From a candidate division WOR-3 bacterium (GTDB lineage: Bacteria > Hydrothermota > Tepidihabitantia > Tepidihabitantales > JBDRVQ01): 64,000 nt of DNA. The notes under the pieces were generated by a model. The model was not told the origin of the DNA. It was given only the letters and a program-made list of their open reading frames with translations, and made no database searches. Positions 1 through 64,000 of the stretch are shown in pieces. Where the stretch lies: positions 29,635 to 93,634 of the forward strand of contig JBDRVQ010000001.1 of assembly GCA_039801905.1 (NCBI GenBank). Direction: 5' to 3'. Each line of letters opens with the position of its first letter. Position 1 is the first letter of the stretch. The position numbers were made by a program, and so were the translations under genes.

Positions 1-701
1 GAGAGGGAGCCGATCTCATACAACCTTCGGGTATTGGCACTCTCCTTCCCTCCCGCCACCAGACCGGCATCAACCTTTCCCATCACCTCCTTAAACATCT
101 TCTGCCGCCAGAAAACTTCTCGGCAGATGGTATTAAAAACGCGGATCTCCGAGAAATCATTCTTCACAATCTCCGAGAGGGCAGAATCCATAAACTCCTT
201 AGCTAAGGTCGTCTGACAAACAATCCCAACCTTATCCCATTTTCCGAGAAAAGTCAAATCCCTTTTTTGAGAAGGGTTGGTAGAAAAGAGAAAGCCTCTC
301 TCCCCCAGGTCCTCCATCAGGGAGATCACCTCCGGGTGATCCTGGTCGCCGAGCACCACAACCCGATAGCCATCCGCCAATAGCATCTCTACTATCTCCT
401 TAACCCTTCTCACATAAGGGCAAGTGGTATCAACCAATCTTATACCATATTTTTCTATTTTTTTCAAGTGGCGCGAAGAAATACCATGGGTTCTTATCGC
501 CAACACTCCTTTAAGATTCTTCCTCACCTTCTTTAAGGGGAAGATCCCCTCTCCTTTTAACTTCTCCACCACCGGCCGGTTATGAATAATCTCCCCTAAG
601 GTATAAATCTTTTTATATCTCCTCTTCGCCTCCGCTAAAAGCCGGAGGGCGCGTTTCACTCCGGAACAGAAGCCGAAGGGCTTAACCGCCAAAACCTTCA
701 T
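1..701 (-). CDS. ispH: 4-hydroxy-3-methylbut-2-enyl diphosphate reductase (IspH/LytB); 3' end runs off the window
   Basis: Not in the ORF track because no stop lies in the window. My translation from the ATG at 701-699 reads MKVLAVKPFGFCSGVKRAL...HNRPVV...TTCPYV...NTICREV, which gives the three Cys contexts typical of IspH. Gene order is cmk-plsC-ispH. Confidence 0.8.
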   Translation of the reverse strand, partial: MKVLAVKPFGFCSGVKRALRLLAEAKRRYKKIYTLGEIIHNRPVVEKLKGEGIFPLKKVRKNLKGVLAIRTHGISSRHLKKIEKYGIRLVDTTCPYVRRVKEIVEMLLADGYRVVVLGDQDHPEVISLMEDLGERGFLFSTNPSQKRDLTFLGKWDKVGIVCQTTLAKEFMDSALSEIVKNDFSEIRVFNTICREVFWRQKMFKEVMGKVDAGLVAGGKESANTRRLYEIGSL

Positions 702-1314
702 CTGCCATCTCCTCCAGCCTCTTTCTCAGATTAAAGGCAAAATTTTTAATATCCTCTTCGGGAGAGAGTGGTTTTCCAAATCGCACCTCAATCTTCGGTA
801 GGGCATAAGAATTTCTCAAACCTTCCCTTACCAAATCCCGGTCAACAATCATCGGAATAATTGAATCCTTCACCCCTCTCACCAGGCAGGGTACCACCGG
901 CACCTTAATGAACTTGGCGATAAAACCGACCCCGGGCTTAAAATCCCCCATCTTCCCATTCCGGGAGCGGGTCCCTTCGGGAAAGATAAGAATTGCCTTT
1001 CCTTTTTCTGTCAACTCCTTAATTTTTAATAATAGCCCCTTAGAAAACCTTCCCCGAGATAAGGGTAGGGCATTAAAACTTCTTATCAACCAGGAGAAAA
1101 ATTTTGAGACCCTAAATAACTCCTCCTTTGCCAAAAAATACATCTCCCTCCTTGCCGCCAAGACCAAGAGGGGAGGGTCAAAATTGGAGGTATGATTAGC
1201 CACAATTATCACCCCTCCCCTGGGGAGATGCTCCCGACCTAAGACTTTAAGCCGGAGGAGGATTTTGGCAATCGGATAAACGAAGAGAAGTCCGAAAAGG
1301 AAGCGCCACTTCAT
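682..1314 (-). CDS. plsC: 1-acyl-sn-glycerol-3-phosphate acyltransferase
   Basis: Has the HxxxxD acyltransferase motif (ANHTSNFDP) and an FPEGTRS block. The N-terminus is hydrophobic. Confidence 0.85.
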   Translation of the reverse strand: MKWRFLFGLLFVYPIAKILLRLKVLGREHLPRGGVIIVANHTSNFDPPLLVLAARREMYFLAKEELFRVSKFFSWLIRSFNALPLSRGRFSKGLLLKIKELTEKGKAILIFPEGTRSRNGKMGDFKPGVGFIAKFIKVPVVPCLVRGVKDSIIPMIVDRDLVREGLRNSYALPKIEVRFGKPLSPEEDIKNFAFNLRKRLEEMADEGFGG

Positions 1315-1976
1315 AAGGTCTTAATCAAATCAATAAAAATTTCCACTTCTTCGGCAATTGTCAGATGGGTGGTATCAATATAGATTGCGGAAGGTAAACG
1401 AACCAGAGGGCTTGCCTCCCGCCAGGAATCGATCCGATCCCTCTCCTGCAAATTCTCCATAATCTCTTCTAAGGGGAGGAGAATCCCCTTCTTTGCCAAC
1501 TCCTTCCTTCGCCTCTTCGCCCTTTCCCTTAAATCACAAAAGACAAAGACCTTTAAGTCGGCATCCGGAAAGAGAACACTTCCGATATCCCTCCCTTCGC
1601 CAATCACATTTTTCCCCTCGGCAATTTTTCTCTGCCACCTCACCATTCTCTCCCTCACCGCTTTAATCTCAGAGAGATAAGAGACTATCCGGTCAACCTC
1701 CGGTCGGCGCAGGTCTCCGGTCACCTCCGCACCGTTCAGATAGACCTTCGCCTCCCTCCCATCCCAGTGGAAATCAATAACCGTGCGGGCTAAGAGGTTA
1801 TTTAAATTATTAAAATTTTGGTAATCTATCTTTTCCCTTAAAACCGCCAAAGTGAATGCCCGATAAAAGGAACCAGTCTCAAGATAGAACCAATTTAACC
1901 TCCGGGCAGCGGACTTCGCCATCGTTGTCTTTCCGGAACCCGAGAGACCATCTACTGCCACCTTAAAATATCTCAT
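1311..1976 (-). CDS. cmk: cytidylate kinase
   Basis: P-loop DGLSGSGKTT. Looks like a CMP kinase over its full length (ETGSFYRA, GRDIGSVLFPDA). Confidence 0.9.
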   Translation of the reverse strand: MRYFKVAVDGLSGSGKTTMAKSAARRLNWFYLETGSFYRAFTLAVLREKIDYQNFNNLNNLLARTVIDFHWDGREAKVYLNGAEVTGDLRRPEVDRIVSYLSEIKAVRERMVRWQRKIAEGKNVIGEGRDIGSVLFPDADLKVFVFCDLRERAKRRRKELAKKGILLPLEEIMENLQERDRIDSWREASPLVRLPSAIYIDTTHLTIAEEVEIFIDLIKTL

Positions 1977-1982
1977 GTCATA

Positions 1983-2010
1983 ATTCTAACAATAATTTCC
2001 AATTTTTCAA
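1983..2010 (-). promoter_or_regulatory. sigma70-type promoter for cmk (TTGAAA-16-TAGAAT), 6 nt from the ATG
   Basis: Read on the minus strand: ttgaaa aattggaaattattgt tagaat tatgac ATG. Confidence 0.45.
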
Positions 2011-2085
2011 TGGTGGAAGGATGAGCAGAAATTGTGCCGGAGAGGAAGATTTACCGAAATGGAACTGAAAATTTAGTGTCAGAAA

Positions 2086-2114
2086 ATGGGGGGTATTTCC
2101 GTATTTATTATAGA
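2086..2114 (+). promoter_or_regulatory. promoter-like element of the copy A leader (ATGGGG-17-TATAGA), 5 nt from the sORF ATG
   Basis: Same layout as copies B and D, which have TTGGGG as the -35. The -35 is weaker here. Confidence 0.35.
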
Positions 2115-2119
2115 GGGCT

Positions 2120-2224
2120 ATGAAGAAGTTAAAAGAAATTATTAAGGTAAGTTATTGGGTTCTAATCCCAACCCTTATCTCAGAAGAGAGATTAAGGAGG
2201 TGTTATGAGATAATTAGCACTTAA
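2120..2224 (+). CDS. candidate leaderless small ORF (34 aa), MKKLKEIIKVSYWVLIPTLISEERLRRCYEIIST
   Basis: The ATG lies 5 nt after the -10-like hexamer. The paralogous copy at 33102-33200 differs by an in-frame 6-nt indel plus point changes. Confidence 0.3.
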   Translation: MKKLKEIIKVSYWVLIPTLISEERLRRCYEIIST

Positions 2225-2320
2225 TAAAAATGGCATTAAATCATAAGACCTTTATCAAACAGGAGGGGTTTATCTTTATAAAAAGGGGTGTAGCATACAG
2301 GGGATGGTATCAGGGATTTA

Positions 2321-2524
2321 ATGGAAGGGATAATAGAAGTTTTAATAAAAGGCGTAATTTTAGACTTAATCGGAGATTTAATAAAGGGTTTAATCAAGAA
2401 TTTAATAGAAGGTCTAAAAGAGGATATAAAGAGAAGGATAATCAGGAGCCTAAGCCAAGGTATAATCCAGAGCCTAATTAAAGGTTTAATCCGAAGTCTA
2501 AATGGAAGCCTAATCCTAAGAGAA
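2321..2524 (+). repeat. 12-nt phased degenerate tandem array, about 17 units (consensus A-T-H-N-R-R-R-N-Y-Y-T-A)
   Basis: Hand-phased units: atagaagtttta|ataaaaggcgta|attttagactta|atcggagattta|ataaagggttta|atcaagaattta|atagaaggtcta... I found no phase-breaking indel. Confidence 0.9.
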
Positions 2525-2676
2525 ACTTTAAGGCAGAGAGATTATTCGGAACGGATATACTCGGAGGCGTGTTAATTTTGGTTGCGGTCATATATCAAAT
2601 AAGAGAGAGAAATTGGAGATATTGGTAGTGATTGGGGTAGATAGTGAAGGGAAAAAGAGGTTATTAGCGATTCACC

Positions 2677-5600
2677 TCATTTCGTAATCACAAGTTTCTT
2701 TAATATCGCTTCTCTTCCTTTTCGGAAAAAAAGAAAATAGATACGGGGGGAGAGTCTTTGGGCATTGAAGAGAAAAGAGTCAGAATATTTCCCGGGCAAT
2801 TCTCTCCTTAAAAGAATATCAACCCGTCGGCCGGTAGCATCATAAAGGATGATCTCCAATCTCCCCGGCCTTTCTACCCGGTAGCTAATCTTTGCCTCCT
2901 GCCGGATAATGGTTGGTAATTCTAAATAGAGGGTTCGCTTCGCTGGTGAAAATAAAAGATCCGGAATGGTAAGGGAAGACATTGTGGTTCTCATCTCGTA
3001 AAACTCTTGGGTATTATTCCCTTTTAAGGCATAGACCTTGTCCTGGGCATAAGCCAGAGAAGCACCTTCTTTTACCCCTCTCCTTTTTCCGGTAATGGGT
3101 AAGGGAGTAAGGGAAAACCATCTCTCTCCTCTGATGTCATAAGCCCAAAATTCTGGACTATTTCCACCCTTAAAGGCATAGATAAGTTTTAACTTTTTAT
3201 CATAGGTTAATGCGCCATCTCTAACAACTTTTGCCTTCTCCGTGGGTGGCAAATCAAACAATTCCATCCATAAACGAAGACGGGGGGCATAGGCATAAAA
3301 CTTATTCGTCTTCCCTTTCAAAACATAGATATTCTGCCCATCAGTAGTGAGGGCACTTCCCCTATCAAATCGCTTCTTTCCTGGACCTTCGGGCGGAAAA
3401 GGTAAGTCTGTAAACCAAATCTCCCTCTCACAATTATAAGCATACCATTCCGTGGTTCTTCTCCCTTTCAAAAAATAGACATATCCGGTATCGCCCAATT
3501 GGAGATAGGTGAGTCCTGCCCCAGCCAAAACCTTCTTCTCACCCGGAACATCCGCTAACCTTAGCCAGACCGGTTCCTCCCTTTTTGTGTCGTAGCGCCA
3601 GAATTCTTTTGTGTTATGACCTCTAAGAAGATAGAGATACCTCCGACCATCATAAGTAATTGCCGCCCCCTTCCCTACCCGCTTTTTCGCCTCCGAATTT
3701 GGAAAACTGTCAACGAATTCCCAGGTGTCATTCCGAATAGAATATCGGTAGAAATCATTTGTATTATTCCCTTTTAAGGCGTAGATGGTGGTATCGTTAA
3801 CCGCCACCAAACATCCCCCACCCTTCACCTTTTTCTTACTGGGTCCTAAGGGAAACTCTGCTTTGGGAAACCAGAGGAAAGCGGGGGTTGATTCCGAGAG
3901 GATTAAGAAGTCGTCAATTAGCCAATAGTTTCCGTGATCACCACAATAGAGGAAGGCGATCCGAACAGTGGGCTTGCCAATTACGAAATCGGTAATTTCG
4001 TGAAGGACGTATCCGTAATCATCAGTTCCTTTATATTTCGCAATACTATGCCAACTCAAACCGTTATCCGTTGAGAGCAAAACTACTCCGGAGTCCGGAT
4101 ATCTTTCATTATCATCATAATCATTAAAGTAACTCAACCAAACGGAATTGGCAGTGGCACAGTTAATTACCGGGGAGATTAAGGTGTCATTATTCACCTC
4201 CAATATCTCATCGGAAATCATCGCTCCCCATCGCCCATTTTTTCTTCCCTTATGCCAATCGTTGGTATTCCAGACCGGAGGTGATTCACTTCCTCCCGCT
4301 CCAATGCGCCAACCAAAAGGTGGATTGTCACCATAAGGTCCCCAATCCCCATCAAAATCTTCCGCATAGAAGGGAGGGAAAACAATCTCTTTTTTTCTCA
4401 CCTTCACCCTCCGCCGGAAAGTATCGTTGCGTGGCCGCTCGTCTCCTCTCAGTTCGGTCCAGACCTTAACGGAACAGGTAACAATCCCTAAATAGTAAGG
4501 GGCAAGCCAATCGGGATTAAAGACCACTCGGGCAGTATCCCTACCCAATACGATAGAAAGTCTCTCTTCGCCTTGATATGAATAACCATCCGGTCCAGTG
4601 ATTTGGAGTTTCACCGGCACATCCCTTTGGGTCAAAAGCCCAACATTTTTCACTGTCGCCTGGATGGGATAACTACTTTCGCAATAGACCGTCTCCGGCA
4701 TATGAATGGCGATCGTTTTCAGATCATTGAGTAAGGGCTGGAAGGTGGAGATCGCCCTCCGACAATTGACCCTCCCCCAACCGTAATTGTTATTGGGATA
4801 GGGTCCACCTTGAATTGGCTGGTCCGAAGAATCAAGGAGAGCGGAATACACCGCCCGATACTCAGAAAACCCCTTATCCAGAAGCAAGGCGACCGCCCCG
4901 GCAATGTGGGGAGCAGCGGCGGATGTCCCTCTACTCACAATATAACCGCCTCCGGGAGAGGCGGAACGAATCCCAATCCCCGGGGCAACAAGGTCCGGTT
5001 TTATAAAATTCCAATCCAGTCTTCCCCAATACTCCGATTGATTCCAGGGCGGAAGATTGGGAGCCGGACCCCGACTGGAGAAACTTGCCACTGTATCGTT
5101 AATATCGGTTGCCCCAACACCAATCACAATTGGGAAGTTACCCGGTGCTAAGTCGGTCATTGGGTTAGGACCATTATTACCGATGGCAAAAACAGGAATA
5201 ATCTCAAGTTCTCTTAAATTCCGGAGGATATTCCAAAAGAGGGTGGCCGTTCTCTCCCCACCCCAAGAGTTGCTTATCACCTGGGGGGCATCTTCACCCA
5301 ATCCGGCAAACCATTGGAGACACTCCGCAATTATGGAAAACCATCCCGTTCCTAACCGGTCAAATCCCTTAGCGGCAATAAATTGGGCACCGGGTGCCAC
5401 ACCGATATCCTCGGGAAAAGGACCAAAACCATCACCACCACAGATTATCCCCATCGTGTAAGTGCCATGCCCATTATCATCATAAGGGGTTTGATGATGG
5501 GCAACGGCATCAAACCAGCCGTTGCGCTCCCGCCAGCGGTTGCCAAAAGCCGGATGATAAACATCAACTCCGGTGTCTAAATTGCCTACGACAACCCCTT

Positions 5601-6090
5601 CCCCGGTATAGCCCAATGCCCAACAAGAATCCGCTTTGATCTTTGTAATGTTCCATTCCGGATCCTCCAAGAGATCGCGCTCCGTTGATTTTGTCAATTT
5701 TGGTAATTGGATGACGAAATCTTCAACCAGATAATCCACTCCCTCCCAATCCTTTATCTTTTTTATCATCTCCGGGGTTGCCTTAAAGGCGATAAAGTTA
5801 GCAATCCAAAAGGACCGCTCATTGGTGATACCAATTTCTCTTAACTTCTTAATAATGGGTTCTTGACTTTTTTGGGCAAAGGCTTTCAAGTAATTAACCT
5901 TCTCCTCTCTACTCTTTCCCTTTAATAAAGAAAGGTCGGCTTCCTCTGTCAGATGGAGGACGATCGGAATCGTTGTGTCAGGTTTTGCCTTTTGGAGAAT
6001 GGTACCAAGGGATGGGAGAATCTCACCGCCGAAGAGAAAGGTTAAGGGAAGGATGGCAAAGATAAATTTCTTGCCTTTCTTTAACCCCAT
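2677..6090 (-). CDS. secreted subtilisin-like (S8) serine protease with six Kelch-like blades and a T9SS/FlgD-Ig-like C-terminal domain
   Basis: Signal peptide. Asp/His/Ser triad contexts are NLDTGVD, HGTYTMG and GTSAAAPHIAG. Six repeats match YxLKGxxTxEFWxYD. The C-terminus (EIILYDATGRRV...) resembles a Por-type sorting domain. Confidence 0.8.
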   Translation of the reverse strand: MGLKKGKKFIFAILPLTFLFGGEILPSLGTILQKAKPDTTIPIVLHLTEEADLSLLKGKSREEKVNYLKAFAQKSQEPIIKKLREIGITNERSFWIANFIAFKATPEMIKKIKDWEGVDYLVEDFVIQLPKLTKSTERDLLEDPEWNITKIKADSCWALGYTGEGVVVGNLDTGVDVYHPAFGNRWRERNGWFDAVAHHQTPYDDNGHGTYTMGIICGGDGFGPFPEDIGVAPGAQFIAAKGFDRLGTGWFSIIAECLQWFAGLGEDAPQVISNSWGGERTATLFWNILRNLRELEIIPVFAIGNNGPNPMTDLAPGNFPIVIGVGATDINDTVASFSSRGPAPNLPPWNQSEYWGRLDWNFIKPDLVAPGIGIRSASPGGGYIVSRGTSAAAPHIAGAVALLLDKGFSEYRAVYSALLDSSDQPIQGGPYPNNNYGWGRVNCRRAISTFQPLLNDLKTIAIHMPETVYCESSYPIQATVKNVGLLTQRDVPVKLQITGPDGYSYQGEERLSIVLGRDTARVVFNPDWLAPYYLGIVTCSVKVWTELRGDERPRNDTFRRRVKVRKKEIVFPPFYAEDFDGDWGPYGDNPPFGWRIGAGGSESPPVWNTNDWHKGRKNGRWGAMISDEILEVNNDTLISPVINCATANSVWLSYFNDYDDNERYPDSGVVLLSTDNGLSWHSIAKYKGTDDYGYVLHEITDFVIGKPTVRIAFLYCGDHGNYWLIDDFLILSESTPAFLWFPKAEFPLGPSKKKVKGGGCLVAVNDTTIYALKGNNTNDFYRYSIRNDTWEFVDSFPNSEAKKRVGKGAAITYDGRRYLYLLRGHNTKEFWRYDTKREEPVWLRLADVPGEKKVLAGAGLTYLQLGDTGYVYFLKGRRTTEWYAYNCEREIWFTDLPFPPEGPGKKRFDRGSALTTDGQNIYVLKGKTNKFYAYAPRLRLWMELFDLPPTEKAKVVRDGALTYDKKLKLIYAFKGGNSPEFWAYDIRGERWFSLTPLPITGKRRGVKEGASLAYAQDKVYALKGNNTQEFYEMRTTMSSLTIPDLLFSPAKRTLYLELPTIIRQEAKISYRVERPGRLEIILYDATGRRVDILLRRELPGKYSDSFLFNAQRLSPRIYFLFFRKGREAILKKLVITK

Positions 6091-6096
6091 AAAACT

Positions 6097-6124
6097 ATTA
6101 TAAAGAAGAAGGGAGGGGAGTCAA
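6097..6124 (-). promoter_or_regulatory. sigma70-type promoter for the S8 protease (TTGACT-16-TATAAT), 6 nt from the ATG
   Basis: Minus strand: ttgact cccctcccttcttctt tataat agtttt ATG. Confidence 0.5.
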
Positions 6125-6243
6125 TCTTCTCGGCAAGGGTTAACAAAGTTATGGTTGATGGTTTGCCCTTGCCAGAGGAATATTTTTAACGCTTTCCCAA
6201 TTTTGGGATGGTCACGACCTCTGTAAACATTACACAAACAGTA

Positions 6244-6271
6244 TTGATCTTATCCGAAATCGCTTTATAAT
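6244..6271 (+). promoter_or_regulatory. sigma70-type promoter for addB (TTGATC-16-TATAAT), 7 nt from the ATG
   Basis: ttgatc ttatccgaaatcgctt tataat cctccaa ATG. No Shine-Dalgarno sequence is present. Confidence 0.5.
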
Positions 6272-6278
6272 CCTCCAA

Positions 6279-9023
6279 ATGAGGAACTTATATCTCTTTC
6301 CTTTTGGGAAGGAAGGGGCAACGAAAAGGCTCCTATCGGATGCCCTATCCCTTTCGGAAAAGGGAAAAAATCGGGATTATTCTGAGATCCTGTATCTGGC
6401 ACCTACACCCCGAAAGGCAAGGGAGGCGATAAAAATTTTTATCTCCCTTTTTCCTAACTCTCCTTTTGCCTTTATCCCACCCCGGTTTTTAACGATAAAG
6501 ACCTTAGCCCAAGAGATATACTCTTCTTTTGCGGAGAAGGTATTTCTGCCCGATTCCTTAAAACCCGTCTTTCTTAAAAGTTTGATTAAAGGAAACTTCT
6601 CTCTTAGCTATTACTATCACATCGGAGAGTTGATTAAAGACTTAAAATCCGCCAATCTGATGAGAGAATGGGAAAAGACCAAAGGGTTAATCAAAAATCG
6701 TTTAGCCCCCTTTTCCCCAAAGAGGCTGAGAATGGAGGAGATATTTGCGCTAATAGAAAGATACGAGGAAGGCCTTAAAGAAAATTCCCTTGCCGATTCC
6801 GAAGATATATTGAAGGAGGCGACAATTTATTTGCAAAAAAGAAAGAAAAGGAAAGGGGTTCTGGTAATTGACGGGTTTATGGATTTGACGAAGTTGGAAG
6901 AAGATTTTTTATCCGCCTTAATCAATAACTTTGAGCATATCCTCGCCTTAGCCTATTTTGATACCCGGTTTCCCGAGATTTATTCCCTCCCTAAGGAGTT
7001 TGCCGATTTCATCTCTTCCTTAGGAGGGTTTGAGGTGATAGAAGAGAGAGGAGATGATAGTTTCTTAGAGCGGGAGAAGATGGCTTTCTTAGAATTTCCT
7101 TCCCGGGAAGAAGAGGTGGAAGGGATTGCCCAAAAGATAAAAAAGTTATTCTTGGATGGGAAATTATCACTTTCCCAGACGATCGTCACCTTTCCCGATT
7201 TAAATAGTTATGCCCCAATTGTGGAAAGGGTCTTTAAGAAGTATAAAATCCCTTTCACCCTTTATCCCCAACGTTCCCTTCTCGCCTCGCCGGTGGTGAT
7301 ACCGGTAATTAATCTATTAAGGGCGGTGGTTGATGACTATCCATTTTTGCCAACGATAACTTGCCTCACTTCTCCTTTCTTCTCTCGTTTCCATATCAAG
7401 ACCAGAAATTTTGTCTCCTATTATGCCCGGCGGGCAAAAATCATTAAAGGGGAATTTAGTTGGCGGAATTTGGTCCGGGATTTGATTAAAGAATATAGAG
7501 AGGAGAAAGGGAAGAAGTCTTCTCTTCCCGGTATCTTCCAAGTAGAAAGGGATATCAATCTCTTCCTTTCAGTGAGCGGCACCCTAAAGAGGGAAAGAGG
7601 GAAAATTACCGACTTTCTCTCCCTTCTCTCCTCCGTTCTTAAAGAGTTGGGTTGGCCCGGAGAATTAAAGGAAGAAGACTTAGAACTCTGGGAAGATAAG
7701 AAAGAGTTGGTTTCTATCTTTCAGGGTTTAGAGTCTTTCCGGGAAACCGAATGTAGTCTGGCAGAATTTTTAGAGATCTTAGAGACAATTCTCAAATATC
7801 ATCCCATTATTCCGGAGCGGGAGGAGAAAGGGGTTAGGATATTAGGATTATTGGAGACAAGGGGTTTAACCGCAAAACATATCTTCTTCGGCGGTCTCTG
7901 TGAGGGAAGTCTCCCTTCCCCTTTAAGACACGACCCATTTTTGCCCGATTGGCTTAGGGAAAAATTAAATCTTTTGCATTTAGAAAGACACCAAAAGTGG
8001 CAGAGACTTCATTTCTTCCGAATATTAAGGTCCGCCCAAGAGATTTATCTCTCCTATCCCCGTCAGGAAGGTGAAAGACTATTTCTCCCTTCTCCCTTCT
8101 TAGAAGGGGAAGCGATTTTGGCAAAAAGGGAGAGAATAATCTTTACCGAGGAGGAGAAAGAGCGCCTTTTAGGATTAGGAGAGGAGAAGGATTTTTCTTC
8201 GGAAGGGGTTGATTTCTCTACCGACCGAGAAGCGAAAAGGGTTTTGAAAAGAAGGTTTTATCCCTATGTCCAAGTGACCGAGATTGAGAAACTGAGAAGA
8301 TGTCCTTACAACTTCTATTTGGAAAATATCTTAGGATTGGTAACAGAAGAGGAGACAAAATTTGAGATTGAACCTCGGGAATGGGGAGAATTGGCGCATC
8401 AGGTTTTGGAAAGGCTCTATGCGGAAAGAAAAGAATTTATCCCCTTAGAGGAGATACCGAAAAGGGTAGAAAAGATTCTCTCCTCCCTCCTCGCCCAGAG
8501 TGGCTTTCCCCTTTTCTGGCAGGATGTGGCAAAGAAGATTTTTGAAAAGATTTTACCCAACTTCTTAGAGATGGAAAAAGAACTAAGGGAAAAAGGGTAT
8601 TATCCGGAAAGGATTGAGGAGCGGGTGAAAGGAGATCTCCTCAGAATTAATCTCTACGGCAAGATTGACCGGATTGATAAAAACCAAGATAATAAATATC
8701 TGATTCTGGATTACAAAACCGGGGGCACGGATATTTATCCCGGAGACATTGAAAAGGGGAAGCATCTCCAACTCCCCCTCTATTCCCTCCTCCTGCGGCG
8801 AAAGGGTTTAGCGGTAAGTGGATTTGCCCTCTATTCCTTTAAGGAGAAGAAGGTGAAATGGCTAGCCAAGGATGAGGTTGATTGCCAAGAAAAAGAAGAA
8901 TTGGCGCAAAAATTTGCCCAAGAAGTACTCCAAGAGGCACTCCAGGGAATTTTTCCTGCGGCCCCAGTTGATGAAGGGGTCTGTCGGTTCTGCCTTTATT
9001 CTTTTCTCTGTGCTCAGGAGTAG
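6279..9023 (+). CDS. addB: ATP-dependent helicase/nuclease subunit B (AddB-type, PD-(D/E)XK nuclease with Fe-S cysteines)
   Basis: C-terminal nuclease motif DRIDKN...LILDYKTG. Cysteines at RRCPYNFY and CRFCLYSFLC. Immediately upstream of addA. Confidence 0.75.
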   Translation: MRNLYLFPFGKEGATKRLLSDALSLSEKGKNRDYSEILYLAPTPRKAREAIKIFISLFPNSPFAFIPPRFLTIKTLAQEIYSSFAEKVFLPDSLKPVFLKSLIKGNFSLSYYYHIGELIKDLKSANLMREWEKTKGLIKNRLAPFSPKRLRMEEIFALIERYEEGLKENSLADSEDILKEATIYLQKRKKRKGVLVIDGFMDLTKLEEDFLSALINNFEHILALAYFDTRFPEIYSLPKEFADFISSLGGFEVIEERGDDSFLEREKMAFLEFPSREEEVEGIAQKIKKLFLDGKLSLSQTIVTFPDLNSYAPIVERVFKKYKIPFTLYPQRSLLASPVVIPVINLLRAVVDDYPFLPTITCLTSPFFSRFHIKTRNFVSYYARRAKIIKGEFSWRNLVRDLIKEYREEKGKKSSLPGIFQVERDINLFLSVSGTLKRERGKITDFLSLLSSVLKELGWPGELKEEDLELWEDKKELVSIFQGLESFRETECSLAEFLEILETILKYHPIIPEREEKGVRILGLLETRGLTAKHIFFGGLCEGSLPSPLRHDPFLPDWLREKLNLLHLERHQKWQRLHFFRILRSAQEIYLSYPRQEGERLFLPSPFLEGEAILAKRERIIFTEEEKERLLGLGEEKDFSSEGVDFSTDREAKRVLKRRFYPYVQVTEIEKLRRCPYNFYLENILGLVTEEETKFEIEPREWGELAHQVLERLYAERKEFIPLEEIPKRVEKILSSLLAQSGFPLFWQDVAKKIFEKILPNFLEMEKELREKGYYPERIEERVKGDLLRINLYGKIDRIDKNQDNKYLILDYKTGGTDIYPGDIEKGKHLQLPLYSLLLRRKGLAVSGFALYSFKEKKVKWLAKDEVDCQEKEELAQKFAQEVLQEALQGIFPAAPVDEGVCRFCLYSFLCAQE

Positions 9024-9025
9024 AA

Positions 9026-12000
9026 ATGGCAGAAGAACTTCTCACCACCTTAGTCCGCTCGCCCGCGGGTTCGGGTAAGACCGAACGTTTAGCCCGAAGG
9101 TACATTGCCTTATTAAAAAGGGGTGTCCCACCCGAAAGAATTTTAACCATCACCTTTACGGAAAAGGCAGCGGCGGAGATGAAAGAGCGCATCTTTCGCA
9201 TCCTAAGAAAAGAAGACCCGGATTTGGAGAGGAAGTTGAAGGAGAGTATCTTAAAGTTAAGGATCTCCACGATTGACTCTTTCTGCTTCTCTTTAATTCG
9301 CACCTTTTCCCCTTATTTAGAATTACCACCAGATTTGGAGGTCAATCCGGAAAGCGAAATCTTGTGGCTTCTCTCCTCTTATGACACCCTCATGGGCATC
9401 GCCCAAGAGAGAAATTCTCCGGATTATTCCCTCTTATCGGACTTAATCTCGGATGGTGGTTTTCGCGGTTGGCCCAACCTTCTTAAACTCTTTCAGGAAC
9501 TGTTCAAAAAACGGATCGCCCTTCTGAGGCGGACAACCGAAGAAGAACTTGATATTGATCACTATCTCTCCCAATTGACGAAAATGGGCATTGATTTACC
9601 ACTGGAACCGGAGAAAGATAAGGTGGAGTCCCTCTTCTTATTCTTAGAAAAAAATCGGCATCTCTTTCTCACCAAAAGAGGAGAAGTGCGGAAGGCAAGG
9701 AAAGGGGAAGAAATTGACTATGAGAGATTGAAAGAGTTTTATATCCTCTTGGCAAAGAGATACTACCAAGGGTATTTTGAGAAGATCCTCTCCCTCTTCC
9801 AAAACCGCTTCTTGGCGGAATATAAAGAGAGGAAACACCAGAAAGGAATTTTAGATTTTCCCGATTTGGAGTTTTTAGTCTTTGACCTTTTGACCAATTT
9901 TCCGGAATGGCAGAATATCCTTTATCTCTTTGACCAGCACACCGACCACATCTTGGTGGACGAGTTTCAGGATACCTCCTTCTTGCAGTGGGCAATCATT
10001 GACAAATTGACTGAGGAGTGGCGAAGCGGTTGGGGAGCGAAGCGGGAGAGAGAAATTGAACCGACCCTATTTTTGGTGGGGGATGAGAAGCAATCAATTT
10101 ATTTCTTCCGCAATGCCCAATCCGAAATCTTTGCCCGAGCCAAAAAGAAATTGGCAGTTTATTTAGGGAATAAGTTCCGCGAGGAGACGGTTAAGGATAA
10201 TTACCGAAGTCTTAATGCCATCATTGAATTTACCAACTACTTCTTCTCCCGACTTTTTATCGGTGGGGAAGGGAAACCATTCTGGCAGACCCCTTACTCC
10301 GAATTCATCGGGCGGCGGCAAAATGCCGCACTGGGAAAGGTGGAGATAATTTTAGACAAAAAGGAAGGGAAGATGCCAGAAAGGAGGAAACTGGAAGCAG
10401 AACTTATCGCCCAGCGGATTAAAACCCTTTTGGGAGAGAAAATTGTCTTTGATCGGGAGGAGAAACCAATCCCCGCCGGTTATGAGCATTTTGCCATTCT
10501 CCTAAGGCGCCGAACCCATCTTCCCCTTTACGAGAAAGCCTTAAAGGATGCCGCTATACCTTATCTGGTGGTGAAAGGGGTTGGCTTCTATCAAGAAATA
10601 GAAGTGCAACTCCTTTGCGCCTTAGTTAACTTCTTAGTAGAACCAACTGATAATTTTAGCCTCTACCTCATCTTAAAGTTTCTCTTCTCTCTATCCGAGA
10701 AGGAGATTCTCCTCCTCCAGAGTCGGGCGGGAGAATGCCTCTACCAAAAGTTGGAAAAGGGGAAGAAAGAGATTGCAGAAGAACTCGCCTCCTATCGGGA
10801 AAAGATTTTTAAACTTCCCATTTCCCTTCTCTTAGAAGAGATTCTCAATCGGCGGGGCGTCTGGCGACTCTTCCCTTCGGACCAACAGTATTCCAATATA
10901 AAGAAGTTCATTCGCATCTGTGAGGAATTAGAATGGGAAGGAAAATCTCCTTGGGAGATAAGAGAATATCTGTCAAGGGCGAAGAAGAATACCGATGAAC
11001 CAAAGGCGGATGTCTCTTGGGAAGGGATCAAGGCGGTGCGGATTATGACCGTGCATGCGGCGAAGGGGTTAGAATTTCCCATTGTCTTCTTCGCTGGTTT
11101 GGATGAAAATTTACTCTCCCATCAGGGCAAGGAAGACTTTGTCATAGAAGAAGGGGAGGAAGGGGTTTCTCTCCTCTACCTTCCGGAAAAGAACCTCCAA
11201 AAAGAAGAGCCCCTCTTTCAAGAAAGGGAAGAGAAGCAATTGGAGGAGGAGAAGAGGATATTTTATGTCGCCTGCACCCGGGCTCGGGATTATCTTGTCC
11301 TTACCGGAATCATTCCCGATAAAGTGTCCCGCTCCCGCCTCCAATGGCTCCAAAATATCTTCTCCCTAGAATGGCGGGAAGGGAAAATTTCCTCGCCGGT
11401 GAAATTGCCGGGGTTAGAATTTCTTTCCGGAGAAGAGGTCTTATCATTAGCGAAGAAAAAAGAGGAAGGAGAAAAGGTAAAAGAAGAGGTGAAGACCTCT
11501 CCCCTATTCCTTTCGGAAATCACAGAAAGGGAAAAGATCATTAAGCCGGTCACCAAAGAGACGAATGAAGATTTAAGGCGCCACGGCGAAGGGGCAATCC
11601 TTTTTGGCAAGGTGATGCATAAGATATTAGAGAAGATTGCCCGAGGGGATCTCGCTTGGCAGAAAGAAGCCGTCTCCCGGATGGGCGAGCGGCTTTTCCT
11701 TTTAGCCGGTGTCCCCCAAAAAGAATTAAAAATCTGGGTGCGAGGAATTTGGCAACAGTTGTCCGTCTTAGAAAAGTCAAACTTGAAAGAGATTATTCTG
11801 CCGCAAGAGGGAAGTTATGCGGAATTACCCTTCCTTTTGGCGGATGGGGATTTTATCTATCAGGGAAGGATTGACCGGGTGATTGTCCGGAAAGAAGAAG
11901 TGGCAATCTATGACTACAAAACCTATCGCGTTAAGGGGGAAGAGATTCCCTTCCTCCTTGACTTTTACGAAAGGGAGCAGATGGCAATTTACCGGAAAGC

Positions 12001-12112
12001 CGCTTCGCTTTTCTTCCCTGGGAAGAGAGTGCGTGCCTATTTAATCTTCACCGCTTTGGGTAAAATCTTTCCCCTTTTTGCTAATTCTCGGGAAATAAGT
12101 CTCACTCCATAA
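9026..12112 (+). CDS. addA: ATP-dependent helicase/nuclease subunit A (UvrD/Rep-family helicase with C-terminal nuclease)
   Basis: Walker A SPAGSGKTERL. Also TFTEKAAAEMKERI, VDEFQDTS and a C-terminal GRIDRV...IYDYKT motif. Confidence 0.85.
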   Translation: MAEELLTTLVRSPAGSGKTERLARRYIALLKRGVPPERILTITFTEKAAAEMKERIFRILRKEDPDLERKLKESILKLRISTIDSFCFSLIRTFSPYLELPPDLEVNPESEILWLLSSYDTLMGIAQERNSPDYSLLSDLISDGGFRGWPNLLKLFQELFKKRIALLRRTTEEELDIDHYLSQLTKMGIDLPLEPEKDKVESLFLFLEKNRHLFLTKRGEVRKARKGEEIDYERLKEFYILLAKRYYQGYFEKILSLFQNRFLAEYKERKHQKGILDFPDLEFLVFDLLTNFPEWQNILYLFDQHTDHILVDEFQDTSFLQWAIIDKLTEEWRSGWGAKREREIEPTLFLVGDEKQSIYFFRNAQSEIFARAKKKLAVYLGNKFREETVKDNYRSLNAIIEFTNYFFSRLFIGGEGKPFWQTPYSEFIGRRQNAALGKVEIILDKKEGKMPERRKLEAELIAQRIKTLLGEKIVFDREEKPIPAGYEHFAILLRRRTHLPLYEKALKDAAIPYLVVKGVGFYQEIEVQLLCALVNFLVEPTDNFSLYLILKFLFSLSEKEILLLQSRAGECLYQKLEKGKKEIAEELASYREKIFKLPISLLLEEILNRRGVWRLFPSDQQYSNIKKFIRICEELEWEGKSPWEIREYLSRAKKNTDEPKADVSWEGIKAVRIMTVHAAKGLEFPIVFFAGLDENLLSHQGKEDFVIEEGEEGVSLLYLPEKNLQKEEPLFQEREEKQLEEEKRIFYVACTRARDYLVLTGIIPDKVSRSRLQWLQNIFSLEWREGKISSPVKLPGLEFLSGEEVLSLAKKKEEGEKVKEEVKTSPLFLSEITEREKIIKPVTKETNEDLRRHGEGAILFGKVMHKILEKIARGDLAWQKEAVSRMGERLFLLAGVPQKELKIWVRGIWQQLSVLEKSNLKEIILPQEGSYAELPFLLADGDFIYQGRIDRVIVRKEEVAIYDYKTYRVKGEEIPFLLDFYEREQMAIYRKAASLFFPGKRVRAYLIFTALGKIFPLFANSREISLTP

Positions 12113-12228
12113 TTTGTTCCCTTTCGGTTTAAGATGGATTTGCCATTAATCTTAAAGCTTTTGGAGTATTACTAAAGATAGGGTCATAGAGTGGTTATGA
12201 TCACTGGTAATGCTTGCAGAGAGATTTC

Positions 12229-12257
12229 TTGACGGAAGAGGAGATTTTTCTTATATT
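12229..12257 (+). promoter_or_regulatory. sigma70-type promoter (TTGACG-17-TATATT), 5 nt from the ATG of the YbbR-like gene
   Basis: ttgacg gaagaggagatttttct tatatt gggaa ATG. Confidence 0.5.
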
Positions 12258-12262
12258 GGGAA

Positions 12263-13156
12263 ATGAGAAATTTCTTCTTCCGAGATATCCCCTTAAAGAT
12301 CTTTGCCCTCTTCCTCTCTTTGGCAATTTGGTTCTTCGCCACCCTGGAACGGAACTACATCGTCACCTACCGCCTCCCTGTTCGGTTTAAGGGAATTCCT
12401 CCCCAGAAGATTATCTCCTACCAGTCCGAAGAATTCGTTGATTTGGTTTTGGAAGGGAAGGGAAAGGATTTTTTGTTCTGGCGGCGGGCTAACTTGGTTT
12501 ATGAGATTCCATTGTCGGAGGCGCGACTGGGAAGACAGAGGATGAGGTTCAAACCAGAAGACTTAAAAGTAAAGGAGGGGATTAAAATTGTCGCTTTTCG
12601 CCCGGAATACCTTGATTTTGAGATTGATAATTTAGGGGAAAAACCGGTGGCGATTAAAGTCTCCTGGGAGGGAGAGATGGAAAAGGGATTTTACCTTACC
12701 GATTGGGAAGTCTTGGACACTGTTTTTCTTTCCGCTCCGAAGGGAGAACTACCTTTTATTAACTTCCTTCCCACAGAACCCTTCTCCTTAAAAGGGGTTA
12801 AAAGATCGGTGGTGAAGGAACTGAAGGTAATTTTGCCCGAAAAGAGAGGTTTTTCTGTCCGACCGGAAAGGGTCCGGGTGAAATTAGTAGTAGAACCAGA
12901 AACGACTGTCACCCTGGAAGGAATTTTGGTGAGACCAAATAGAAGAGGGGTGAAGGTGAGCCCAAAAGAGGCGCAGATTACCGTTTCTGGTCCCCCCTCC
13001 CGGCTCAAAGAGATAAAGGGAGAAGAGATTAAAGCCTTGTTAACGGTTGATACCTTAAAGCCAGGGATTTATTATCTACCCGCTCAGATATTTTTACCTC
13101 CGGGATTATCCTTTGAGCGATGCACACCGGATAAGTTCCAAGTGGAGGTGCGATAG
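12263..13156 (+). CDS. YbbR-like (CdaR-type) domain protein
   Basis: N-terminal TM segment (IFALFLSLAIWFFAT) followed by repeated beta-rich YbbR-like segments. The assignment rests on overall resemblance only. Confidence 0.55.
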   Translation: MRNFFFRDIPLKIFALFLSLAIWFFATLERNYIVTYRLPVRFKGIPPQKIISYQSEEFVDLVLEGKGKDFLFWRRANLVYEIPLSEARLGRQRMRFKPEDLKVKEGIKIVAFRPEYLDFEIDNLGEKPVAIKVSWEGEMEKGFYLTDWEVLDTVFLSAPKGELPFINFLPTEPFSLKGVKRSVVKELKVILPEKRGFSVRPERVRVKLVVEPETTVTLEGILVRPNRRGVKVSPKEAQITVSGPPSRLKEIKGEEIKALLTVDTLKPGIYYLPAQIFLPPGLSFERCTPDKFQVEVR

Positions 13157-14136
13157 TGTATATCTTAGGTATTGAGACTTCTTGTGATGAGACCTGTGCG
13201 GCGGTTTTGCGGGATGGAAGAGAGATTCTTTCTAATGTTGTCTCCTCCCAGTATCTCCATTCCCGCTACGGTGGGGTGATACCGGAGGTGGCTTCCCGGG
13301 CGCACATTAAGCATTTAGTCCCGATTACGGAGACCGCCCTGGCAGTAGCCGGAATCGGCTTTTCGGAAATTGATCTCATCACCGCCACTTACGGACCAGG
13401 GCTCATCGGCTCTCTTCTCGTTGGGCTCTCCTTTGCCAAGGGTTTATCTTTAAGCCTCAATAAACCATTCGTGGGGGTGAACCACATTGAAGGACATATC
13501 TTCGCTTCCCTCCTCGCTTATCCCGAAATTAAACCTCCTTTCCTCTCCCTCATCATCTCCGGTGGCCATACCGAGATTTACTTGGTGAAAGAGATTGGCC
13601 AGTACCATTTATTAGGGATGACCTTAGACGACGCCTGCGGAGAGGCATTTGACAAGGTAGGAAAGTTATTAGGATTTCCTTATCCCGCAGGATTTAAGAT
13701 TGAAGAGATAGCAAGGGAAGGGAAAAGAAGCATTAACTTCCCTATCCCCAAAGTTAATGGAGCCAATTTCAGTTTCTCGGGCTTGAAGACCGCGGTGCTC
13801 TATTTTTTGAAAGATAATCCTCACTATCCGAAGGAAGATATCGCCCATTCCTTTCAAGAAGTTGTATTTGACTTCTTAGAAGAGAAGATTGTTTTCGCGG
13901 TGCAAGAAGTTTCTTTGCGCCTGATGACCGTTTCCGGTGGGGTGGCGGCGAATAGTCGATTGAGAGCGCGTCTGGCACAATTAGGAAGAAGGGAAGGAAT
14001 AAGATTTTACATCCCACCCCTTTCCCTCTGCACCGACAATGCGGCAATGATTGCCGCTTGTGGTTATGAGAGATTTAAGCGGTTCGGCTCTTCGCCGTTG
14101 GATCTACCAGCGAAGGCGAACGAAATCTTAACCTGA
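13156..14136 (+). CDS. tsaD: tRNA N6-adenosine threonylcarbamoyltransferase
   Basis: ILGIETSCDETCAAV, GVNHIEGH, GGVAANSRLR: a Kae1/Gcp-family signature. Confidence 0.9.
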   Translation: MYILGIETSCDETCAAVLRDGREILSNVVSSQYLHSRYGGVIPEVASRAHIKHLVPITETALAVAGIGFSEIDLITATYGPGLIGSLLVGLSFAKGLSLSLNKPFVGVNHIEGHIFASLLAYPEIKPPFLSLIISGGHTEIYLVKEIGQYHLLGMTLDDACGEAFDKVGKLLGFPYPAGFKIEEIAREGKRSINFPIPKVNGANFSFSGLKTAVLYFLKDNPHYPKEDIAHSFQEVVFDFLEEKIVFAVQEVSLRLMTVSGGVAANSRLRARLAQLGRREGIRFYIPPLSLCTDNAAMIAACGYERFKRFGSSPLDLPAKANEILT

Positions 14137-15048
14137 GACCATCTCCTTCGCCCATTTCCGACAAAGTCTTATCGCTTCTTCCATCCCCCGGGAATCTGCC
14201 ACCCCCTTCCCCGCGATGTCAAAGGCGGTGCCGTGCAAAGGAGAGGTACGAATGAAGGGAAGACCTAAGGTGGTATTTATCCCTTTACCCTTGCCGATTG
14301 TTTTCACCATTATCATCCCCTGGTCATGATAGGGGGAAATAAAACCATCGTATCTCTTATAATAAAAGAGAAAGGAATCGGCTGGTAAAGTCCCTACGAT
14401 ATCAATTCCTAAATCTTTTAGCCTCTTTATTCCTTTCGCCATCTCCTTCTCTTCTCCCCGGGAAAATTCTCCACCGTGGGGATTGAGAGAGAAGAGACCG
14501 ATCCTTGGTGATTCAATCCCCTCAAGCCGATGGAGGAAATCATAAAGGAGAAGGCCCTTTTCCACTACCCAACGAGTTTTAATCCGAGAAGGTACTTCTT
14601 TCAAAGGACAATGTAAGGTGAGAAAGGCAATCTTTATCTTCTTATGATAGGCTAAGAAACAATAATTTCTCACCCCAAACTCCTGGGCGAAGAATTCGGT
14701 CTGGCCGGGATAAGGGAAGCCAATTCGGTAGAGGTTGCTCTTAGAAATGGGAGCGGTAACTATCCCTTTCGCCTCTCCCTTCTTTATTAAAGAAACGCCA
14801 ACCTTTAAGCCCTCCCAGGCAAATTGAGCGGTCTTCCGATCCGGTTTGCCAAAGGTAAAATCAATCCCCGGTAGAAAGTCTAAAAGATACGGTTCAAAAT
14901 CAATCGCTATCTTTAGTTTTTCTCTCAATTTTGTCAAAAGAACCCGAGCACCAATAATCTTCACTTCCTGGGGTGGGAATTTAGCAATCGCCTTTAAGAC
15001 AACCTCCGGACCAATCCCTGTTATCTCACCTAAGGTGACAACCACCAC
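14128..15048 (-). CDS. pdxA: 4-hydroxythreonine-4-phosphate dehydrogenase (PdxA family)
   Basis: GEITGIGPEV, NPHGGE, HGTAFDIAGKG. The ORF is open to 15150, but that extension overlaps the upstream permease. The GTG at 15048 gives an MVVVTLGEITGIGPE start, which is my inference. Confidence 0.8.
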   Translation of the reverse strand: MVVVTLGEITGIGPEVVLKAIAKFPPQEVKIIGARVLLTKLREKLKIAIDFEPYLLDFLPGIDFTFGKPDRKTAQFAWEGLKVGVSLIKKGEAKGIVTAPISKSNLYRIGFPYPGQTEFFAQEFGVRNYCFLAYHKKIKIAFLTLHCPLKEVPSRIKTRWVVEKGLLLYDFLHRLEGIESPRIGLFSLNPHGGEFSRGEEKEMAKGIKRLKDLGIDIVGTLPADSFLFYYKRYDGFISPYHDQGMIMVKTIGKGKGINTTLGLPFIRTSPLHGTAFDIAGKGVADSRGMEEAIRLCRKWAKEMVSG

Positions 15049-15076
15049 GAGAACTATCTTTTGACCATTATTACCA

Positions 15077-15910
15077 TCAATAGGTCGCCAGTATCCCTTG
15101 CCTTCGGGTATAGCGGTCAATGAGGTTGAATACCAAAATCCCGAAGGCAATCCAAAGGAAGCAGAGGAGAATCAATCGGAGAAAGAGGGTGGTTAAAGAA
15201 AAGGGAATTCTTTCCCCGATTAGGAAGTGCCTCACCCCTAAAACCCCATAAGTGGCTGGAACAAAAAGTGCCGCCTTTTGGAGAAAAAGAGGCAAAACCG
15301 CCAAGGGGTAAGCGATCGGCGTGATGACCATCATTATTCCCGAAAGGGCTTCCGAGACCAACCAACCCTGTTTGAAGATGAGGGTGAGTGCCGCCACCAT
15401 CATTCCAAAACCATAGAGGGCAAAAAGCATTAGGGCGATAATTAAAAGAGAAGGCAAAATACCACCAACCTTTATCGTAAAAGAGAAGATGATATACATC
15501 ACAATCAATTGAAAGATGACAATTATTGACTGGTGCAGGGTAGAATGGCAAGCCATCCCTAAGGCGAAGACCCAACGGGGAACCGGGGTAGCAAAGACGA
15601 TCTCTAAGGTGCCGTGAAATTGCTCTTTTCTTAAAGAGAAACCCATCGCCCAAAGCGCCATATTCAAAAAACCGATGAAGATATAACCTAATATGACAAA
15701 GGTGATAATATCACTACTTCCCGCGAGTTTCTCTAAATAAGGAGAAGAACGGCCCCCAACAATAGCGATACCGTAAAGGAGATGGGGCAAAAGGTAGACT
15801 AACGGGTCAATCATTCCTCGGATAAAATCCGCCTTATAAGCCAATTCTATCTTCCACTCTTTAATATTTTCCGCCCAGATTGCTCGCAGATATCCGATCA
15901 GCCTCTTCAT
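15077..15910 (-). CDS. ABC-2 type transporter permease
   Basis: Six predicted TM helices. The ATG at 15910 sits 1 nt after the upstream stop. The ORF-track extension to 15997 overlaps the neighbouring gene. Confidence 0.7.
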   Translation of the reverse strand: MKRLIGYLRAIWAENIKEWKIELAYKADFIRGMIDPLVYLLPHLLYGIAIVGGRSSPYLEKLAGSSDIITFVILGYIFIGFLNMALWAMGFSLRKEQFHGTLEIVFATPVPRWVFALGMACHSTLHQSIIVIFQLIVMYIIFSFTIKVGGILPSLLIIALMLFALYGFGMMVAALTLIFKQGWLVSEALSGIMMVITPIAYPLAVLPLFLQKAALFVPATYGVLGVRHFLIGERIPFSLTTLFLRLILLCFLWIAFGILVFNLIDRYTRRQGILATY

Positions 15911-15911
15911 T

Positions 15912-16748
15912 TTAATACATAGCAATCGTCCCCATCCTTCTCGTCTTCTTTTCCAGATAAGTAAAAAGTAAGATACCAACCAGGAGGAAGACAACATCCA
16001 TAATCCCTAAGAGGAGAATTGTCTGACCCAAATCCAAAATTCTCTTATTTAAGAGAACAATCGCCCGCACCGCCACTAAGGCATAGGTCAAAGGCAAAAG
16101 AAGGGAGATAGTCTTCGTGATGGGATTTATCTCCACCGGATAGCGGATTGGGGAAAAGAGATAAAAGACCCATTCTAAGGTGTGGACAAATCCATGAACC
16201 TCTTTAATTAATAGGGTAAATCCGGCTAGACCAATCGCCAAGCCGTAAAAGCCAATGAGAAGTAATAAAACAATTAAGACCACAGGCAAAATTTGCTTTA
16301 CCCCCACCCTTAAATCTAAAAGGAATACCGAAATTAGTACCTGGGCAATAACCACCACCGTGGCATAGAGAAATTCCACCACCGTCTTACCGATAAGAAT
16401 TACCATCGGGTGGGTGGGAGAGACAAACATATACTCCAAGGTTCCCCAATAAGTCTCCTCCCGGAGCGCATTCCCTACCCCCCATAAACCAGAAAAGATG
16501 TAAGTAGAGATGATTGCTCCCAAAAGGACAAAGGAGAGGTAGTTAGCGCTTCCCGTTAGGTTCTTAAAGGATTCACTGGTTAAACTACCAACGAATGCCT
16601 TGCCTTGAAAGATAAAAGGTAATACCCAGATTAAAGGGAAAATTCCCCAGAAGACAAGCATTATCGGATAGGTGAACCAAATTTTTATCGTCTTTATCAC
16701 CTCCGCCTTAATCACCCGCAGATTTCTCAAAATTACCTCTCTCTTCAT
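15912..16748 (-). CDS. ABC-2 type transporter permease
   Basis: Polytopic membrane protein paralogous to the downstream permease. Overlaps the ATPase gene by 4 nt. Confidence 0.7.
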   Translation of the reverse strand: MKREVILRNLRVIKAEVIKTIKIWFTYPIMLVFWGIFPLIWVLPFIFQGKAFVGSLTSESFKNLTGSANYLSFVLLGAIISTYIFSGLWGVGNALREETYWGTLEYMFVSPTHPMVILIGKTVVEFLYATVVVIAQVLISVFLLDLRVGVKQILPVVLIVLLLLIGFYGLAIGLAGFTLLIKEVHGFVHTLEWVFYLFSPIRYPVEINPITKTISLLLPLTYALVAVRAIVLLNKRILDLGQTILLLGIMDVVFLLVGILLFTYLEKKTRRMGTIAMY

Positions 16749-17740
16749 TCTGCCAAATTTTCTTTGGTATCTTCCTTTAAGGAAGTTCCCGTAATATAAA
16801 GGAAAACATCCTCTAAGGTTGGCTCCTGGTTATTGATTGACAATATCTTTCCTCCTTCCCCAATCGCCTTAATCGCCTCACTCAGAATCTCCTCCACCCG
16901 GGGGGCGATAATCTTCAAGGTTGTTATCCCATCCTTCGCAAAAGAAGAGATGCTCTCTACCATTGGTATCTTCTCAATCTTACTCTTATCCCAAGAGCCA
17001 AAAAATCTTATCTCTAAAATCTCTTTATGGGGCATCTCCTTTTTATACTCCGCCGGCGTCTTCACATCAACAATCTTACCCTTATTGATAAAGGCGATTC
17101 TGTCGCATAACTCATCCGCCTCTTCCATATAGTGAGTGGTTAAAAGTATCGTCTTTTTATGCCTCCCTTTCAATTCCTCCCGGATAAAATTCCGGATGAA
17201 ACGGGCAAAACCCGGATCCAAACCTAAGGTCGGCTCGTCTAAGAGTAAAACCTTTGGGTCGTGGAGTAAAGCCCGGGCCAAAGATAATTTCTGCTTCATC
17301 CCCGAAGAGTACCTCTCCACCCTTTCGTAAGCCACCTCCTTCAAACCTAAAAGTTCTAAAAGATAGTCAATCCTTTTATCCCGCTCCTTAGGTGAAAGTC
17401 CGTAAAGAGCCGCGAAGAATTTCAGGTTATCAACCGCGGAAAGTTTCCAATAGAGTGTCCTCTCGCCAGAGGTTAAAAGTCCAATATTCCCCTTCGCCCA
17501 AAGGGAATTGGCAAAGACATCCCGACCGAAAAGCAATATCTTCCCACTCTCTGGAATCAATAGAGTAGCGATACACCGAACCAAGGTTGTCTTCCCGGCT
17601 CCGTTCGGACCCAAAAGGCCAAAGATTTCCCCTTCGGCAATGGAGAAACTGGCATTAGCCACCGCCAGGATTTCCCTTTTTTTCAAACCCTTCCCCCGGC
17701 GGAACTTCTTCGTTAAATCCCTAACCTCTAAGGCATTCAT
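16745..17740 (-). CDS. ABC transporter ATP-binding protein
   Basis: Walker A GPNGAGKTT, signature SSGMKQKLSLA, Walker B LLLDEPT. The start MNALEVRDL at 17740 forms an ATGA overlap with the GT4 stop. Confidence 0.85.
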   Translation of the reverse strand: MNALEVRDLTKKFRRGKGLKKREILAVANASFSIAEGEIFGLLGPNGAGKTTLVRCIATLLIPESGKILLFGRDVFANSLWAKGNIGLLTSGERTLYWKLSAVDNLKFFAALYGLSPKERDKRIDYLLELLGLKEVAYERVERYSSGMKQKLSLARALLHDPKVLLLDEPTLGLDPGFARFIRNFIREELKGRHKKTILLTTHYMEEADELCDRIAFINKGKIVDVKTPAEYKKEMPHKEILEIRFFGSWDKSKIEKIPMVESISSFAKDGITTLKIIAPRVEEILSEAIKAIGEGGKILSINNQEPTLEDVFLYITGTSLKEDTKENLAE

Positions 17741-18849
17741 CTCTTCGCCAAAACTAATCTTATCAAATCCTCCATCTTCTGTGCCGACTCCTCCCAGGAG
17801 AATTTTTCTGCCCACATTCTCCCTTCCTTTCCCATTCTATCAACCATCTCCTCATTGTCAAGAAGAAAAGCCATCTTTTCGCTCAACTCTTTAATATCAC
17901 CGTATTGATAAAAAAGTCCAGTCTTTCCTTCTCTTACCGCATCAACCAAACCAGGAGAGCGGGCAGCAATTACCGGTGTGCCGCAGGCATTTGCCTCAAC
18001 AATAATTAGACCCCAACCCTCCTTAATGGAATTCTCAACCAAAAAGTAGGCGGATTGATAAAGATTTAACTTCTCCTCCTCTTTTATATAACCAGTAAAC
18101 TCCACAACCGCCTCCATCCCTAACTCTTTGGTCATCTTTTTTAATCTCATTAAGTCATCCCCATCCCCAACAATCACCACCCGAAAATCCCTTCGCTTCT
18201 GAAATAGGAGATGAGTTGCCAATAATAGATGGTCGGTTGATTTATACCTCTTTAACCGGCCGCAATGCAAAATAATCTTCTCTTTCTTCTTATTAAAATC
18301 CGGTTGGTAAAACTGAGTATCAATTCCGGGTGGAATCACCCTTATCCTTTCGCTAATATCCTTCTTAAATAAGTTAAGCAAATCCCTTTTGGTGCTTTCC
18401 GAAAGAACCGCAAAGTAATTATCCTTATAAACCCAAGGGATGAGATTTTCCGCAAGGTAGACATAGGTGGCAAATAAAAAAGAGGTCTCTTTATAAACCG
18501 CCTTCCGGAAGAGGTGCATCAGGATGGCTAAGACTGGAATCTCTTTTATAAAATAAGGAGAATAAAAGGGTATTTTATTTAAGTCATCAATGATTAAGTC
18601 AAAGTTATTTTCTTTAACAATTCTGGGCAAGAAGCGATACACAGTAAAATTGAAGGTATTTTTTCCGCCCCTTCTTAAAAATCTTATCCCCCCTATTTCC
18701 TCCTCATCCGGCAGATTGGCTCTTTCCGAAAGGTAGGTTATCTTAAACCCTTTTTTTGCCAATCTCCGGAAGATCTCATAAGCATAGACCTCCGCCCCTC
18801 CGGCTAAGGGATTTTTTGGGCAGCGCCAATTGATTAAGAGAACATTCAT
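17737..18849 (-). CDS. glycosyltransferase family 4 (GT-B)
   Basis: C-terminal EGWGLIIVEANACGTPVIA motif typical of GT4/GT1 enzymes. Confidence 0.8.
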   Translation of the reverse strand: MNVLLINWRCPKNPLAGGAEVYAYEIFRRLAKKGFKITYLSERANLPDEEEIGGIRFLRRGGKNTFNFTVYRFLPRIVKENNFDLIIDDLNKIPFYSPYFIKEIPVLAILMHLFRKAVYKETSFLFATYVYLAENLIPWVYKDNYFAVLSESTKRDLLNLFKKDISERIRVIPPGIDTQFYQPDFNKKKEKIILHCGRLKRYKSTDHLLLATHLLFQKRRDFRVVIVGDGDDLMRLKKMTKELGMEAVVEFTGYIKEEEKLNLYQSAYFLVENSIKEGWGLIIVEANACGTPVIAARSPGLVDAVREGKTGLFYQYGDIKELSEKMAFLLDNEEMVDRMGKEGRMWAEKFSWEESAQKMEDLIRLVLAKR

Positions 18850-18864
18850 TAAAAGAATAGAAAA

Positions 18865-18937
18865 TGGGTCGTGCAGGATTCGAACCTGCGGCCACCGGAT
18901 TAAAAATCCGGTGCTCTGCCACCTGAGCTAACGACCC
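18865..18937 (-). tRNA. tRNA-Lys (anticodon UUU)
   Basis: The reverse complement GGGTCGTTAGCTCAGGTGGCAGAGCACCGGATTTTTAATCCGGTGGCCGCAGGTTCGAATCCTGCACGACCCA folds as a 73-nt cloverleaf. Acceptor stem 7 bp, anticodon loop TTTTTAA, T-loop TTCGAAT. No CCA is encoded. Confidence 0.93.
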
Positions 18938-18945
18938 GATAGCTA

Positions 18946-18973
18946 ATCTTAATTAGAAATGGCAAAAAGTCAA
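18946..18973 (-). promoter_or_regulatory. sigma70-type promoter for tRNA-Lys (TTGACT-16-TAAGAT)
   Basis: Minus strand: ttgact ttttgccatttctaat taagat tagctatc GGGTCG. The -10 ends about 8 nt before the mature tRNA 5' end. Confidence 0.5.
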
Positions 18974-19104
18974 CTTTCCATATTCCCACCACTATCTTTA
19001 AAAGTACCTAAAGCCGATAGAAAACTTGACAATTGCCAACCCATTTATTGGGAGCGGATGGAAAGCGAAGGCTCTACTCAAAAAGAAAAGATTATCCATC
19101 TCCA

Positions 19105-19311
19105 CTAATCATTCTCAATTAGGCTTCCATTTTCCCTTCGGATTAAACCCATAGTTAGACATAGGATTAAACTCTTTATTATCCCTTCTATTAAACTCTG
19201 AATTAAAGTTCCAATTATACCCTCTTTTAGAGTATTTATTAAATCCTCAATTAGATCTCCAATTACGTGTAAAATTATCCCTTATTTTAGACCCTATATT
19301 ATGCCTTCCAT
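19105..19311 (-). repeat. 12-nt phased degenerate tandem array, 17 units
   Basis: Minus strand: atggaaggcata|atatagggtcta|aaataagggata|attttacacgta|attggagatcta|... |attgagaatgat|tag. Confidence 0.9.
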
Positions 19312-19411
19312 TAAATCCCCGATACCATCCCCTGTATGCTACACCCTTTTTACAAAAATAAATCCCTCCTTTCTAAGGATAGTTTTTCTTATCAGTTAGT
19401 TAATTTATTAT

Positions 19412-19439
19412 ATTATAAAGCAATTTTGGAAGATGTCAA
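19412..19439 (-). promoter_or_regulatory. near-consensus sigma70 promoter (TTGACA-16-TATAAT) reading into box + array C
   Basis: Minus strand: attgaca tcttccaaaattgctt tataat ataataaatt. Confidence 0.6.
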
Positions 19440-19471
19440 TCTCTGGGAAAAGCAAGCCGGGATTTCTTACC

Positions 19472-20356
19472 TTAATTGATAATGATTTCTATTTTAGAAT
19501 ATTTAGGGGAAAGACCGGGCAGAAAACGGGGAGCAATGGCTATCGTCCCCTTAGGAAGGAGAATCCTCTTCTTCAATTCCCTTTCCACCACCTCCACCCA
19601 ACCCGGTAGGAGCTCTTCCTTCTCGGAATAAACAAAGCAAGTGATCTCCCTCTTAAAATTCTCCTTTACCAGATTTGCCGCCTCATCCCATATCTCCTTC
19701 GCCTGAGAAGTCAAATCTTCACCTCCTTCCCCAAATATCTCCCGGGCGGAGATGGCGATAATCTTCTGCCCTTTTTCTTCGTAGAAAATCCCAGGTATTT
19801 TCAAAGGCTCACCCAAAATTTTCGTCTCGTTGCCAATCGCATCATAAGCCGAGAAAGAGAAGGAATAAACCTCACCCGGGATTATCACCTCTCCGGTATT
19901 CTTCCTTCCGTTCCAAACGATGGTTGCCGGTGGCATCCCCTTCCCTTCCAACCTTCTCACCTCCTCTCCTTGGCTATCAAAAATTATCAGACGCCAGGAG
20001 GCAACCGTCTTCTCAAAATGGGGAAATAGGATTAAGACATCACCGTAGATAAATCTCTTTTTCACTGGCACCCGTAAATAGTTGGAGGTGATAAAAAGAG
20101 AGGGAATCGTTAGGGAGTCTACTGTGTAATATAACCGCTCATCGTAGATGTAACCCGAAGGTTTGAGCCTTTCTTCAATTAAAAGGAAAGGGTTGATGGG
20201 AGGCGGGGTGAAGAGTTTCCTTTCGGTGATTAGGTAAGGCTTCTCCCCCTTTATCACCTCTTCCCCAATCTCATAAGGTCTCTTTACCTTACCCGTATCC
20301 GGCTTCAAGGTATCGGGAATTTGGGTGAAGAAAAGAAGAATGAAGAGGTAAATCAC
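19472..20356 (-). CDS. hypothetical exported protein with a FlgD-Ig-like segment; last gene of the exbBD-tonB operon
   Basis: N-terminal hydrophobic signal. Contains the segment TIVWNGRKNTGEVIIPGEVYSFSFSAYDAIGNE. Overlaps tonB by 4 nt. Confidence 0.5.
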   Translation of the reverse strand: MIYLFILLFFTQIPDTLKPDTGKVKRPYEIGEEVIKGEKPYLITERKLFTPPPINPFLLIEERLKPSGYIYDERLYYTVDSLTIPSLFITSNYLRVPVKKRFIYGDVLILFPHFEKTVASWRLIIFDSQGEEVRRLEGKGMPPATIVWNGRKNTGEVIIPGEVYSFSFSAYDAIGNETKILGEPLKIPGIFYEEKGQKIIAISAREIFGEGGEDLTSQAKEIWDEAANLVKENFKREITCFVYSEKEELLPGWVEVVERELKKRILLPKGTIAIAPRFLPGLSPKYSKIEIIIN

Positions 20357-21234
20357 ATTAACTCAAACCGAACCGTCACCAATCCCCACTGCGTTTCCTT
20401 CTTCACATTCTCCGGTAAAGGGGCAAACTTCCAACTGGCGAGCGCCATCAGAACCGCTCGGTCTAAATCCGGATAGCCAGAACTTTCCACTACTTCCATA
20501 TTCTCCCGCACATCACCTTCGGGTGTTACCCAAAGCCGGATGATGATTGTTCCGGAAACTCCCTTCTTTAACGCCCAGTCCGGATACCGGGGCAAAACCT
20601 TCCGAAGAATCTTCCTTTCGCTGATGGGACCCGAAACTACGATTGCCGACTGTTGGCAAACGGAAGGGAGAACCGAAGTCACCTCCTCTTTTCCCTTCCG
20701 CTCCAGTAATTTTTCCTTTGGCTTTTCTACCGGTTTTGTCTCAAGTTTGATGGCTGGCTCTTCCAAAACTCCCGGATAACCGGCGATCCCCAAACCACCC
20801 GTTCCCCTTCGGGCACCGTGGGTTAAGGGAACCGGCGCCTCCTTCAAAATCTCTTCGGTAGTCTTTGTCACCCCTTTAATCTTATCCGCAATCCTAATCG
20901 CCCCCATCTCCTCTCCGGTCTCAAAACGGGAAAGGTCAATCTTCGCCTGACTTCTTTCCAACTTCCGGTTCAAATCATAAGCCACCTCTTCTCCACCCCC
21001 ACCCGTACCTGTGACCGAAGCCGGGACCTCCGCCTCTATTGGTCCAAAACCTTCCTTTGGTGGGGGAAGGATCTTCGCCACCTCCGGTCGGTAGGTCTGG
21101 TCAATCAGAGAAACCTCTTTTATCTCCTCATAAGAGAAGACCCTTTCCCGGCGGGAGTTGAAAAATAAAAATAGTAAAAGATGAAAGAGGATTGAGAGGG
21201 CTAAAGAAATCTCTGTTGGTTTTAACCTTCTCAT
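20353..21234 (-). CDS. tonB: energy transducer TonB
   Basis: N-terminal TM, a Pro/Glu/Lys-rich spacer, and a C-terminal TonB domain (PRYPDWALKKGVSGTIIIRLWVTPEGDV...). Confidence 0.8.
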   Translation of the reverse strand: MRRLKPTEISLALSILFHLLLFLFFNSRRERVFSYEEIKEVSLIDQTYRPEVAKILPPPKEGFGPIEAEVPASVTGTGGGGEEVAYDLNRKLERSQAKIDLSRFETGEEMGAIRIADKIKGVTKTTEEILKEAPVPLTHGARRGTGGLGIAGYPGVLEEPAIKLETKPVEKPKEKLLERKGKEEVTSVLPSVCQQSAIVVSGPISERKILRKVLPRYPDWALKKGVSGTIIIRLWVTPEGDVRENMEVVESSGYPDLDRAVLMALASWKFAPLPENVKKETQWGLVTVRFELM

Positions 21235-21668
21235 TTCTTTTTGGTCGCGCAGGCAATTCTCTTCGCCCCTGCCCCTTTCGCCAGGGAAAGGAGTTCTAAG
21301 ACATCCTCATAAAGAACCTCCTTATCCGCCCGGACGACAACCAACCGATAAGGGTCACGCTCAATTATCTTTCGGATCTCCTCCTTCATCGCTTCCTTAG
21401 TGATTGGCACATCTTGAAAGAATAACTTACCATCCTGGGTTAAGGCAATCGCGATATCATCCTCCACCTTTCTCTCGGCGGTATGAGCGGAAGGGACATT
21501 CACCGGTATTCGGGTATGACTCATCACCATCGGCGCCACCATTATCATCATCACCACCAAAAGGAGACCGATACAAGCCATCGGCAGGATATCAATATTT
21601 GCCACTCCCTTTCTCTTCATCTTTCCCTTAAAAATTTTAGCCAAAGATGAGAAAATGTCAATTTTCAT
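21231..21668 (-). CDS. exbD: biopolymer transport protein ExbD/TolR
   Basis: Single TM followed by an ExbD-like periplasmic domain (VVVRADKEVLYEDVLELLSLAKGAGA). I chose the start at 21668 because it forms an ATGA overlap with the upstream stop. Confidence 0.75.
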   Translation of the reverse strand: MKIDIFSSLAKIFKGKMKRKGVANIDILPMACIGLLLVVMMIMVAPMVMSHTRIPVNVPSAHTAERKVEDDIAIALTQDGKLFFQDVPITKEAMKEEIRKIIERDPYRLVVVRADKEVLYEDVLELLSLAKGAGAKRIACATKKK

Positions 21669-22072
21669 TTTAGCCGCAAAAGACACAATTGCCCCGCCCC
21701 CAACCTCTTCGCCATATCCAAAATTGTCACTACCCGCTCGTAGCGAATCCCCTTCTCCGCGCTGACGATTACCCTCTTCTCTAAACTCCGCGCCAAAAGT
21801 TGCGGTAAAAGTTCTTCCAATTTCTCATAGGTGACAACCTCTTCATTGAGGAGGATACCCCCATCACTTTTTAAGTGAATATTCACCTTAATATCACTCG
21901 CCTCTGCCCCCACCGCTTTGCTCACACTCGGGGTGGAAACGAAGATCCCGGTTTCAAAAAAGAAGGGTAGGGCAACAATGAAACCGATTACCAAAGAGAG
22001 GGCAATATCCACTAAGGAGGTAAGGATTAAACCCTCCCTTTTCGGTCCTGGTCTTATCCTTTTCCGACGCAT
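21665..22072 (-). CDS. exbD: biopolymer transport protein ExbD/TolR
   Basis: LTSLVDIALSLVIGFIV TM segment and a C-terminal VIVSAEKGIRYERVVTILDMAKRLGA. Confidence 0.8.
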   Translation of the reverse strand: MRRKRIRPGPKREGLILTSLVDIALSLVIGFIVALPFFFETGIFVSTPSVSKAVGAEASDIKVNIHLKSDGGILLNEEVVTYEKLEELLPQLLARSLEKRVIVSAEKGIRYERVVTILDMAKRLGAGQLCLLRLK

Positions 22073-22752
22073 CAGAATTCCCAGTACTCCTTCCGCTCTT
22101 CTTCCCTCTTTATCTCATCTCTTCTGGTCATCTCCCCCCGATGGGCATAAAGGCTCACAATTAATCTTTCCCCAATCCCTTCCAATTCTAAGGAGATATC
22201 CGATGCCTTCTTCGTAAAGTAATTATAAAAGAAAAGGGTAGGGATACCGATAAAAAGACCAAAGGCGGTAGTTAAAAGCGCTTCGGCAATCCCTCGGGAA
22301 ACAACCGCTGGACCACCGGAACCGGTGACGGCGATATTGTGGAACGCCTTGATTAAACCGACCACGGTTCCCAAAAGTCCCAAAAGGGTTGCCCCATTCG
22401 CCAAGGTCCCCATACCCCCGAGATACCTCTCATAACGAACCCTCTCTTCTAAGATCTGACCGTAAAAGAGATTGGAAAGTTCATCCGGAGCAAGATTTCT
22501 ATTCTCTAAACCCAAAAGGAAAAGTCGCCCCAGGGGACTTTTCAGACCGGCGGCATAGCGTTTTGCCCCTTCCCAATCGCCTTCTTTCAGATAGGAGAAG
22601 AACTCTTTCACCCATCGGCTATTTACCCGATTCTTGGCAAAATACCACCACCGCTCAATGATTAAGGTTAAGGCAGCAATGGAAGCGAAAAGCAAAAGGA
22701 CCATTATGAGACTATTCTTAAATATCTCGTATAAAGTCTGGCCTAAAATCAT
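22072..22752 (-). CDS. exbB: MotA/TolQ/ExbB proton channel protein
   Basis: Three TM helices and the conserved LGLLGTVVGLIKAF...GIAEALLTTAFGL block. Confidence 0.85.
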   Translation of the reverse strand: MILGQTLYEIFKNSLIMVLLLFASIAALTLIIERWWYFAKNRVNSRWVKEFFSYLKEGDWEGAKRYAAGLKSPLGRLFLLGLENRNLAPDELSNLFYGQILEERVRYERYLGGMGTLANGATLLGLLGTVVGLIKAFHNIAVTGSGGPAVVSRGIAEALLTTAFGLFIGIPTLFFYNYFTKKASDISLELEGIGERLIVSLYAHRGEMTRRDEIKREEERKEYWEF

Positions 22753-22764
22753 CTCCTCTCCTCC

Positions 22765-25236
22765 TCACTCCTTTCCTAACCTCTTCTTACAGAGGTCAAT
22801 ATTTTTTGTGGCACTCTCCCTCAACTCTCCGGCCGGAAAGGAGTCAATCACAACTTGAAAATTCTCCAATGCCTTTTCATAATCCCCAAGATTGAAAAGG
22901 GTGGTGGCGAGATTGAAGTAAGCCACCTCCCGGGCCGGATGGTTGGGGAAGTATCTTAAAAACTTCTCATAACTCCGCTTCGCCTCTTCCCAATTCTTCA
23001 TATTGGTGTAGGTCTCGGCGATTAAGAGTTGAGCATCACCCGCCAGTTCGCTTCCCGGCAAAGCGACCACCACTTTGGTCAATTCGCTAATTGCCCTTTC
23101 CGGTTCGTTGGCGGCGAGATATTCCTTTGCCCGAGTGAGTAACAATTCTCCGGCGTATTCCGATTCCGGAAACTTGTCTAAAAACTCCTTTAAGATTAGA
23201 GTATCCTCTTCACTCGCTTTATAATAAGAGAGTTCTAAGGATTTTTTCACCCCTCCCGCTTGCACATCTTCCGGGAAGAGGTCTAAAAACTTTAAGTATT
23301 CCCTCACCGCCTCTTTATAATTTTTCTCGTTATAATAACTCTGGGCGATCAATGCCTGGGAGGGAGGGGCGAATTCGCTTTTGGGAAAACGCTCCACGAC
23401 AAACCGGAAGATCCCTCGCGCCTGTTCGTATTCCCGCGCCTTAAAGTAGACATCCCCAGCCCGAAAACCCGCCTCGGCACTCCTTTCGGAAAAGGGAAAC
23501 TTATCCAAAACCTTCTGCCAGTGCTCCACCGCCTGGCCATAATATTTTAGAAAATAATAACAGAATCCAGCATAAAAGTGGGCAATCTCTAAGGAGATTT
23601 GATTCTCGGGGAATTCTTCAATTACCCCCTCAAAGATATCCAATGCCTTTTCGTATTCCCGACTGTTGAAATAAGAGTAAGCCAATCCCAAAAGGGCGGA
23701 GATGGTGAAAAGGGTATCGGTGGGAAGAGATTTGTAGAGGTTTTCAAAGATGGGGATCGCCTCCTTCAACCTGCCGCTGGCGTAAAGGCAATATGCCTTA
23801 CCCAAACGCCCATAAGGATTCCGAACCTGGTCGTAATAAAACTCTGCCTCAGAGTACCGATTCAAATAGTAGTAGGTCTCCCCCAAGAGATAATAAATCT
23901 CTCTCCCTAAGGCCTCATCCCTTAATGGGTTCTCTTTTAGATACCTCTGGACAATCGCCACTCCTTTTTCTAAATCAGCAAAACCACCCTTCTCCTTTAA
24001 AATTTTATTGAGGAGGGAAAGGAGGAATAAAGAGCCCGCCTTATCTTTAATCGGTGCCTCCGCCGCACTCGTAATCACCCTTTCAAAAGAATTTGCCGCC
24101 TCTCCGTAGTTACCCAGTTGGAAGGATAAAATCCCGACAAAATAATCGCCCAAACCCGCCAATTCCTTTTCCGAAAATATCTTCCTCAACTGGTTAGCCG
24201 TTAACACGGTCTCTAAGGTATCGCCCCGGAGCATAAGGGCATAAGGGATGAAGATGTTAGCAAAGAGCGCCACCTTCGTCTTGGGATAAGAACTTCTTGT
24301 CCGCTCAAAGGCGGCAATCGCTTCGGTGTATTTCCCCAAACCCATATAGGCGACACCGATGAAGTAGTTAGCCTGGGCGGCAAGGAGATTATTGGGATGA
24401 CGGGTAAGGGGACGGAGGAGAGAGATTGCCTTCTCGTATTTCCGGATCCCCAAAAGGGAAGTGGCGTAAAAATAGGAGGCGTAGTCAAAAAGGGAAGGTG
24501 GTGCTTCCTTTAAGAAGGATTCAAATTTCACCGCTGCCCCTTCATAGTCGCCATTGAGATAAAGGCTAAGCCCCTGGTGAAACTTAGCGTATAATGACAA
24601 TTGGGTATTCGGAGAAGAAGAAGCCACTTCCTTTAATACCGAAAGTGCCTCCAAGGGAGAACCTAATTTCGCTAAAGCCTTCCCGTAGAAATACCTCCCT
24701 TCCAAGATCTTCACATCCATTAAACGGGCGGCGGCTAACTTCTCCTCACCCTGGAAGTAATTGAGCACCCCATAAGCAAATTGCACCCGCTCGTCTTCCT
24801 TATAAATGGGATTGGCGGAAATCTTCTTTAAGGCATCCTCCGCTTTTCCGAATTCTCCCAGGACGACGCAGGAAAGGGCATAACCGTATAAGGCTTCGGC
24901 TAAAAGATAGGAGAAAGATTTCCCTTCAAAGGCGAGATACTCAAAAATCTTTTTCGCATTAGCAAAATCACCGGCATTGAAGTAGACTTCTGCTAAGGCA
25001 TAACGAATTTCCGACCCGTATTCTGAACCCCCATAGGTCGCAAGAAGGGATAAGAGTAATTTTTCTGCCTTTTTGTAATCACCCTTCTTTGCGAAAAGCA
25101 GCGCTTCGTTATACCGTTGCGCCAAATCTTCCAACTTCTTCGGCGGCAGGAAAGCGAAAGTTTCATTTAAGATGGAGAAGAGAAGGCAGAAGGTAAAAAA
25201 AATAAAGGGTTTTAAGGTTTCTCCCAATCTTCTCAT
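22765..25236 (-). CDS. tetratricopeptide (TPR) repeat protein, exported
   Basis: Signal peptide followed by more than 15 TPR-like 34-aa repeats (Y..A...Y..G.Y.EA...F). Confidence 0.8.
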   Translation of the reverse strand: MRRLGETLKPFIFFTFCLLFSILNETFAFLPPKKLEDLAQRYNEALLFAKKGDYKKAEKLLLSLLATYGGSEYGSEIRYALAEVYFNAGDFANAKKIFEYLAFEGKSFSYLLAEALYGYALSCVVLGEFGKAEDALKKISANPIYKEDERVQFAYGVLNYFQGEEKLAAARLMDVKILEGRYFYGKALAKLGSPLEALSVLKEVASSSPNTQLSLYAKFHQGLSLYLNGDYEGAAVKFESFLKEAPPSLFDYASYFYATSLLGIRKYEKAISLLRPLTRHPNNLLAAQANYFIGVAYMGLGKYTEAIAAFERTRSSYPKTKVALFANIFIPYALMLRGDTLETVLTANQLRKIFSEKELAGLGDYFVGILSFQLGNYGEAANSFERVITSAAEAPIKDKAGSLFLLSLLNKILKEKGGFADLEKGVAIVQRYLKENPLRDEALGREIYYLLGETYYYLNRYSEAEFYYDQVRNPYGRLGKAYCLYASGRLKEAIPIFENLYKSLPTDTLFTISALLGLAYSYFNSREYEKALDIFEGVIEEFPENQISLEIAHFYAGFCYYFLKYYGQAVEHWQKVLDKFPFSERSAEAGFRAGDVYFKAREYEQARGIFRFVVERFPKSEFAPPSQALIAQSYYNEKNYKEAVREYLKFLDLFPEDVQAGGVKKSLELSYYKASEEDTLILKEFLDKFPESEYAGELLLTRAKEYLAANEPERAISELTKVVVALPGSELAGDAQLLIAETYTNMKNWEEAKRSYEKFLRYFPNHPAREVAYFNLATTLFNLGDYEKALENFQVVIDSFPAGELRESATKNIDLCKKRLGKE

Positions 25237-26525
25237 TCCTTCACTTTTATCCTACCCGCTGGTCCTTTGGTCTTAACGGTGGTCAAAAAACCGGAGTTCT
25301 GAAAGGACTCATTACGGATATCAACCAGGGTGATCTCATAATAGTATTTACCATCCGCTACCAAGCGCGTCGCCTCATCTAAACCATCCCAAGTTAAACG
25401 GGTGGGCGGTTCCTCCCAACCGGAATAGTTCCTCACCACCTCTCCCAATTCGTTTTTAATCAAAAGTTGCCACCTCTTCACCTTTCGCTTGGTAGTATAT
25501 TTCAAATTCATCGCCAAAATGTTCTCCCCCACCCCGGGCTGGGGAGAGAAGATTTTCGGATAACTCTCAATCCAGATCCGAAAGCCACCGAATTTCAAGG
25601 CAAGACCCAATTTATGGGTTGGTTTCAAAATGAAATTGGATTGGTGATGTAAAAGTAAGGCATAGTCAATAAAAAGGGATGATTTATTTCCCGTTCGGCC
25701 CAACCCCAAACCCAAACTGATCTCCCTCTTATCCAAGCCGGTCCTCTGGACAAGCATCCCTTTCACCAATTCAAACTCCACCCCGAAGTGCGGGTCTAAA
25801 TAGCGAGAAGAGAATCCTTCGGAGAAGAGGGCAAAAGGTGATAAGATATCAAAGAGCACCTTTATGCGGTCTTGATAAGTCCGCCAGCAGAGACCGAGCC
25901 GGAAGGAACGGGGATAGATCTCTTCCTCACCAAAATCAAGCAATCTCATCTTTGGCTCCCAAAGGTTCTGGATAAATAGACCAGAAGAGAGGAAAGAGGT
26001 CGGCTTATAAAAAATACCAAAATCCGCTCCGAAACCCGCCCCGGAATAGAGGTATAATGCCTTGGCGATAATTTTCAGGTTGAGACCAAAGGAAAAATTG
26101 GAAAGTGGGGAATAGGCATAAGAGAAGATATAGGCATTCTCATAAAAGAAGGTAGGATTACCTTGATAATTATCCGGGGTGCGGGAATCTAATCCTTCAC
26201 TCCCGAAGTTCAAAAGCGAAAGACCAAAACTCCCGAAATATTTTGTCGGCAGGGCGTAACCGATATATTCCAACCTTGCCCCGTAAAGGGTGAAGTGGGA
26301 AAGCCTCACTTCTTGATTGAGAAGCTGCCAAAGTCCGGCGGGATTAAAATAAGTTGCCTCTTGGTCATCCGCCAAACCGCAGAAAGCCTTGCCCAAGGCT
26401 AAACTTCTGGGAGTTACCCCATAATTCAAAAAGGCACCAGGTTCCCCTCCGGGAAAGGCATAAGACGAATAAGCAAAAAATAAGATGGCAAAACCTAGGA
26501 AATTAAATCTTAAAACTTTTACCAT
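25233..26525 (-). CDS. outer-membrane beta-barrel protein (PorV/PorQ/UPF0164-like) with a C-terminal FlgD-Ig-like domain
   Basis: Signal peptide. The N-terminal motif SLALGKAFCGLADDQEATYFNPAGL is typical of PorV-like barrels. C-terminus has LTWDGLDEATRLVADGKYYYEITLVD. Confidence 0.55.
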   Translation of the reverse strand: MVKVLRFNFLGFAILFFAYSSYAFPGGEPGAFLNYGVTPRSLALGKAFCGLADDQEATYFNPAGLWQLLNQEVRLSHFTLYGARLEYIGYALPTKYFGSFGLSLLNFGSEGLDSRTPDNYQGNPTFFYENAYIFSYAYSPLSNFSFGLNLKIIAKALYLYSGAGFGADFGIFYKPTSFLSSGLFIQNLWEPKMRLLDFGEEEIYPRSFRLGLCWRTYQDRIKVLFDILSPFALFSEGFSSRYLDPHFGVEFELVKGMLVQRTGLDKREISLGLGLGRTGNKSSLFIDYALLLHHQSNFILKPTHKLGLALKFGGFRIWIESYPKIFSPQPGVGENILAMNLKYTTKRKVKRWQLLIKNELGEVVRNYSGWEEPPTRLTWDGLDEATRLVADGKYYYEITLVDIRNESFQNSGFLTTVKTKGPAGRIKVKE

Positions 26526-28192
26526 ACCACGCCGATGCGATAGCCTTTATCAAATATCCTGCCGGTATGAGCAATTCCCACCACCCGAACGTAGTAAATC
26601 CCGGATGCGACCTTATCCCCTTTATCATCCCTCCCATCCCAAACCACAACATTCACCCCTTTCCTCGCTCCCATCTCCCCTTTTTTAATGAGCCTTTTAT
26701 AGATGGGATTGCCGAATGGGTCGTAGATTAAAATCTTGGTATCAACATTATCCCTTAAATGGTAGATAATCTTAGTGAAGTTTTGATTCAAATTACCAAA
26801 GGGATTGGGAATGGCAATAATCTCTCCCCGCATCACCTCATTATCAAAGACCTCTGCCCAGATGCCAATTACTGTGTCAACCGTATCCGCCCGGATTAAA
26901 ATGGAATCCCTTTCGGAAACGGAATCTTTTAAGTTGGGAATGGGCACAATGAAACGCGCCTTTCCCCAGCCTAAGGAATCAGTGACGATCACCGAATCAA
27001 GCATCTCCCCTTTACCTTTTATCACCTTAAACTCAACCCGCTTGTAAGGAATCGGCACACTCGCCCCATCAAGAACCAATACCGAAATCTCTGTGGGCCA
27101 ACCGGCCAAGATTGTATCCGCGTGGTTGACAAAGAGGTAAACCGCCTTGGGGATGATATTCAAAAAGGAACGGTAAGTCTCAAGACCTCTCTTGGAAACT
27201 GCCCAGAGATTTTGATTCTCACCGGCAAAATAAAACGCCACCTTCGCTTTTCCACTATCATTAAGCACAATTGGCTGGGGATGGTAAGAAAAGGAGAAAT
27301 CGGAAAGAAGATAAACCGTATCCTGAGCGGCGGTTGGATTATAAAAGGAGTCGCAACCCACTACCCGGACAAGAAAGGAATCGGAAACATACTGTGGGAT
27401 AGGCTTTCCTCTCTTTCCCGGTGTCTGCCAGGCTAAAGTAGTGGTGTCACCAAATTGGAAATCCTCACCGGGCAAAAGTAAAAGAAGTCGGGAATAGAAA
27501 TTGGGCCGAACCAAAAATTGGGAGGAAGTATCGCTTCTGATTGTGATATCAGATAAGTCCCAGGCGGTGATAAAACGGGAGCCCTGAGAACGGGGAAGAA
27601 AAGGAAAATTTGCCCACCCCTCACTCAAAGAGATGGTGGAAGGATAACTGGCAAAGGAATCGGAAGAGAAGAGTCCCACCGTATCAAACCGGTTCTTCAC
27701 CACATTGAAATTCTTATCCACTAAATAAACCTTCCCGGTAAAAGAAAGACCTGCGGTCTGGGGTTGGGGCGAATAGTGTTTACCGAGAGGAGAACCAGGA
27801 AGTAAGGTCTCACCCGGGCAGATTAAGAGAAGTTTCTTTGGTTCATTGGGAGAGAAGATAATTTTTGCCGTTTGACCCCGAATCAAACCATCCTCCACTA
27901 AAATTCTTAAACTCTCATCAGCAATTGTCACAACCGCCTTACACCTTATCTCCCCCCGATAAAAATTTAAGAGGGGTGGATAGATATAAGACCAGGGCCA
28001 GAGTCCGTCAAGAGAAGTCTTCAAAAGTGCCCGGCCGTTATAAGAAGTATCAACCTCACCGTTCGCCTTGCGGGCAACCACATAGATATAAAAAGAGTCC
28101 CCGGCGATACCCCCGGTTTGGGGATATTCTAAAAAATCAAAGTAGGCAGTTTGGGAGAAGAGGAAGAAGATGGAAAGGAGATTAAATATCAT
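26519..28192 (-). CDS. hypothetical secreted protein with a C-terminal FlgD-Ig/T9SS-like domain
   Basis: Signal peptide. C-terminus VVVWDGRDDKGDKVASGIYYVRVVG. First gene downstream of the sigma54 promoter. Confidence 0.5.
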   Translation of the reverse strand: MIFNLLSIFFLFSQTAYFDFLEYPQTGGIAGDSFYIYVVARKANGEVDTSYNGRALLKTSLDGLWPWSYIYPPLLNFYRGEIRCKAVVTIADESLRILVEDGLIRGQTAKIIFSPNEPKKLLLICPGETLLPGSPLGKHYSPQPQTAGLSFTGKVYLVDKNFNVVKNRFDTVGLFSSDSFASYPSTISLSEGWANFPFLPRSQGSRFITAWDLSDITIRSDTSSQFLVRPNFYSRLLLLLPGEDFQFGDTTTLAWQTPGKRGKPIPQYVSDSFLVRVVGCDSFYNPTAAQDTVYLLSDFSFSYHPQPIVLNDSGKAKVAFYFAGENQNLWAVSKRGLETYRSFLNIIPKAVYLFVNHADTILAGWPTEISVLVLDGASVPIPYKRVEFKVIKGKGEMLDSVIVTDSLGWGKARFIVPIPNLKDSVSERDSILIRADTVDTVIGIWAEVFDNEVMRGEIIAIPNPFGNLNQNFTKIIYHLRDNVDTKILIYDPFGNPIYKRLIKKGEMGARKGVNVVVWDGRDDKGDKVASGIYYVRVVGIAHTGRIFDKGYRIGVVW

Positions 28193-28241
28193 AATCTTCT
28201 ATCTTATAAGATAATCAAAAATAAGTCAAGCACCCGTTTAT

Positions 28242-28257
28242 AGCAATTATTGTGCCA
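28242..28257 (-). promoter_or_regulatory. sigma54 (-24/-12) promoter TGGCAC-AATAA-TTGCT
   Basis: The reverse complement of 28242-28257 is TGGCACAATAATTGCT, which matches the TGGCAC-N5-TTGCW consensus. It lies 50 nt upstream of the ATG at 28192. Confidence 0.7.
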
Positions 28258-28363
28258 CTGAAATTCTATCGGATAAATCCCCATTTTCTCCAAATAAAAG
28301 AAGGTTCTGTGCCAATCTTTACTCAGAAAGCCAAATCTTTGCACACTTGCCAAAGAAGCCCCC

Positions 28364-29182
28364 TTAAAGCAATCGGTAATGCTTCATCAAGATTGATTCC
28401 AATTGGGAGGGTATGACCTTTTTCAGAAAGACCGCTAACTTCTCCGAAAAGGGACCGATGGTATAACGAAATTTTGGTTTTGGGTCTTTAATAATCCTCT
28501 CCAAAAGGAAGGCAACCTCCTGGGGATGGAGACCATTACGCTCGTCTTCCTCCATCACCCCCAATGCCCTCAAAAACTCCTCTTGATAAGAAGAATTCCT
28601 CTCCGATTCTAAGGTCTTTTGGCGATTGGTGGTGAATTGGGTTTGGAAATCTCCCGGCTCAATCAAAACGACTTTAATCTTGAACTTTTTCACCTCCATC
28701 CTCAATGCCTCACTCAAACCTTCCAAGGCAAACTTTGTGGCACTGTATAAACCTTGAAAGGGAAGTCCCATTAAACCAGCAAGGGAACTGATATTGACAA
28801 TCAGCCCCCCTCCCTGTTGGCGCATGATTGGTAATACCGCCCGCAAGACCCGCAGGACCCCAAAGAAGTTAGTCTCAAATTGCCCCTTTGCCTCCTCAAT
28901 CGTTGTCTCCTCTATCGCCCCGGCGATGCCGAAGCCGGCATTATTCACCACCACATCCAATCTCTTCTCTCTTTCAAAGAGATAATCAATCCCTCTCCTT
29001 ACCGAATCGCAAGAATTGACATCCATCGGCATCATTGTCAAGAAATCGGAAATGGGGGTGAAAGAAGAGAGCTTTCGGCTGGTCCCGTAAACGGTATAAC
29101 CTTTATTGGCTAAATGTTCGGCGCAGGCTTTGCCGATACCGGATGATGCCCCGGTGATAAAAATGACCTTTCTATTTTTCAT
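28364..29182 (-). CDS. short-chain dehydrogenase/reductase (SDR)
   Basis: TGASSGIGKA cofactor motif and a YSATKFALE catalytic motif. Confidence 0.85.
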   Translation of the reverse strand: MKNRKVIFITGASSGIGKACAEHLANKGYTVYGTSRKLSSFTPISDFLTMMPMDVNSCDSVRRGIDYLFEREKRLDVVVNNAGFGIAGAIEETTIEEAKGQFETNFFGVLRVLRAVLPIMRQQGGGLIVNISSLAGLMGLPFQGLYSATKFALEGLSEALRMEVKKFKIKVVLIEPGDFQTQFTTNRQKTLESERNSSYQEEFLRALGVMEEDERNGLHPQEVAFLLERIIKDPKPKFRYTIGPFSEKLAVFLKKVIPSQLESILMKHYRLL

Positions 29183-31730
29183 TGCTCAACCTTTTTAGAT
29201 AATCCTCTACCGCCGATTTTATCTCTTCCCTTTTCCCTTTTATGCCACCTTCCGCCAAGTCATCTCGCCCCCCACCCCCACCACCAAATCTCTTTCCTAA
29301 GAAATTGGCTAAATCCTTCGCCTTAATCTCTTGCGTCAAATCGGAAGAGATGCGAATGACAAATCTCTTCTCCCCTTCTCCTGCCAGAAAGACAGAGATG
29401 GTGCGTGACCAATCCCTTACGGTGTCGGAAAGGTTTCTCAAATCGTTGACCGTGAGATAGGGGTAATCCCGGAAGAGGAAAAAGAATTTTCCCACGGCCT
29501 CCGGAACCAAATCCTTCTTTAAGAAATTTAAAAGAAGGGAAGAGAGGCGCTCCACCCTCTTTTGGTAACTAAAAAGTGCCTCTTTCCACTCGGAAATCTT
29601 TTTCTCAATCAATCCCTTTTGACCAAATTCCCTTATTAAGTTTTTAATAATCATCTCCTCCTCATCAATCTCCCTCTTTACCCTCTCGCCGCATAGGGCT
29701 TCAATCCTCCTAATGCCGGCTGCCACTCCGGTTTCGGAGATAATCCGAAAGTAACCAATCTCTCCGGTCCTGCGCAGATGGGTACCACCACAAAGTTCTT
29801 TGGAGAAATTACCAATCTCAATCACATTAACCCTCTCTCCGTAGTGCTCGGTAAAAAGGGCTAAGGCACCCATCGCCTTCGCCTCAGCAATTGGGATGTT
29901 AAAATACTTTTTCACTTCTAAGTCTTTAAGGATCTGCTCGTAGACAATCTCCTCTATACTTTTAATCTCCCCTTCCTCTAAGGGACGGGGGAAATTGAAG
30001 TCAAATCTCAACCTCCCCGGTTCCACCAAAGAACCTTCCTGTCTCACCTCTTCCCCTAAGACCAACTTCAATGCCTTATGTAATAAGTGGGTGGCGGTAT
30101 GGGCGCGTTCAATCTCCCTTCGCCTCCTTTCGTCAACAGAAGTGATAACCTTCCCAACTTTTATCTCCCCTTCCCTTAACCGCCCTTTAACAATCGGTAT
30201 CCCAAACTGGTAATAGGAATCTAAAACCTCTAACTTAAACCCCTCACCCTCTATCCAACCGGTATCCCCAACTTGACCCCCGGCTTCCGCATAGAAAGGA
30301 GTGGCACTTAAAAAGACTTCATAAAGATCTTCACCCACCTTCTCATAAGAGAGGATTTCACTTTCTCCCCTTAAAGTCTCATAACCAATAAACTTCACCT
30401 CTCTCCCTTTCAGTACCTCAAGAGAAAGGGGAGAAGAGGAAACCTCCTTTCTTGATTTCTCCCTCTGCCTTTCTAAGAAGCGAAGGAAACCATCCCGATC
30501 AATCTCTAACCCCTCTTCCCTTGCCAACTCCTCTTGGATTTCAATACTGAAGCCATAGGTGTCCGCGAGGCGAAAGGCATCTTCCCCACAGATTATCCCA
30601 TCTTTCGCCCTTTTCTTCACCTCCTGCCAACGTTTCATTCCCGAGGCTAAGGTTTCTAAGAAACGTTCCTCTTCCGCTTTAATAATTGAGGAAGCCTTCA
30701 AAAATGCCTCCTTCACTTCCGGATAATGGTTATGATAAAGGTCAACTACCGTACCCGATAATTGGTAAAGGAAAGGTTCTTTCACTTTAAGGATTTTATA
30801 AGCGAAGAGGAGAGCCCGACGAATTAAAGACCGAACGACATAACCCCTCTCCTCGGGTGAAGGTAAAATCCCATCGGCAATGGCAAAGAGAACCGCTCGG
30901 GTGTGGTCGGCACAGATATTGAAAGCAACCCGATTTTGGGAGGTTATCTCCTTTGAGAGGATCTCCGCCATCCTTTCAATTATCGGGGAAAAGCAGTCGG
31001 TCTCAAAAACCGATCTCTTCCCCTGGGAGACAAGGGCTAACCTCTCCAATCCCATTCCGGTATCAATCCCCCGATTTTTTAAGGGAAGTTTTCTCCCATC
31101 AGGCTGGCAATCGTATTGGGGAAAGACCAGATTGTAGAGTTCTAAAAAACGGTCGCAGTCACAACCGGGGGCACAGGTCGGTTTACCGCAACCGAATTCC
31201 TCCCCCAAATCAAAATAAATCTCCGAGCAGGGACCACAGGCACCTTGTCCCCCAGCCGGTCCCCAAAAATTATCCTCCTCCCCCAAGCGAAATATTCTCT
31301 TTTCCGAAAGACCAACCACCTTATGCCAAATTCGGTAAGCCTCCTCATCTTCCCTAAATACCGAAACAAAGAGTCTCTCCTCTTTTAAGCCAACAACCTT
31401 TAAGAGGTACTCCCAAGCCCAGAGAATCGCCTCCTCCTTAAAATAGTCACCGAAGGAGAAATTGCCCAGCATCTCAAAGAAGGTGAGGTATTTGGGAGAT
31501 TTGCCAACCTTTTCCAAATCCGAAACCCTGAGGCACTTCTGGATACTACAAGCCCTCTTATAAGGAAGGGGTTTCGTTCCTGCCCAAAGGGGTTTGAATT
31601 GAACCATTCCCGCAGTAGTGAAAAGGAGGGTTGGGTCATCCTTGGGATAAAGGGGGGAAGAGGGAACGACGGTATGACCCCTCTGGGCATAAAAATCTAA
31701 AAATGTCTTTCTAATCTCCTCAATCTTCAT
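29172..31730 (-). CDS. alaS: alanine--tRNA ligase
   Basis: Resembles AlaRS along its full length ([11 protein letters not shown], the editing-domain HTATHLLH, and a C-terminal DHHA1-like [13 protein letters not shown]). Confidence 0.93.
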
Positions 31731-32731
31731 TTGGAAAATGCCTTCTCATAAATCTTCTCTTCAATCTCCTTTGCCAAGTTAGGATTCTTTTCTAAGAATT
31801 CTATCACCTGCTCCCTTCCCTGACCAATCCGGTCTTCCTTATAGGAGAACCAGGCACCACTCTTCTGAATAATTCCCAAGGAACTTCCCACATCAACAAT
31901 CTCTCCGAGACGGTTAATCCCTTTCCCGTAAATGATATCAAATTCTGCCTCCTTAAAGGGAGGAGCCAACTTATTCTTAACGACGCGCACTTTGGTTCGC
32001 GCCCCGATAAACTCTTCCCCTCTTTTGAGTGTAGAAACTTTCCTCACCTCCAATCTTAAAGTGGCATAGAACTTCAACGCCAAACCACCAGGGGTCGTCT
32101 CCGGGCTACCATAGAGAACACCAATCTTATGCCTTATCTGATTGGTGAAGATGGCACACGTATTTGACTTGTGAATGACACCGGAGAGTTTCCTCAATGC
32201 CTGCGACATTAACCGCGCCTGGACTCCAACCTGAGCCTCACCCATCTCCCCTTCAATCTCCGCCCTCGGCACAAGGGCGGCAACTGAATCAATGACGAAG
32301 ACATCCAAGGCTTGGCTCCGAGTGAGAATTTCGGCAATCTCTAAGGACTGTTCTCCGGTATCCGGTTGAGAGAGATATAAATTATCCAAATCAACCCCCA
32401 AGGCTTCGGCATAGGAAGGATCAAGGGCATGCTCGGAATCAATGAAACAAGCAATCCCCCCTCTCTTCTGTGCCTGGGCAATCACGGAAAGGGCTAAGGT
32501 TGTCTTTCCTGAAGCCTCCGGTCCGAAGATCTCGCAGATCCTCCCCTTCGGAAAACCGCCAATCCCCAAGGCAATATCTAAGGCAAGAGAACCGGTGGGG
32601 ATAATATCTACTTCCATCTTCCTCCCTTTTTCCCCCAACTTCATCACTGCCCCTTTCCCAAACTGCTTTTCAATCTGGGCGATGGCAGAGGCAATCGCTT
32701 TTATCTTTTCCTTATCAATCTCTTTTGCCAT
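31727..32731 (-). CDS. recA: recombinase A
   Basis: [13 protein letters not shown]-loop, FIDSEHALD, and RecA loop motifs. A GAGGTG Shine-Dalgarno sequence lies upstream. Confidence 0.95.
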
Positions 32732-33067
32732 TTTTCACCTCTTCACTAAAATTAAGTTTAGGGGAAAAAAAGGGAAAGTCAACATTGGTATGGAAGCAAT
32801 AAGAGAGAAGAGCCACTTTATGGTGGTAGAGATTTTTGACCAAAAGAATTGAATTTCTCGTTGATGATAATACCTTGCCAAAATAAACCTCTCGCCACCT
32901 TCTATTCAAGAAGAAGAGTTACAATCTAAGGAGTGAGCGGAAGATAAAAAGATGAAATAGAACTTTCCCACTTCGGTGGTCACACCCTTCTGAAAAGTGT
33001 CTCTTGAATTAAATAAGTTATTATAAATCAAAGGCTTATAAAAAAGGGGGAAATTTAGTGTCAGAAA

Positions 33068-33096
33068 TTGGGGGGTATTTCCGTATTTATTATAGA
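33068..33096 (+). promoter_or_regulatory. promoter-like element of the copy B leader (TTGGGG-17-TATAGA), 5 nt from the sORF ATG
   Basis: ttgggg ggtatttccgtatttat tataga gggct ATG. Confidence 0.4.
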
Positions 33097-33101
33097 GGGC
33101 T

Positions 33102-33200
33102 ATGAAGAAGTTAAAAGAAATTATTAAGGTAAGTGATTGGGTTCTAATCCCAACCCTTGAAGAGAGATTGAGGAGGTATTATCGGGTAATTAGCACTTAA
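33102..33200 (+). CDS. candidate leaderless small ORF (32 aa), MKKLKEIIKVSDWVLIPTLEERLRRYYRVIST
   Basis: Paralogue of 2120-2224. Both share the same start context and the same stop (AGC ACT TAA). Confidence 0.3.
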   Translation: MKKLKEIIKVSDWVLIPTLEERLRRYYRVIST

Positions 33201-33297
33201 TAAAAATGGCATTAAATAATAAAAAACTTTATCAAACAGGAGGGGTTTATCTTTATAAAAAGGGGTGTAGCATACAGGGGATGGTATCGGGGATTTA

Positions 33298-33516
33298 ATG
33301 GAAGGCATAATCTAAGGCATAATTTTAGGCTTAATCGGAGTTTTAATAGAGGGTTTAATTGAGAATCTAATAAATACTCTAAAAGAAGTTATAACCGGCG
33401 GTATAATCAGAAGCCTAATTCAGAGTTTAATAGAAAGGATAATAAAGAGTTTAATCATGTGTCTAATTAAGGGTTTAATCCGAAGGGAAAATAGAAACCT
33501 AATTGAGAATGATTAG
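33298..33516 (+). repeat. 12-nt phased degenerate tandem array, 18 units
   Basis: atggaaggcata|atctaaggcata|attttaggctta|atcggagtttta|atagagggttta|attgagaatcta|...|attgagaatgat|tag. Confidence 0.9.
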
Positions 33517-33745
33517 TGGAGAAGAATAATCTTTTCTCTTTGAATAGAGCCCTCGCTTTCCATCCGCTCCCAATAAATGGGTAAAACTTTCCCCGGATGC
33601 GCATCGTGTGCCAATGAGGGCAAAATCTGATTTCCTTGCTGGGTGGATACCGGGAAACTATCAATAATAACACCAGAAGGATTTAAGCGGGCACCATAGA
33701 TATCAGATCACAAGATAATTTATGCCATCTTTCCCGGATTTTATG

Positions 33746-33773
33746 TTGACTTTAAGGTAATTTTTTGTAATTT
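33746..33773 (+). promoter_or_regulatory. sigma70-type promoter (TTGACT-16-TAATTT), 5 nt from the aldehyde dehydrogenase ATG
   Basis: ttgact ttaaggtaattttttg taattt aacct ATG. Confidence 0.45.
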
Positions 33774-33778
33774 AACCT

Positions 33779-35278
33779 ATGGCAAAAATCTACTACAATT
33801 TTATTGATGGGAAATGGGTAGAGAGTAAAACAAAAAGGACCTACGAAAATCGTAATCCCGCCAACTACGAAGAGGTGATTGGCGTTTTCCCTTCTTCTAA
33901 TGCGGAAGATGTTGACTTGGCGGTAAAGGCGGCAAAAAAGGCTTACCAGCACTGGCGGAAGGTCCCACCCCCGAAAAGGGGAGAAATCCTCCGCAAAGCG
34001 GGTGAGATTCTTTTAGAAAGGAAAGAAGAGATCGCTCAGATTATGACCAGAGAAATGGGAAAGGTGCTAAAAGAGACCAGAGGCGATGTGCAAGAAGGGA
34101 TTGATACCGCCTTCTATGCGGCTGGAGAAGGGAGGAGATTGTTCTCCTTCACCACCCCCAGTGAATTACCAAATAAGGTCTGTATGGTCTATCGCCAACC
34201 GATAGGCGTCTGGGGAATTATCACCCCCTGGAATTTCCCCTTAGCAATTCCTTCTTGGAAAATCTTCCCGGCTCTTTTATGCGGCAATACCGTGGTCTTC
34301 AAACCCGCCACTGATACCCCAGCCACCGCTTTCCTTTTGGTTGAAATTTTAATGGAGGCCGGATTGCCCGAAGGGGTTGTCAATTTAGTCTTCGGCCGGG
34401 GTGGCGAAGTCGGTGAAGCATTACTTAGCCATCCCGAAATCTCCGGCATCTCCTTCACCGGTTCTTCAGAAGTGGGGAGAAGAATTGGGGAAGTCTGCGG
34501 CCGGACCTTAAAAAGATGCTCCTTAGAATTGGGTGGGAAAAATGCCCAGATTGTTCTGGCTGATGCCGATCTCAATTTAGCCTTAGAGGGTGTGCTCTGG
34601 GGCGCCTTCGGTACTACCGGCCAGAGATGTACCGCTACCTCCCGACTCATCTTAGAGGAGAAGATCTACGAGCAGTTTATTGAAATGCTAATTGAAAGGA
34701 CAAAGAAATTGAAATTGGGTAACGGCTTAAAGGAAGATACCGACGTTGGACCTTTGATTAGCGAAAAGCAGAGGGAGACGGTACACCAATATGTGGAGAT
34801 TGGGAAGAAGGAAGGGGCGAAGTTAGTCTGTGGTGGTAAACCTTACCAAGAGGGAGAATGCGCCAAGGGCTATTTCTATGAACCAACAATTTTTATTGAT
34901 GTGAAGCCGGAGATGACCATTGCCCAGGAAGAGATCTTCGGTCCCGTTCTTTCCGTAATTAAAGCGAAAGATTTAAAAGAAGCGATTTCTATCTTAAATA
35001 AGACCCGCTACGGCCTCTCTTCCGCCATTTACACCCGAGATGTGAATAAGGCATTTACAGCAATCTCCGAAATTGAGGCGGGGATTACCTATGTCAACGC
35101 CCCCACAATCGGTGCGGAGTGCCACTTGCCTTTCGGGGGGGTGAAAGATACCGGCAATGGACATCGGGAAGGTGGCTGGACGGTTTATGATATCTTCTCG
35201 GAGTTGAAGACGGTTTATATTGACTACTCCGGCTCTCTCCAAAAGGCACAGATTGATACCTGGCAAAAGAGAGATTAA
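33779..35278 (+). CDS. NAD(P)-dependent aldehyde dehydrogenase
   Basis: ALDH family motifs ELGGKN, a GQRCTA catalytic Cys and EEIFGPV. Confidence 0.9.
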   Translation: MAKIYYNFIDGKWVESKTKRTYENRNPANYEEVIGVFPSSNAEDVDLAVKAAKKAYQHWRKVPPPKRGEILRKAGEILLERKEEIAQIMTREMGKVLKETRGDVQEGIDTAFYAAGEGRRLFSFTTPSELPNKVCMVYRQPIGVWGIITPWNFPLAIPSWKIFPALLCGNTVVFKPATDTPATAFLLVEILMEAGLPEGVVNLVFGRGGEVGEALLSHPEISGISFTGSSEVGRRIGEVCGRTLKRCSLELGGKNAQIVLADADLNLALEGVLWGAFGTTGQRCTATSRLILEEKIYEQFIEMLIERTKKLKLGNGLKEDTDVGPLISEKQRETVHQYVEIGKKEGAKLVCGGKPYQEGECAKGYFYEPTIFIDVKPEMTIAQEEIFGPVLSVIKAKDLKEAISILNKTRYGLSSAIYTRDVNKAFTAISEIEAGITYVNAPTIGAECHLPFGGVKDTGNGHREGGWTVYDIFSELKTVYIDYSGSLQKAQIDTWQKRD

Positions 35279-36840
35279 AGGTTATATTCAATAATCTTTT
35301 TCCTTAAAGTCTCGCGATGGATACCTAAAAGTTCGGCGGCCCGGCTAATCTGGCCGTTGGTCTTTGCCAGCGCCTCCTTAATCGCCTTCTTCTCAATAAT
35401 TTGGAGGTTTAAGGTGGCAAAGCTCTTCTCAATCTCTTCTTCCTTCCCTTCCTCCCGCTTTTGGAGAAAACGCATCATACCCAAGGTGGGTATGAGGTGG
35501 TCAATGTCAATCTCTTGGGCATTCTCGGCTAACGCCCTTTCGTAAGCCCTTTCAAGGATGTTGCGCAAGGTTCGGACGTTACCCTCAAATAGTGAGTTTT
35601 CCCCTTTGAGATAGTCATTGATTAAAGTGAAAAGGAAAGAATGACCAGAAGGAGAAAGGGGGATCAGTTTCTTGCCGGGGAGGGCGGTAGCAATCCTCCT
35701 GATGAAGAAGTGAGAAAACCGGTCAAGATCCCTTTCCACAACCGTTGGCGCCTCGTTACCCCACCTCTCTTTAAGGGAAGGGACAAGGAGACAATGTTGA
35801 AAGAGTCGGGAATAGAAGTCGGGTCTTAAAGTTTGGGAGAGTTTTTCCAGTGGTTGATTGGTGGCGGCGATAATCCGGATATCAATCTCCCTCTCCCAAG
35901 AAGCCCCCAAACGTTTTATCCTTTTGTACTCCAATGCCCTTAATAACTTAATCTGAATCTCAGATGATAGTTCACCAATCTCATCTAAGAAGACGGTTGA
36001 GGTATTAGCGGATTCAAATATCCCTTCCCGGGGTAAAACCGCACCGGTGAAGGCACCCCTTTCGTGACCGAAGAGTTCGTCTTCAATCAGGTTATAGTCT
36101 AAAGCGGCGATGTTGACAGTAAGGGGCTCTCTCTTCTCCGCCTTCTCCTTCTCAAATCTTAAAGAGAGGCGGTGGATGATGCGGGCGACCAGTTCCTTCC
36201 CCACTCCGGGTTCGCCTAATAACATCACCGTCGCATCCGAAGGAGCGATCTTCTCAATCTCCCCCACTACATAACTCATCAAACGGGATTCGCCAATCAC
36301 AAAGTTGAACTCCTCTTCCCAATTCTTTTTCTTCTCTTCTCCTACGGGTCTTAAAGCGAAGAAGTCAATCTTGCGGACAACCGAGGGATAAAAATTCTCA
36401 CCCACCGCACTCATCGGGACGAAGGTTGCCCTTCCGTAACCCGGACCCACTAAAAGGTTAGCGAACTTTTTTAGAGAGGCGATACCCACCCGTAAGGAAA
36501 GGAATAGGACCGGGACGATTTTATCAATCTTCCGGAGGGCACTGAAGATTATAAATCCCTGTAAAGCCTTAACATCATAAGGGGCAACAAATTCCATCCC
36601 CCACTCCTCAGGGGTGAGGAGTTCTTCATCTTGAAGGTGGGTGAAATCAATATCCTGAACGACTAAAGAAACAAACTTCCCCCTATTCTTCCTATACCAG
36701 TCAATCAGTTCTTTGCCGTGGCGGAAATGGAGAAATTCAAATTCGGAAAGGAGACGACCCTCTTGGTAATCCCGAATCTGTTCCATTAAAGTGAGATAAC
36801 TCTCTCTCAAATCATCACAAATTAAGATGTAAGGTTTCAT
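35275..36840 (-). CDS. sigma54-dependent transcriptional activator (enhancer-binding protein) with an N-terminal receiver-like domain
   Basis: AAA+ Walker A GEPGVGKE, a GAFTGA motif (ERGAFTGAV), and a C-terminal Fis-type HTH (ISRAAELLGIHRETLRKKI). The N-terminus has ILICDD...VVQDIDF. Confidence 0.85.
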   Translation of the reverse strand: MKPYILICDDLRESYLTLMEQIRDYQEGRLLSEFEFLHFRHGKELIDWYRKNRGKFVSLVVQDIDFTHLQDEELLTPEEWGMEFVAPYDVKALQGFIIFSALRKIDKIVPVLFLSLRVGIASLKKFANLLVGPGYGRATFVPMSAVGENFYPSVVRKIDFFALRPVGEEKKKNWEEEFNFVIGESRLMSYVVGEIEKIAPSDATVMLLGEPGVGKELVARIIHRLSLRFEKEKAEKREPLTVNIAALDYNLIEDELFGHERGAFTGAVLPREGIFESANTSTVFLDEIGELSSEIQIKLLRALEYKRIKRLGASWEREIDIRIIAATNQPLEKLSQTLRPDFYSRLFQHCLLVPSLKERWGNEAPTVVERDLDRFSHFFIRRIATALPGKKLIPLSPSGHSFLFTLINDYLKGENSLFEGNVRTLRNILERAYERALAENAQEIDIDHLIPTLGMMRFLQKREEGKEEEIEKSFATLNLQIIEKKAIKEALAKTNGQISRAAELLGIHRETLRKKIIEYNL

Positions 36841-38639
36841 CGAGCAATTATCCCCTTAATGATTCCTACTAAATCCAAAAAGGTTACCCACAACTTCTCA
36901 TATTCTTCCTTTCCTCCTCCATAAGCGAAATAGTTGGGGTAGCGAAAGGCAAGCATCTGCAAATCTTCTGCCAGATGACCTTCTTTTAGATTGGGTTCGC
37001 TTTGGGCATCGGAATAAAAAGAAAATTTTACCTTTCTTGCCCAATCGGTTGGGTGGAGGTAAGAGATTTTAATTTGGGAAAAGGATTGGGCGTAACGGAA
37101 ATGGTCGGAGAAGATATGGCTGAAGACACCCTCAATTGTCTTGTCGAGGAATAGGAGGACATCCGCTGCCAACGGGTCAATGGCGACGCAATCCCAGGAT
37201 TGACCAATCTCTAAAATCCTCCCTTCCACAAATTTGGTGAGCAGATGGAGGTGGGGAGAGGAGAGAAATTTGGCTAAAAAACTCTTATACTCTTTCTCAT
37301 CCCAGATCTGGGGAAGGGAATTTCCGGGGGGTAGGCGGTAGCGCTTAAATATCTCATCCAATTTCCGGAGGGCAGCGGGAAAATTACCCTTTACCACAAA
37401 GTTGTGGTCTAAGGTCACGACCTCAGAGGCGAGGGTCACAATCTCCGAAACATCCCTCTTCCCTAGTTTCCTCTTTTGGCCACTCTTTTTTAAGAGAAGA
37501 AGAGCGAAGATGATAGGTAGGGAAATTAAGAGGAGGAGGGAGAACGCCCTTAACACTCTTTGCCAATAGTAGGCGGTCACGAAAGTTCTTCGTAATTGCC
37601 CAATGGTCTTCTCTTCACTCCAAAGTTGGTCGTTTAAGAGATTGGCGACCAAAAATACCCTCTCCCCTTCTTCCCAATCTCTCTTCTTGGTTAAAAGAGA
37701 AAAGAGCGAGAGCATCTTTTCCTTCTTCAATAAGAATTCCCGGCGCTCGTTATAAAAAATTTTTAATCCTTCGGGTTGCAGGAGGGCAAAGTCAAGAAGG
37801 CCGTCACCATTGATATCAGAAAGGGAAAGGTCTTTGATCTCCAATTGGCAGCAGGGCACCTTAAAACCTGAGGGATAGATAAGATACAAATCCTTTTCCA
37901 TTTGGCAGAGGAGAAAGGGAGAGAGTACTTTTATCACCACCTTCCCTCTTTGACCAATAATCGGAATGCCGGGGATAGGAGAACTCTTTTTTCTCTGGTA
38001 GCGCACCAAAAATAAATCAACTCCTCTTCTTTTAAGATAATATATGGTGTCATTTAAATTGAAAACCGCAAGGATTTTTTCTCCTTTCAGGGTCAAATTT
38101 TTTTCCCATCGCCCGCTTGGCAATTCGAACTCGTAGATTCCCGAACTTTCTGCTAGGTAAAACTTTTGTCCTTTCCAAGAGGCGCTGTGGACTTCGGAAA
38201 GGGGAAAAGAGAAGAGTTCTCTCATCCCTCTTTCCGTGAGGTGGTAAAAAGAACTCCCGGTCGGCTGGATAATAGCAAAATGGAAGGGAGAAACCGAGAA
38301 AGAGGAAATAATCTTTTCGTTTAAGATTTTTTCCACCTTCGGCTGGAAGTTATCAAAAGAGAGGTGATAAATCCCATCCTCAGAGACAAGGTAACAACTA
38401 TTAGAATAGACATAGGAATTGATCACCCTCTTCGGGAAATGATGGGTGGAGAGAATCTTGCCGGATAAATCCGTAATAATCATCTCGCCGTTTTTAGTAA
38501 ATAGAACAATCTCTTTCTCCTTGTCTCCTCTGATATTAAGAAATTGGCAGTGGTAGAAATCTTTTCGGGGAAGGGGAAGAAAATACGCCGAAAAGAATTG
38601 GGAAAAGATAAAGAGAATGGAGAAGGAAGGATGAATCAT
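36837..38639 (-). CDS. hypothetical membrane protein: periplasmic beta-propeller/FG-GAP-like region, one TM, unknown cytoplasmic domain
   Basis: Signal-like N-terminus, DINGDGLLDFAL (FG-GAP/VCBS-like), a TM at FSLLLLISLPIIFALLLL, and a C-terminal region of about 210 aa with no motif I recognise. Confidence 0.45.
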   Translation of the reverse strand: MIHPSFSILFIFSQFFSAYFLPLPRKDFYHCQFLNIRGDKEKEIVLFTKNGEMIITDLSGKILSTHHFPKRVINSYVYSNSCYLVSEDGIYHLSFDNFQPKVEKILNEKIISSFSVSPFHFAIIQPTGSSFYHLTERGMRELFSFPLSEVHSASWKGQKFYLAESSGIYEFELPSGRWEKNLTLKGEKILAVFNLNDTIYYLKRRGVDLFLVRYQRKKSSPIPGIPIIGQRGKVVIKVLSPFLLCQMEKDLYLIYPSGFKVPCCQLEIKDLSLSDINGDGLLDFALLQPEGLKIFYNERREFLLKKEKMLSLFSLLTKKRDWEEGERVFLVANLLNDQLWSEEKTIGQLRRTFVTAYYWQRVLRAFSLLLLISLPIIFALLLLKKSGQKRKLGKRDVSEIVTLASEVVTLDHNFVVKGNFPAALRKLDEIFKRYRLPPGNSLPQIWDEKEYKSFLAKFLSSPHLHLLTKFVEGRILEIGQSWDCVAIDPLAADVLLFLDKTIEGVFSHIFSDHFRYAQSFSQIKISYLHPTDWARKVKFSFYSDAQSEPNLKEGHLAEDLQMLAFRYPNYFAYGGGKEEYEKLWVTFLDLVGIIKGIIAR

Positions 38640-38640
38640 T

Positions 38641-39855
38641 CTATTCCCACTGGTAAATTGCCAACCCCTCCCCTACCGTCAAAAACCCGTTGCCCAAAGG
38701 GAGGCAGGCATAAACCACATCCTCCAAATCGGAGGCCTCGCGGGTCCTCAGTTGGGGCGATAAACGGTAGAACCAATCTTCCCGTCTTCCTTTCTCCTTT
38801 TCCAAGATGAGATTCACCATAATCTCCGTCCCTTCGTCGGTTTCAAAGACTCCCAAAAGATAAACGATCACCCGGTGATAAGAAAGGGAGGGGGCAAATC
38901 TTTTTCGCCAAAGAACTTTCTCCCCTTTCATCACCAAAATTCCTCCTTCCCTTCCTGAATAGGTTAAAACCTTTTCCTTTTCTCCGTCATTATCAAAATC
39001 GTAAAGAGAAAAATCGTTAAAGAAAATCCCGTTGCCGCCTAATCCCTTCCTCTCCAATTCCTTTCCGTCTTCCGTCTGGTAGGTAAGAAGCTGGCTTTTC
39101 TTATTGGTAGGATCAAAGAGCAAAAGAAAAAGGGTTTTCCCATCCGTCCTGCAAAAGCCTTGCGCCATAAAATCATTAAACCCAAGTTCTTGATCCCAGT
39201 TATTTCTCCCTCGGGCGTAAATTTTCCTCTCACCCAAAATAAATAAAGTGCCTTCCCCCCTTCCCAAGAACCTTCCCGCGGATAACTTTTCTTGGGAGAT
39301 TATCTTCCCTTCGGGTAAGGAATAAGAAAAAAGGAAACTTTCCTCCCCTTTCCTCTCTAATGTCCAAACCCTCATTTTTCCTTCTTGCTCGGTAACAAAG
39401 AAATCTTTCAGCCAAAAACTATCCGCGAGGCGCAACCGATAGCGACGAGTTAAACTTCCCCTCTCTCCTTTAACAAAAAAGAAGATCTCTTTCCCATTGG
39501 TGAGGGTTAGAAAATCCTTTTCCAAAAAAGAGAAAATCTTGGGACGTGAAGAAGAGAAGGGTAATTTCTTTAAGAGGGAGAGGGTAGGGGAAAGGATATA
39601 GACATTGGGTAGATTGGCTGAGTAAAAAACAATCTCTTCCTCCCTCCCGCCCCAAAAATCTCCGCGCTGAAGGAGAGCGGGAGAAGAAGAGAGGGAGAAG
39701 GGGAGGTTTTCTGTAGAAAATAGTCCCTCCGCTATCCAATTACAGACTAACGTCCTATCTCTAACCTTTAATTTAGGTAAATCCTGTATTTCCCTCTTAC
39801 ACCCAAAGGGGAGTGTCAGAAAACTTAAAAATAGGAGAAAAAAGGAGAAAATCAT
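38641..39855 (-). CDS. hypothetical lipoprotein with an FG-GAP-like motif
   Basis: Lipobox LPFGC at the N-terminus. YDFDNDGEKE motif. Confidence 0.45.
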   Translation of the reverse strand: MIFSFFLLFLSFLTLPFGCKREIQDLPKLKVRDRTLVCNWIAEGLFSTENLPFSLSSSPALLQRGDFWGGREEEIVFYSANLPNVYILSPTLSLLKKLPFSSSRPKIFSFLEKDFLTLTNGKEIFFFVKGERGSLTRRYRLRLADSFWLKDFFVTEQEGKMRVWTLERKGEESFLFSYSLPEGKIISQEKLSAGRFLGRGEGTLFILGERKIYARGRNNWDQELGFNDFMAQGFCRTDGKTLFLLLFDPTNKKSQLLTYQTEDGKELERKGLGGNGIFFNDFSLYDFDNDGEKEKVLTYSGREGGILVMKGEKVLWRKRFAPSLSYHRVIVYLLGVFETDEGTEIMVNLILEKEKGRREDWFYRLSPQLRTREASDLEDVVYACLPLGNGFLTVGEGLAIYQWE

Positions 39856-41246
39856 TTCCGAGTTTTAACTCTCCCCTCCCGGGAGAAAACTCCCCGGTAG
39901 GTGTGCCAAAGATGAGGACTGTGAACCCGACCCGCCGGAAAAGCGAAAATCCTCTCATCCCAAGAAGTGGCTAATAAGATCCCATCCCGGGTGAGGGTTA
40001 AAGATGGGGTGATGAAAAACCCTTTCTCACTATAGGCGATCTCCTTCCGAAAGAGAAGTTGCCCATCTTCCCGCAGGGAATAGAGATACCCGTCATCGGA
40101 GAAGAGAAAGACCCGACCGTCTTCGGTCACAACCGGACTGGCGATGATTTCGTCATCGGTAGTAAAAAATGGGATTAAACCACCGTACCTCCCTTTTTTA
40201 TAAAGGACACCATCATCCGCCCCGAAGAGAAAAGTATCTCCCCGAAAAACTCCTTCACATCTTATCGGATCCTCTTCGGGGGTGGCTGCCTTCCAGAGCA
40301 ACTCCCCTTTTTTATTCAAGGCGTAGAGAAAACCATCTTCACAACCTGCCAGAAGATAACCATCTGGACTCAGTTGGCAGCCGGTGAGGAAAGGATCTTC
40401 GTTGGGAGTTTGCCAAGAGAAAAGCATTTTGCCATCCCTCGTGAAGGAGTAGATACCATCCGCGGTCAAAAAGATTTGACCTTTTTCGTCAATCGTCACC
40501 GGAGAAGGTTCACTAGCGACCTTCTTTTTCCATAGTAACTTACCTCCCAAAGAAAGGGAGAATAATTGGCCATCATCGGTAACGAAGAAGATTCTTTCCC
40601 CATCCGTAGCCGCTGGTTGGTAAATCTCGCTACCCGCCGAAAATTGCCAGAGCAGTTTGCCGGTAGTATCAAGGCAATAGAGGGTTGAATCAAGGGCACC
40701 GAAGATAACCTTATCCCTAAAAACTATGGGGGTGGCGTAAACCGAATTTCGGGTAGAAAAAGAGAAACGGAAAGCCCCATCCTTCCGAAAAGAGATTAAG
40801 GCATTATCTTCTAACCCCAAATAGAGATTGTCGTTTTCGTCTAAGGCGGGGGTAGAAATCGTAGCGGAAGGTAAAGGGATTTCAAAAAGGGCAAGCCTCT
40901 CTTTAATCTCAATCGCCAACGATTCAACCGCGGTAAAACCTTTCTTACTGTGCCCTGCAACCTTCAGCCAGTAAACCCCCGGTTTTTTATACTGATGTCC
41001 CACTTCAATCTCCCCTGAAACAAAAGAAGAGCGATAGACCTCTCCGTCGCCAAAGAATACTTCATAAACTAAGGTCTCGGGCTTCTCTGTGGAAATGGTA
41101 AAAAGCACCTCCTCTGTGGTATCACCAAAGAGGGGAACTTTCTTTAAATTCAAGACCGGCTGAGCAAAAACGAAAGGATAAGTGAAAAAGATAATTATTA
41201 GAGGAAAGGAAAAAGGGATGAGGATTTTCTCTTTTCTAACTGCCAT
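39852..41246 (-). CDS. exported PKD-domain plus PQQ-like (BamB-like) beta-propeller repeat protein
   Basis: Signal peptide, a PKD-like FFGDGE...[13 protein letters not shown], and repeated LY.L...G.LLW blades. Confidence 0.6.
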
Positions 41247-41727
41247 CTTCCCTCCTTTTTTTCTTAATCTCTATCTTTTCTACCTTGATCTTTGCCTCTC
41301 TTAAAAATTTATTCGCCAGTTGGTCATAATAAGGTTCTAAGAAGCAGATCCTTTTAATCCGGGCGTTAATTAGCATCTTGACACAGGTGATACAAGGTTG
41401 ATGGGTAGAATAAAGAGTGGCGCCGGAGACATCAATTCCAAAAGCAGCGGCTTGTAATAAAGCATTCTGCTCCCCGTGGAGACCCCGGCAGAGTTCAATC
41501 CGCTCGCCCGGTTTTAAACCCAGCCTCTCCCGCAAACAACCTGTCTCCGCACAATGCTTTAAGCCGGTGGGTGCTCCGTTATAACCGGTGGCTAATATCC
41601 TTTTATCCTTCACCAAAATCGCCCCCACCTTTCGCCGGAGACAGGTGGAACGTTCGGAGACCATCTGGGCAATTTGGATAAAGTATTCATCCCAAGAGAG
41701 GCGGCTATCTTTCTCCTTTCTTCTCAT
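41236..41727 (-). CDS. deoxycytidylate (dCMP) deaminase
   Basis: Zinc motifs HGEQNAL and [10 protein letters not shown]. The ComEB/dCMP deaminase N-terminus has WDEYF. Confidence 0.85.
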
Positions 41728-42584
41728 TTTAGGAGATAGTGGGCGATATTCGCCTTTTTATCTAAAACCGGTCTGATCTTCCCATTAGGAGAAGTGGCAA
41801 TCGTTGTTACCCCCGGCCCGTGGCCCGCGACGACGCAGTTGGCATGGACCACAACCCCAATGGAGACGGCGCCGCGTCTTAAACACCGGCCGTAGGTATT
41901 GTCTGTGTCCAAAAGGCAGACAATATCCCCAAAACGGAGTTCGTTCAGCCGAAGTTTTCTTACGAGATCTTGGTCTTGCGTCGTGATATCATAATCACCA
42001 GTAGAGGTGGTAACCCCGCCCAAACCGGAGCCCATCACCTCCGGGGGAAGGATATGGGTTACCGGAAAATGAAGAAACCCGTTTTTAATTTTCAGGTCAA
42101 ATTTTTCCAATAAATTGGGGTCAAGATTATAAAATTTAACGGAAGGTAAGCCCAAAATCTCCAAACCCTGCCCCACTGCCTTAATCTGAATTTTATCCCC
42201 AATCACCAATTTCTCTAAGGTCTCTTCGGGAAAATAGACTAAAATATGCTCAATCCCTCCGTGTTTACCGGTGACAAAACCTTCATCCCCCTTCGCCTCC
42301 CCAGAAACCACCTTCGCGGAATTACCGATACAGGCATAAGTGTTGAGCGCCCGATTTTCGTCTTCATCCTTCACCCGGATGGAAACACCCGGTTCTAAGT
42401 GGTCGCCCACCCAACCGAAGACGGGATCACCAATTTTTATATTATAGACAATTCCCCCGGTTCCGGGAAAGACCTTCGGTTCTCCTTTATAATCAATGGT
42501 GTAAGGTTGGCGTCTTCGGGGAGGGGCAACCTCTCCCAGGACAGAGATCCAGGGTAAAAATTCTTTATTGGTCTTTATCTTCAT
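41724..42584 (-). CDS. conserved hypothetical protein (I recall this as DUF4438-like; unverified)
   Basis: About 286 aa, soluble, Gly-rich beta-type sequence. The ORF is open to 42596; the start at MKIKTN (42584) is my inference. Overlaps both neighbouring genes. Confidence 0.4.
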
Positions 42585-43110
42585 AGTTCCCTCCAAAGAA
42601 ATAACCTTCCTTTAACGCCTTAATATTAACTTCTAAGGTCTTACCCTTCATCTTCTCTTTAAGAACCGAGCAGAGATTGTCTAAAGAGACAATCTCTGTG
42701 CGGCGGGCAAAATATCCCAAAATGACCATATTTGCCACCTGAGGCGATTGGCATACCTCTTGGGCAATCTTTTGGGCAGGGATGGGAAAATGATTCCTTT
42801 CCCATTTCCAATTGCAGATGGTAGCATCCAAAAAGACTTTTGTCTCTTCGCTAATCAAAGGAATGATTTTCTCATAACCTTCCGAGGCAAGGGAAATTAA
42901 ATATTCAGGTTTTAAAACAAAAGGGGAGGAAATTTCCTTTTCGGAAATCATCACATCACAACTCACATCTCCTCCCCGAGCCTGAGAAGAGTAGCCGGCA
43001 ATGGCACTGGCGAATTTCCCTTTAAGAATGGCGGCGTGAGCTAAAATCTCCCCCGCCAGAACAATTCCTTGTCCTCCTTTTCCGACGATTTTAATCTCAA
43101 TCATATTCAC
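42565..43110 (-). CDS. 2-oxoacid:ferredoxin oxidoreductase, gamma subunit
   Basis: GKGGQGIVLAGEILA motif. Its size and its position after the beta subunit fit. Confidence 0.8.
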   Translation of the reverse strand: MNMIEIKIVGKGGQGIVLAGEILAHAAILKGKFASAIAGYSSQARGGDVSCDVMISEKEISSPFVLKPEYLISLASEGYEKIIPLISEETKVFLDATICNWKWERNHFPIPAQKIAQEVCQSPQVANMVILGYFARRTEIVSLDNLCSVLKEKMKGKTLEVNIKALKEGYFFGGNYEDKDQ

Positions 43111-43864
43111 CGATGATAATTTTCCCTTTTAAATCCCCTTTTCCCATCACCTTTGCTTTCTCATAAGAAATTACCACCTTCTTTATCTCTTGGAAGTAGT
43201 CGTAAATGGAAAAAAGTCTATTTCGCCTCCCAAATTGGGTGACACAGGGAGAGATAACATCAATGAAGGAAAATCCCTTACTCGTCAAAGCCTTGACGAT
43301 AGCCTTGATCAAAGGTTTCGTATGGAAGACCGTCCAGCGGCTCACATAATCCGCCTCACAACTCTTAACCAATCGGCACAGATCAAAGGGGCGTTCTTCG
43401 TTGCCAAAAGGGGTTGTCTCCGTGAGACAACCTTCCGGGGTGGTTGGGGAAACTTGCCCCCCGGTCATCCCGTAGATAGAATTATTAGCACAGATCACCA
43501 CCAGCGGCAGATTCCTCCTTGCGGCGTGGATTAAATGATTCCCCCCAATCGCCGCCAAATCCCCATCCCCAGAGATGACAACGACTTTTAAGTCGGGTCG
43601 GGTGAGGCAAACTCCGGTGGCGTAGGCTATTGCCCGACCGTGTAGGGTATGTAAGGTATCAGCCTTAAAGTGGGGAGAAGGGATCCAGGCACCGCAACCG
43701 ATCCCGGAGACAAAAACCATTTTGGTGAAATCTAAGTGACCGGAGGTGGACAACTCGTCAATCGCCCGCAAGATGGCTTGCAGCAAAATCCCATGGCCAC
43801 AACCCGGACAAAAAGGTGTTGGAAAGACCTCCTCTCTCAAATATTTATAAAGATGGCGGCTCAT
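43097..43864 (-). CDS. 2-oxoacid:ferredoxin oxidoreductase, beta (TPP-binding) subunit
   Basis: FCPGCGHG and the TPP motif SGDGDLAAIGGNH. Confidence 0.85.
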   Translation of the reverse strand: MSRHLYKYLREEVFPTPFCPGCGHGILLQAILRAIDELSTSGHLDFTKMVFVSGIGCGAWIPSPHFKADTLHTLHGRAIAYATGVCLTRPDLKVVVISGDGDLAAIGGNHLIHAARRNLPLVVICANNSIYGMTGGQVSPTTPEGCLTETTPFGNEERPFDLCRLVKSCEADYVSRWTVFHTKPLIKAIVKALTSKGFSFIDVISPCVTQFGRRNRLFSIYDYFQEIKKVVISYEKAKVMGKGDLKGKIIIGEYD

Positions 43865-44991
43865 AAAATCTCCTCAATCTTTTTCATCACCTCCCAGGGG
43901 TAAATCGCCTCTCCTTTCGTCTTAAAAAGCCCAAGGATCTCCTTTCCGGGAAGGATCCGTTGCACCTCGTTAATCAATTGGCCACAATTCATCTCGCAGA
44001 CCAGAATCTTTCGGGCAGGAATTTTCTTTAACTCCTCCTCCGGAAAGGGCCAGATGGTGATGGGCCGGAAGAGGCCAACTTTAATACCTTCTTTCCGTAA
44101 ACTATCCACCGCGTAATAACTACTCCGCGCGGTGATGCCGAAGGCAATAAGACAAATATCACAATCTTCTGTGAAATAGGTTTCAAAGCGAATAATTTCC
44201 CCTCTATTCTTATCAATCTTTTCGCAAAGACGCCGGTTTAATCTATCCTGCACCTCTGGGTGATAGACCTTTCTCACCCCCCATTCGTTGTGGGTTGAGC
44301 CGGTAACTAAAAGTGCCTCCCCTTCTCCGAAGGCGGGCATCGGCGGAATTAATTCTCCCCCAAAAGGTGGCTTACCTTTTTCTTTATTCCGGTCAAAAAT
44401 TACTACCTCCGGTTTCACCAAAAGGGTCTCCTTCAAATGGCCAATAACCTCATCCCCCAAAAGGATGACCGGAACTCTGTATCTTTCGGAAAGATTAAAG
44501 GCGAGGATGGTCAAATCGTACATCTCCTGAACCGACCAGGGAGAAAGGGCAATGATCCGGTAATCACCATGAGCACCCCATCTTGCTTGCATAATGTCAC
44601 CCTGGCCGGGTCTTGTCGCTTGACCAGTAGCCGGTCCCTGCCTCTGGATATTAACGATGACAATTGGGGTTTCGGTCATTAAGGCATACCCAATCCCTTC
44701 CAACATCAGAGAAAAACCCGGACCAGAAGTGGCGGTCATCGCCTTCACCCCCGACCAGGAGGCCCCGATACAGGCACTGATGGAACCAATCTCATCCTCC
44801 ATCTGGATGAAAAAACCACCTACTTCCTTCAACCTTTTTGCCATATGCTCCATAATCTCTGAAGAAGGGGTGATGGGGTAACCGGCATAAAACCGACAAC
44901 CCGCAGCTAATGCCCCTTCGGCACAGGCAATATTCCCCGCCAGGAAGTAGCGCTGGGGGGAAAGAAGCGCTTTTTCTATTCTTTCTGGCAT
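43861..44991 (-). CDS. 2-oxoacid:ferredoxin oxidoreductase, alpha subunit
   Basis: GNIACAEGALAAGCRFYAGYPITPSSEI. The start MPERIE at 44991 is inferred; the ORF is open to 45051. Confidence 0.85.
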   Translation of the reverse strand: MPERIEKALLSPQRYFLAGNIACAEGALAAGCRFYAGYPITPSSEIMEHMAKRLKEVGGFFIQMEDEIGSISACIGASWSGVKAMTATSGPGFSLMLEGIGYALMTETPIVIVNIQRQGPATGQATRPGQGDIMQARWGAHGDYRIIALSPWSVQEMYDLTILAFNLSERYRVPVILLGDEVIGHLKETLLVKPEVVIFDRNKEKGKPPFGGELIPPMPAFGEGEALLVTGSTHNEWGVRKVYHPEVQDRLNRRLCEKIDKNRGEIIRFETYFTEDCDICLIAFGITARSSYYAVDSLRKEGIKVGLFRPITIWPFPEEELKKIPARKILVCEMNCGQLINEVQRILPGKEILGLFKTKGEAIYPWEVMKKIEEIL

Positions 44992-45170
44992 TTCTCCACC
45001 GTGATCGCCAAATCCGGGCAGAGGTATTCGCAGAGGAGACAACCGATACATTTCTCCTCGTGCGCCACCTTGGGAAGAGAAGCGTCTTTCTCAAAAACTT
45101 TTTTGGGACAGATTTGGTAGCAAAAAAGACAACCTTTACACCATTCTTTACGGATTGCGACCTTAAACAT
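44976..45170 (-). CDS. 2-oxoacid:ferredoxin oxidoreductase, delta subunit (2x[4Fe-4S] ferredoxin)
   Basis: Two Cys clusters, CKGCLFCYQICP and CIGCLLCEYLCP, in a 64-aa protein. Confidence 0.8.
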   Translation of the reverse strand: MFKVAIRKEWCKGCLFCYQICPKKVFEKDASLPKVAHEEKCIGCLLCEYLCPDLAITVEKCQKE

Positions 45171-45171
45171 C

Positions 45172-46371
45172 TTATCCCTTCGGAGTGAAAAAGGCCCCCG
45201 TGAAAAGTATTAAGCCGGTGCGATTATCCCGAATGGCAAAGAAGAAGGGACGATTGAATACAAGATGAAACCTTTCTGGGAGGGCGGTTAAAGCCATCTC
45301 TACCGAAGTGACCGCTGCCGCCTCGGTTCCCTCTTCTGTTATGCTGAGGTAGGTCTTATGCCGGACATCGTTAATAAATAATCCCCCTTCCCCGCTCATG
45401 CCAGTAAAATCCGCCTTCTTTGGATCAAAGGCAATTGCCATATTCATCCTTTTTAAGATTTCTTTGAATGATTTTTCGTATGTCAAATGAATTCTGGGTA
45501 AAGAGATCTCCCCTTCTCTCTCATCAAACTCCTTTAAGACTTCTTCCCATCTTCCCCCTAACCATTGAACCAAACTGGCAAGGGGAAAGTTAGTATCGGG
45601 TAGAAAAAGGTAAATACTCACTTCCCCCTTTCCATAAGGCAAAGCAACTGCCGCCCAATTTTCCTTTTTGAGATAAAGAAACCTTCCCGATTGGGACATC
45701 AGCAAAATTTTCTCTTCCCCTCGGGGGGAATAAAAGAAATCTTCCTTCGTTTTCTCTTTTGGAAACTCCCTTTGCCACTTCCCTTGAAAGTAAACCGCAT
45801 TCAAAATGAATAGCACCACATTTCTCTCAATTTTTTCTATAATTTTTTCTATCTTCCCCTTGGTATTTTTCCTAACCCACTGATTAATCTCTTTTATCGC
45901 TGAGGGCTGGGAGAAGTCTAAGGTTTTTATCTTTGCTTTGAAGAACTTTCTATTTCTTTCTAAGAATTCCCTCTTTAAGGAAATTCCCTTTCTCGCCCAC
46001 AAAGAGTTAGCAATTTTTAATTCTACCTGGGGAATAGGTCTTCTTAGGAATTGGTGGAGATCGCTTAAGGCGGTATTCAAGGAGTCTAACTTCATCTCTT
46101 TTAAGTTAAGGGTTTTAGCCATCGCCTCTTTTGTTTCCCCTCCCGCTCCGTTATAAGTGCTCACCAGAGCAAGATAAACACTGATTGGAGAGATGAAGAT
46201 ATTCTCATTAAAATCTTCTGCCATTAACTCCGAAAAGAGGGAAAAACCAAACCGATTATTCCCTTGGACAAACAGAGGTGAAACCCCGGCCCTTAGCCAA
46301 GAGAAGAGAAGAAAGGAGAGAAAAACCCAGCCCTTCAACTTTTCCTTCTTCCCTTTCCAGTTTTTAAGCAT
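45172..46371 (-). CDS. serpin (serine protease inhibitor), exported
   Basis: Serpin N-terminus SPISVYLALVSTYNGAGGET, inhibitory-type hinge EEGTEAAAVT, and a C-terminal FNRPFFFAIRD. Signal peptide present. Confidence 0.85.
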   Translation of the reverse strand: MLKNWKGKKEKLKGWVFLSFLLFSWLRAGVSPLFVQGNNRFGFSLFSELMAEDFNENIFISPISVYLALVSTYNGAGGETKEAMAKTLNLKEMKLDSLNTALSDLHQFLRRPIPQVELKIANSLWARKGISLKREFLERNRKFFKAKIKTLDFSQPSAIKEINQWVRKNTKGKIEKIIEKIERNVVLFILNAVYFQGKWQREFPKEKTKEDFFYSPRGEEKILLMSQSGRFLYLKKENWAAVALPYGKGEVSIYLFLPDTNFPLASLVQWLGGRWEEVLKEFDEREGEISLPRIHLTYEKSFKEILKRMNMAIAFDPKKADFTGMSGEGGLFINDVRHKTYLSITEEGTEAAAVTSVEMALTALPERFHLVFNRPFFFAIRDNRTGLILFTGAFFTPKG

Positions 46372-46376
46372 ACTTA

Positions 46377-46404
46377 ATTATATCTCCGAGAAGGGAGATG
46401 TCAA
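46377..46404 (-). promoter_or_regulatory. sigma70 promoter for the serpin (TTGACA-16-TATAAT), 5 nt from the ATG
   Basis: Minus strand: ttgaca tctcccttctcggaga tataat taagt ATG. Confidence 0.55.
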
Positions 46405-46413
46405 ATTATTAAC

Positions 46414-46441
46414 TTGAATAAGAAGAAAAATACCTTATAAT
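46414..46441 (+). promoter_or_regulatory. sigma70 promoter for the WG-repeat gene (TTGAAT-16-TATAAT), 6 nt from the ATG
   Basis: ttgaat aagaagaaaaatacct tataat attcaa ATG. Confidence 0.55.
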
Positions 46442-46447
46442 ATTCAA

Positions 46448-47410
46448 ATGAAAAAGAGATTATTAGTTTTAATTTTTCTCACCACTGGTTTATTGGGAAA
46501 GGAAGAGTTTCCCGCTTTATTCCCGATTCGGCAAAACTTCCGCTACGGATTGATTGACTCTACGGGAAAAATTGTCGTCAAACCACAACTTGATGGAATT
46601 GATGACTTCTCAGAAGGGATGGCAGTGATTAGAATCAATAACCAGTGGGGTTATATTGATGCCCGGAACTGGCAGGTCTTAAAGACTAAGTTTGAACAGG
46701 TTGGCCGTTTCTCCGAAGGGAAGGCGCGTGTCTTATACAAAGGGAAATGGGGTTATATTGACCGAAATGGGAAATTTGTGATCAAGCCCCAGTTTGAGTT
46801 CGCCGGTGATTTTCGGGAAGGGAAGGCCGCGGTGGGTATTGGGGGCAAGGTTGGTTACATTGATTCTACTGGTAAATTTATTATCAGTCCCCAGTTTTTC
46901 TCCACCTTCAACTTTTCCGAAGGGAGAGCGGGTGTTTTAGTTGGTAATAAACTCGGTTATATTGATTCGACCGGCAAGGTGGTGATTAAACCGATCTTTG
47001 ATTTCATCTGGGACTTTAAGGAAGGTTTGGCTCGGGTAATGGTCAATAGGAAATGGGGTTATATTGACCGAAATGGGAAGTTTGTGATTAAGCCCCGGTT
47101 TGATGAGGCATTTGATTTTTCGGAGAGTCTGGCCGCGGTCCGGGTGAAGGAGAAAATCGGTTATATTGACAAAAAGGGTAAATTTGTTATCAAACCGAAA
47201 TTTAAAGCCGGTGGCGAATTTTCAGAAGGACTTGCCCCGGCCTTAGCCGATAGTCTTTGGGGTTATATTGATAAAACTGGTGAGTTTAAGATTCAACCGA
47301 GTTTTGAAATCGCCTATCCCTTCTTTCGGGGTTTGGCAAAAGTGCAAATGAAAGGAAAGATCGGTTATATTGATAGAAGGGGAATTTTTATCTGGGAGCC
47401 AACGGAGTAG
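46448..47410 (+). CDS. WG-repeat (KWG-type) protein, exported
   Basis: About 8-9 tandem ~35-aa repeats matching GK.V(I/V)KPQF..A.DFSEG.A.V...KWGYID. Signal peptide present. Confidence 0.8.
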   Translation: MKKRLLVLIFLTTGLLGKEEFPALFPIRQNFRYGLIDSTGKIVVKPQLDGIDDFSEGMAVIRINNQWGYIDARNWQVLKTKFEQVGRFSEGKARVLYKGKWGYIDRNGKFVIKPQFEFAGDFREGKAAVGIGGKVGYIDSTGKFIISPQFFSTFNFSEGRAGVLVGNKLGYIDSTGKVVIKPIFDFIWDFKEGLARVMVNRKWGYIDRNGKFVIKPRFDEAFDFSESLAAVRVKEKIGYIDKKGKFVIKPKFKAGGEFSEGLAPALADSLWGYIDKTGEFKIQPSFEIAYPFFRGLAKVQMKGKIGYIDRRGIFIWEPTE

Positions 47411-47429
47411 ACTGGTTAAAAGTTAGTGA

Positions 47430-48719
47430 TTAGACCTTTTGGATATGGCAGGAGCAAGAGATGCAAGGGTCGTAAGCCCGGACGACCATCTCCAACTCCA
47501 ATTTTGCCTTCTCTTCTCCCACCGAAGAGGAGAATAAATTTGCCGCCGCCACTGTGAGGTGTTTCTCTATTGCATTATAATTTTGCGCGGTGGGGATGAT
47601 TAAATCCGCATTGGTGCATAAACCGTCCTTAAATTCGTAATAGTGAAAGAGACTACCCCGGGGCGCTTCTACTGCTCCCACCCCTTTCCCTTCCCCTTTT
47701 TTAATAGGCACAATCTTCGGAGGTCTTTTAACTTTTAAAATCTTATCGGCGGTATTAATGATCTCCTCTAAGGCAAAAACGATTTCAATCGCCTGCGCCA
47801 AGTTGTTATACAATGGGTTTCTAATCCAACTCAGGCTGTAGCATTTTTGAAATGCCTCGTGGGCGGCGCCGTGTAACCTCTCCCCTAAGAGATTCATTCG
47901 GGCAAGGGCACCAACGAGATAAGGCTTTTCCCGATAGAGGGTCCTCTTAGCGGTGGAATGGGGATAAATCCGTTCCTTGATTGCGGTTCGGAATTCTTCC
48001 ACCGTTCGGTCATCCCCATTAGAAATCATTACCGTATCACCCCAAAACCCGTAGGCATCGGTTGGTGGTTTTAGACAAACGAAAAGCACCCCTTCTTCGG
48101 CATAGGTTGAGTAGTGAAGGTTGCGGAGAAGTTCGGTTGTCCTTATCGCCTCAGGAAGTAGTTTTTCGGCACCGTCCCTTATTGATTTTATCTCCTCTTT
48201 ACTTAAAAAGCGACCAAAACCACCGATGGTTGGATTCTCTCCGTGAATCATTCTCCCAGCCACCGCCTCCATCACATAATTACCAAATTTCTTTAAGCGT
48301 AGTCCGATACCCACTTCTTCGGGATATTTTTCTGCTAAGGCAATCGCATCCGGATAGCCCAAAAAATCCGGGAGGGCGAGGAAGAAGATGTGGAGACTGT
48401 GACTTTCAATCATCTCTCCGTAATGCATCATATTCCGTAATAGGGTAACCTCAGGCGGCACGTTCACCGCCAAAATCTTTTCTAAGGCTCTGATCGCCGC
48501 GTAGCGGTGGGAGATGTTACAGATGGCGCAAATCCGGGGTACGATATTTAACACTTCTGACGCCTCTTTCCCCAAAACCAAAGTTTCAAATAAGCGGGGC
48601 CCTTCCGGAATTTCAAAACGCACCTCCTTCACCTTCCCGTTTCGGAGCCGGACATAAATATTTCCGTGCCCTTCCACCCGGGCTACACTATCAATCCTTA
48701 TCTCCTTTCCTTCCTTCAT
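47430..48719 (-). CDS. [NiFe] hydrogenase large subunit (group 3b, sulfhydrogenase alpha-like)
   Basis: N-terminal RVEGHG and RICAIC motifs and a C-terminal DPCISCSCH motif. Genomic context includes HydB/G/D-like subunits. Confidence 0.85.
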   Translation of the reverse strand: MKEGKEIRIDSVARVEGHGNIYVRLRNGKVKEVRFEIPEGPRLFETLVLGKEASEVLNIVPRICAICNISHRYAAIRALEKILAVNVPPEVTLLRNMMHYGEMIESHSLHIFFLALPDFLGYPDAIALAEKYPEEVGIGLRLKKFGNYVMEAVAGRMIHGENPTIGGFGRFLSKEEIKSIRDGAEKLLPEAIRTTELLRNLHYSTYAEEGVLFVCLKPPTDAYGFWGDTVMISNGDDRTVEEFRTAIKERIYPHSTAKRTLYREKPYLVGALARMNLLGERLHGAAHEAFQKCYSLSWIRNPLYNNLAQAIEIVFALEEIINTADKILKVKRPPKIVPIKKGEGKGVGAVEAPRGSLFHYYEFKDGLCTNADLIIPTAQNYNAIEKHLTVAAANLFSSSVGEEKAKLELEMVVRAYDPCISCSCHIQKV

Positions 48720-49480
48720 TTTCCTCTCTTCACCTCTTTAATTTTGGCGCCAAAGAAAAACCTCATCTTTTTCTCTAACTGGCTCTCCTGATACTTCTTT
48801 TCCAATAAGTTCTTTTCCCAGGAGGCAAAATTTCCTCCAGGGACAGGACCGAAACAACCGACACAGGGAAGGTTATCCTTTGGGCACCTTGCTAAACAAC
48901 CTCCGCGCGTCACCGGACCGAGGCAGGGAATATCTTTTAGGAGGAGGCACTCGTTTTCCTGCCACTTACATTCCACACAGACCGGATAGGTAGGTAACTC
49001 AACAGGCAGATTCTTTAAGAGACGAGGAAAATTGAATAGGAATAACTGGGGGGAGATTGGACAACCAGGGAGGAAATAGTCAACCGGGACAAAATACTCT
49101 AAGGGTTTAGATTCAAAGGCTTCTACAATCTTAAAGTTTTTATTATAAACCGAACGGAACCTTTTGGAGAAGTTTGGCTTTCCGGTATACATCGCCTGCA
49201 CCCCTCCAAAAGTGGCACAGGTCCCTAAGGCGACTAAGATCTTGCTTCGCTTGCGCAACTCTTTTAACTTCTCCTCCTGTTCGGTCGTGGTAATGGAGCC
49301 TTCAATGAAGACAATGTCCATCAAGCCATCACCTTCCCTTTTCCCTTGACTTGAGGCGAGGCGGAAACTTACCACCTCAACCGCTTTTAAAACCTCTAAG
49401 AGGTAATCCTCAGAATGGACAATGGTCAAAAGGTCTCCGGCACAACCGGTGAATTCAAAGAAACCAACTTTGGGCTTCAT
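48716..49480 (-). CDS. [NiFe] hydrogenase small subunit (delta-like)
   Basis: FEFTGCAGD, GTCATFGG and Cys-rich C-terminal clusters. The start MKPKVGFFEF at 49480 forms an ATGA overlap with the upstream stop. Confidence 0.8.
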   Translation of the reverse strand: MKPKVGFFEFTGCAGDLLTIVHSEDYLLEVLKAVEVVSFRLASSQGKREGDGLMDIVFIEGSITTTEQEEKLKELRKRSKILVALGTCATFGGVQAMYTGKPNFSKRFRSVYNKNFKIVEAFESKPLEYFVPVDYFLPGCPISPQLFLFNFPRLLKNLPVELPTYPVCVECKWQENECLLLKDIPCLGPVTRGGCLARCPKDNLPCVGCFGPVPGGNFASWEKNLLEKKYQESQLEKKMRFFFGAKIKEVKRGK

Positions 49481-50316
49481 ATTAAATCCTTCATATGCAA
49501 AACGTCCCAATAAGTAAAGACCGGACCATCCAGACAGGTATAGATTGAGCCAATAACGCAGTGGCCACACTTTCCAATTCCGCACTTCATCCTTCTCTCT
49601 AAGGTCATCAAGATCTGGTGCTTCGGTATTTTTAAGGCGACCAATTTATCAATCACATAGCGATACATCACCGGTGGTCCGCAGACCGCAGCGTAACTCT
49701 TTTCCGGATTGATTTCTTTGATAAACTTAAAGAGTTCGGTAACCACCCCAATCTTTTCCGTCCAAGTTCCGGTATCATCTTTATCAACCGCCAGTAGACA
49801 TTCCAAGTCTTCTCGCTCTTTCAACTCTAAAAACTCCCTTAAAAAGAGCATCTCTTTTGGCCGGCGGGCACCATAAAGGAAATAGATCTTGCCGAAGAGG
49901 TCACGATTATCAAGGGCGTAAAGGAGGAGGGAGCGTAAAGGAACCGCCCCTAAGCCACCAACGACAATGATTAAGTCATGTCCGATCATCTTCTCTACGG
50001 GAAAACCGTTGCCATAAGGTCCCCGAACTCCAATCACTTCGTTCTCTTTCAATTTGAACAACTCGGTCGTTAAAACCCCAATCTTTCTAATACCGAACTC
50101 TAAAAGTCCGGGACGAGAGGGGGAGGAAGAGATAGAGAAAGGAGCCTCCCCTGCTCCGAAGACCGAGACCATCATAAACTGTCCGGGTTTATAGCGTAAG
50201 GTTAAAGCCTTCTCCATCTCTACCGGGCGCACTTGGAAGAATCGGACATCTTCGGTTAAGTTATAGCGCCGGACAATGCGCATCGGAATGGGACAATAGA
50301 GATTATTGCTATTCAT
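49477..50316 (-). CDS. hydrogenase gamma subunit (FAD/NAD(P)-binding oxidoreductase with 2Fe-2S)
   Basis: FNR-like fold motifs (RYKPGQF, GGLGAVP) and a C-terminal CGIGKCGHC. Confidence 0.8.
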   Translation of the reverse strand: MNSNNLYCPIPMRIVRRYNLTEDVRFFQVRPVEMEKALTLRYKPGQFMMVSVFGAGEAPFSISSSPSRPGLLEFGIRKIGVLTTELFKLKENEVIGVRGPYGNGFPVEKMIGHDLIIVVGGLGAVPLRSLLLYALDNRDLFGKIYFLYGARRPKEMLFLREFLELKEREDLECLLAVDKDDTGTWTEKIGVVTELFKFIKEINPEKSYAAVCGPPVMYRYVIDKLVALKIPKHQILMTLERRMKCGIGKCGHCVIGSIYTCLDGPVFTYWDVLHMKDLI

Positions 50317-51344
50317 TTAAGCAAAACTCCTTCACCTTTCAATTTTTTTGCCACTTCTAAGACATTAATATTTACCGGACAGGTGTCAATACACCGGCCG
50401 CAGCCGACGCAGGCGGGGCGGCCAAATTCGGTGATGAAGGCTTTCAATTTATGGGTATACCACAATTTCACCCGCGAGGAGCGTCTCTCCCGAAAATTAT
50501 GCCCGCCCGCCACTAAGGCGAAGTCTTTAAGCATACAGGAATCCCAATGTCTTTCCCGAAACCCGGCTTTTTCCCCAATGGGAAGATGGTCTTGGACATT
50601 AAAACAAGGGCAGGTGGGACAGACCATAGAACAAGCACCACAGGAAAGGCATTTCTCGCCCAACTCCTCCCAGATTGGGGCATCGTAACTTAACTCCATA
50701 ATGTCGGGCATGGCGGTTAAATCCAAATGAAGTTGGTATTGGTTGTCGCGCCATTTCCGCCATTCAATATACTGGGTTAAATCCTTCTGGGTGATATTCT
50801 CATCAAAAAGTTCTAAACGGCTCCTTACCAAATCGTCCCCAACCGAAGAGCCAACCCAAACTAAGTAATGGTCATCTAACTCATTAAAGCCCAAATCAAA
50901 ACCCTCTTCAATGAAATGGGTATTGGTGGAACGGGCAAAACATTTATCATCCGGCACGCAGGAAAGGCCAATAATTATTGTTCTCTCCCGGGCTTTTCGG
51001 TAATAAGGGTCAGGAAGTCTTTCCTTAAATAAGCGGTCTAAAATTAAGATACTATGGATTTCACAAGGGTGAAGGCCAAAAATGATGCGCATCGGAATTT
51101 CTTCGGGAACCTCTTGGTATTGATTTATCGGATCAAATTTAAGAATCGGAAATTTAGGGGGTAAGAGAAATTTCTTTACCGGCAGAATGGTTCTTAAAGC
51201 GGTAAGTTCTAATCGGGAAAAATCGGTTAACTTTTCGTAGATAAACTTATCACCCTTTCTTACCGGACCGTAGACCTCCCCAAACTTTTGAATTCCTTTT
51301 AAGAAGTCAAATAAGTTCTCTTTCTTTAACTTTAAGGCTTTCAT
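50313..51344 (-). CDS. hydrogenase beta subunit (4Fe-4S protein)
   Basis: CLSCGACSMVCPTCPC and CVGCGRCIDTCP clusters. The start MKALKL at 51344 is inferred from the promoter immediately upstream; the ORF is open to 51404. Confidence 0.8.
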   Translation of the reverse strand: MKALKLKKENLFDFLKGIQKFGEVYGPVRKGDKFIYEKLTDFSRLELTALRTILPVKKFLLPPKFPILKFDPINQYQEVPEEIPMRIIFGLHPCEIHSILILDRLFKERLPDPYYRKARERTIIIGLSCVPDDKCFARSTNTHFIEEGFDLGFNELDDHYLVWVGSSVGDDLVRSRLELFDENITQKDLTQYIEWRKWRDNQYQLHLDLTAMPDIMELSYDAPIWEELGEKCLSCGACSMVCPTCPCFNVQDHLPIGEKAGFRERHWDSCMLKDFALVAGGHNFRERRSSRVKLWYTHKLKAFITEFGRPACVGCGRCIDTCPVNINVLEVAKKLKGEGVLLK

Positions 51345-51352
51345 AAAGGATA

Positions 51353-51380
51353 AGTATAACAAATTAAAGGAAAGAGTCAA
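51353..51380 (-). promoter_or_regulatory. sigma70 promoter for the hydrogenase operon (TTGACT-16-TATACT), 8 nt from the ATG
   Basis: Minus strand: ttgact ctttcctttaatttgt tatact tatccttt ATG. Confidence 0.5.
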
Positions 51381-51438
51381 GAAAAATTTGCAACCGTTAA
51401 CCATCCTCCGGTTTCCTTTTTCCCAAGGAGTTTAAATC

Positions 51439-52185
51439 TTAAAAGAGTTTCACCCGAACAACCGGTTCCTTTTGAAATTTTCCCAAAACGGAATCAAGGC
51501 GGTCTAAGGTTTTATTAACTCTCTGGTAGAAAATGGTATCCGAGAGAAATTTCTCAATGTTACCCCCCTTAAAAATTGCTACTAAATCCTTCAAGTTGGA
51601 ATTTAACTCCTTTAACTCATTACTCGCCTCACTAATCTTCGGACCGGCGGTGCTCATTATCTTTTCCAAACGGTTAGATAAGTTTTCAACGAGTTCTCTA
51701 CTCCCCTCTATCAGTTCCTTACCGCTTTGGGCAAAATCCCGAAAGGCAGAAAGCATCTCTTTAATCTGGCGGAGATCAATCTCTTCCAAGATTTCCGTAA
51801 TATCGTCCCTTCTCACCCCTTTTAAGACATCTCCCTTTTTCACCATCTTCGGAGAGATCCCAGGAACTAAAGAGAGAATCTTTCCCTCAAAAAGGCCTCG
51901 GGACTTCGCCTCAACCTGGGAATCTTCTGGCAATGGGATATTCTTCTTGAGGACAAATTCTACCAATACCCCATCGGAAGTAATCTTCACCCTTCTCACC
52001 TCTCCAACCTTTACTCCTCGGAGGTAGACATAGACCCCGGGTTCTATGCCGTAGGCGTCAGAAAATTTTGCGCCCATCACAAATTCTCGGCGGAAAGGGT
52101 CCTTCCCTTTAATCCAGAGAATCCCACCAATGAATAAGATGAGGGCGATGAGAAAGAAGAGGCCGATAAGGAAATCTCTTTTCAT
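51439..52185 (-). CDS. mlaD: MlaD/MCE-domain protein
   Basis: N-terminal TM plus an MCE domain (GIEPGVYVYLRGVKVGEV). The start at 52185 forms an ATGA overlap with the mlaF stop. Confidence 0.75.
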   Translation of the reverse strand: MKRDFLIGLFFLIALILFIGGILWIKGKDPFRREFVMGAKFSDAYGIEPGVYVYLRGVKVGEVRRVKITSDGVLVEFVLKKNIPLPEDSQVEAKSRGLFEGKILSLVPGISPKMVKKGDVLKGVRRDDITEILEEIDLRQIKEMLSAFRDFAQSGKELIEGSRELVENLSNRLEKIMSTAGPKISEASNELKELNSNLKDLVAIFKGGNIEKFLSDTIFYQRVNKTLDRLDSVLGKFQKEPVVRVKLF

Positions 52186-52835
52186 CCTCTCATCTCCCAA
52201 AGTTTCCCTTCTTTTAGAAGGAGATACCTTCCCTTCAATTCCCCGACCATTCTCGGGTCATGGGTCACAACAACCATCGTTATCCCCATATTTTGCATCT
52301 CGCCAATCAGGTGAATGATGATTTTCGTATTATCCCCATCCAGATTGGCGGTCGGCTCGTCCAGGAGGAGATATTTCGGGTCTCGGACTATCTCCCGAGC
52401 AATCGCCACCCTCTTCTTCATCCCACCGCTCAGTTCACTCGGGAAGAGCCTCTCTTTTCCCAAAAGGCCAACAAAGGCGAGCGCCCTCTCAATCTTCTCT
52501 CGGCTATTCGCCCTTCTCTCCATTCTCAAAAAGAGGGCAAGGTTCTCATAGACATTCCAAGAATCAAAGAGGGCATCCGATTGGAAGACAAAGCCAATGC
52601 GCCTTCTAATTTTTAATAACTCCCTTTCCGGCAATTTATTAATCTCAATTCCGTCAACAATCACCTGACCCCGGTCGGGGAGTAAAAGACCGTTAATCAT
52701 CTTCAAAAGGACAGTCTTCCCACAACCGCTCTCACCGGTAACGATCACTGTCTCCCCATCTCCGACCTGCAGATTGAGGTCAGCAAGGACGAGAAGGCGA
52801 TTGAAACTCTTATAGAGATTTCTGATTTCAATCAT
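52182..52835 (-). CDS. mlaF: ABC transporter ATP-binding protein (MlaF-like)
   Basis: Walker A GESGCGKT, signature LSGGMKKRVAIA, Walker B LLLDEPT. The start MIEIRNLYKSF at 52835 forms an ATGA overlap. Confidence 0.8.
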   Translation of the reverse strand: MIEIRNLYKSFNRLLVLADLNLQVGDGETVIVTGESGCGKTVLLKMINGLLLPDRGQVIVDGIEINKLPERELLKIRRRIGFVFQSDALFDSWNVYENLALFLRMERRANSREKIERALAFVGLLGKERLFPSELSGGMKKRVAIAREIVRDPKYLLLDEPTANLDGDNTKIIIHLIGEMQNMGITMVVVTHDPRMVGELKGRYLLLKEGKLWEMRG

Positions 52836-53563
52836 AAAATTAAGATATTTACTAAGTAATTTGCGAAGAGGATAAATAAAGAACCGGTCACCACCGAGAC
52901 CATCGTCCAATAACCAACACCACCTGCCCCTTCTTTGGGAACGAGACCAAAGAAAGAACCAAAAAAACTGGCGATAAAACCAAAAATTAAAGCCTTTACG
53001 ATCCCAACGGAGATCTCCTTCCCTTCAAAGAAGAGCCTTATCCCCCTCAGAAATTCAAAACCCGAGATTCTTGGGCTGGCTAAAAGGTAGGCGGAGAGGA
53101 GGGCAACCCAATAGCCAATCACTAAGAGTAAAGGAGAAGCGAGGAGGCTCGCTAAGACCCGAGGAAGAACTAAAAAACCAGAAGGGGAGATACCCAAAGC
53201 CCTTAACGCCTCAATCTGTTCCGAGACCTTCATACTACCCAATTCCGAAGCCACCCCAGCACCAATTCGGCCCACAAGGAGAAGGCCTAAAAGCACCGGC
53301 TCAATCTCTAAAATTATCCCCTTGAAGATGCCGCTGCCAATCAGATAAGGAGGGGTGCCGGGTAAGGCGATATAGAGGGCGGAGGCGGCGGTGGAAAAAC
53401 CAACAAAGATTGAGACAATCAAAATTAAGGGTAAAGAGCCGAGGGAGAATTCAAAAAAGGCATCCTTTATCTCCCGGTGGTAGAGGAAGATATTTTTTAC
53501 TACTAAAACCATCTCGCCAAAAAAGGAGAGGAGTCTCCCGAGGGAGGTGAGTATTCCTCTCAT
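52832..53563 (-). CDS. mlaE: ABC transporter permease (MlaE-like)
   Basis: Polytopic protein of about 243 aa. Contains the EQIEALRALGISP motif typical of the MlaE/Ttg2B family. Confidence 0.8.
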   Translation of the reverse strand: MRGILTSLGRLLSFFGEMVLVVKNIFLYHREIKDAFFEFSLGSLPLILIVSIFVGFSTAASALYIALPGTPPYLIGSGIFKGIILEIEPVLLGLLLVGRIGAGVASELGSMKVSEQIEALRALGISPSGFLVLPRVLASLLASPLLLVIGYWVALLSAYLLASPRISGFEFLRGIRLFFEGKEISVGIVKALIFGFIASFFGSFFGLVPKEGAGGVGYWTMVSVVTGSLFILFANYLVNILIL

Positions 53564-53568
53564 CTCTT

Positions 53569-54660
53569 CTAACTAACCCCCAAGACCTTCTTCAAGGCGG
53601 CGATGAACAATTCATTCTCTTCTGGTTTCCCAACCGTTACCCTAAGGGCATTGGGGAAGTTATATTCCTTTAAGGTCCGGGTGATTATTCCTTCCGCCAA
53701 AAGTTTCTGGTAAATTTCCGAAGAATCCTGAGTAAAATTGATGAAGACGAAGTTGCCATAAGAAGGGAGATAGAAGAGTTTCAATTTTTCCAATTCCCGG
53801 TATAAGAAGCGCTTCCCCATTTCGTTAATCCGGATTGACTTCCGCACATGCCTTTTATCATCAAGGGCATGAATACAGGCGTATTGGGCTAAGCGGTTAA
53901 TATGGAAGGGGTAGCGAACCTTATTTATCGCCTCCACTACATCCGGGTTGGCAAATCCGTAACCGACCCTCAATCCCGCCAGCCCGTATATCTTAGAAAA
54001 TGTGCGCAGGATTAAGATATTTTTCCCCTGTTTTAAGTACTTGAAGGTATCTAAATATCCCTTCTGGGTGATATACTCCCGATAAGCCTCATCAACAATC
54101 ACCAAGATATTATCCGGCAGATGTTCCATAAAATAGGCGAAGATCTCCTTTTTGATTATGGTCCCTAAGGGGTTGATTGGGGTATCAAGATAAATAATCT
54201 TAGTTTTCGGGGTGATGTGGTCTAAGATACTTAAAAGGTCATGGGAATAGTCCTTGGGTGGAATCTCCACCACCTGGGCGCCCGCCACTAAGCCGCTAAT
54301 CTTCCCGATGATAAAAGAACCCTGGGTGACAATTATCTCCGATTCCCGGTCCAGATAGGCGAGGGCAGCAAGATAGATGAGTTCTACGGAACCGTTGCCC
54401 ACCACAATCCGGTCCATCCCTATCTTATAAATCTCAGAGATTTTCGCTTTTAGGTAGTAGTTGATATCATCGGGGTAAAGGAAAGATTCTTTTAAGACTT
54501 GGCGTAAAGCCTTTAGGGCTTTGGGTGAAGGACCAAGGGGATTTTCGTTTGAAGCCAATTTCACTACCTTCTTCAACTTCATCTCCCGCACCACCTCTTC
54601 AATCGGTTTTCCGGGACGGTAGGGAGTGATTCTGAATAAATCTTTTCTTGGTTCAAGCAT
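53569..54660 (-). CDS. hisC: histidinol-phosphate aminotransferase
   Basis: LASNENPLGPSP and the PLP-lysine context TFSKIYGLAGLRVGY. Confidence 0.85.
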   Translation of the reverse strand: MLEPRKDLFRITPYRPGKPIEEVVREMKLKKVVKLASNENPLGPSPKALKALRQVLKESFLYPDDINYYLKAKISEIYKIGMDRIVVGNGSVELIYLAALAYLDRESEIIVTQGSFIIGKISGLVAGAQVVEIPPKDYSHDLLSILDHITPKTKIIYLDTPINPLGTIIKKEIFAYFMEHLPDNILVIVDEAYREYITQKGYLDTFKYLKQGKNILILRTFSKIYGLAGLRVGYGFANPDVVEAINKVRYPFHINRLAQYACIHALDDKRHVRKSIRINEMGKRFLYRELEKLKLFYLPSYGNFVFINFTQDSSEIYQKLLAEGIITRTLKEYNFPNALRVTVGKPEENELFIAALKKVLGVS

Positions 54661-55606
54661 CTTCTCCTCCTCTTTTCATAGTAATGAATATTAGACCACC
54701 AATTAAACTGTGGAGGTAATTGGCAACTAAGAAGAGGAGGCTTACCCCCATCGCCTCCTCCTTACTTAAACCAACTCTTTGGAAGAGATAGACAAAACTT
54801 CCCTCCCTTATCCCTAAGCCCCCAAAGGTTATGGGAACCATCGTGATGATATTAATCAGGGGGATGTAAAGGAAATAGTATAAGGGGGAGAGGGGTTTAC
54901 CGATTGCCAGACCGGAAAAATACCAGACTAAGGAGAGGAGAAGTTGGACGAGGAGGGAGAAGAGAAAAGAGAGAAAAAGGGGTAAGGGATGGGCAGAGAA
55001 ACCTTGCAATTTTGCGGCAAAGGAATCAATCTTCTCTCCCAAGCCTAAGAATTTTAACCTCTGCCAAAGCCTTTGGCAGAAAAGATAAACCCTCTCCGAG
55101 ATGAGGGCAGCGGTGAGGGCAAAGAGTGTGAAAAAACCTAACAGGTTTATGGTTAGATACTCCTTTCCTATTGGTTGGCGAAGAAGAGAGAAGAGGAGGG
55201 TAGCAAGCAAGGCAAAGGCAAAGAGCCCAACAAAACCGATCACCCGGTCAAAGAAGGTTACCGCCAGAGCCAAGCCGAGCCCTTTCTCCTTCTTTCTCGT
55301 ATAGGCGACCCGCATCACATCGCCCCCAATCGCGGTGGGCAGGAGGTTATTGAAGAAGAGGGAGACAAAATAGACCTTCAAGAGATAACCGTTAGAAAAG
55401 AAGAGTTCTTTGGCATCCAAAAGAATTTTCCAGCGCATAACGGAGATTAAAACAAAAAGGAAAAAGGAGAAGAGGGCAAGAGAGAGCCAGAAGGGGTCAG
55501 TCCGAACAAGGATCGCCAAAGCCGATTTGAAGTTCATCTTCCGCAAGAGGAGATAGATGATGAAGGAAGCGATTAGAATCCGAATGAAGGGCCAGAATCT
55601 CTTCAT
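54653..55606 (-). CDS. flippase-like membrane protein (lysylphosphatidylglycerol-synthase TM-region/UPF0104 family)
   Basis: About 8 TM helices and an AIGGDVMRVAY motif. Confidence 0.6.
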   Translation of the reverse strand: MKRFWPFIRILIASFIIYLLLRKMNFKSALAILVRTDPFWLSLALFSFFLFVLISVMRWKILLDAKELFFSNGYLLKVYFVSLFFNNLLPTAIGGDVMRVAYTRKKEKGLGLALAVTFFDRVIGFVGLFAFALLATLLFSLLRQPIGKEYLTINLLGFFTLFALTAALISERVYLFCQRLWQRLKFLGLGEKIDSFAAKLQGFSAHPLPLFLSFLFSLLVQLLLSLVWYFSGLAIGKPLSPLYYFLYIPLINIITMVPITFGGLGIREGSFVYLFQRVGLSKEEAMGVSLLFLVANYLHSLIGGLIFITMKRGGEDA

Positions 55607-56502
55607 CTCATTTTCTTTTCAATCGCCTCCAATCTCTCAATAATGGCGGAGAAGGACTCACCCAAAAGTCCTAAACCGAAAAGGAGGATTCCGGTTAAGA
55701 TTAAAAGAATTACCAAATATAAGAGGGGACGAAAACCGTGGCCCAAGATTCTTAAGATGATACTTAAAATCCCTAAGAGGAAACCAAGAAGGAAGGAGGC
55801 GGCTCCGACACTCCCAAAGTAGAGGAGGGGCTTTTTCATAAAGGATAGTTGAAAGGCGACCGCGATCAGGTCAAAAAAGCCAATGACGATCCGTTTCTTT
55901 GATTGATACTTCGGTTCACCCGCCCTTCGGGGATAGAGTTTTACCGGGATTTCGGTAATCTTCGCCCCCTCCGCCCAAACCAAAGGGACGAGATAGCGGT
56001 GCCAATCCTTACGCAGTTTTAATCGGGCGACAACCTCTTTCCGGAAGGCTTTAATGGCGTTGATATCGTGGACCGGTAAAGAGAAGATTTTTCTGGCTAA
56101 AAAGTTATAAATTAGGGAGACGAACTTCTTTTCGTATTTACCCACCTTCCAACCAACACACATATCATAGCCTTCCTCAATCTTGGCGACTAACTTTGGG
56201 ATGTCCGAGGCGGCAAACTGCAAATCCGCATCATAAATTATGATAATCTCCCCTTCACTCGCCTCAAGACCTGTCAATATGGCATCAGTCTTCCCTCGGT
56301 TTTGGGGATGACGGAGGATTCGGACCCGAGGATATTTCGCCGCCTCTTTTAATGCCAATTCCCAAGTACCATCGGTTGAACCATCATCCACCACAATTAT
56401 CTCGTAGGTCTCATCTAAATTGTTATGCAATTCTGCCAAAAGGGAAGGGATATTTAATACCTCATTATAAGCGGGACAGATTACCGTCTTTTCTATCGCC
56501 AT
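55603..56502 (-). CDS. glycosyltransferase family 2 (GtrB/polyprenyl-phosphate glycosyltransferase-like) with two C-terminal TM helices
   Basis: CPAYNE, VVDDGSTDGT, YDADLQF. Hydrophobic C-terminus. Confidence 0.8.
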   Translation of the reverse strand: MAIEKTVICPAYNEVLNIPSLLAELHNNLDETYEIIVVDDGSTDGTWELALKEAAKYPRVRILRHPQNRGKTDAILTGLEASEGEIIIIYDADLQFAASDIPKLVAKIEEGYDMCVGWKVGKYEKKFVSLIYNFLARKIFSLPVHDINAIKAFRKEVVARLKLRKDWHRYLVPLVWAEGAKITEIPVKLYPRRAGEPKYQSKKRIVIGFFDLIAVAFQLSFMKKPLLYFGSVGAASFLLGFLLGILSIILRILGHGFRPLLYLVILLILTGILLFGLGLLGESFSAIIERLEAIEKKMR

Positions 56503-56513
56503 TTATCCAACGT

Positions 56514-56541
56514 ATTGTAACCAATTTTTCCCTTTTGTCAA
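56514..56541 (-). promoter_or_regulatory. sigma70 promoter (TTGACA-16-TACAAT), 11 nt from the GT2 ATG
   Basis: Minus strand: ttgaca aaagggaaaaattggt tacaat acgttggataa ATG. Confidence 0.5.
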
Positions 56542-56589
56542 CCTTGGTTTTATAATAAAAAGGACTCTTAAACCCTACTTTTCCCAATC

Positions 56590-56712
56590 AAATAAGTTAT
56601 TAAAAATCAAAGACTTATAAAAAAGGGAAAGATTTGGTGTCCAATTTTTGGGGGTATTTCCGTATTTATTATAGAGGGGTATTGGGTTCTAATCCCAACC
56701 CCGAAAAGAGAG
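56590..56712 (+). repeat. Dispersed composite element, copy D, leader module (promoter + extended hairpin)
   Basis: Positions 56590-56680 are about 85% identical to 33011-33100. The hairpin GGGGTATTGGG-TTCTAAT-CCCAACCCC lies at 56677-56703. Confidence 0.85.
56648..56675 (+). promoter_or_regulatory. promoter-like element of the copy D leader (TTGGGG-16-TATAGA)
   Basis: ttgggg gtatttccgtatttat tataga, followed by the hairpin and then the AAGAGAGG Shine-Dalgarno sequence of ORF 56719. Confidence 0.4.
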
Positions 56713-56718
56713 GTGCGT

Positions 56719-57087
56719 ATGAAAGATGCTTTAAGGCGAATAGAGAAGTATATATCTAAGTTAGAACCAGAGATTATAAGAAGAGATTTTGCCCAATTGA
56801 AAGAGAAGATGCTACAACAGATTACCACCTACTTTATAGAGATCTTTGAGGTTGAGACAAAGGCAAAGGCGATTTTAAGCGAATACGACCTACCGGTTAG
56901 TCTTATCCCCTTTTATCTATGCTATGCCCGGGAATTATATAGCCTTTCTAAGAGATATGCGGGATTTCCTCTCTTCCGGGAGATAAGGATTAGGGAGGGA
57001 AAATGGCGAAATAGAACTCTCCAACCGGAAATTTTAAGAAGGATAAGATTTGATATATTTGGCATAACCTTACCGGAGGAGATATGA
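56719..57087 (+). CDS. hypothetical helical protein (122 aa), paralogue 1 of a tandem pair
   Basis: AAGAGAGG lies 5 nt upstream of the ATG at 56719; the ORF-track start at 56713 is a GTG. It shares 13 of 34 ungapped identities with the next ORF (VETKAKAILSEYDLPVSLIPFYLCYARELYSLSK vs VEEKVKEILEERGISVIYHFAYYAFGRKVYKLLK). Confidence 0.55.
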   Translation: MKDALRRIEKYISKLEPEIIRRDFAQLKEKMLQQITTYFIEIFEVETKAKAILSEYDLPVSLIPFYLCYARELYSLSKRYAGFPLFREIRIREGKWRNRTLQPEILRRIRFDIFGITLPEEI

Positions 57088-57419
57088 GGATTGAGATAAA
57101 GAAGAAGAAGTCACTGGAGAGATTGGCGAAGATGGCAAGGAGATATGCAGTTTATTATCCAGATGCTACAAGGAGTTACCTGAAAGGGATAGTTGACTAT
57201 GTCCTATTTGTGGAAGAGAAGGTGAAAGAGATTTTGGAGGAGCGGGGAATTTCGGTTATTTATCACTTTGCCTATTATGCCTTCGGTAGAAAGGTCTATA
57301 AACTCCTAAAAGAGAAGAAGGATTCCCAAATCCCTTCTTTAATTGAGGAGTGGGTGAAAGATAAATGTCTTTCCCGAGATGTTTTATCAGAGATTAAGGA
57401 GGCTTTATCGGAGAAGTAG
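57084..57419 (+). CDS. hypothetical helical protein (111 aa), paralogue 2 of a tandem pair
   Basis: ATGA overlap with the upstream ORF. GGAGGAG lies upstream. I recognise no family. Confidence 0.55.
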   Translation: MRIEIKKKKSLERLAKMARRYAVYYPDATRSYLKGIVDYVLFVEEKVKEILEERGISVIYHFAYYAFGRKVYKLLKEKKDSQIPSLIEEWVKDKCLSRDVLSEIKEALSEK

Positions 57420-57463
57420 GTCTTAAATAAGACTTAAGTTAAGTGATAAAAATTTTATGATGT

Positions 57464-57715
57464 AGGAGGGTTTTGTCTTTAGAAAAAGGGGTGTAGCATA
57501 CAGGGGATGGTATCGGGGTTCTAATGGAAAGTCTAAGTAACGGTCTAAACTTAGGTCTAATTGGAGTTCTAAATAAGGGTCTAAAAGAAGGTCTAAAAGT
57601 AGGGGTAATAAAAAGAGTAATTGGAAATCTAATTAAGAGTCTAATTGAAAATTTAATCCGAAGTCTAATTATAGTTTTAACCGAAAGCCCAATTGAAAGT
57701 CTAACCTCAAGTCTA
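57464..57715 (+). repeat. Dispersed composite element, copy D, box + 12-nt phased array (16 units from 57524)
   Basis: AGGAGGGTTTTGTCTTTAGAAAAAGGGGTGTAGCATACAGGGGATGGTATCGGGGTTCTAATGGAAAG, followed by agtaacggtcta|aacttaggtcta|attggagttcta|aataagggtcta|... (unit consensus aaGTCTAAtt). Confidence 0.9.
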
Positions 57716-57755
57716 AATATCGGCTCGGTGAAAATAGGGGAGGGCAATAACACTA

Positions 57756-57784
57756 TTGACAAGAATACTTTTTTTGTGTATATT
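57756..57784 (+). promoter_or_regulatory. sigma70 promoter (TTGACA-17-TATATT) upstream of the HU gene
   Basis: ttgaca agaatactttttttgtg tatatt ttagga ATG. It gives a 5' region of about 125 nt ahead of the HU ATG. Confidence 0.55.
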
Positions 57785-57914
57785 TTAGGAATGGAAGTGG
57801 CGATAGCGCCCCTCGGGGCAATACCTTGCCAAATCAATCTTTTCCCAACCATTTCTCTTTTAATAAGAAACTATCGTCCACCTTCCAAAAATCCTATTAA
57901 GGGGGTGATAAAAT

Positions 57915-58187
57915 ATGAAGAAAGCCGAACTTATTGAGAAAATCGCCAAGGATGCAGGCATCTCCAAGAAACAGGCGGGGCTCGCTCTCCAATCCTTTAT
58001 GGATGCGGTGAAGATGGTGATGAAGAAAGATGACGAACTGACCCTTCCCAAATTTGGCCGGTTCTATGTGAAGAAGACAAAAGCCCGAATTGGCCGGAAT
58101 CCAAAAACCGGAGAGGAGATAAAAATTCCAGCCAGGAAGAGACCGGCCTTCCGCGCGGGGAAGGAATTAAAACTCGCTGCTAAATAA
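57915..58187 (+). CDS. HU/IHF-family DNA-binding protein
   Basis: MKKAELIEKIAKDAGISKKQA...GRNPKTGEEIKIPARKRPAFRAGKELK. A GGGGGTG Shine-Dalgarno sequence lies 7 nt upstream. Confidence 0.9.
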   Translation: MKKAELIEKIAKDAGISKKQAGLALQSFMDAVKMVMKKDDELTLPKFGRFYVKKTKARIGRNPKTGEEIKIPARKRPAFRAGKELKLAAK

Positions 58188-58207
58188 AAAAAGGGCGGGA
58201 AGGAGAA

Positions 58208-59224
58208 GTGGGCGTTCCCCAGAAAGCGCTTCCACCTCTTCTTCCTGCCCTCAATTCTTCCCCTCCCCATCTCAAAATCTTAGACCAAACAAAATTACCC
58301 CAGAAAGTTTCTTACCGCCGGATTAAAAATCACTACGAGTTGCTCAGAGCCATTAGGGGATTACAAATCAGAGGGGCACCGCTCATCGGCGTCGCCTCCG
58401 CCTATGGCGTTGCCTTAGAGGCGGTGAGAATAAAAAAGGACTTAAAGAGAAGGCTCCTTTCGGTGATTAATGATCTGCGAAAAGCCCGTCCTACCGCCTT
58501 CAATCCCTTCTTCATTTTAAAGAGGATGGAAGAGACTCTTAAATTAGAACTACCCGAAGAGGAATTACGCCTTCGCCTTTTGGAAGAGGCGGCAAAGATT
58601 GAAAAAGAAGAGAGAGAAAAGTGCGAAAAGATTGGCACCCACGGTGCCCAATTATTAAAAGATGGGACAAAGGTCCTAACTATCTGCAATACGGGTTTTT
58701 TAGCCACCCCCGGCATCGGCACCGCCCTGGGAATAATTTATAAGGCGAAGGAAGAAGGGAAGAGGATAAAGGTCTTTGTCTGCGAAACCCGACCCCTCCT
58801 CCAAGGGGCAAGGCTCACCACCTGGGAGTTGCAGAAAAGAGGGGTTGAAACCTTTTTAATCACCGACGGGATGGTGGGTAAGGTGATGGGGGATATTGAT
58901 ATTGTCCTCACCGGTGCCGACCGCATCGCCCGGAATTATGACTTTGCCAATAAGGTTGGCACCTTAACCCTGGCAATTTGTGCCTCCTATTATAAAAAGC
59001 CTTTTTACTGCGCGGCTCCCACCTCCACCATTGATCTCTCCTTGCAGGACGGGAGCGAAATTGCGATTGAGGAGAGAGGGGAGGAAGAGGTTCTAACTTG
59101 CTTAGGAAGACGCATCGCGCCGAAGGGGATTAAGGTGCTTAACCCTTCTTTTGATATTACCCCCCACCAGTTGTTGACCGGTCTCATCACCGAAGAGGGG
59201 ATAATTAAATTGGCAAGAAGGTAG
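58208..59224 (+). CDS. mtnA: S-methyl-5-thioribose-1-phosphate isomerase (eIF-2B alpha/beta/delta family)
   Basis: LKILDQTKLP, IRGAPLIGV, ETRPLLQGARLT, GADRIA. The GTG start is uncertain. Confidence 0.8.
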   Translation: MGVPQKALPPLLPALNSSPPHLKILDQTKLPQKVSYRRIKNHYELLRAIRGLQIRGAPLIGVASAYGVALEAVRIKKDLKRRLLSVINDLRKARPTAFNPFFILKRMEETLKLELPEEELRLRLLEEAAKIEKEEREKCEKIGTHGAQLLKDGTKVLTICNTGFLATPGIGTALGIIYKAKEEGKRIKVFVCETRPLLQGARLTTWELQKRGVETFLITDGMVGKVMGDIDIVLTGADRIARNYDFANKVGTLTLAICASYYKKPFYCAAPTSTIDLSLQDGSEIAIEERGEEEVLTCLGRRIAPKGIKVLNPSFDITPHQLLTGLITEEGIIKLARR

Positions 59225-59225
59225 T

Positions 59226-60140
59226 TTATTTTTTTTCCGGGTCTAAGTGGACAATCACCTCTGTCTCCCCCATCTCACTCTTTATCGCCTCCGCCACCTC
59301 TTCTCCGGTTCGGTGGGCAACATCAAGATGGGTATCATTTTTCAAAGAGATATGAATGGTCACGATCCTCCTCTTCCCGTAGTCGTGAACTTGAATCTCA
59401 TGGGCATCCTTCACCCCTTCTACACCCTGAGCAATCTCCTTGATCCGAGAGACGAGAGCGGGTGAAGGTGCAAAGCCAACCAGAATATTGCTTGTCTCCA
59501 CTATAATTTTAATTCCGGTATAAATAATCAATCCGGAAATCCCGATCCCAAAAAACCCATCCAGCCGGAAGAATCCGAAACGATAGAAGATGAAACCAAT
59601 TAGGACTAAAGCCGTCGCGATGGAATCGGTCCGGTGGTGCCAGGCATCAGCCTGTAAAGAAGGGGAGTTAATCTTCTCTCCCAGTTTTTGGGAAACCCCG
59701 GTGAGAAATTCTTTCACCAAAATGGAGAAGAGCAAAATGCTAATCACCCAAAAATTAGAAAACACTGGTTGGGGCGCCACGAGGCGCTTCAAAGAGTTGA
59801 GAAAGAATTCTAAACCGGCACCAATAAGGAGGAAGGCGATTAAAAGGGCAAAGATCCTTTCTACCCGACCGTGTCCGAAGGGGTGGTGCTCATCGGGAGG
59901 CTTGGCCGAAATCTTAAAACCCACGACGACCAAAAAGGAGGTGAAGACATCCGAGAGGGTATGAAAGGCATCCGCCAATAAAGCGATACTATTGAATAGT
60001 TTCCCTAGAATGAGTTTGATAAAAAAGAGGAGAAGGTTCAAAATAATACTCAAAAGACCTTCAAAATAGCCATAGTTTTTTACCCGGTCTTTGGTATCCA
60101 AGCGAAAGAGAGAGATTAACCAATTGGTAATTTTTTCCAT
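59226..60140 (-). CDS. cation diffusion facilitator (CDF) family transporter
   Basis: Six TM helices, LADAFHTLSD and DAWHHRTD metal-site motifs, and a C-terminal cytoplasmic domain. Confidence 0.85.
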   Translation of the reverse strand: MEKITNWLISLFRLDTKDRVKNYGYFEGLLSIILNLLLFFIKLILGKLFNSIALLADAFHTLSDVFTSFLVVVGFKISAKPPDEHHPFGHGRVERIFALLIAFLLIGAGLEFFLNSLKRLVAPQPVFSNFWVISILLFSILVKEFLTGVSQKLGEKINSPSLQADAWHHRTDSIATALVLIGFIFYRFGFFRLDGFFGIGISGLIIYTGIKIIVETSNILVGFAPSPALVSRIKEIAQGVEGVKDAHEIQVHDYGKRRIVTIHISLKNDTHLDVAHRTGEEVAEAIKSEMGETEVIVHLDPEKK

Positions 60141-60159
60141 TAAACCCTCGGGCGAGAAA

Positions 60160-61773
60160 TCATCTTTTTACCTCCCCTTCCCCAACCGGTTGTACCGTTT
60201 CTAATTCCTTCTTCCTACTCTTCTTAAATTCCCAATGCTGAGAAAGGGCGGAGAAAGAGAGGAAAAGGAAACCAAGGGTATAGAGTAAAAGGAAAGGGGC
60301 GAGTGCCAATTCCCAATGGCTCAAGGCATAAATAAGGGTGAAGAGGAGGTAAAATCCCATCCCCATCTCTAAGAAGGTGATTTTAGAGATGGGGCTGAGA
60401 TATTTCTTGTCCCGCAAACTCCCTTTCTTGCCCACAACCGAAAATTTCGGCGTGCGGGTGAATTCACTCTTCTTTCCCCAAAGGGCTTGGAGACAAGCCT
60501 GGGTGTTGATCAAGGAAAGGGAGACGAAGCCCCCAATCAATAGGAAAGCGACCAAAAACCAACTCTTTCTTCCTTTCTCTTTATTCCCATCCAACTTCTG
60601 AACCCGCCGGTAGGATAAGATATAGGTGATGGGATAAGGCAGGACAAAGATGGTGAAAAGGGAGAGGCTTAAATAGTAGAGGTTAACAACCCGAGCCTGG
60701 GAAGAAAGATAAACCGCCCAATAGCTTCCATAATGGTAAAGGGGATTGAGAACAATCTCAGTGTATTTAATTTTGGTAGCCACAATAGGAAAAGAGAGGA
60801 GGGAGAGGAAAAAGAGGATCGGATAGACCAAAGGAGAAGTGAGATGGGTGAAAGAGAAGAACTTTACCCGCCGGGGTAGTTTGGCTCGTAAAACCTCACC
60901 TAAGATCTTTTTGGCGACTTCTACCCCTCCCTTGGTCCAGCGGAACTGTTGTTTCTTAAATCCTTGAATGTCAATCGGCAATTCTCCGGGGCAGACAATC
61001 TCCGGCAGAAAGAGGATTTTATAACCTTTCAGTTGCGCCCGATAGGATAAATCAAGGTCTTCGGTTAAAGTATCATCCTGCCAGTTACCCGCAGCCAGAA
61101 TTGCTTCCTTCCGCCAGACACCACAAGTGCCGTTGAAGTTAATGAAGAGATCAATCTGGGATTTTATATCCTGCTCAAAGAGAAAATGGGCATCTAAGGC
61201 TAATGCCTGACCCTGGGTGAGGATGGAGTAGTCACGGTTCAGATGCCCCCACCGGGTTTGGACCGCGGCAATCTTCTCATCAAGGAAGAAGTAGGGAATG
61301 GTCCTTTTTAGAAAATCCGGAGGCACAATAAAGTCCGCATCAAAGATGGCAATGAACTCACCCCGGGCGGAAAGTAATCCCTCCCGCAAAGCACCCGCCT
61401 TAAATCCGATTCGCTGGGAGCGGTGGTGGAGGGAGATATTATAGCCCAAACCCTTATACTCCTCCACCAAAGAAGCGAGAATGAAGGTTGTCTCGTCCGT
61501 GGAATCGTCCAGAATCTGAATTTCGTATCTCTCCTTCGGATAGTCCAAATTGGTAACCGAAGACAAAAGTCGCGCCACCACATATTTCTCGTTATAAATC
61601 GGGAGTTGGATAGTGACAAAGGGGAAGTAGTTTAAAGGAGGGGGAAATTTCTTCTTCTTATTTTTCCTATTTCTGGTTAGGTAATAGTAGAGGATGATAT
61701 AACCGTGGGTCGCATAAAGGGATAAGAAAAGTAATAAGAGAAGATATAGAGCAAAAAGGAAAGATTCAATCAT
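60160..61773 (-). CDS. processive family-2 glycosyltransferase (cellulose-synthase-like)
   Basis: DDSTD, DADF, TEDLDLSYR and QQFRWTKG (QxxRW) motifs flanked by TM helices. Confidence 0.8.
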   Translation of the reverse strand: MIESFLFALYLLLLLFLSLYATHGYIILYYYLTRNRKNKKKKFPPPLNYFPFVTIQLPIYNEKYVVARLLSSVTNLDYPKERYEIQILDDSTDETTFILASLVEEYKGLGYNISLHHRSQRIGFKAGALREGLLSARGEFIAIFDADFIVPPDFLKRTIPYFFLDEKIAAVQTRWGHLNRDYSILTQGQALALDAHFLFEQDIKSQIDLFINFNGTCGVWRKEAILAAGNWQDDTLTEDLDLSYRAQLKGYKILFLPEIVCPGELPIDIQGFKKQQFRWTKGGVEVAKKILGEVLRAKLPRRVKFFSFTHLTSPLVYPILFFLSLLSFPIVATKIKYTEIVLNPLYHYGSYWAVYLSSQARVVNLYYLSLSLFTIFVLPYPITYILSYRRVQKLDGNKEKGRKSWFLVAFLLIGGFVSLSLINTQACLQALWGKKSEFTRTPKFSVVGKKGSLRDKKYLSPISKITFLEMGMGFYLLFTLIYALSHWELALAPFLLLYTLGFLFLSFSALSQHWEFKKSRKKELETVQPVGEGEVKR

Positions 61774-62786
61774 CTTTTCACCTCATATTTGATCCCTTCG
61801 GACAATTTTTCCTGCCATACATTCAGGAAAAGGTCCTTCTCTTTACCCTTCAATTCCAATTTCCAGGTTTTTATTTTACCATCCTTTTCTCTCTGGTCAA
61901 GAACTAAGGGGAAAGAGATTTTCTCTTCGCTTTCCAGAAAAAAATTTCCCTCCCCTTCTAATTTTGTATCCGGCGGTAGAGAGAGGATAATTTCCCCAGA
62001 AACAGGGAGTAGTTTTAATGCCTCCCCGGAGAGGAGAAAGAGACTGTCCCGGTAGAGGGCAAATTTCCCCGAGGAGAAGAGAAGTTTCAAAATCCTTTCC
62101 GGTAGTTCCTCTTCCAAGGTCAAAATACCCTTTTTGCCTTTTCTCTTTAAGTCGTAATTCACCTTGAGGCAGGAGAGCCTTTTTTTGATAATCTCTAAAA
62201 ATTTTCTATCTTTGGGAAAAGAGAAGGTGAGGCGCAGTTTCGGCAAAAAGGGAATCCTTATCTCCCTCATTTCGTTATGCCGACTCAATTTTATCCGAAA
62301 GGCGACCTGAGCGGAAGAATCAAAGGCAAAAATTTCTGTAATCTTCCCTTTGTGGTAACGAATCTTTCCCTGCGCCTTCTCATTGCGCCACGAACCAAGG
62401 AATACCAAATTGGGGCGAAAGATTGTCTCCCCGGATTCCGGATTATCCGAAAGGAGGAGCGCCAAGATTTTGGTGATATCCGAATTTTCGCTTCGCACCC
62501 TCTTCTCCCAGCCGTTTTTCCCTAAGGTGTATTCCCAATCACCCGCCCCTTTATAAAGGAAGCGTTTGCTACCAGAAGGGAGGAAAAGTTTTTCTTCCCG
62601 CTCTTCCCTTCCCAGGAGAAGATTGGTATATCCGGAACCCTTCCCTTCCTTTTGGAGGGGAAGACTGCGGAACTGGTACTCGTAACGAAATCCCTTATAA
62701 CTTTCTATCGTCTCCAAAACACCGGCATAGGTGAAAAGGGAAAAGAGGATTAAAATTCTTCCCCTAAGCGCAAGGTGAACTGCCAT
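61770..62786 (-). CDS. hypothetical exported protein
   Basis: Signal-like N-terminus (RGRILILFSLFTYAGV). I recognise no motif. Overlaps both neighbours. Confidence 0.4.
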   Translation of the reverse strand: MAVHLALRGRILILFSLFTYAGVLETIESYKGFRYEYQFRSLPLQKEGKGSGYTNLLLGREEREEKLFLPSGSKRFLYKGAGDWEYTLGKNGWEKRVRSENSDITKILALLLSDNPESGETIFRPNLVFLGSWRNEKAQGKIRYHKGKITEIFAFDSSAQVAFRIKLSRHNEMREIRIPFLPKLRLTFSFPKDRKFLEIIKKRLSCLKVNYDLKRKGKKGILTLEEELPERILKLLFSSGKFALYRDSLFLLSGEALKLLPVSGEIILSLPPDTKLEGEGNFFLESEEKISFPLVLDQREKDGKIKTWKLELKGKEKDLFLNVWQEKLSEGIKYEVKR

Positions 62787-64000
62787 CTTTTATCTTTACC
62801 TCCGGTTAAAGGGTAAGAAAAGTCTACTCTCACCGGCAGAGGCGGGATATAGACCGCAATCCCAAACCCCCAGCCGAATTTTGTAAACCAAGATTCTTTC
62901 TTTTGCCATCTCCCCGCGCGGAGAAGAAAGGCACCGTCCAAAAAGACTCGGCCCATAATGTTACCGAAGGTGAGGGGGGGGAGTCCAAGTTTTATCTCCT
63001 TAATTAGAGGAAAACGAAATTCCGATTGAAAACCGGAAAGGAAGGTTCCCGTAGTGTCAATAAATTGGTAAGGGGCATAACCCCGGCAGATTTCTCCACT
63101 GATGTAAAAAGAATCCGGGTCTTTACCAAAACTCCCAATATTAAAAAGCCGCAGGGCAAGGGTATAGTCACTAAAGAGATTTTGGTAGCGGCGAAGATCA
63201 AGGTATTCCGTATAGTAGTTTTTAGAGAAGGGACTAATTTCAAAATTGAGGCGCGCCCGAGTTCCCTTATTCGGTCCGAAGAGGGTATAACGGGTATTAT
63301 CAAAGACATAAGCAAAAAAATAGGGAAGGGAGAGGTAGGAAGAGGATTCCTGTAAAACCCATTCCCCCTCGGAGACTTCATAAATCCAAAAATTTAGGTT
63401 TCTCAGACCCAGCCCCATCTCCAACCGGTCCTCCCGGGAGAAGGGATAGGAAATCCCAGGGAAAATTCCCCGGTCGCGGAAGAGATAAGCCCGGTTGGAG
63501 GTCTCCCAGCCGTAGAGAAATTGATAAAGGGTGAAGTTATAATCAATCCGCTCTTTTAAGTACCAATAAGAGAAGTAGAAATTGGAGAAGTCAACTACTC
63601 CGGATAAATCGGTAAGAATGAAGAAGCGGTGGTCCCCTAAGATATCGGAAAGGGCAAGATAAACATAACCAGAGAAAAGCCCCTCACTTAAAGTCAAAGC
63701 CCCATAAGCATAATCCGCACCGAGGGTAAAACCAGTCCGTTCCCCTTCTTCAATAGAGGAGATGGTTTTCCCTTCCGGTGCCGTCTCCTTCTCTACTGGT
63801 TGGAAAACGGGTTTCATCTCTTCTAACTCTCCAATCCCAATTTCCCAAGAGCCGTTCTTAAAATAAGAGAAACATAATTTCCCGTCCGGGGTGAGGGAAA
63901 GGTCGGAGAAACCGCCGAAGAAGTTCGTCCGGAATAATTTCCCATTCTCCCAAAGATAAATCTGTTGATCCCCCGCCCGGAAAAGTAGTTCGCCAGAAGG
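62750..64000 (-). CDS. outer-membrane beta-barrel (Omp85/surface-antigen-like) protein preceded by PD40/TolB-like repeats; 5' end outside the window
   Basis: The reading frame stays open from 63817 to the window edge (…LSLTPDGKLCFSYFKNGSWEIG…), so the ATG in the ORF track is internal. The C-terminus VRVDFSYPL...FTLRLGEEF ends in Phe, as outer-membrane barrels do. Confidence 0.5.
   Translation of the reverse strand, partial: PSGELLFRAGDQQIYLWENGKLFRTNFFGGFSDLSLTPDGKLCFSYFKNGSWEIGIGELEEMKPVFQPVEKETAPEGKTISSIEEGERTGFTLGADYAYGALTLSEGLFSGYVYLALSDILGDHRFFILTDLSGVVDFSNFYFSYWYLKERIDYNFTLYQFLYGWETSNRAYLFRDRGIFPGISYPFSREDRLEMGLGLRNLNFWIYEVSEGEWVLQESSSYLSLPYFFAYVFDNTRYTLFGPNKGTRARLNFEISPFSKNYYTEYLDLRRYQNLFSDYTLALRLFNIGSFGKDPDSFYISGEICRGYAPYQFIDTTGTFLSGFQSEFRFPLIKEIKLGLPPLTFGNIMGRVFLDGAFLLRAGRWQKKESWFTKFGWGFGIAVYIPPLPVRVDFSYPLTGGKDKRWQFTLRLGEEF

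What the first reader, a model, noticed from the sequence alone, without database searches (positions are those of the whole stretch)
2068..2524. Four-copy dispersed element: a conserved ~48-nt box followed by a strictly 12-nt-phased TAAT array (copy A and family description)
The same architecture occurs four times in 64 kb: A 2261-2524 (+), C 19105-19370 (-), B 33241-33516 (+) and D 57464-57715 (+). Each copy has AGGAGGG, about 16 nt, then AAAAGGGGTGTAGCATACAGGGGATGGTATCGGGGATTTAATGGAAGG, then 16-18 contiguous 12-nt units. The unit consensus is A-T-H-N-R-R-R-N-Y-Y-T-A (for example atcggagattta|ataaagggttta|atcaagaattta|atagaaggtcta). Phasing the units by hand, I found no indel that breaks the 12-nt register in any copy. 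This holds even though the unit sequences are strongly diverged between copies. Total array length is nearly constant at about 200 nt. It is not a CRISPR (no spacers, and the unit is too short), and no transposase, integrase or terminal inverted repeats are nearby. All copies sit in the largest intergenic gaps of the window and have promoter-like sequences upstream. I do not recognise it as any described RNA or repeat family. Three candidate roles seem possible. It could be an RNA scaffold or sponge with about 16 evenly spaced sites. It could be a DNA array for a filament-forming binding protein, by analogy with the 12-bp tubC iterons bound by TubR. It could also be a 4-residue-repeat micro-protein gene family.
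Basis: seen in the sequence. Interest (0 to 1): 0.85.

Follow-up and report, generated by a model that had tools for sequence, protein, structure and literature searches.

The report
Capsid-like gene cassette with 12-bp array
The four "box plus 12-nt array" elements are real but are not genes for repeat peptides; they are the non-coding tail of a small multi-copy cassette whose complete copy encodes two proteins distantly related to archaeal filamentous-virus coat proteins, which wrap exactly 12 bp of DNA per dimer, so the array is probably a phased landing track for them.

Summary
Four copies of an invariant box, each followed by 17-18 contiguous 12-nt units, are the only period-12 arrays in the window.

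The array is not a conserved coding sequence.
- Most copies lack the ATG or carry in-frame stops, yet they keep the register.
- dN/dS in the Leu-Ile frame is 1.2, against 0.1-0.2 for neighbouring genes.
- The "Leu codon" is xTA in 97% of cases, against 32% genome-wide. This means TAA is constrained as nucleotides.

A and B are internal-deletion derivatives. C is a promoter-driven orphan.

ORF1 and ORF2 are paralogs. Their family is remotely homologous to the major capsid proteins of archaeal filamentous viruses (hhalign 98.3%, E 1.8e-14). Dimers of those proteins each cover 12 bp of A-form DNA.

The same cassette with an array in the same register recurs in three more divergent lineages, each with its own AT-rich motif.

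Best reading (inferred): the array is a phased track that binds or nucleates the capsid-like heterodimer. Whether it acts as DNA or RNA, and its cellular role, remain open.

The parts
56586..56718 (+). Copy D: cassette leader, the 5' region of ORF1. It includes the hairpin GGGTT-CTAATCCC-AACCC at 56684-56701.
   Evidence: It is shared with the regions upstream of A and B (blastn, 83-100% identity). It also recurs in L005 and L018.
56719..57087 (+). Copy D: ORF1, 122 aa, basic (pI 9.4). It is a paralog of ORF2 and a homolog of SIRV2-type capsid proteins.
   Evidence: hhalign against the ORF2 family gives 92.9%, E 3.8e-7. dN/dS is 0.11 against the JBDRVU ortholog.
57084..57419 (+). Copy D: ORF2, 111 aa, basic (pI 9.4), with a Lys/Arg-rich N-terminus. 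It is a remote homolog of the major capsid proteins of filamentous archaeal viruses.
   Evidence: hhalign gives 98.3%, E 1.8e-14 against SIRV2 ORF134 plus Sulf_coat_C members. dN/dS is 0.20.
57464..57470 (+). Copy D: invariant AGGAGGG.
   Evidence: Seen in the sequence and across copies.
57484..57520 (+). Copy D: box, made of G-tracts plus the invariant core 57491-57514. Its 3' half already has the form of two array units.
57521..57724 (+). Copy D: array of 17 x 12-nt units with phased TAA. It ends 32 nt before the -35 of the HU gene promoter (57756-57784).
2068..2260 (+). Copy A: leader remnant (hairpin at 2157-2174) joined to the last ~30 nt of ORF2 and the spacer. ORF1 and most of ORF2 are deleted.
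   Evidence: blastn aligns A 2068-2121 and 2153-2174 to D 56629-56701, and A 2187-2513 to D 57389-57704.
2261..2317 (+). Copy A: AGGAGGGG (2261-2268) plus the box (core 2288-2311).
2318..2521 (+). Copy A: array of 17 units. An incidental open frame (2321-2575, 84 aa) runs through it.
33007..33237 (+). Copy B: leader remnant plus the ORF2 3' remnant. It has the same internal deletion as A.
33238..33294 (+). Copy B: AGGAGGGG plus the box (core 33265-33288).
33295..33510 (+). Copy B: array of 18 units. There is a TAA at codon 6 of the Leu-Ile frame.
19412..19439 (-). Copy C: perfect sigma-70-type promoter TTGACA-16-TATAAT reading into the element. It is homologous to the promoters of orphans L007 and L008.
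19315..19370 (-). Copy C: AGGAGGG (19370-19364) plus the box (core 19344-19321). It is 1 nt shorter than the other copies between AGGAGGG and the box.
19111..19314 (-). Copy C: array of 17 units. There is a TAG at codon 6 and a TAA at codon 10 of the Leu-Ile frame.

Best explanation
The four elements are the cis-acting, non-coding part of a small multi-copy cassette found in WOR-3 bacteria.

The complete cassette (copy D, about 56586-57724) has these parts in order:
- a leader;
- two overlapping paralogous genes, ORF1 (122 aa) and ORF2 (111 aa);
- AGGAGGG;
- an invariant G-tract box;
- about 17-19 contiguous 12-bp units, each carrying a phased AT-rich motif with a TpA step (TAAT in this lineage).

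ORF1 and ORF2 are remote homologs of the alpha-helical major capsid proteins of archaeal filamentous viruses (realm Adnaviria, SIRV2 fold). In solved virions, homo- or heterodimers of those proteins each wrap 12 bp of A-form DNA.

Inferred mechanism: an ORF1/ORF2 heterodimer binds one 12-bp unit. The box and its two invariant proto-units nucleate binding. The phased array then positions a cooperative helical protein-DNA filament of about 17-20 dimers, roughly one to two turns of a virion-like helix.

One intact gene pair would serve the orphan arrays (A, B, C and a fifth copy on another contig) in trans.

Shown: the anatomy, the non-coding nature of the array, the cassette structure, its conservation across lineages, and the homology.

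Inferred: the binding itself, that the target is DNA rather than RNA, and the cellular role (local chromatin or protection, regulation of the abutting promoter, or packaging).
For: 1. The array is not coding.
- In the Leu-Ile frame, 120 of 124 Leu codons are xTA, against 32% in the window's genes.
- B, C, L008, L012, L013, L014, L018 and L019 carry in-frame stops. L005, L006, L008, L012 and L014 lack the ATG. The 12-nt register is unbroken in all of them.
- dN/dS for D against its ortholog L006 is 1.21 in that frame. It is 0.11 for ORF1, 0.20 for ORF2 and 0.10 for HU. There are no differences at unit positions 3-4.
- Only 2 related 'proteins' were found among 5.8e9.

2. The cassette is real.
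- A and B align to D on both sides of a 677-bp deletion that removes ORF1 and ORF2.
- ORF1+ORF2+box+array recur at other loci and in other genomes: L006, L011, L012 and L013.
- They also recur in divergent lineages: L018 (ORF2 49% identical), L020 (42%) and L019 (38%).
- The array register relative to the ACAGGGG anchor is identical in all of these. The phased motif is lineage-specific: TAAT, YTAA, GATAT or CTATT.

3. Homology.
- ORF1 is a paralog of ORF2.
- A profile built only from bacterial sequences retrieves P0015 and P0018 at E 1e-4 to 1e-3 in 1.84e9 proteins. Both pass Pfam's Sulf_coat_C gathering cut-off, at 36.9 and 31.8 bits against 25.2.
- The P0018 cluster includes an Ignisphaera (archaeal) protein.
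- With profile A3, which includes P0014, P0015 and P0018, seven of the nine best PDB hits are capsid proteins of SIRV2, AFV1 and another filamentous archaeal virus (6wq0); best E 2e-4.
- hhalign of the bacterial-only family against SIRV2 ORF134 plus Sulf_coat_C members gives 98.3%, E 1.8e-14 over 83 columns.

4. The period matches. SIRV2, AFV1 and SFV1 virions have 12 bp of A-form DNA per capsid-protein dimer (PMC5517147; PMC6105669).

5. Both proteins are basic. ORF2 has a Lys/Arg-rich N-terminus.

6. The RNA is not structured. Folding z-scores are +0.6 to +1.0 and there is no Rfam match even at E 1.
Against: - No binding experiment exists. The link between the array and the proteins rests on adjacency, co-conservation and the 12-bp coincidence.
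- The window proteins themselves are below Pfam thresholds (17.6 against 25.2 bits). A bacterial-only profile hits AFV1 ORF132 only at E 0.078.
- The AlphaFold model (pLDDT 70) gave no significant structural match in PDB or BFVD. The best TM-score was 0.50, to AFV1 ORF140, at E 5.6.
- Genuine virions coat DNA without known sequence specificity. The SIRV2 genome has no period-12 array.
- One divergent WOR-3 lineage (L025) has ORF1 and ORF2 but only about 2-3 phased units.
- Orphans C, L007 and L008 carry perfect promoters aimed through the array. This suggests the transcript matters.
- The invariant AGGAGGG is unexplained by a DNA-binding model.
Confidence: 0.5

Rival explanations
1. RNA-level element. 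Box plus array is transcribed, either as the 3' part of the ORF1-ORF2 mRNA or from the orphans' own strong promoters. It would act as an unstructured RNA scaffold or sponge with about 17-20 evenly spaced UAA(U) sites. The bound protein could be the ORF1/ORF2 pair or another RNA-binding protein.
For: - C, L007 and L008 have perfect TTGACA-16-TATAAT promoters at a conserved distance upstream of GGAGGG.
- No terminator separates ORF2 from the array.
- Box and array keep a fixed orientation relative to the genes in all lineages.
- Most arrays are purine-rich on the sense strand.
- The leader hairpin tolerates a U-A to U-G change, which suits RNA.
Against: - There is no predicted structure (z +0.6 to +1.0) and no Rfam match.
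- Purine richness is not conserved: L008 and L019 are pyrimidine-rich.
- The homologous capsid proteins are known to bind double-stranded A-form DNA, not single-stranded RNA (PMC5517147, PMC6105669).
- A, B and D have no recognisable promoter of their own.
Confidence: 0.2
2. Micro-protein gene family. The array encodes small tetrapeptide-repeat proteins, (L-I-x-x)n here, and the box is a conserved 5' UTR. Broken copies would be pseudogenes.
For: - The frame is open from an ATG in A (84 aa), D (137 aa), L009, L010 and L011. It is open from a GTG in L020 (96 aa, (G-D-I-x)n).
- The second codon is ATH, that is Ile, with a free third position and rarely ATG.
- The 5-codon mini-frame in the box ends in TAATG, overlapping the ATG.
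Against: - About 10 of 15 distinct copies lack a start or have in-frame stops yet keep the register and the box. This includes copies next to intact ORF1/ORF2.
- dN/dS is 1.21.
- The third position of codon 1 is fixed (97% xTA against 32% in the genome).
- The frame is open almost automatically, because the motif excludes stops at 3 of the 4 codons.
- The repeat would be hydrophobic and basic here, acidic in L020 and Pro-rich in L019. In L019 the open frame is shifted by +1.
- D's ORF runs across the HU promoter into the HU gene.
- Only 2 relatives were found in 5.8e9 proteins.
Confidence: 0.08
3. Chromosomal centromere-like or nucleoid-organising sites that work like parC/ParR or tubC/TubR. 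The arrays would be bound by a filament-forming adaptor and used for segregation or domain organisation.
For: - The arrays are tandem direct iterons next to the genes of small basic proteins.
- The 12-bp period equals that of tubC, a fact from general knowledge that was not tested here.
- Several copies cluster within about 55 kb.
Against: - No ParM, ParA or TubZ-type NTPase, and no RHH or wHTH protein, lies in or beside any cassette (Pfam of neighbours).
- The cassette sits at different loci in different genomes.
- ORF1 and ORF2 match no partition family.
Confidence: 0.1
4. Functionless satellite. The array would be a slippage-generated repeat hitch-hiking on a duplicating cassette.
For: - Unit number varies by whole units.
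- The variable unit positions diverge at about the same rate as the flanks: 73-75% identity against 70-85%.
Against: - TAA phasing stays at 94-99% over 175 units while the other positions drift.
- The register relative to the box is conserved across lineages whose ORF2 is only 38-49% identical.
- The box is invariant over 24-26 nt in more than 12 copies from different species.
Confidence: 0.04

Closest known systems
Nucleocapsids of archaeal filamentous viruses (realm Adnaviria: Rudiviridae such as SIRV2; Lipothrixviridae such as AFV1 and SFV1)
   Same: - The proteins are small and alpha-helical, with profile-level homology.
- Two adjacent paralogous genes are present, as with the heterodimeric coat proteins of AFV1 and SFV1.
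- The structural repeat of 12 bp per dimer equals the array period (PMC5517147, PMC6105669).
   Different: - This is a bacterial chromosome (WOR-3) with housekeeping flanks.
- The cassette is only ~1.2 kb and has no other viral genes.
- No relatives were found in IMG/VR.
- There is a sequence-phased array plus an invariant box, and SIRV2 has no counterpart to these.
- Orphan arrays exist without genes.
- Adnaviria are stated to have no connection to bacterial viruses (PMC10848233).
Plasmid and phage centromeres made of contiguous iterons with an adjacent adaptor gene (parC/ParR, tubC/TubR)
   Same: It has contiguous direct repeats of about 11-12 bp next to the gene or genes of a small DNA-binding protein expected to form a helical filament. 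This is a likeness in how it works.
   Different: - The protein family is unrelated.
- There is no motor NTPase.
- The element is chromosomal, multi-copy and dispersed.
- The array lies downstream of the genes.
- Only 3-4 of the 12 positions are conserved.
Multi-site protein-sponge sRNAs (CsrB/RsmZ type)
   Same: Many evenly distributed short motifs lie in one transcript-sized unit. Some copies have strong promoters.
   Different: - The motif is TAA(T), not GGA.
- There are no hairpins.
- The phasing is strictly 12 nt.
- There is no Rfam match.
- The element is physically coupled to capsid-like genes.
Nucleosome-positioning sequences (periodic flexible TA/AA steps)
   Same: A TpA-containing AT-rich motif recurs at the structural repeat of the wrapping protein. 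This is an inference.
   Different: The period is 12 bp rather than about 10 bp. The array is prokaryotic, and no histone is involved.

Membership tests
SIRV2-fold major capsid proteins of Adnaviria (Pfam PF12193 Sulf_coat_C / PF21660 MCP_C) | The sequence matches the family model above Pfam's gathering score. | tested here: not met
   ORF2 scores 17.6 bits against PF12193 (cut-off 25.2) and 17.1 bits against PF21660 (cut-off 27). ORF1 has no hit. The distant family members P0015 (36.9 bits) and P0018 (31.8 bits) do pass.
SIRV2-fold major capsid proteins of Adnaviria | Remote homology is detectable by profile methods. | tested here: met
   hhalign of A4 (bacterial only) against A5 (SIRV2 ORF134 plus P0015, P0018 and P0014) gives 98.3%, E 1.8e-14. 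With profile A3, seven of the nine best PDB hits are SIRV2, AFV1 and 6wq0 coat proteins, best E 2e-4. The bacterial-only profile pulled P0015 and P0018 at about E 1e-4 to 1e-3 in 1.84e9 proteins.
SIRV2-fold major capsid proteins of Adnaviria | The fold has N-terminal DNA-wrapping helices plus a C-terminal four-helix bundle. | tested here: inconclusive
SIRV2-fold major capsid proteins of Adnaviria | The dimer (homo- or hetero-) wraps 12 bp of A-form dsDNA. | not testable with these tools
   Two adjacent paralogs exist and the adjacent array has a 12-bp period. Both are consistent with the feature. Binding and DNA conformation need experiments.
Adnaviria virus genome | A linear dsDNA viral genome carrying the other conserved virion and replication genes. 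| tested here: not met
   The cassettes are flanked by cmk, recA, HU, tRNA-Lys, glycosyltransferases and similar genes. There are no relatives in IMG/VR or in phage records.
Type II/III partition centromere plus adaptor (parC/ParR, tubC/TubR) | The adaptor is an RHH (ParR) or winged-HTH (TubR) protein, and a ParM/TubZ motor gene lies in the same operon. | tested here: not met
   No such Pfam families occur in ORF1, ORF2 or the neighbouring genes.
Type II/III partition centromere plus adaptor | Contiguous direct iterons lie adjacent to the adaptor gene. | tested here: met
   17-19 contiguous 12-bp units lie directly downstream of ORF2.
Protein-coding tetrapeptide-repeat gene | A conserved start, an uninterrupted ORF in homologs, and dN/dS well below 1. 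| tested here: not met
   Starts are missing or stops are present in about 10 of 15 copies. dN/dS is 1.21. Codon position 3 is fixed.
CRISPR array | Repeats of 23-50 nt separated by unique spacers of similar length. | tested here: not met
   The units are contiguous and 12 nt long, with only 3-4 conserved bases and no spacers.
Described structured RNA family (Rfam 15) | A match to a covariance model, or a stable conserved fold. | tested here: not met
   There is no match at gathering score or at E<=1. The predicted fold is less stable than shuffled sequences.

The most novel reading that the evidence does not exclude
Thermophile-associated WOR-3 bacteria carry a cellular, chromosomally encoded relative of the Adnaviria nucleocapsid. 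It would be a heterodimeric capsid-like protein that assembles a virion-like, possibly A-form, DNA filament at genetically programmed sites. A G-tract box nucleates it and a 12-bp-phased array sets the register. This would be the first sequence-specific assembly signal for this protein fold and the first link between the archaea-only realm Adnaviria and bacteria. It could be either the ancestral cellular function of the capsid protein or a domestication of it.
Probability: 0.3. Interest if true: 0.92.

Novelty: new variant of a known kind. Interest (0 to 1): 0.8.

Why it matters
The alpha-helical capsid protein of archaeal filamentous viruses is regarded as unique to the realm Adnaviria. That realm is described as having no connection to bacterial viruses (PMC10848233). 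How these proteins start to assemble on DNA and drive it into A-form is also unknown.

A bacterial chromosomal pair of homologs sits next to an array whose period equals the 12-bp footprint of a capsid dimer. This gives a defined, short and testable substrate: two small proteins plus about 230 bp of DNA. With it one could study nucleation, sequence preference and the B-to-A transition.

It also bears on whether this capsid fold arose from, or was recruited as, a cellular DNA-coating protein.

Practically, it shows that the 84-137-aa 'hypothetical proteins' annotated over these arrays in public MAGs are probably not genes.

Tried and rejected
- **The other forward frame (the 'F-N' frame, 2230-2481, 83 aa).** It is open only in A. 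A 1-nt indel in C, a 1-nt insertion in B and early stops in D, L006, L007 and L008 break it.
- **Translation from the AGGAGGG.** No ATG, GTG or TTG lies at Shine-Dalgarno distance; only ATC, ATT or GTC do. I did not accept this.
- **TAG or TAA read-through or an altered genetic code.** Ordinary genes in the window end in TGA, TAA and TAG (22, 13 and 7) and long ORFs are intact.
- **G-quadruplex in the box.** The fourth G-tract is absent in L008 and L014, and the third is broken in L014. I kept only the remark that G-tracts recur in all lineages.
- **A second, box-like repeat in the leader (terminal direct repeats).** The alignment score of 16-21 lies within the shuffled range (mean 15, maximum 25).
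- **Structured ncRNA.** Rejected.
- **A period-12 signal in a genuine rudivirus (SIRV2).** None was found.
- **Wider distribution.** The exact 20-mer of the box occurs in one other species representative only and in no JGI metagenome contig. ORF2 relatives are absent from IMG/VR, from JGI metagenome contigs and from phage records by tblastn.
- **Structural confirmation of the capsid fold.** Three fold searches gave nothing significant.
- **Hot-spring origin of the MAGs.** I could not verify it from the one WOR-3 paper checked.
Full report
**1. The observation**

The 24-nt core GTGTAGCATACAGGGGATGGTATC is identical in all four, at 2288, 33265 and 57491 on the + strand and 19344 on the - strand. 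AGGAGGG precedes it by a fixed distance, one base shorter in C. Seventeen or eighteen contiguous 12-nt units follow.

The arrays are far beyond chance. A score counting TAA at ten successive 12-nt steps reaches 10/10 only at these four places, while 50 shuffles of the window never exceed 5. Period-12 information is 8.8-10.0 bits there, against a median of 2.0 and a next-best value of 5.1. Periods 10, 11 and 13 show nothing.

Over 175 units from ten arrays, only unit positions 2-5 carry much information: T 94%, A 98%, A 99% and T 70%.

Only C has a convincing upstream promoter. D is not an isolated intergenic element.

**2. Is the array a gene?**

Read in the frame [NTA][ATH][NRR][RNY], the array spells (L-I-x-x)n. 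This frame is open from an ATG in A (84 aa) and D (137 aa). Several results argue against a conserved coding function.

- B has a TAA at codon 6. C has a TAG at codon 6 and a TAA at codon 10.
- In a second species (WOR-3 JZ-2 bin 152, loci L005-L008) the box is identical. L005 and L006 lack the ATG, and L008 has two in-frame TAAs. The register runs on in all three.
- Further copies (L012, L013, L014) have in-frame stops or no ATG.
- The first codon of each unit ends in A in 98% of units. Of 124 Leu codons, 120 are CTA or TTA, although these make up 32% of Leu codons in the window's genes (CTA alone 5%). This constraint acts on the nucleotides TAA, not on the amino acid.
- Between copy D and its positional ortholog L006, dN/dS in this frame is 1.21. 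It is 0.11 for ORF1, 0.20 for ORF2 and 0.10 for the HU gene. None of the 55 differences falls on unit positions 3-4.
- The frame stays open almost automatically, because three of its four codon patterns cannot be stop codons.
- D's '137-aa ORF' runs through the consensus promoter of the HU gene and into that gene.
- A search of 5.8 billion proteins found only two relatives, both gene calls over the same element in sister MAGs.

Homologs do not have uninterrupted ORFs, and dN/dS is not below 1.

**3.

Upstream of D lie two small overlapping genes, ORF1 (56719-57087) and ORF2 (57084-57419). A ~130-nt leader precedes them.

blastn shows that the regions upstream of A and B consist of that same leader joined to the last ~30 nt of ORF2. 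The 677 bp carrying ORF1 and ORF2 are missing. A and B are therefore internal-deletion derivatives of a D-type cassette. C retains only AGGAGGG, box and array, behind a perfect TTGACA-16-TATAAT promoter. Homologous promoter-driven orphans occur in the other species (L007, L008).

Full cassettes occur at other chromosomal sites in related MAGs (L012, L013). A truncated one lies on another contig of this same genome (L017). This genome therefore has one intact gene pair and at least five arrays.

**4. Conservation beyond the species**

ORF2 belongs to a very small family: 6 relatives in 5.8e9 proteins and 12 cluster representatives in 1.84e9. I fetched the contigs of the more distant members.

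- L018 (ORF2 49% identical) has the leader hairpin, ORF1, ORF2, AGGAGGGG, a variant box and 18 units phased on YTAA. It has in-frame stops and no ATG.
- L020 (42%) has ORF1, ORF2, a variant box and 18 very regular units phased on GATAT.
- L019 (38%) has about 9 units phased on CTATT, with an in-frame TAA.
- In all four lineages the units stand in the same register relative to the shared ACAGGGG of the box.
- The motif itself, the open frame and the hypothetical peptide differ. The peptide would be hydrophobic and basic here, acidic (GDIx)n in L020 and Pro-rich in L019, and the open frame in L019 is shifted by +1.
- What is conserved is a 12-nt period with an AT-rich, TpA-containing motif at a fixed phase next to the two genes.
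- One further WOR-3 lineage (L025, 33%) has both genes but only two or three phased units. The coupling is therefore frequent but not universal.

**5. What ORF1 and ORF2 are**

ORF1 aligns over its whole length with the ORF2 family (hhalign 92.9%, E 3.8e-7), so the two are paralogs. Both are basic (pI 9.4), and ORF2 has a Lys/Arg-rich N-terminus.

Alone, ORF2 gives only sub-threshold Pfam hits, but both are to coat proteins of filamentous archaeal viruses: Sulf_coat_C and MCP_C, E 0.004-0.006.

A profile of bacterial sequences alone retrieved P0015 and P0018 from 1.84e9 proteins at E 1.4e-4 and 9.6e-4. Both pass Pfam's own cut-off for Sulf_coat_C. The P0018 cluster contains a protein from the archaeon Ignisphaera.

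The family profile A3, which includes those members, was searched against all PDB sequences. Seven of the nine best hits are coat proteins of filamentous archaeal viruses: SIRV2 (3j9x and 3f2e), AFV1 ORF132 and ORF140, and 6wq0. The best E-value is 2e-4. With bacterial sequences only, AFV1 ORF132 remains the top hit, but at E 0.078.

A profile-profile comparison of the bacterial family with SIRV2 ORF134 plus the Sulf_coat_C members gives 98.3% probability and E 1.8e-14 over 83 columns.

The structural test was inconclusive. The model is all-helical (pLDDT 70). No fold search gave a significant match, although AFV1 ORF140 had the highest TM-score, 0.50.

I conclude that remote homology to the SIRV2-type capsid protein is well supported by sequence profiles. 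It is not confirmed by structure.

**6. Mechanism**

In the cryo-EM structures of SIRV2, AFV1 and SFV1, the asymmetric unit is one capsid-protein dimer plus 12 bp of A-form DNA. In AFV1 and SFV1 the dimer is a heterodimer of two paralogs (PMC5517147; PMC6105669).

The cassette offers two adjacent paralogs and, directly downstream, DNA whose only conserved feature is a short motif every 12 bp. The best-supported inference is that an ORF1/ORF2 heterodimer occupies one unit. On this view the invariant box, whose 3' half already has the form of two units, starts the assembly. The array then sets the register of a cooperative filament of about 17-20 dimers.

A TpA step recurs at the structural repeat. 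From general knowledge of DNA mechanics, this would favour a repeated local deformation, much as positioning sequences do for nucleosomes. The G-tracts of the box are of the kind that most readily adopts A-like geometry. Both points are inference.

The lineage-specific motifs suggest co-evolution with the proteins.

The following steps are not shown: binding, DNA versus RNA as the target, A-form, and the cellular role. The strong promoters of the orphans and the invariant AGGAGGG are not explained by a pure dsDNA model. I therefore keep an RNA-level track as the main rival at 0.2. The RNA itself is predicted to be unstructured and matches no Rfam family.

**7. Comparison with known systems, and novelty**

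It works like an iteron centromere with an adjacent adaptor gene (parC/ParR, tubC/TubR). It is not a member of those families: there is no RHH or winged-helix protein and no motor.

Its proteins are related to Adnaviria capsid proteins, but it is not a virus. The flanks are housekeeping genes, no other viral genes are present, and there are no relatives in IMG/VR or phage records. A genuine rudivirus genome has no such array.

[quoted passage not shown] I found no paper describing bacterial homologs or a phased array.

I class the element as a new variant of a known kind: a phased binding array with its adjacent protein genes. The protein family is unexpected and so is the host domain.

**8. 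Verdict**

- Observation: confirmed.
The DNA-array idea is favoured and now has candidate proteins. The micro-protein idea is disfavoured. The RNA idea remains open.
- Confidence is about 0.85 that the array is non-coding and belongs to the ORF1/ORF2 cassette.
- Confidence is about 0.5 in the specific mechanism.
- Interest: 0.8.

Noticed in passing
window 57756-57784 and 57915-58187; also 19118-19091 (-), 33503-33530, L018 ~1653-1685, L008 ~1062-1090: Arrays tend to end at or just before an outward-facing sigma-70-like promoter. D ends 32 nt before a TTGACA-17-TATATT promoter of the HU gene. The last units of B and C overlap TTGAGA-16-[AG]ATAAT. The arrays in L018 and L008 run into TTGACT. A filament on the array could control these promoters.
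   Followed up: partly
window 56684-56701, 2157-2174, ~33140-33157; L018 594-611: A conserved leader hairpin, GGGTT-CTAATCCC-AACCC, lies upstream of ORF1. Its loop contains the array motif CTAAT. L018 has AGCCC on the 3' arm, which keeps pairing as U-G. It may be an operator or a 5'-UTR element for autoregulation.
   Followed up: no
window 33511-33600 vs 19110-19020 (-): B and C share about 85 nt downstream of the array, including a weak AU-rich hairpin followed by a T-run. A and B share about 200 nt upstream. The copies are mosaics, which suggests duplication or recombination between cassettes. B and C are inverted relative to each other, about 14 kb apart.
   Followed up: partly
window 18865-18937 (-): tRNA-Lys(UUU) lies about 170 nt downstream of array C on the same strand. 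It has its own weaker promoter-like site (TTGACT-16-TAAGAT at 18973-18946).
   Followed up: no
window 56719-57087 vs L006: ORF1 is 92% identical at the nucleotide level between two species whose HU gene is 85% identical and whose IF-2B-like gene is 70% identical. ORF2 is 78% identical. ORF1 is either unusually constrained or has been homogenised by gene conversion between cassettes.
   Followed up: partly
window 2300-2323 and the equivalent positions in all copies of this lineage: A conserved 5-codon mini-frame, ATG GTA TCN GGG NTC TAA, lies inside the box. In A, B, C, D, L010 and L013 its stop overlaps an ATG as TAATG, the classic termination-reinitiation arrangement. In the JBDRVU copies the ATG is absent.
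   Followed up: partly
window 2120-2224 and 33088-33186: A 32-34-aa ORF (MKKLKEIIKVS...) spans a ~32-nt insertion in the A and B leaders. The two copies differ by an in-frame 6-nt indel. It is probably spurious, but this was not tested.
   Followed up: no
window 2677-6090 (-) and 6279-12112 (+): The neighbours of copy A are a 1137-aa S8 peptidase with a beta-propeller region and an AddAB-type helicase-nuclease pair. Neither appears related to the element.
   Followed up: no
window ~54859: This is the next-best period-12 signal in the window (5.1 bits). It lies inside a gene and is probably a coding repeat.
   Followed up: no
L012 1-2461 (GCA_965649285.1): In one relative the full cassette sits next to an N6-methyltransferase gene and an nSTAND-type NTPase gene, which looks like a defence-island neighbourhood.
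   Followed up: no

What the first reader, a model, noticed from the sequence alone, without database searches (positions are those of the whole stretch)
2321..2575. Conflicting coding and non-coding signals inside the 12-nt arrays
For coding: in the frame set by the ATG that ends the box, every unit reads [I/K]-polar-[G/S/N/D]-[L/I/V], a GxxxG-like period of four residues. By my hand count, all 45 TAAT cores in the four arrays are followed by A, C or T (ATH = Ile) and never by G. The only TAATG in each copy is the one that supplies the ATG of unit 1. The base before TA varies freely, and NTA always encodes L, I or V.

Against coding:
- Copy B has TAA at codon 6. Copy C has TAG at codon 6 and TAA at codon 10. 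That is 3 stops in about 68 units, roughly what unconstrained variable codons would give.
- Differences between B and C are about 3 synonymous to 9 non-synonymous.
- Several frames on both strands stay open across the arrays (2230-2481 with 2321-2575, and 57524-57937 with 57439-57852).
- The arrays diverge much faster than the leader and box. A and B are more than 90% identical across leader and box, but their arrays cannot be aligned unit for unit.

The constraint therefore looks like it acts on the TAAT(H) core and the 12-nt register rather than on a protein sequence. I cannot settle this from one window.
Basis: partly seen in the sequence, partly recalled or inferred. Interest (0 to 1): 0.65.

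Follow-up and report, generated by a model that had tools for sequence, protein, structure and literature searches.

The report
Phased 12-bp arrays beside capsid-like genes
The 12-base repeats are not a gene: they are non-coding arrays that travel with a pair of bacterial proteins resembling the coat proteins of archaeal filamentous viruses, whose dimers each cover 12 base pairs of DNA, which points to a DNA-coating or DNA-marking system not described before in bacteria.

Summary
Four arrays of 17-18 exact 12-nt units (nTAAT core, purine-rich spacer) follow a conserved leader. There are 45 in-register TAAT+H cores, and the only 4 TAATG are unit 1.

The arrays are not coding:
- The box-end ATG is absent in relatives.
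- 8 of 13 distinct arrays have stops in the 'Ile' frame.
- Substitutions fall 80/79/77 on the three codon phases.
- Indels are whole units.
- The 'L/I/V codon' is NTA in 66/69 units, against 22% in real genes.

They are not a structured RNA either: folding z is +1.1 to +1.3, no consensus pairs are predicted, and nothing matches Rfam.

Copy D follows a two-gene operon, P1 and P2. The other copies keep decayed remnants of it. P1 and P2 are paralogous, basic, helical proteins, remotely homologous to the SIRV2/AFV1 capsid proteins, whose dimers each cover 12 bp of A-form DNA. In other WOR-3 lineages the operon keeps a 12-nt array of 18-20 units, but the core changes (CTAAT, CTATT, GATAT).

Best reading (about 0.6): the arrays are phased assembly sites, one P1-P2 heterodimer per unit. 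Duplex DNA is favoured, but RNA is not excluded. I found no description of such a system. Binding is inferred, not shown.

The parts
2318..2521 (+). Array A: 17 units of 12 nt (nTAAT + purine-rich spacer). This is the finding's array.
2261..2317 (+). Leader/box A: AGGAGGGG-TTTATCTTTATAAAAA-GGGG-TGTAG, then two in-register proto-units CATACAGGGGAT and GGTATCAGGGAT. The motif ATACAGGGG is conserved in nearly all lineages examined (CTACAGGGGG or CTACAACAGGGG in the CTATT lineage).
2069..2260 (+). Copy A upstream part: the operon promoter-like region (..GGGGGGTATTTCCGTATTTATTATAGAGGG), the hairpin TTGGG-TTCTAAT-CCCAA (2155-2171) and a decayed remnant of the P2 3' end (GAGATTAAGGAGG). It is 95.5% identical to copy B.
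   Evidence: (families D4, D7, D8)
33295..33510 (+). Array B: 18 units, with a stop at 'codon' 6. The array and its 3' flank resemble copy C; the leader resembles copy A.
33051..33294 (+). Copy B leader: promoter-like region, hairpin 33137-33153, P2 remnant and box.
19111..19314 (-). Array C: 17 units, with stops at 'codons' 6 and 10. tRNA-Lys lies about 170 nt downstream on the same strand.
19315..19439 (-). Copy C leader/box, with a perfect TTGACA-16-TATAAT promoter (19439-19412).
57521..57724 (+). Array D: 17 units, directly downstream of the intact P1-P2 operon and about 30 nt upstream of the HU promoter (57756-57784).
57465..57520 (+). Leader/box D.
56713..57087 (+). P1: 124 aa, pI 9.6, all-helical. 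Its AF2 model best matches the SIRV2 virion coat protein.
57084..57419 (+). P2: 111 aa, pI 9.4, a paralog of P1. Its start overlaps the P1 stop by 4 nt (ATGA). It has weak direct and significant transitive similarity to the coat proteins of filamentous archaeal viruses.
56640..56712 (+). Operon promoter-like region and the 5'UTR hairpin TTGGG-TTCTAAT-CCCAA (56682-56698), whose loop carries the array core CTAAT.
   Evidence: (family D4)

Best explanation
The 12-nt arrays are non-coding. They are phased, cis-acting assembly sites for the heterodimer of two small basic proteins, P1 and P2 (56713-57419), encoded immediately upstream of copy D.

P1 and P2 are bacterial, chromosomally encoded homologues of the SIRV2-fold major capsid proteins of archaeal filamentous viruses. 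The (hetero)dimers of those capsid proteins each wrap 12 bp of A-form duplex DNA.

Proposed mechanism (inferred):
1. Assembly nucleates at the near-invariant first unit, ATACAGGGG.
2. It then proceeds with one heterodimer per 12-bp unit. Each heterodimer reads the AT-only, TpA-containing pentamer: nTAAT here, CTATT or GATAT in other lineages.
3. The result is a defined nucleoprotein segment of about 17-21 dimers (about 200-250 bp).

The orphan arrays A, B and C would be further sites served in trans by the single intact operon.

The likely consequence is a local chromatin-like structure that marks or insulates these loci, or modulates the promoters that abut the arrays.

What is shown: non-coding status, phasing, linkage to the operon, homology of the proteins, and co-variation of the core with the lineage. 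What is inferred: binding, stoichiometry, DNA rather than RNA, and the cellular role.

Rough split: P1-P2 binds the arrays in some form, 0.6-0.65. Within that, duplex DNA about 0.4-0.45 and transcript or RNA:DNA hybrid about 0.2.
For: NOT CODING
- Substitutions by codon phase are 80/79/77, with none at the AA and few at the T of the core. Indels are always whole units.
- NTA accounts for 66/69 units against 22% of L/I/V codons in 33 real genes. CTA is 4.7% of Leu codons.
- The ATG is not conserved in L001-L004.
- Stops occur in the 'Ile' frame in 8 of 13 distinct arrays.

LINKAGE TO THE OPERON
- In the WOR-3-type lineages sampled, every intact P1-P2 operon whose downstream DNA is held (window D, L002, L005, L006, L007/8, L013, L014) is followed within about 100 nt by a 12-nt array on the same strand. 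L018 is the exception and has only 2-3 units.
- Orphan arrays carry decayed P1/P2 remnants.
- The P1 stop and P2 start overlap by 4 nt in the lineages examined (window/L006, L005, L014, L018), as expected for 1:1 partners.

HOMOLOGY OF P1 AND P2 TO CAPSID PROTEINS
- P1 and P2 are paralogs: hhalign probability 89%, E 2.5e-6.
- Window P2 has Sulf_coat_C and MCP_C as its top two Pfam hits, at E 0.004-0.006.
- A profile of only the array-linked bacterial P2 proteins has AFV1 ORF132 as its top two PDB hits, at E 0.035 and 0.077.
- The WOR-3 P2 profile finds P0016 and P0015 at E about 1e-4 in 1.8 billion proteins. P0016 passes the Pfam Sulf_coat_C cut-off: 36.9 bits, E 4.6e-9.
- Foldseek of the P1 model ranks the SIRV2 virion protein 3j9x first (probability 0.99, TM 0.60). 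All of the top seven are Adnaviria coat proteins.
- The best-TM hit for the P2 model is AFV1 ORF140.

THE PERIOD MATCHES THE FOOTPRINT
- The SIRV2 homodimer and the AFV1 heterodimer each cover 12 bp of A-form DNA (PMC5517147).

CO-VARIATION
- The period of 12 and the first unit are kept, and most complete arrays have about 17-21 units.
- The core changes with the protein lineage: CTAAT, YTAA, CTATT, GATAT.

NO RNA STRUCTURE
-.
Against: - Binding has not been shown by any experiment.
- Direct sequence similarity of the window proteins to the viral family is below curated thresholds (17.6 bits against a 25.2 cut-off). The stronger PDB E-values (1e-4) came from a profile that included P0015 and P0016.
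- Viral SIRV2-fold proteins are described as contacting DNA without sequence preference (my own knowledge, not checked here), whereas a 5-bp specific core is needed here.
- Every array has a promoter-like element upstream on the same strand. This includes a perfect sigma-70 promoter in orphans C, L003 and L004, and a leader kept at 95-98% identity in A and B. That fits a functional transcript better than a pure DNA site.
- L018 has the operon but only 2-3 units.
- A second bacterial lineage with four paralogs (L025) has no 12-nt array.
- The function of the SD-like, G-run-rich leader is unexplained.
Confidence: 0.6

Rival explanations
1. The functional molecule is the transcript. The array RNA would be an unstructured, phased single-stranded scaffold or sponge, or an RNA:DNA hybrid (R-loop) seeded by the G-runs of the leader. 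It would bind P1-P2, or titrate them, one dimer per 12 nt.
For: - All arrays lie downstream of a promoter-like element on the same strand. No terminator-like site was found after P2 in the window copy scanned.
- Orphans C, L003 and L004 share a perfect TTGACA-16/17-TATAAT promoter.
- Orphans A and B keep the operon promoter and 5'UTR at 95-98% identity although the genes are gone.
- The RNA folds less well than shuffles (z +1.1 to +1.3), as expected for a single-stranded binding platform.
- The spacers are purine-rich on the transcribed-sense strand in two lineages.
- RNA:DNA hybrids are A-like (established knowledge), which is the helix form bound by the viral homologues.
Against: - The homologues with solved virion structures cited here bind duplex DNA.
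- The spacer is pyrimidine-rich in the CTATT lineage.
- The G-runs are broken in L004 and L009.
- Several arrays abut the -35 box of the next gene, like an upstream DNA site.
- There are no expression data.
Confidence: 0.2
2. The arrays are bound by some other factor, or by none, and adjacency to P1-P2 is historical. On this reading the whole unit is a decaying repeated or selfish element that spreads by segmental duplication and recombination. The arrays would be iteron-like relics, or sites for a nucleoid protein such as HU.
For: - Copies are mosaic: B has an A-like leader with a C-like array and 3' flank.
- B and C share a duplicated remnant of a neighbouring gene.
- An identical P2 sits in three contexts in three MAGs.
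- Most copies have lost the genes.
- The HU gene follows copy D.
Against: - A relic would not keep AA invariant in 69/69 units, an exact register with whole-unit indels only, and about 17-21 units across lineages whose proteins are only 33-50% identical.
- The core changes together with the P1/P2 lineage.
- The period equals the footprint of the homologues of the adjacent proteins.
- The HU neighbourhood holds for only one of the four copies.
- No integrase, transposase or partition gene flanks any copy.
Confidence: 0.12
3. The arrays encode a small repeat protein, (I/K)-x-(G/S/N/D)-(L/I/V) repeated (a glycine-zipper-like helix), translated from the ATG at the end of the box. Copies B and C would be pseudogenes.
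For: - The frame is open in A (84 aa) and D (137 aa), and also in L002 and L014.
- G is depleted after TAAT.
- A gene caller called a 96-aa ORF on the L014 array.
Against: - There is no triplet periodicity of substitution (80/79/77).
- The third base of the 'L/I/V codon' is invariant while the first base is free, and the rare codon CTA dominates.
- The ATG is absent in L001-L004, and L002 has no start codon.
- Stops occur in 8 of 13 arrays, including arrays behind intact operons (L005, L007).
- A reverse frame is almost as open.
- No Pfam hit was found for the array-frame products of A and D.
Confidence: 0.03
4. The leader plus array is a structured non-coding RNA: a riboswitch-like element, a ribozyme, or a large structured RNA.
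For: The 24-57 nt box is strongly conserved, and a promoter lies upstream.
Against: - There is no Rfam match at gathering scores or at E<=5.
- The minimum free energy is worse than shuffles in three lineages.
- RNAalifold on 12 diverse leaders predicts 0 pairs.
Confidence: 0.02

Closest known systems
Nucleocapsids of archaeal filamentous viruses (realm Adnaviria: SIRV2 homodimer, AFV1 MCP1/MCP2 heterodimer) wrapping A-form dsDNA
   Same: - Small, basic, all-helical proteins with a long N-terminal helix and a C-terminal helical bundle.
- Two adjacent paralogous genes, as in lipothrixviruses.
- A structural repeat of 12 bp per dimer, which equals the array period here.
   Different: - Here the genes sit in a bacterial (WOR-3) chromosome among housekeeping genes (RecA, HU, Cmk). 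No other viral genes were identified among the neighbours examined.
- The nucleic-acid partner is a short, sequence-phased array of about 200 bp with a specific core, present in several copies. It is not a whole genome coated without sequence preference.
- Sequence similarity of the window proteins is below Pfam thresholds.
Plasmid centromeres made of tandem direct repeats bound cooperatively by a small dimeric protein encoded next to them (parC-ParR of R1/pSK41; the 7-bp heptad parS bound by omega of pSM19035)
   Same: - An array of short, contiguous, phased direct repeats next to the genes of its putative binder.
- One dimer per repeat is the expected stoichiometry.
- The product would be a helical nucleoprotein superstructure.
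(The properties of these systems are from my own knowledge; PMC9499535 surfaced for the heptad system.)
   Different: - The protein fold is unrelated (ribbon-helix-helix there).
- No partition NTPase gene lies nearby.
- Several orphan arrays are scattered on the chromosome.
- The period is 12 rather than 7, 10-11 or 20.
- The arrays appear to be transcribed.
Protein-sequestering sRNAs with many repeated motifs (CsrB/RsmZ for CsrA; CrcZ)
   Same: - Many copies of a short motif in one transcript driven by its own promoter.
- Several paralogous copies per genome.
- Motifs are conserved while the sequence between them drifts.
   Different: - The spacing here is exact (12.0 nt) and there are no hairpins presenting the motif.
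- The motif is nTAAT, not GGA.
- The candidate binder belongs to a dsDNA-binding capsid family.
- There is no Rfam match.
Positioning sequences for DNA-wrapping proteins (nucleosome or archaeal-histone positioning signals) and A-form-inducing alpha/beta-type SASPs of spores
   Same: - AT-only, TpA-containing segments alternate periodically with G/C-containing segments, at the structural repeat of the putative wrapping protein.
- SASPs are small bacterial proteins that hold DNA in an A-like form (my own knowledge).
   Different: - Those signals are statistical and have a period of about 10 bp.
- Here the core is nearly invariant and the period is exactly 12.
- SASPs are unrelated in sequence and have no dedicated arrays.

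Membership tests
SIRV2-fold major capsid proteins (Pfam PF12193 Sulf_coat_C / PF21660 MCP_C), asked of P1 and P2 | Sequence match to the family profile at or above the curated threshold | tested here: inconclusive
   - Window P2 scores 17.6 and 17.1 bits against cut-offs of 25.2 and 27. These are below threshold but are its top two hits.
- P1-like members score E 0.02-0.09.
- Bridging member P0016 passes (36.9 bits). The WOR-3 P2 profile finds it at E 1.5e-4 in 1.8e9 proteins.
- A profile of the array-linked proteins only, against PDB, gives AFV1 ORF132 at E 0.035.
SIRV2-fold major capsid proteins | Fold: a long N-terminal helix plus a C-terminal helical bundle, superposable on SIRV2 or AFV1 coat proteins | tested here: met
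   - For the P1 model (pLDDT 65), Foldseek ranks 3j9x first (probability 0.99, TM 0.60 over 126 columns). The top 7 hits are all Adnaviria coat proteins.
- For the P2 model, the best-TM hit is 3fbz (TM 0.50, probability 0.77), but all E-values are about 1.
- Confidence in the models is moderate only.
SIRV2-fold major capsid proteins | The dimer wraps 12 bp of A-form duplex DNA | not testable with these tools
   There is only the indirect match between the 12-bp footprint in the literature and the 12-nt array period.
SIRV2-fold major capsid proteins | Encoded by a virus and forming its virion | tested here: not met
   - The genes lie in a 64-kb bacterial chromosomal window, and on contigs of up to 134 kb, flanked by RecA, HU, Cmk, glycosyltransferases and a tRNA.
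- No relatives were found in IMG/VR.
- The proteins are therefore homologues, not capsid proteins of a known virus.
Protein-coding gene (repeat peptide I-x-s-L) | Conserved start codon and a frame open in all copies | tested here: not met
   - The ATG is absent in L001-L004.
- Stops occur in 8 of 13 distinct arrays.
Protein-coding gene (repeat peptide I-x-s-L) | Codon-position bias of substitutions, and genome-typical codon usage | tested here: not met
   - Substitutions by codon phase are 80/79/77.
- NTA is used in 66/69 units against 22% genome-wide, and CTA is 4.7% of Leu codons.
Structured non-coding RNA (any Rfam family) | Match to a covariance model, thermodynamic stability above background, and a conserved structure with covariation | tested here: not met
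   - No Rfam hit at gathering scores or at E<=5.
- Folding z is +1.1 to +1.3.
- RNAalifold predicts 0 pairs on 12 leaders.
CsrB/RsmZ-type sponge RNA | Repeated GGA-containing motifs presented in hairpin loops, bound by CsrA | tested here: not met
   - The motif is nTAAT at a fixed 12-nt spacing.
- No hairpins are predicted.
- I did not search for a CsrA gene.
Plasmid-type centromere (parC/ParR, parS/omega) | A tandem repeat array next to the gene of its binder, plus a partition NTPase (ParM/ParA) | tested here: not met
   - The array-next-to-binder arrangement is present.
- No ParA or ParM domain occurs among the neighbours in the window or in L006-L012.
CRISPR array | Repeats of 23-50 nt separated by unique spacers of similar length, with cas genes | tested here: not met
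   - The unit is 12 nt, with a 5-nt core and a 7-nt spacer.
- No cas genes are among the neighbours examined.
- PADLOC is negative for P1 and P2.

The most novel reading that the evidence does not exclude
Some bacteria (WOR-3) may possess a cellular 'mini-nucleocapsid'. In this reading a chromosomally encoded heterodimer of Adnaviria-type capsid-fold proteins polymerises on sequence-phased 12-bp arrays. It converts about 200-bp stretches of the chromosome, or of an R-loop formed there, into an A-form nucleoprotein superhelix. That would be a new kind of bacterial chromatin mark. It would also be either the long-sought cellular relative, or a domesticated descendant, of the capsid protein of archaeal filamentous viruses, a fold so far regarded as exclusive to those viruses.
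Probability: 0.35. Interest if true: 0.95.

Novelty: categorically new. Interest (0 to 1): 0.85.

Why it matters
The alpha-helical capsid protein of archaeal filamentous viruses is described as unique to those viruses, and the realm as unconnected to bacteria (PMC10848233). Here, homologues sit in bacterial chromosomes together with a dedicated nucleic-acid partner whose period equals the structural repeat of the viral nucleocapsid. Three things would follow.

1. The origin of this capsid fold becomes testable: cellular ancestor or domestication.
2. The field gains a natural, sequence-defined substrate for studying assembly on A-form DNA. It would serve these proteins much as a strong positioning sequence serves nucleosome work.
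3. It would reveal a new class of repeat-array-plus-associated-gene loci in uncultivated thermophilic bacteria.

For genome annotation, the practical lesson is that ORFs called across such arrays (for example 2321-2575, 57524-57937, and the 96-aa call in L014) are spurious.

Tried and rejected
- Coding in the ATG frame or any other frame: rejected. The +3 frame of copy A (2230-2481) reads like a basic protein, but it is closed or shifted in B, C and D (reading).
- Structured RNA: rejected.
- Metagenome scan with the 20-nt box: 0 hits.
- Metagenome scan with the P1 profile: only L005 again plus one new locus, L024.
- Viral-contig scan with the P2 profile: no relatives.
- Viral-contig scan for five phased CTAAT/YTAAT: more than 120 mostly single hits in AT-rich giant-virus MAGs. 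I judged this noise and did not follow it.
- PADLOC: nothing. PHROGs: only weak hits.
- P1 profile against PDB by sequence: no capsid hit. The link for P1 rests on paralogy with P2 and on the fold search.
- A 24-nt super-period, suggested by TRF: the four window arrays showed no consistent excess of lag 2 over lag 1. The script then failed on a truncated array, and I did not pursue it.
- G-quadruplex or R-loop role for the four G-runs in the leader: considered, but the runs are broken in L004 and L009. It remains speculation.
- Hypermutation of the arrays as the reason for the gap between leader and array identity: recombination mosaicism explains it more simply, because B's array and 3' flank match C.
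Full report
1. OBSERVATION

The region 2318-2521 is an array of 17 units of exactly 12 nt. It follows a conserved box. The 24-nt box GGGATGGTATCAGGGATTTAATGG occurs four times in the window: 2301 (+), 33278 (+), 57504 (+) and 19331 (-). None is expected by chance.

Each box is followed by 17-18 units, and TAA is in phase in 16-17 of them. Five phased TAA occur 46 times against 0.00 in shuffles, all inside these four arrays. No other part of the 64 kb has comparable short-period self-similarity.

The position matrix over 69 units is n-T-A-A-T-h-r-a-a-r-G-T. AA is invariant (69/69), T2 is present in 66/69 and T5 in 50/69.

- 45 in-register TAAT are followed by A/C/T.
- The only 4 TAATG are unit 1 of each copy.
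- The stops in B and C are as stated.
- The overlapping open frames are as stated.

Two details need correction:
- The arrays do align unit for unit once whole-unit indels are allowed.
- TAATG occurs inside arrays of related genomes.

2. NOT A GENE

Scans and look-ups fetched related loci from other 'candidate division WOR-3' MAGs.

In the MAG JZ-2_201705_bins_152 the box is identical, but the box-end ATG is replaced by CTAAGG, CTAATA, CTAAAT or CTAATT. The ortholog of copy D (L002, also upstream of the HU gene) has no start codon.

The 'Ile' frame contains stops in 8 of 13 distinct arrays, including arrays behind intact operons. A reverse frame is nearly as open.

Across six alignable array pairs, differences by unit position are [28, 7, 0, 0, 18, 24, 29, 21, 28, 23, 33, 25]. 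That sums to 80/79/77 over the three codon phases. There is no triplet periodicity in any frame on either strand. All indels are whole 12-nt units.

The supposed L/I/V codon is NTA in 66/69 units, with a free first base and a fixed third base. In 33 real genes of the window NTA makes up 22% of L/I/V codons. CTA, the commonest form in the arrays, is 4.7% of Leu codons.

3. NOT A STRUCTURED RNA

- Rfam gives only the tRNA at gathering scores, and nothing credible at E<=5.
- Leader plus array folds worse than dinucleotide shuffles in three lineages (z +1.09, +1.26, +1.26).
- RNAalifold on 12 diverse leaders predicts no pair at all.

4. ANATOMY OF THE ELEMENT

The full element, seen in copy D, runs in this order:
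- A promoter-like region (..GGGGGTATTTCCGTATTTATTATAGAGGGG).
- A hairpin TTGGG-TTCTAAT-CCCAA, whose loop carries the array core.
- Gene P1 (56713-57087, 124 aa).
- Gene P2 (57084-57419, 111 aa), whose start overlaps the P1 stop by 4 nt.
- About 45 nt of spacer.
- The leader AGGAGGG-TTTTGTCTTTAGAAAAA-GGGG-TGTAG.
- Two in-register proto-units, CATACAGGGGAT and GGTATCGGGGTT.
- 17 units.
- About 30 nt further on, the -35 box of the HU gene promoter.

Copies A and B keep the promoter region, the hairpin and a remnant of the P2 3' end, but have lost the genes. Copy C has the leader behind a perfect TTGACA-16-TATAAT promoter, as do L003 and L004. L009-L012 show an intermediate state, with P1 reduced to a fragment and P2 truncated.

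B is a mosaic. Its leader is 95.5% identical to A's. Its array (82%) and its 3' flank (86%) match C, and that flank includes the remnant of a neighbouring gene. No hypermutation needs to be invoked.

The neighbours are ordinary bacterial housekeeping genes: cytidylate kinase, subtilase, RecA, aldehyde dehydrogenase, glycosyltransferases, HU and tRNA-Lys. There are no integrase, partition or viral genes.

5. P1 AND P2

Both are basic (pI 9.6 and 9.4) and predicted all-helical, with a long N-terminal helix.

They are paralogs: hhalign probability 88.8%, E 2.5e-6 over 64 columns.

The family is tiny. The close hits that carry a source name are all WOR-3.

Evidence for homology with the capsid proteins of filamentous archaeal viruses:
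- The top two Pfam hits of window P2 are Sulf_coat_C (E 0.0044) and MCP_C (E 0.0055), both below the curated cut-offs.
- A profile of WOR-3 P2 proteins has AFV1 ORF132 (3fbl, 5w7g_B) as its two best PDB hits (E 0.2-0.5).
- A profile of nine array-linked bacterial members improves this to E 0.035 and 0.077.
- An exhaustive HMMER search of 1.8 billion representatives with the WOR-3 profile finds P0015 and P0016 at about 1e-4. P0016 passes the Sulf_coat_C cut-off over nearly the whole model (36.9 bits, E 4.6e-9).
- A profile that includes those two members hits AFV1 ORF132 at 1e-4 and the SIRV2 coat protein at 5e-4. This is not independent of P0016.
- Foldseek of the P1 model, which used no viral sequence, ranks the SIRV2 virion protein 3j9x first (probability 0.99, TM 0.60/0.59, 126 columns). 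It is followed only by other Adnaviria coat proteins in ranks 2-7.
- The best-TM hit of the P2 model is AFV1 ORF140.

I rate the homology at about 0.85.

6. WHY THIS EXPLAINS THE ARRAYS

In SIRV2 (homodimer) and AFV1 (heterodimer of two paralogs) the asymmetric unit of the virion covers 12 bp of A-form DNA (PMC5517147).

The arrays have a period of exactly 12. They tolerate only whole-unit indels. Among the WOR-3-type operons sampled, one directly follows every intact P1-P2 pair whose downstream DNA is held.

Most telling, the more divergent operons keep the architecture but change the core:

| Locus | P2 identity to window | Units | Core |
|---|---|---|---|
| L005 | 49% | 18 | YTAA |
| L013 | 36-38% | 10 | CTATT |
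| L024 (same lineage as L013; P2 itself deleted) | not applicable | 20 | CTATT |
| L014-16 | 42% | 18-19 | GATAT |

In all of them the array begins with an in-register unit related to [G/C]ATACAGGGG. All cores are AT-only pentamers containing a TpA step, alternating with G/C-containing spacers.

This pattern is what specific recognition by a co-evolving protein would produce. It also fits a mechanical positioning signal at the structural repeat.

I therefore propose one P1-P2 heterodimer per unit, nucleated at the conserved first unit. The product would be a particle of about 17-21 dimers. Together with the two proto-units, this is close to two turns of an AFV1-like helix at 9.3 dimers per turn. 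That last point is inference only.

7. WHAT REMAINS OPEN

The main open question is whether the bound form is DNA or RNA.

For DNA:
- The solved viral homologues cited here bind duplex DNA.
- Several arrays abut the -35 box of the next gene (L004, L005, D).
- There is no RNA structure.

For RNA or an R-loop:
- Every array keeps a promoter-like element on the same strand, even where the genes are gone.
- The leader has four G-runs on the non-template strand.
- The spacers are purine-rich in two of three lineages.

Exceptions to the association:
- L018 has the operon but only 2-3 units.
- A GC-rich bacterium has four tandem paralogs and no 12-nt array.

The cellular role is unknown. Candidates are marking, insulation, promoter control and stress protection.

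8. COMPARISON AND NOVELTY

The system works most like a viral nucleocapsid restricted to a phased site, or like a plasmid centromere of tandem repeats bound by an adjacent-encoded dimer. It is a member of neither:
- The proteins are chromosomal and bacterial, with no virus around them.
- There is no partition NTPase.
- The arrays match no RNA family.

Literature searches found no description of bacterial SIRV2-fold proteins or of such arrays. A recent review states that adnavirians have a unique alpha-helical MCP and no connection to viruses of bacteria (PMC10848233).

I therefore rate the locus as categorically new, with the explicit caveat that binding is inferred.

9. VERDICT

- Observation: confirmed.
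- Coding and structured-RNA readings: rejected.
- Best explanation: phased assembly arrays for a capsid-fold heterodimer, confidence 0.6.
- Interest: 0.85.

Noticed in passing
window 2155-2171, 33137-33153, 56682-56698: The hairpin TTGGG-TTCTAAT-CCCAA lies between the operon promoter-like region and P1. Its 7-nt loop contains the array core CTAAT, and the stem-loop looks like a tRNA T-arm. In D it is flanked by UUUGGGG...CCCCGAA, which could pair like an acceptor stem. Just upstream, TATAGAGGGG resembles the first array unit CATACAGGGG. It may be an operator for autoregulation or a relic of a tRNA-linked insertion.
   Followed up: partly
window 18865-18937 (-): tRNA-Lys(UUU) lies about 170 nt downstream of array C on the same strand. 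In L024 an array is likewise followed by what reads like a tRNA gene (not checked with the tRNA tool), about 430 nt downstream. Arrays may be co-transcribed with, or inserted next to, tRNA genes.
   Followed up: no
window 33511-33580 and 19110-19041: B and C share about 70 nt 3' of the array (86% identity). On the opposite strand this reads as the C-terminal remnant of a gene (..PIYWERMESEGS.Q.EKII.LH*). The copies therefore arose by segmental duplication that included a neighbour's end.
   Followed up: partly
L006, L007, L008 (positions 2636-3640 in each): An identical P2 protein (P0001), with P1 and box, sits in three different genomic contexts in three MAGs. The array type switches with the right-hand flank. 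This reflects either recombination at the repeated element or assembly chimeras.
   Followed up: no
L025 2300-3787 (also L026, L017): A GC-rich bacterium carries four tandem small paralogs of the same capsid-fold family, next to a sigma-54 activator and [FeFe]-hydrogenase genes. There is no 12-nt array, only 4 x GCTAACG after the last gene. This is a second bacterial lineage with cellular SIRV2-fold genes.
   Followed up: partly
window 46547-47307: Seven tandem 102-nt (34-aa) repeats, 'GYID..GK.VI.P.F', lie inside ORF 46448-47410. This is an ordinary coding repeat, probably a beta-propeller-type repeat protein.
   Followed up: no
window 57756-57784; L004 about 1062; L005 about 1651: The -35 box of the next gene's sigma-70-type promoter lies 0-35 nt after the last array unit in several loci. 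Examples are TTGACA-17-TATATT before HU, and TTGACT directly abutting the array in L004 and L005.
   Followed up: partly
window 57524-57937 (+) and 57439-57852 (-); L014 3420-3710: Long ORFs run across the arrays on both strands. One was called as a 96-aa gene in a public assembly. These are artefacts of the stop-poor repeat composition.
   Followed up: yes

What the first reader, a model, noticed from the sequence alone, without database searches (positions are those of the whole stretch)
19040..19439. Copy C: an inverted copy driven by its own near-consensus promoter and abutting the tRNA-Lys locus
Copy C lies on the opposite strand and lacks the shared leader. Instead, TTGACA-16-TATAAT (19439-19412, minus strand) sits about 60 nt upstream of the box and about 95 nt upstream of the array ATG. 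This is independent evidence that box+array is transcribed in the box-to-array direction. Its array and 65-nt tail (19040-19104) match copy B (33517-33581) at about 85-90%. The homology ends about 65 nt before the tRNA-Lys promoter. The module has therefore been recruited at least twice behind different promoters, which is more consistent with a functional unit than with a decaying pseudogene.
Basis: seen in the sequence. Interest (0 to 1): 0.5.

Follow-up and report, generated by a model that had tools for sequence, protein, structure and literature searches.

The report
Self-promoted 12-base phased repeat module
Copy C is a real, promoter-equipped copy of a bacterial repeat built from a conserved head and about 17 twelve-base units. 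It is not a peptide gene. It is probably the binding track for two nearby proteins related to the coat proteins of filamentous archaeal viruses, which cover exactly twelve base pairs per dimer.

Summary
A perfect TTGACA-16-TATAAT sits at 19439-19412 (minus strand). It lies about 66 nt before the box and about 95 nt before the 'array ATG'. The array and tail match copy B down to 19039, which is 65 nt before the tRNA-Lys promoter.

The interpretation needs revision in three ways.
- **The promoter is inherited.** It belongs to a second leader class. All six 'solo' copies in three candidate-division WOR-3 genomes carry perfect hexamers.
- **The array is not an ORF.** Only T-A-A recurs every 12 nt (A 262/270, A 255/270, T 246/270). 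Between copies these three positions changed 3, 0 and 8 times, against 14-29 changes at every other position. There is no third-codon-position excess, 6 of 17 arrays carry in-frame stops, and the ATG is not conserved.
- **The family is tied to two small paralogous genes.** These are ORF1 and ORF2 at 56713-57419. They are remote homologues of rudivirus/lipothrixvirus major coat proteins, whose dimers each wrap 12 bp of A-form DNA. The order ORF1-ORF2-box-array persists in two distant lineages, one of which has a different core (GATAT).

Best reading: the box and array form a phased lattice for coat-protein-like dimers. Whether the bound form is DNA, RNA or a hybrid is unresolved. No expression or binding data exist.

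The parts
19434..19439 (-). -35 hexamer TTGACA of copy C
   Evidence: 12/12 promoter match
19412..19417 (-). -10 hexamer TATAAT of copy C (16-nt spacer)
   Evidence: It is homologous to the promoters of L003, L006, L007 and L008.
19347..19411 (-). Type-2 leader. It includes the purine run AGGAGGG (19370-19364) and TTTATTTTTGTAAAAA.
   Evidence: No significant RNA structure was found.
19314..19346 (-). Box, the head of the lattice: GGGTGTAGCATACAGGGGATGGTATCGGGGATT. It contains ATG 19328-19326, which opens a 5-codon mini-frame ending at the first TAA.
   Evidence: Its 19-nt core is identical in 15 distinct copies, and the box with its upstream purine run is 84-100% identical between copies. In distant lineages it is in 12-nt phase with the array. 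No covarying pairs were found.
19119..19313 (-). Array: 16 units of 12 nt carrying 17 phased TAA positions, one of them degenerate. The frame that starts at the 'array ATG' (19311-19309) has stops at 19296-19294 (TAG) and 19284-19282 (TAA).
19039..19118 (-). End of the array and the tail shared with copy B (33503-33582). No terminator is present.
   Evidence: (I1)
18865..18973 (-). The neighbour, not part of the module: promoter-like TTGACT-16-TAAGAT (18973-18946) and tRNA-Lys(UUU) 18937-18865.
2255..2513 (+). Copy A: purine run, box (core at 2293-2311) and array (first TAA at 2319). It follows a type-1 leader and a remnant of the 3' end of ORF2.
33232..33582 (+). Copy B: purine run, box (core at 33270-33288), array (first TAA at 33296) and the tail shared with C. 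It has one in-frame TAA.
57458..57716 (+). Copy D: purine run, box (core at 57496-57514) and array (57522-57716). It lies directly downstream of ORF2.
56713..57087 (+). ORF1 (124 aa), a paralogue of ORF2. It is 92-98% conserved in sister genomes.
   Evidence: hhalign probability 97.8%, E 1e-12 against the ORF2 family
57084..57419 (+). ORF2 (111 aa), a remote homologue of the major coat proteins of filamentous archaeal viruses (SIRV2/AFV1 type).
56586..56701 (+). Type-1 leader upstream of ORF1. It is shared with A (2025-2176) and B (33007-33158) and contains the hairpin TTGGGTTCTAATCCCAA.
   Evidence: D4, D8, D10. The hairpin is also present in L028.

Best explanation
**What copy C is.** Copy C (19439 to 19039, minus strand) is a complete 'solo' member of a repeat family found so far only in a few candidate-division WOR-3 hot-spring genomes. 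A member has three parts:
- a start of transcription, either a perfect sigma-70 promoter (as in C) or read-through from an upstream two-gene operon (as in D);
- a G-cluster head, the box;
- 16-20 units of 12 nt.

In each unit only an AT core is held constant, and the other nine positions drift. The core is TAA, usually TAAT. In one distant lineage it is GATAT. The array is not a peptide gene.

**Link to the two genes.** The family is genetically tied to ORF1 and ORF2. These are two small, basic, helical paralogues that are remote homologues of the major coat proteins of rudiviruses and lipothrixviruses. In those virions each coat-protein dimer covers exactly 12 bp of A-form DNA.

**Most likely mechanism (inferred, not shown).** The box and array form a phased lattice on which ORF1/ORF2 heterodimers polymerise. 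One dimer binds per 12-nt unit. The invariant head units act as the nucleation site, and the AT core sets the register. Copy C offers such a lattice in trans and is strongly transcribed across it.

**Shown versus inferred.**
- Shown here: the promoter, the phasing, the selection pattern, the synteny, and the homology at the level of profile comparison.
- Inferred: binding itself, and the nucleic-acid form that is bound. That form could be double-stranded DNA, the purine-rich transcript, or the RNA:DNA hybrid that transcription would create.
For: **Promoter.** It scores 12/12 and is the only such site in 20 kb. All six solo copies in three genomes have perfect hexamers with a 16-17 nt spacer and homologous flanks.

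**Phasing and selection.**
- In 270 units from 17 arrays the counts are A0 262, A11 255 and T10 246. Every other column carries less than 0.7 bit of information.
- Between related copies there were 3, 0 and 8 substitutions at those three positions, against 14-29 at each of the other nine.

**Not coding.**
- In the frame that starts at the 'array ATG', the Leu/Ile/Val codon is NTA in about 97% of units. In this genome's genes, TTA is 27% and CTA 5% of Leu codons, ATA 13% of Ile and GTA 12% of Val.
- Substitutions by codon position in that frame are 62/73/75 for positions 1/2/3.
- There are stops in 6 of 17 arrays, and the ATG is missing in 9 of 20 arrays.
- The same frame would read x-L-I-x in one lineage and x-D-I-x in another.
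- Only 7 such 'proteins' exist among 5.8 billion.

**Link to ORF1/ORF2.**
- Most copies sit downstream of ORF2 or of its decayed 3' end.
- ORF1-ORF2-box-array is conserved in L028 (ORF2 49% identical) and L029 (42% identical).

**Homology to coat proteins.**
- A profile of WOR-3 ORF2 sequences retrieves P0020 at E 1.5e-4 from 1.84 billion proteins. P0020 passes the Pfam threshold for PF12193 at 36.9 bits.
- The broadened profile's top six PDB hits are all coat proteins of filamentous archaeal viruses. AFV1 ORF132 scores E 1e-4 and SIRV2 scores 5e-4.
- With P0019 and P0020 left out, AFV1 ORF132 is still the top hit.
- hhalign gives 95% probability against P0020 and 81.5% against AFV1 ORF132.
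- The best-probability Foldseek hit is AFV1 ORF140.
- ORF1 and ORF2 are paralogues, with hhalign probability 97.8%.

**Twelve base pairs per dimer.** This figure comes from PMC5517147.

**The box is in phase.** The box core GATAC lies in exact 12-nt phase with the units.
Against: - There is no binding, expression or structural data of any kind.
- ORF2 itself is below the Pfam threshold (17.6 against 25.2 bits). The link to coat proteins is transitive.
- Viral coat proteins of this family bind DNA without sequence preference, so a phased recognition core has no precedent in the family.
- A period of 12 is common for tandem repeats, so the match to 12 bp per dimer could be coincidence.
- A conserved perfect promoter aimed at a DNA binding site is not obviously needed. 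It argues for an RNA or transcription-coupled role, whereas the protein family is known only as a binder of double-stranded DNA.
- One distant locus (L027) has the gene pair but no clear array.
- Whether every genome with arrays has an intact ORF1/ORF2 pair was not tested.
Confidence: 0.5

Rival explanations
1. The module is a stand-alone, abundant non-coding RNA. It would act as a sponge or scaffold for some other single-strand RNA-binding protein that reads UAA(U) every 12 nt. ORF1 and ORF2 would be linked only by shared ancestry of the duplicated segment.
For: - Perfect promoters are conserved on all solo copies.
- The sense strand is purine-rich and C-poor, with GC skew of +0.4 to +0.57.
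- The transcript is no more structured than shuffled sequence (z = 0.08), as expected for a single-stranded binding platform.
- Arrays persist where the ORFs have decayed (A, B, L001, L002, L017, L019).
Against: - There is no Rfam match even at E up to 10.
- No candidate protein can be named.
- The gene pair and the array stay adjacent across lineages whose ORF2 is only 42-49% identical, and the core motif changes together with the proteins.
- The GC skew is similar to that of ordinary genes in this genome.
Confidence: 0.2
2. The array is the third gene of the operon. It would encode a small repeat peptide, (x-L/I/V-I-x)n, started at the TAATG overlap with a 5-codon leader frame. Copies B and C would be pseudogenes.
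For: - The frame is open in 11 of 17 arrays. It has fewer stops than column-shuffled arrays, 9 against 16.2 +/- 2.9.
- Gene callers annotate it in several genomes and in L029 (96 aa).
- The ATG is present in all four window copies.
Against: - The most conserved base is a wobble position. The first base of the Ile codon never changes, while its second base gives I, K, N, T, S and R.
- There is no third-position excess, and non-synonymous codon changes outnumber synonymous ones 2-5 to 1.
- Stops occur in 6 of 17 arrays and in L028.
- The start codon is not conserved.
- The peptide would be hydrophobic in one lineage and acidic in another.
- The antisense frame is even more depleted of stops (8 against 19.4), so depletion of stops is not specific to this frame.
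- There is no Pfam or NCBIfam hit.
Confidence: 0.1
3. The module is a selfish or neutral dispersed repeat, like a MITE or a pneumococcal BOX element. Its 12-nt periodicity would come from replication slippage. The promoter and neighbours would be incidental, and there would be no function.
For: - It is multi-copy and dispersed, and it sits in intergenic regions.
- Assemblies break inside it.
- Genome rearrangements occur at copies (L009, L010, L011).
Against: - Slippage would homogenise whole units. Here nine of twelve positions are randomised while three are frozen.
- Unit number stays at 16-20 across lineages.
- Perfect promoter hexamers and the box are conserved across genomes.
- No terminal inverted repeats or transposase were seen.
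Confidence: 0.08
4. Copy C is a cis-regulatory leader for the downstream genes, tRNA-Lys and the glycosyltransferase at 18849-17737. The array would modulate read-through from the strong promoter.
For: - There is no terminator between the array and tRNA-Lys.
- Several arrays end just upstream of the promoter of a co-oriented gene: D before the gene for the DNA-binding protein HU, L006 and L008.
Against: - tRNA-Lys has its own promoter-like site.
- Downstream genes are convergent for A, L010 and L019.
- Downstream genes are unrelated from copy to copy.
Confidence: 0.07

Closest known systems
Major coat proteins of filamentous archaeal viruses (Adnaviria: Rudiviridae SIRV2, Lipothrixviridae AFV1) and their nucleoprotein helix
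   Same: - ORF2, and through it ORF1, is a remote homologue of these proteins.
- Two adjacent paralogues of 110-125 aa mirror AFV1 MCP1 and MCP2, which form a heterodimer.
- The array period of 12 equals the 12 bp covered per dimer in SIRV2 and AFV1 (PMC5517147).
   Different: - The host is a bacterium and the locus is chromosomal, with housekeeping neighbours and no other viral genes. Published reviews state that adnavirians are not connected to any bacterial viruses (PMC10848233).
- Viral coat proteins coat a whole genome without sequence preference. Here the partner is a lattice of about 200 nt with a conserved core and head.
- Many lattices are solo and carry their own promoters.
Plasmid centromere arrays bound by small adaptor proteins (ParR-parC of R1 with 11-bp iterons; TubR-tubC of pBtoxis with 12-bp repeats). 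This comparison rests on my own knowledge.
   Same: Short tandem direct repeats next to the gene of a small nucleic-acid-binding protein. The protein polymerises on them into a helical filament, one dimer per repeat.
   Different: - No partition NTPase lies nearby.
- The arrays are chromosomal, multi-copy and dispersed.
- The arrays lie downstream of the genes and are themselves strongly transcribed.
- The proteins have an unrelated fold.
Type III toxin-antitoxin systems (ToxIN): a tandem-repeat RNA next to its protein partner. This comparison rests on my own knowledge.
   Same: A transcribed tandem repeat that is genetically linked to a protein thought to bind it.
   Different: ToxI repeats are about 36 nt long, fold into pseudoknots, precede the toxin gene and are cut by an endoribonuclease toxin. 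Here the units are 12 nt and unstructured, they follow the genes, and the proteins resemble coat proteins.
Sponge RNAs with repeated protein-binding motifs (CsrB/RsmZ). This comparison rests on my own knowledge.
   Same: A strongly promoted non-coding transcript that carries about 18 copies of a short motif.
   Different: The CsrB motif is GGA presented in hairpin loops at irregular spacing. Here the motif is UAA at a strict 12-nt spacing with no hairpins, and there is no Rfam match.

Membership tests
Sigma-70 type promoter | -35 TTGACA and -10 TATAAT separated by 16-18 nt | tested here: met
   12/12 with a 16-nt spacer at 19439-19412. The same holds in five other solo copies.
Sigma-70 type promoter | A mapped transcription start | not testable with these tools
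   No RNA data are available.
Protein-coding small ORF (repeat peptide) | An intact reading frame with a conserved start codon | tested here: not met
   C has TAG and TAA at codons 6 and 10. Six of 17 arrays carry stops. The ATG is absent in 9 of 20 arrays and in L028.
Protein-coding small ORF (repeat peptide) | Substitutions concentrated at third codon positions, with synonymous changes exceeding non-synonymous ones | tested here: not met
   Counts by codon position are 62/73/75. Non-synonymous changes outnumber synonymous ones 2-5 to 1. The wobble A of NTA is invariant, despite the genome's codon usage.
Coat proteins of filamentous archaeal viruses (Pfam PF12193 / PF21660), tested for ORF2 | Sequence score above the curated Pfam threshold | tested here: not met
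   ORF2 scores 17.6 and 17.1 bits against cut-offs of 25.2 and 27. Its relative P0020 passes at 36.9 bits.
Coat proteins of filamentous archaeal viruses (Pfam PF12193 / PF21660), tested for ORF2 | Detectable homology by profile methods | tested here: met
   - ORF2 profile to P0020: E 1.5e-4 in 1.84 billion proteins.
- hhalign 95% against P0020 and 81.5% against AFV1 ORF132.
- The top PDB hits are all coat proteins.
Coat proteins of filamentous archaeal viruses (Pfam PF12193 / PF21660), tested for ORF2 | The SIRV2-type helical-bundle fold | tested here: inconclusive
Coat proteins of filamentous archaeal viruses (Pfam PF12193 / PF21660), tested for ORF2 | Polymerises on double-stranded DNA, converts it to A-form, covers 12 bp per dimer and forms virions | not testable with these tools
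   Only the 12-nt period of the adjacent array is seen. No other viral genes lie nearby.
Known RNA families (Rfam 15) | A covariance-model match | tested here: not met
   Only tRNA-Lys matches at the gathering threshold. Nothing relevant appears at E up to 10.
Structured non-coding RNA in general | Folding energy below that of shuffles, or covarying base pairs | tested here: not met
   - Whole transcript: z = 0.08.
- Box: 0 covarying pairs.
- Tail: z = -1.2 and -0.7.
- Leaders: z from -0.9 to +0.8.
Type III toxin-antitoxin (ToxIN-like) | Repeats of about 34-45 nt upstream of an endoribonuclease toxin gene, with a terminator between them | tested here: not met
   The units are 12 nt and lie downstream of the genes. 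No terminator is present. There is no PADLOC hit.
Partition centromere (parC / tubC-like) | An iteron array together with an adaptor gene and a partition NTPase gene | tested here: not met
   No NTPase lies next to D or its orthologous loci. The arrays are dispersed on the chromosome.

The most novel reading that the evidence does not exclude
A thermophilic bacterium carries a cellular, non-viral version of the adnavirus nucleoprotein machine. Two coat-protein paralogues would assemble on dedicated chromosomal lattices phased at 12 bp, each with a G-cluster nucleation head. They would locally convert the duplex to a coated A-form filament. That duplex could be DNA or the RNA:DNA hybrid made by the strong promoter. 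This would be the first sequence-programmed assembly site for this protein family. It would also be the first link between the realm Adnaviria and bacteria, either as the cellular ancestor of the coat protein or as a domesticated capsid.
Probability: 0.3. Interest if true: 0.9.

Novelty: categorically new. Interest (0 to 1): 0.8.

Why it matters
**Origin of a virus realm.** The helical coat protein of filamentous archaeal viruses defines a whole virus realm. It is described as unique and unconnected to bacteria (PMC10848233). A chromosomal pair of homologues in WOR-3 bacteria would bear on where that realm came from.

**A programmed assembly site.** A conserved lattice whose period equals the known footprint of 12 bp per dimer lies next to the gene pair. 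It would give a defined, short, sequence-programmed substrate for studying how these proteins nucleate and impose A-form geometry. Viral genomes do not offer this.

**Annotation.** A class of 'hypothetical proteins' annotated in WOR-3 genomes is almost certainly not protein-coding. The repeat also breaks assemblies.

**For the finding itself.** Copy C is a functional-looking solo member, not a pseudogene.

Tried and rejected
- **CsrA-type hairpin in the box.** The sequence AUACAGGGGAUGGUAU recalled the CsrA consensus. No conserved hairpin and no covariation were found, and distant copies do not keep the pairing.
- **TAA read as a sense codon, or a frame-1 ORF.** That frame also contains TAG and TGA, and normal genes in the window use the standard code.
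- **Programmed frameshift or termination-reinitiation at ATT-TAA-TG.** The ATG, and in L028 also the mini-frame start, are not conserved.
- **Diversity-generating retroelement logic.** The adenines are the invariant positions, not the variable ones, and no reverse transcriptase is nearby.
- **An antisense ORF.** The frame ATT-ANR-CYY-TNN is depleted of stops. However, it is interrupted in A, B and C, it runs against the promoters, and its wobble position is again invariant.
- **An antisense ORF in the B/C tail (PIYWERMESEGS...).** It has no conserved start, and homology ends inside it.
- **R-loop design argued from GC skew.** The skew is no higher than in neighbouring genes.
- **Wider distribution.** The box pattern in 241 million metagenome records gave only a chance hit. 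In 185,579 genomes it gave one WOR-3 genome plus one chance hit.
- **PADLOC and PHROGs.** Nothing informative was found.
- **Integration at tRNA genes.** The two tRNA-adjacent copies lie on opposite sides of their tRNA.

Full report
**1. The observation**

Read on the minus strand, the region contains these features in order:
- TTGACA at 19439-19434, a 16-nt spacer, and TATAAT at 19417-19412
- an A-rich leader with the purine run AGGAGGG at 19370-19364
- the box GGGTGTAGCATACAGGGGATGGTATCGGGGATT at 19346-19314
- an array from 19313 to 19119
- a tail running to 19039

The promoter scores 12/12 and is the only such site in the first 20 kb. Copy C lacks the leader shared by A, B and D. C 19039-19265 matches B 33356-33582 at 84% over 227 nt, and the tail alone matches at about 92%. 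Homology stops at 19039. That is 65 nt before TTGACT-16-TAAGAT (18973-18946), the promoter-like site of tRNA-Lys(UUU) at 18937-18865.

Five TAA at exact 12-nt spacing occur 46 times in the window. All lie in the four arrays on the sense strand, against none in 100 shuffles.

**2. The array is not a peptide gene**

Copy C has TAG at codon 6 and TAA at codon 10, and copy B has TAA at codon 6.

I collected more copies:
- seven from one WOR-3 genome, through a scan with the box pattern
- others through homologues of ORF2 and of the putative peptide

In 17 non-redundant arrays (270 units) only three consecutive positions are conserved: T 246, A 255 and A 262 of 270. T follows in 191. Every other column carries less than 0.7 bit.

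In the ATG frame the middle A is the wobble base of the Leu/Ile/Val codon, which is therefore almost always NTA. Yet in this genome's genes, TTA is 27% and CTA 5% of Leu codons, ATA 13% of Ile and GTA 12% of Val. The first base of that codon is random. The next codon always starts with A, while its second base varies and gives I, K, N, T, S or R.

Between related copies, substitutions fall evenly on codon positions 1, 2 and 3 (62/73/75). Non-synonymous codon changes outnumber synonymous ones 2-5 to 1. The three core positions changed 8, 0 and 3 times, against 14-29 changes at each of the other nine positions.

Further points against coding:
- Six of 17 arrays have stops in this frame.
- The ATG is missing in 9 of 20 arrays.
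- TAG or TGA never replaces TAA, so the core is a sequence motif and not a generic stop.
- No other frame, sense or antisense, places the invariant bases only at codon positions 1 and 2.
- A profile of the peptide finds only seven proteins among 5.8 billion, essentially all from WOR-3.

**3. No evidence for a structured or known RNA**

There is no Rfam hit. The 370-nt presumed transcript folds no better than shuffles (z = 0.08). The box has no covarying pair in 14 sequences. The tail and the leaders are unremarkable, and no terminator follows the array.

**4. The promoter is part of the family**

Solo copies L003, L006, L007 and L008 (sister genome JBDRVU01) and L022 (a more distant genome) all carry perfect TTGACA and TATAAT hexamers with 16-17 nt spacers. 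The distance to the box is similar in each, and the flanks are homologous to those of C.

There are therefore two leader classes. Type 1 lies behind ORF2 or its remnant (A, B, D and most other copies). Type 2 has its own promoter (C and five others).

C's 641-nt region is identical in GCA_039801865.1. Other assemblies break inside it.

**5. The linked genes**

Copy D follows two overlapping ORFs: ORF1 (56713-57087, 124 aa) and ORF2 (57084-57419, 111 aa). Copies A and B retain only the 3' end of ORF2.

Evidence that ORF2 is related to coat proteins of filamentous archaeal viruses:
- ORF2 gives weak Pfam hits to the two coat-protein families of these viruses, with E about 0.005, below threshold.
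- A profile of six WOR-3 ORF2 sequences searched against 1.84 billion representatives finds ten relatives. One of them, P0020 (E 1.5e-4), passes the Pfam threshold for PF12193 at 36.9 bits.
- The broadened profile's six best PDB matches are all such coat proteins: AFV1 ORF132 at 1e-4, SIRV2 at 5e-4, then 3FBL, 6WQ0 and AFV1 ORF140.
- As a control against circularity, I left out P0019 and P0020. AFV1 ORF132 remains the top hit at E 0.048.
- hhalign gives 95% probability against P0020 and 81.5% against AFV1 ORF132.

The ORF1 and ORF2 families are paralogues (hhalign 97.8%, E 1e-12). This recalls the MCP1/MCP2 heterodimer of AFV1.

According to PMC5517147, each SIRV2 homodimer and each AFV1 heterodimer covers 12 bp of A-form DNA.

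**6. Synteny in deep lineages**

- **L028** (ORF2 49% identical) has ORF1, ORF2, a box (AGCGATACAGGGGG) and about 18 units with YTAA every 12 nt. It has no ATG in the box and no conserved T after TAA.
- **L029** (ORF2 42% identical, GC-richer) has ORF1, ORF2, CGATACAGGGGG and then units with the consensus tGATATtgnggG, with A-T-A in 19 of 19 units. The core has changed, but the period and the head have not.
- **L027** has the gene pair and a box-like remnant, but no clear array.

In L022, L028 and L029 the box core GATAC is in exact 12-nt register with the units. The box is therefore the first, invariant part of the lattice.

The box with its upstream purine run is 84-100% identical between copies. 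Arrays are 66-87% identical in the nine pairs where both arrays are complete. Leaders are 46-87% identical. Unit number stays at 16-20.

**7. Mechanism**

What is shown:
- a strongly promoted, dispersed lattice with a 12-nt phase, a conserved head and freely drifting spacers
- tight and ancient linkage to a pair of coat-protein-like paralogues
- retention of lattices where the linked genes have decayed, which implies action in trans

What is inferred: heterodimers polymerise on the lattice, one per unit, nucleating at the head, with the AT core fixing the register.

The bound form is unresolved. The protein family argues for duplex DNA. The conserved perfect promoters and the purine-rich, unstructured sense strand argue for the transcript or a transcription-made hybrid.

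Rivals considered:
- an unrelated RNA-binding partner
- a repeat peptide
- a selfish repeat
- a leader for downstream genes

**8. Novelty**

No Rfam, Pfam, NCBIfam or PADLOC family covers the module. The reviews I read describe the adnavirus coat protein as unique and the realm as unconnected to bacteria (PMC10848233). I found no description of such a system.

The function is unproven. The homology is remote, and no experiment exists.

Noticed in passing
window 2155-2174, 33137-33156, 56682-56701; L028 about 587-610: The type-1 leader upstream of ORF1 contains a hairpin that resembles a tRNA T-arm, TTGGG-TTCTAAT-CCCAA(CCC). It is conserved in the distant locus L028 as CTTGGGTTCTAATCCCAG. ARAGORN finds no tRNA there, and its role is unknown.
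   Followed up: partly
window 2069-2176 vs 33051-33158, compared with arrays 2319-2513 vs 33296-33502: The leaders of A and B are 98% identical over 108 nt (D8). Their arrays are only about 67-75% identical. Either the arrays diverge faster than the flanking non-coding DNA, or the leaders are homogenised by gene conversion.
   Followed up: partly
L009, L010, L011: The same ORF1-ORF2-array module has different neighbours on one or both sides in sister genomes. In L010 it lies beside a restriction-modification methyltransferase and an nSTAND NTPase, which looks like a defence island. The module therefore appears to be a recombination breakpoint.
   Followed up: no
L024, L025, L026: Three independent assemblies end 88-159 nt into the copy C region. 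The repeat breaks short-read assemblies, so copy number per genome is probably underestimated.
   Followed up: partly
L003 7162-7245 and the promoter at about 7290: A second solo copy lies next to a tRNA gene, tRNA-Leu(CAG). This tRNA is upstream of the promoter, whereas tRNA-Lys is downstream of copy C.
   Followed up: yes
window 19328-19311 (minus strand), and the equivalent position in all WOR-3 copies and L022: A 5-codon mini-frame, ATG GTA TCN GGG NTC TAA, has a third codon that varies synonymously (TCA/TCG/TCC). In L022 it starts with GTG. In L028 the start is lost. It may be only a by-product of the box being in register with the array.
   Followed up: partly
window 46448-47410: This ORF has seven tandem repeats of 102 nt (34 aa) of the type GYID..GK.VI.P.F (D3/D5/D6). 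It looks like an ordinary repeat protein.
   Followed up: no
window 57756-57784: A near-consensus promoter (TTGACA-17-TATATT) for the HU gene (57915-58187) starts 40 nt after the last unit of copy D. Several arrays end just upstream of the promoter of the next gene.
   Followed up: partly
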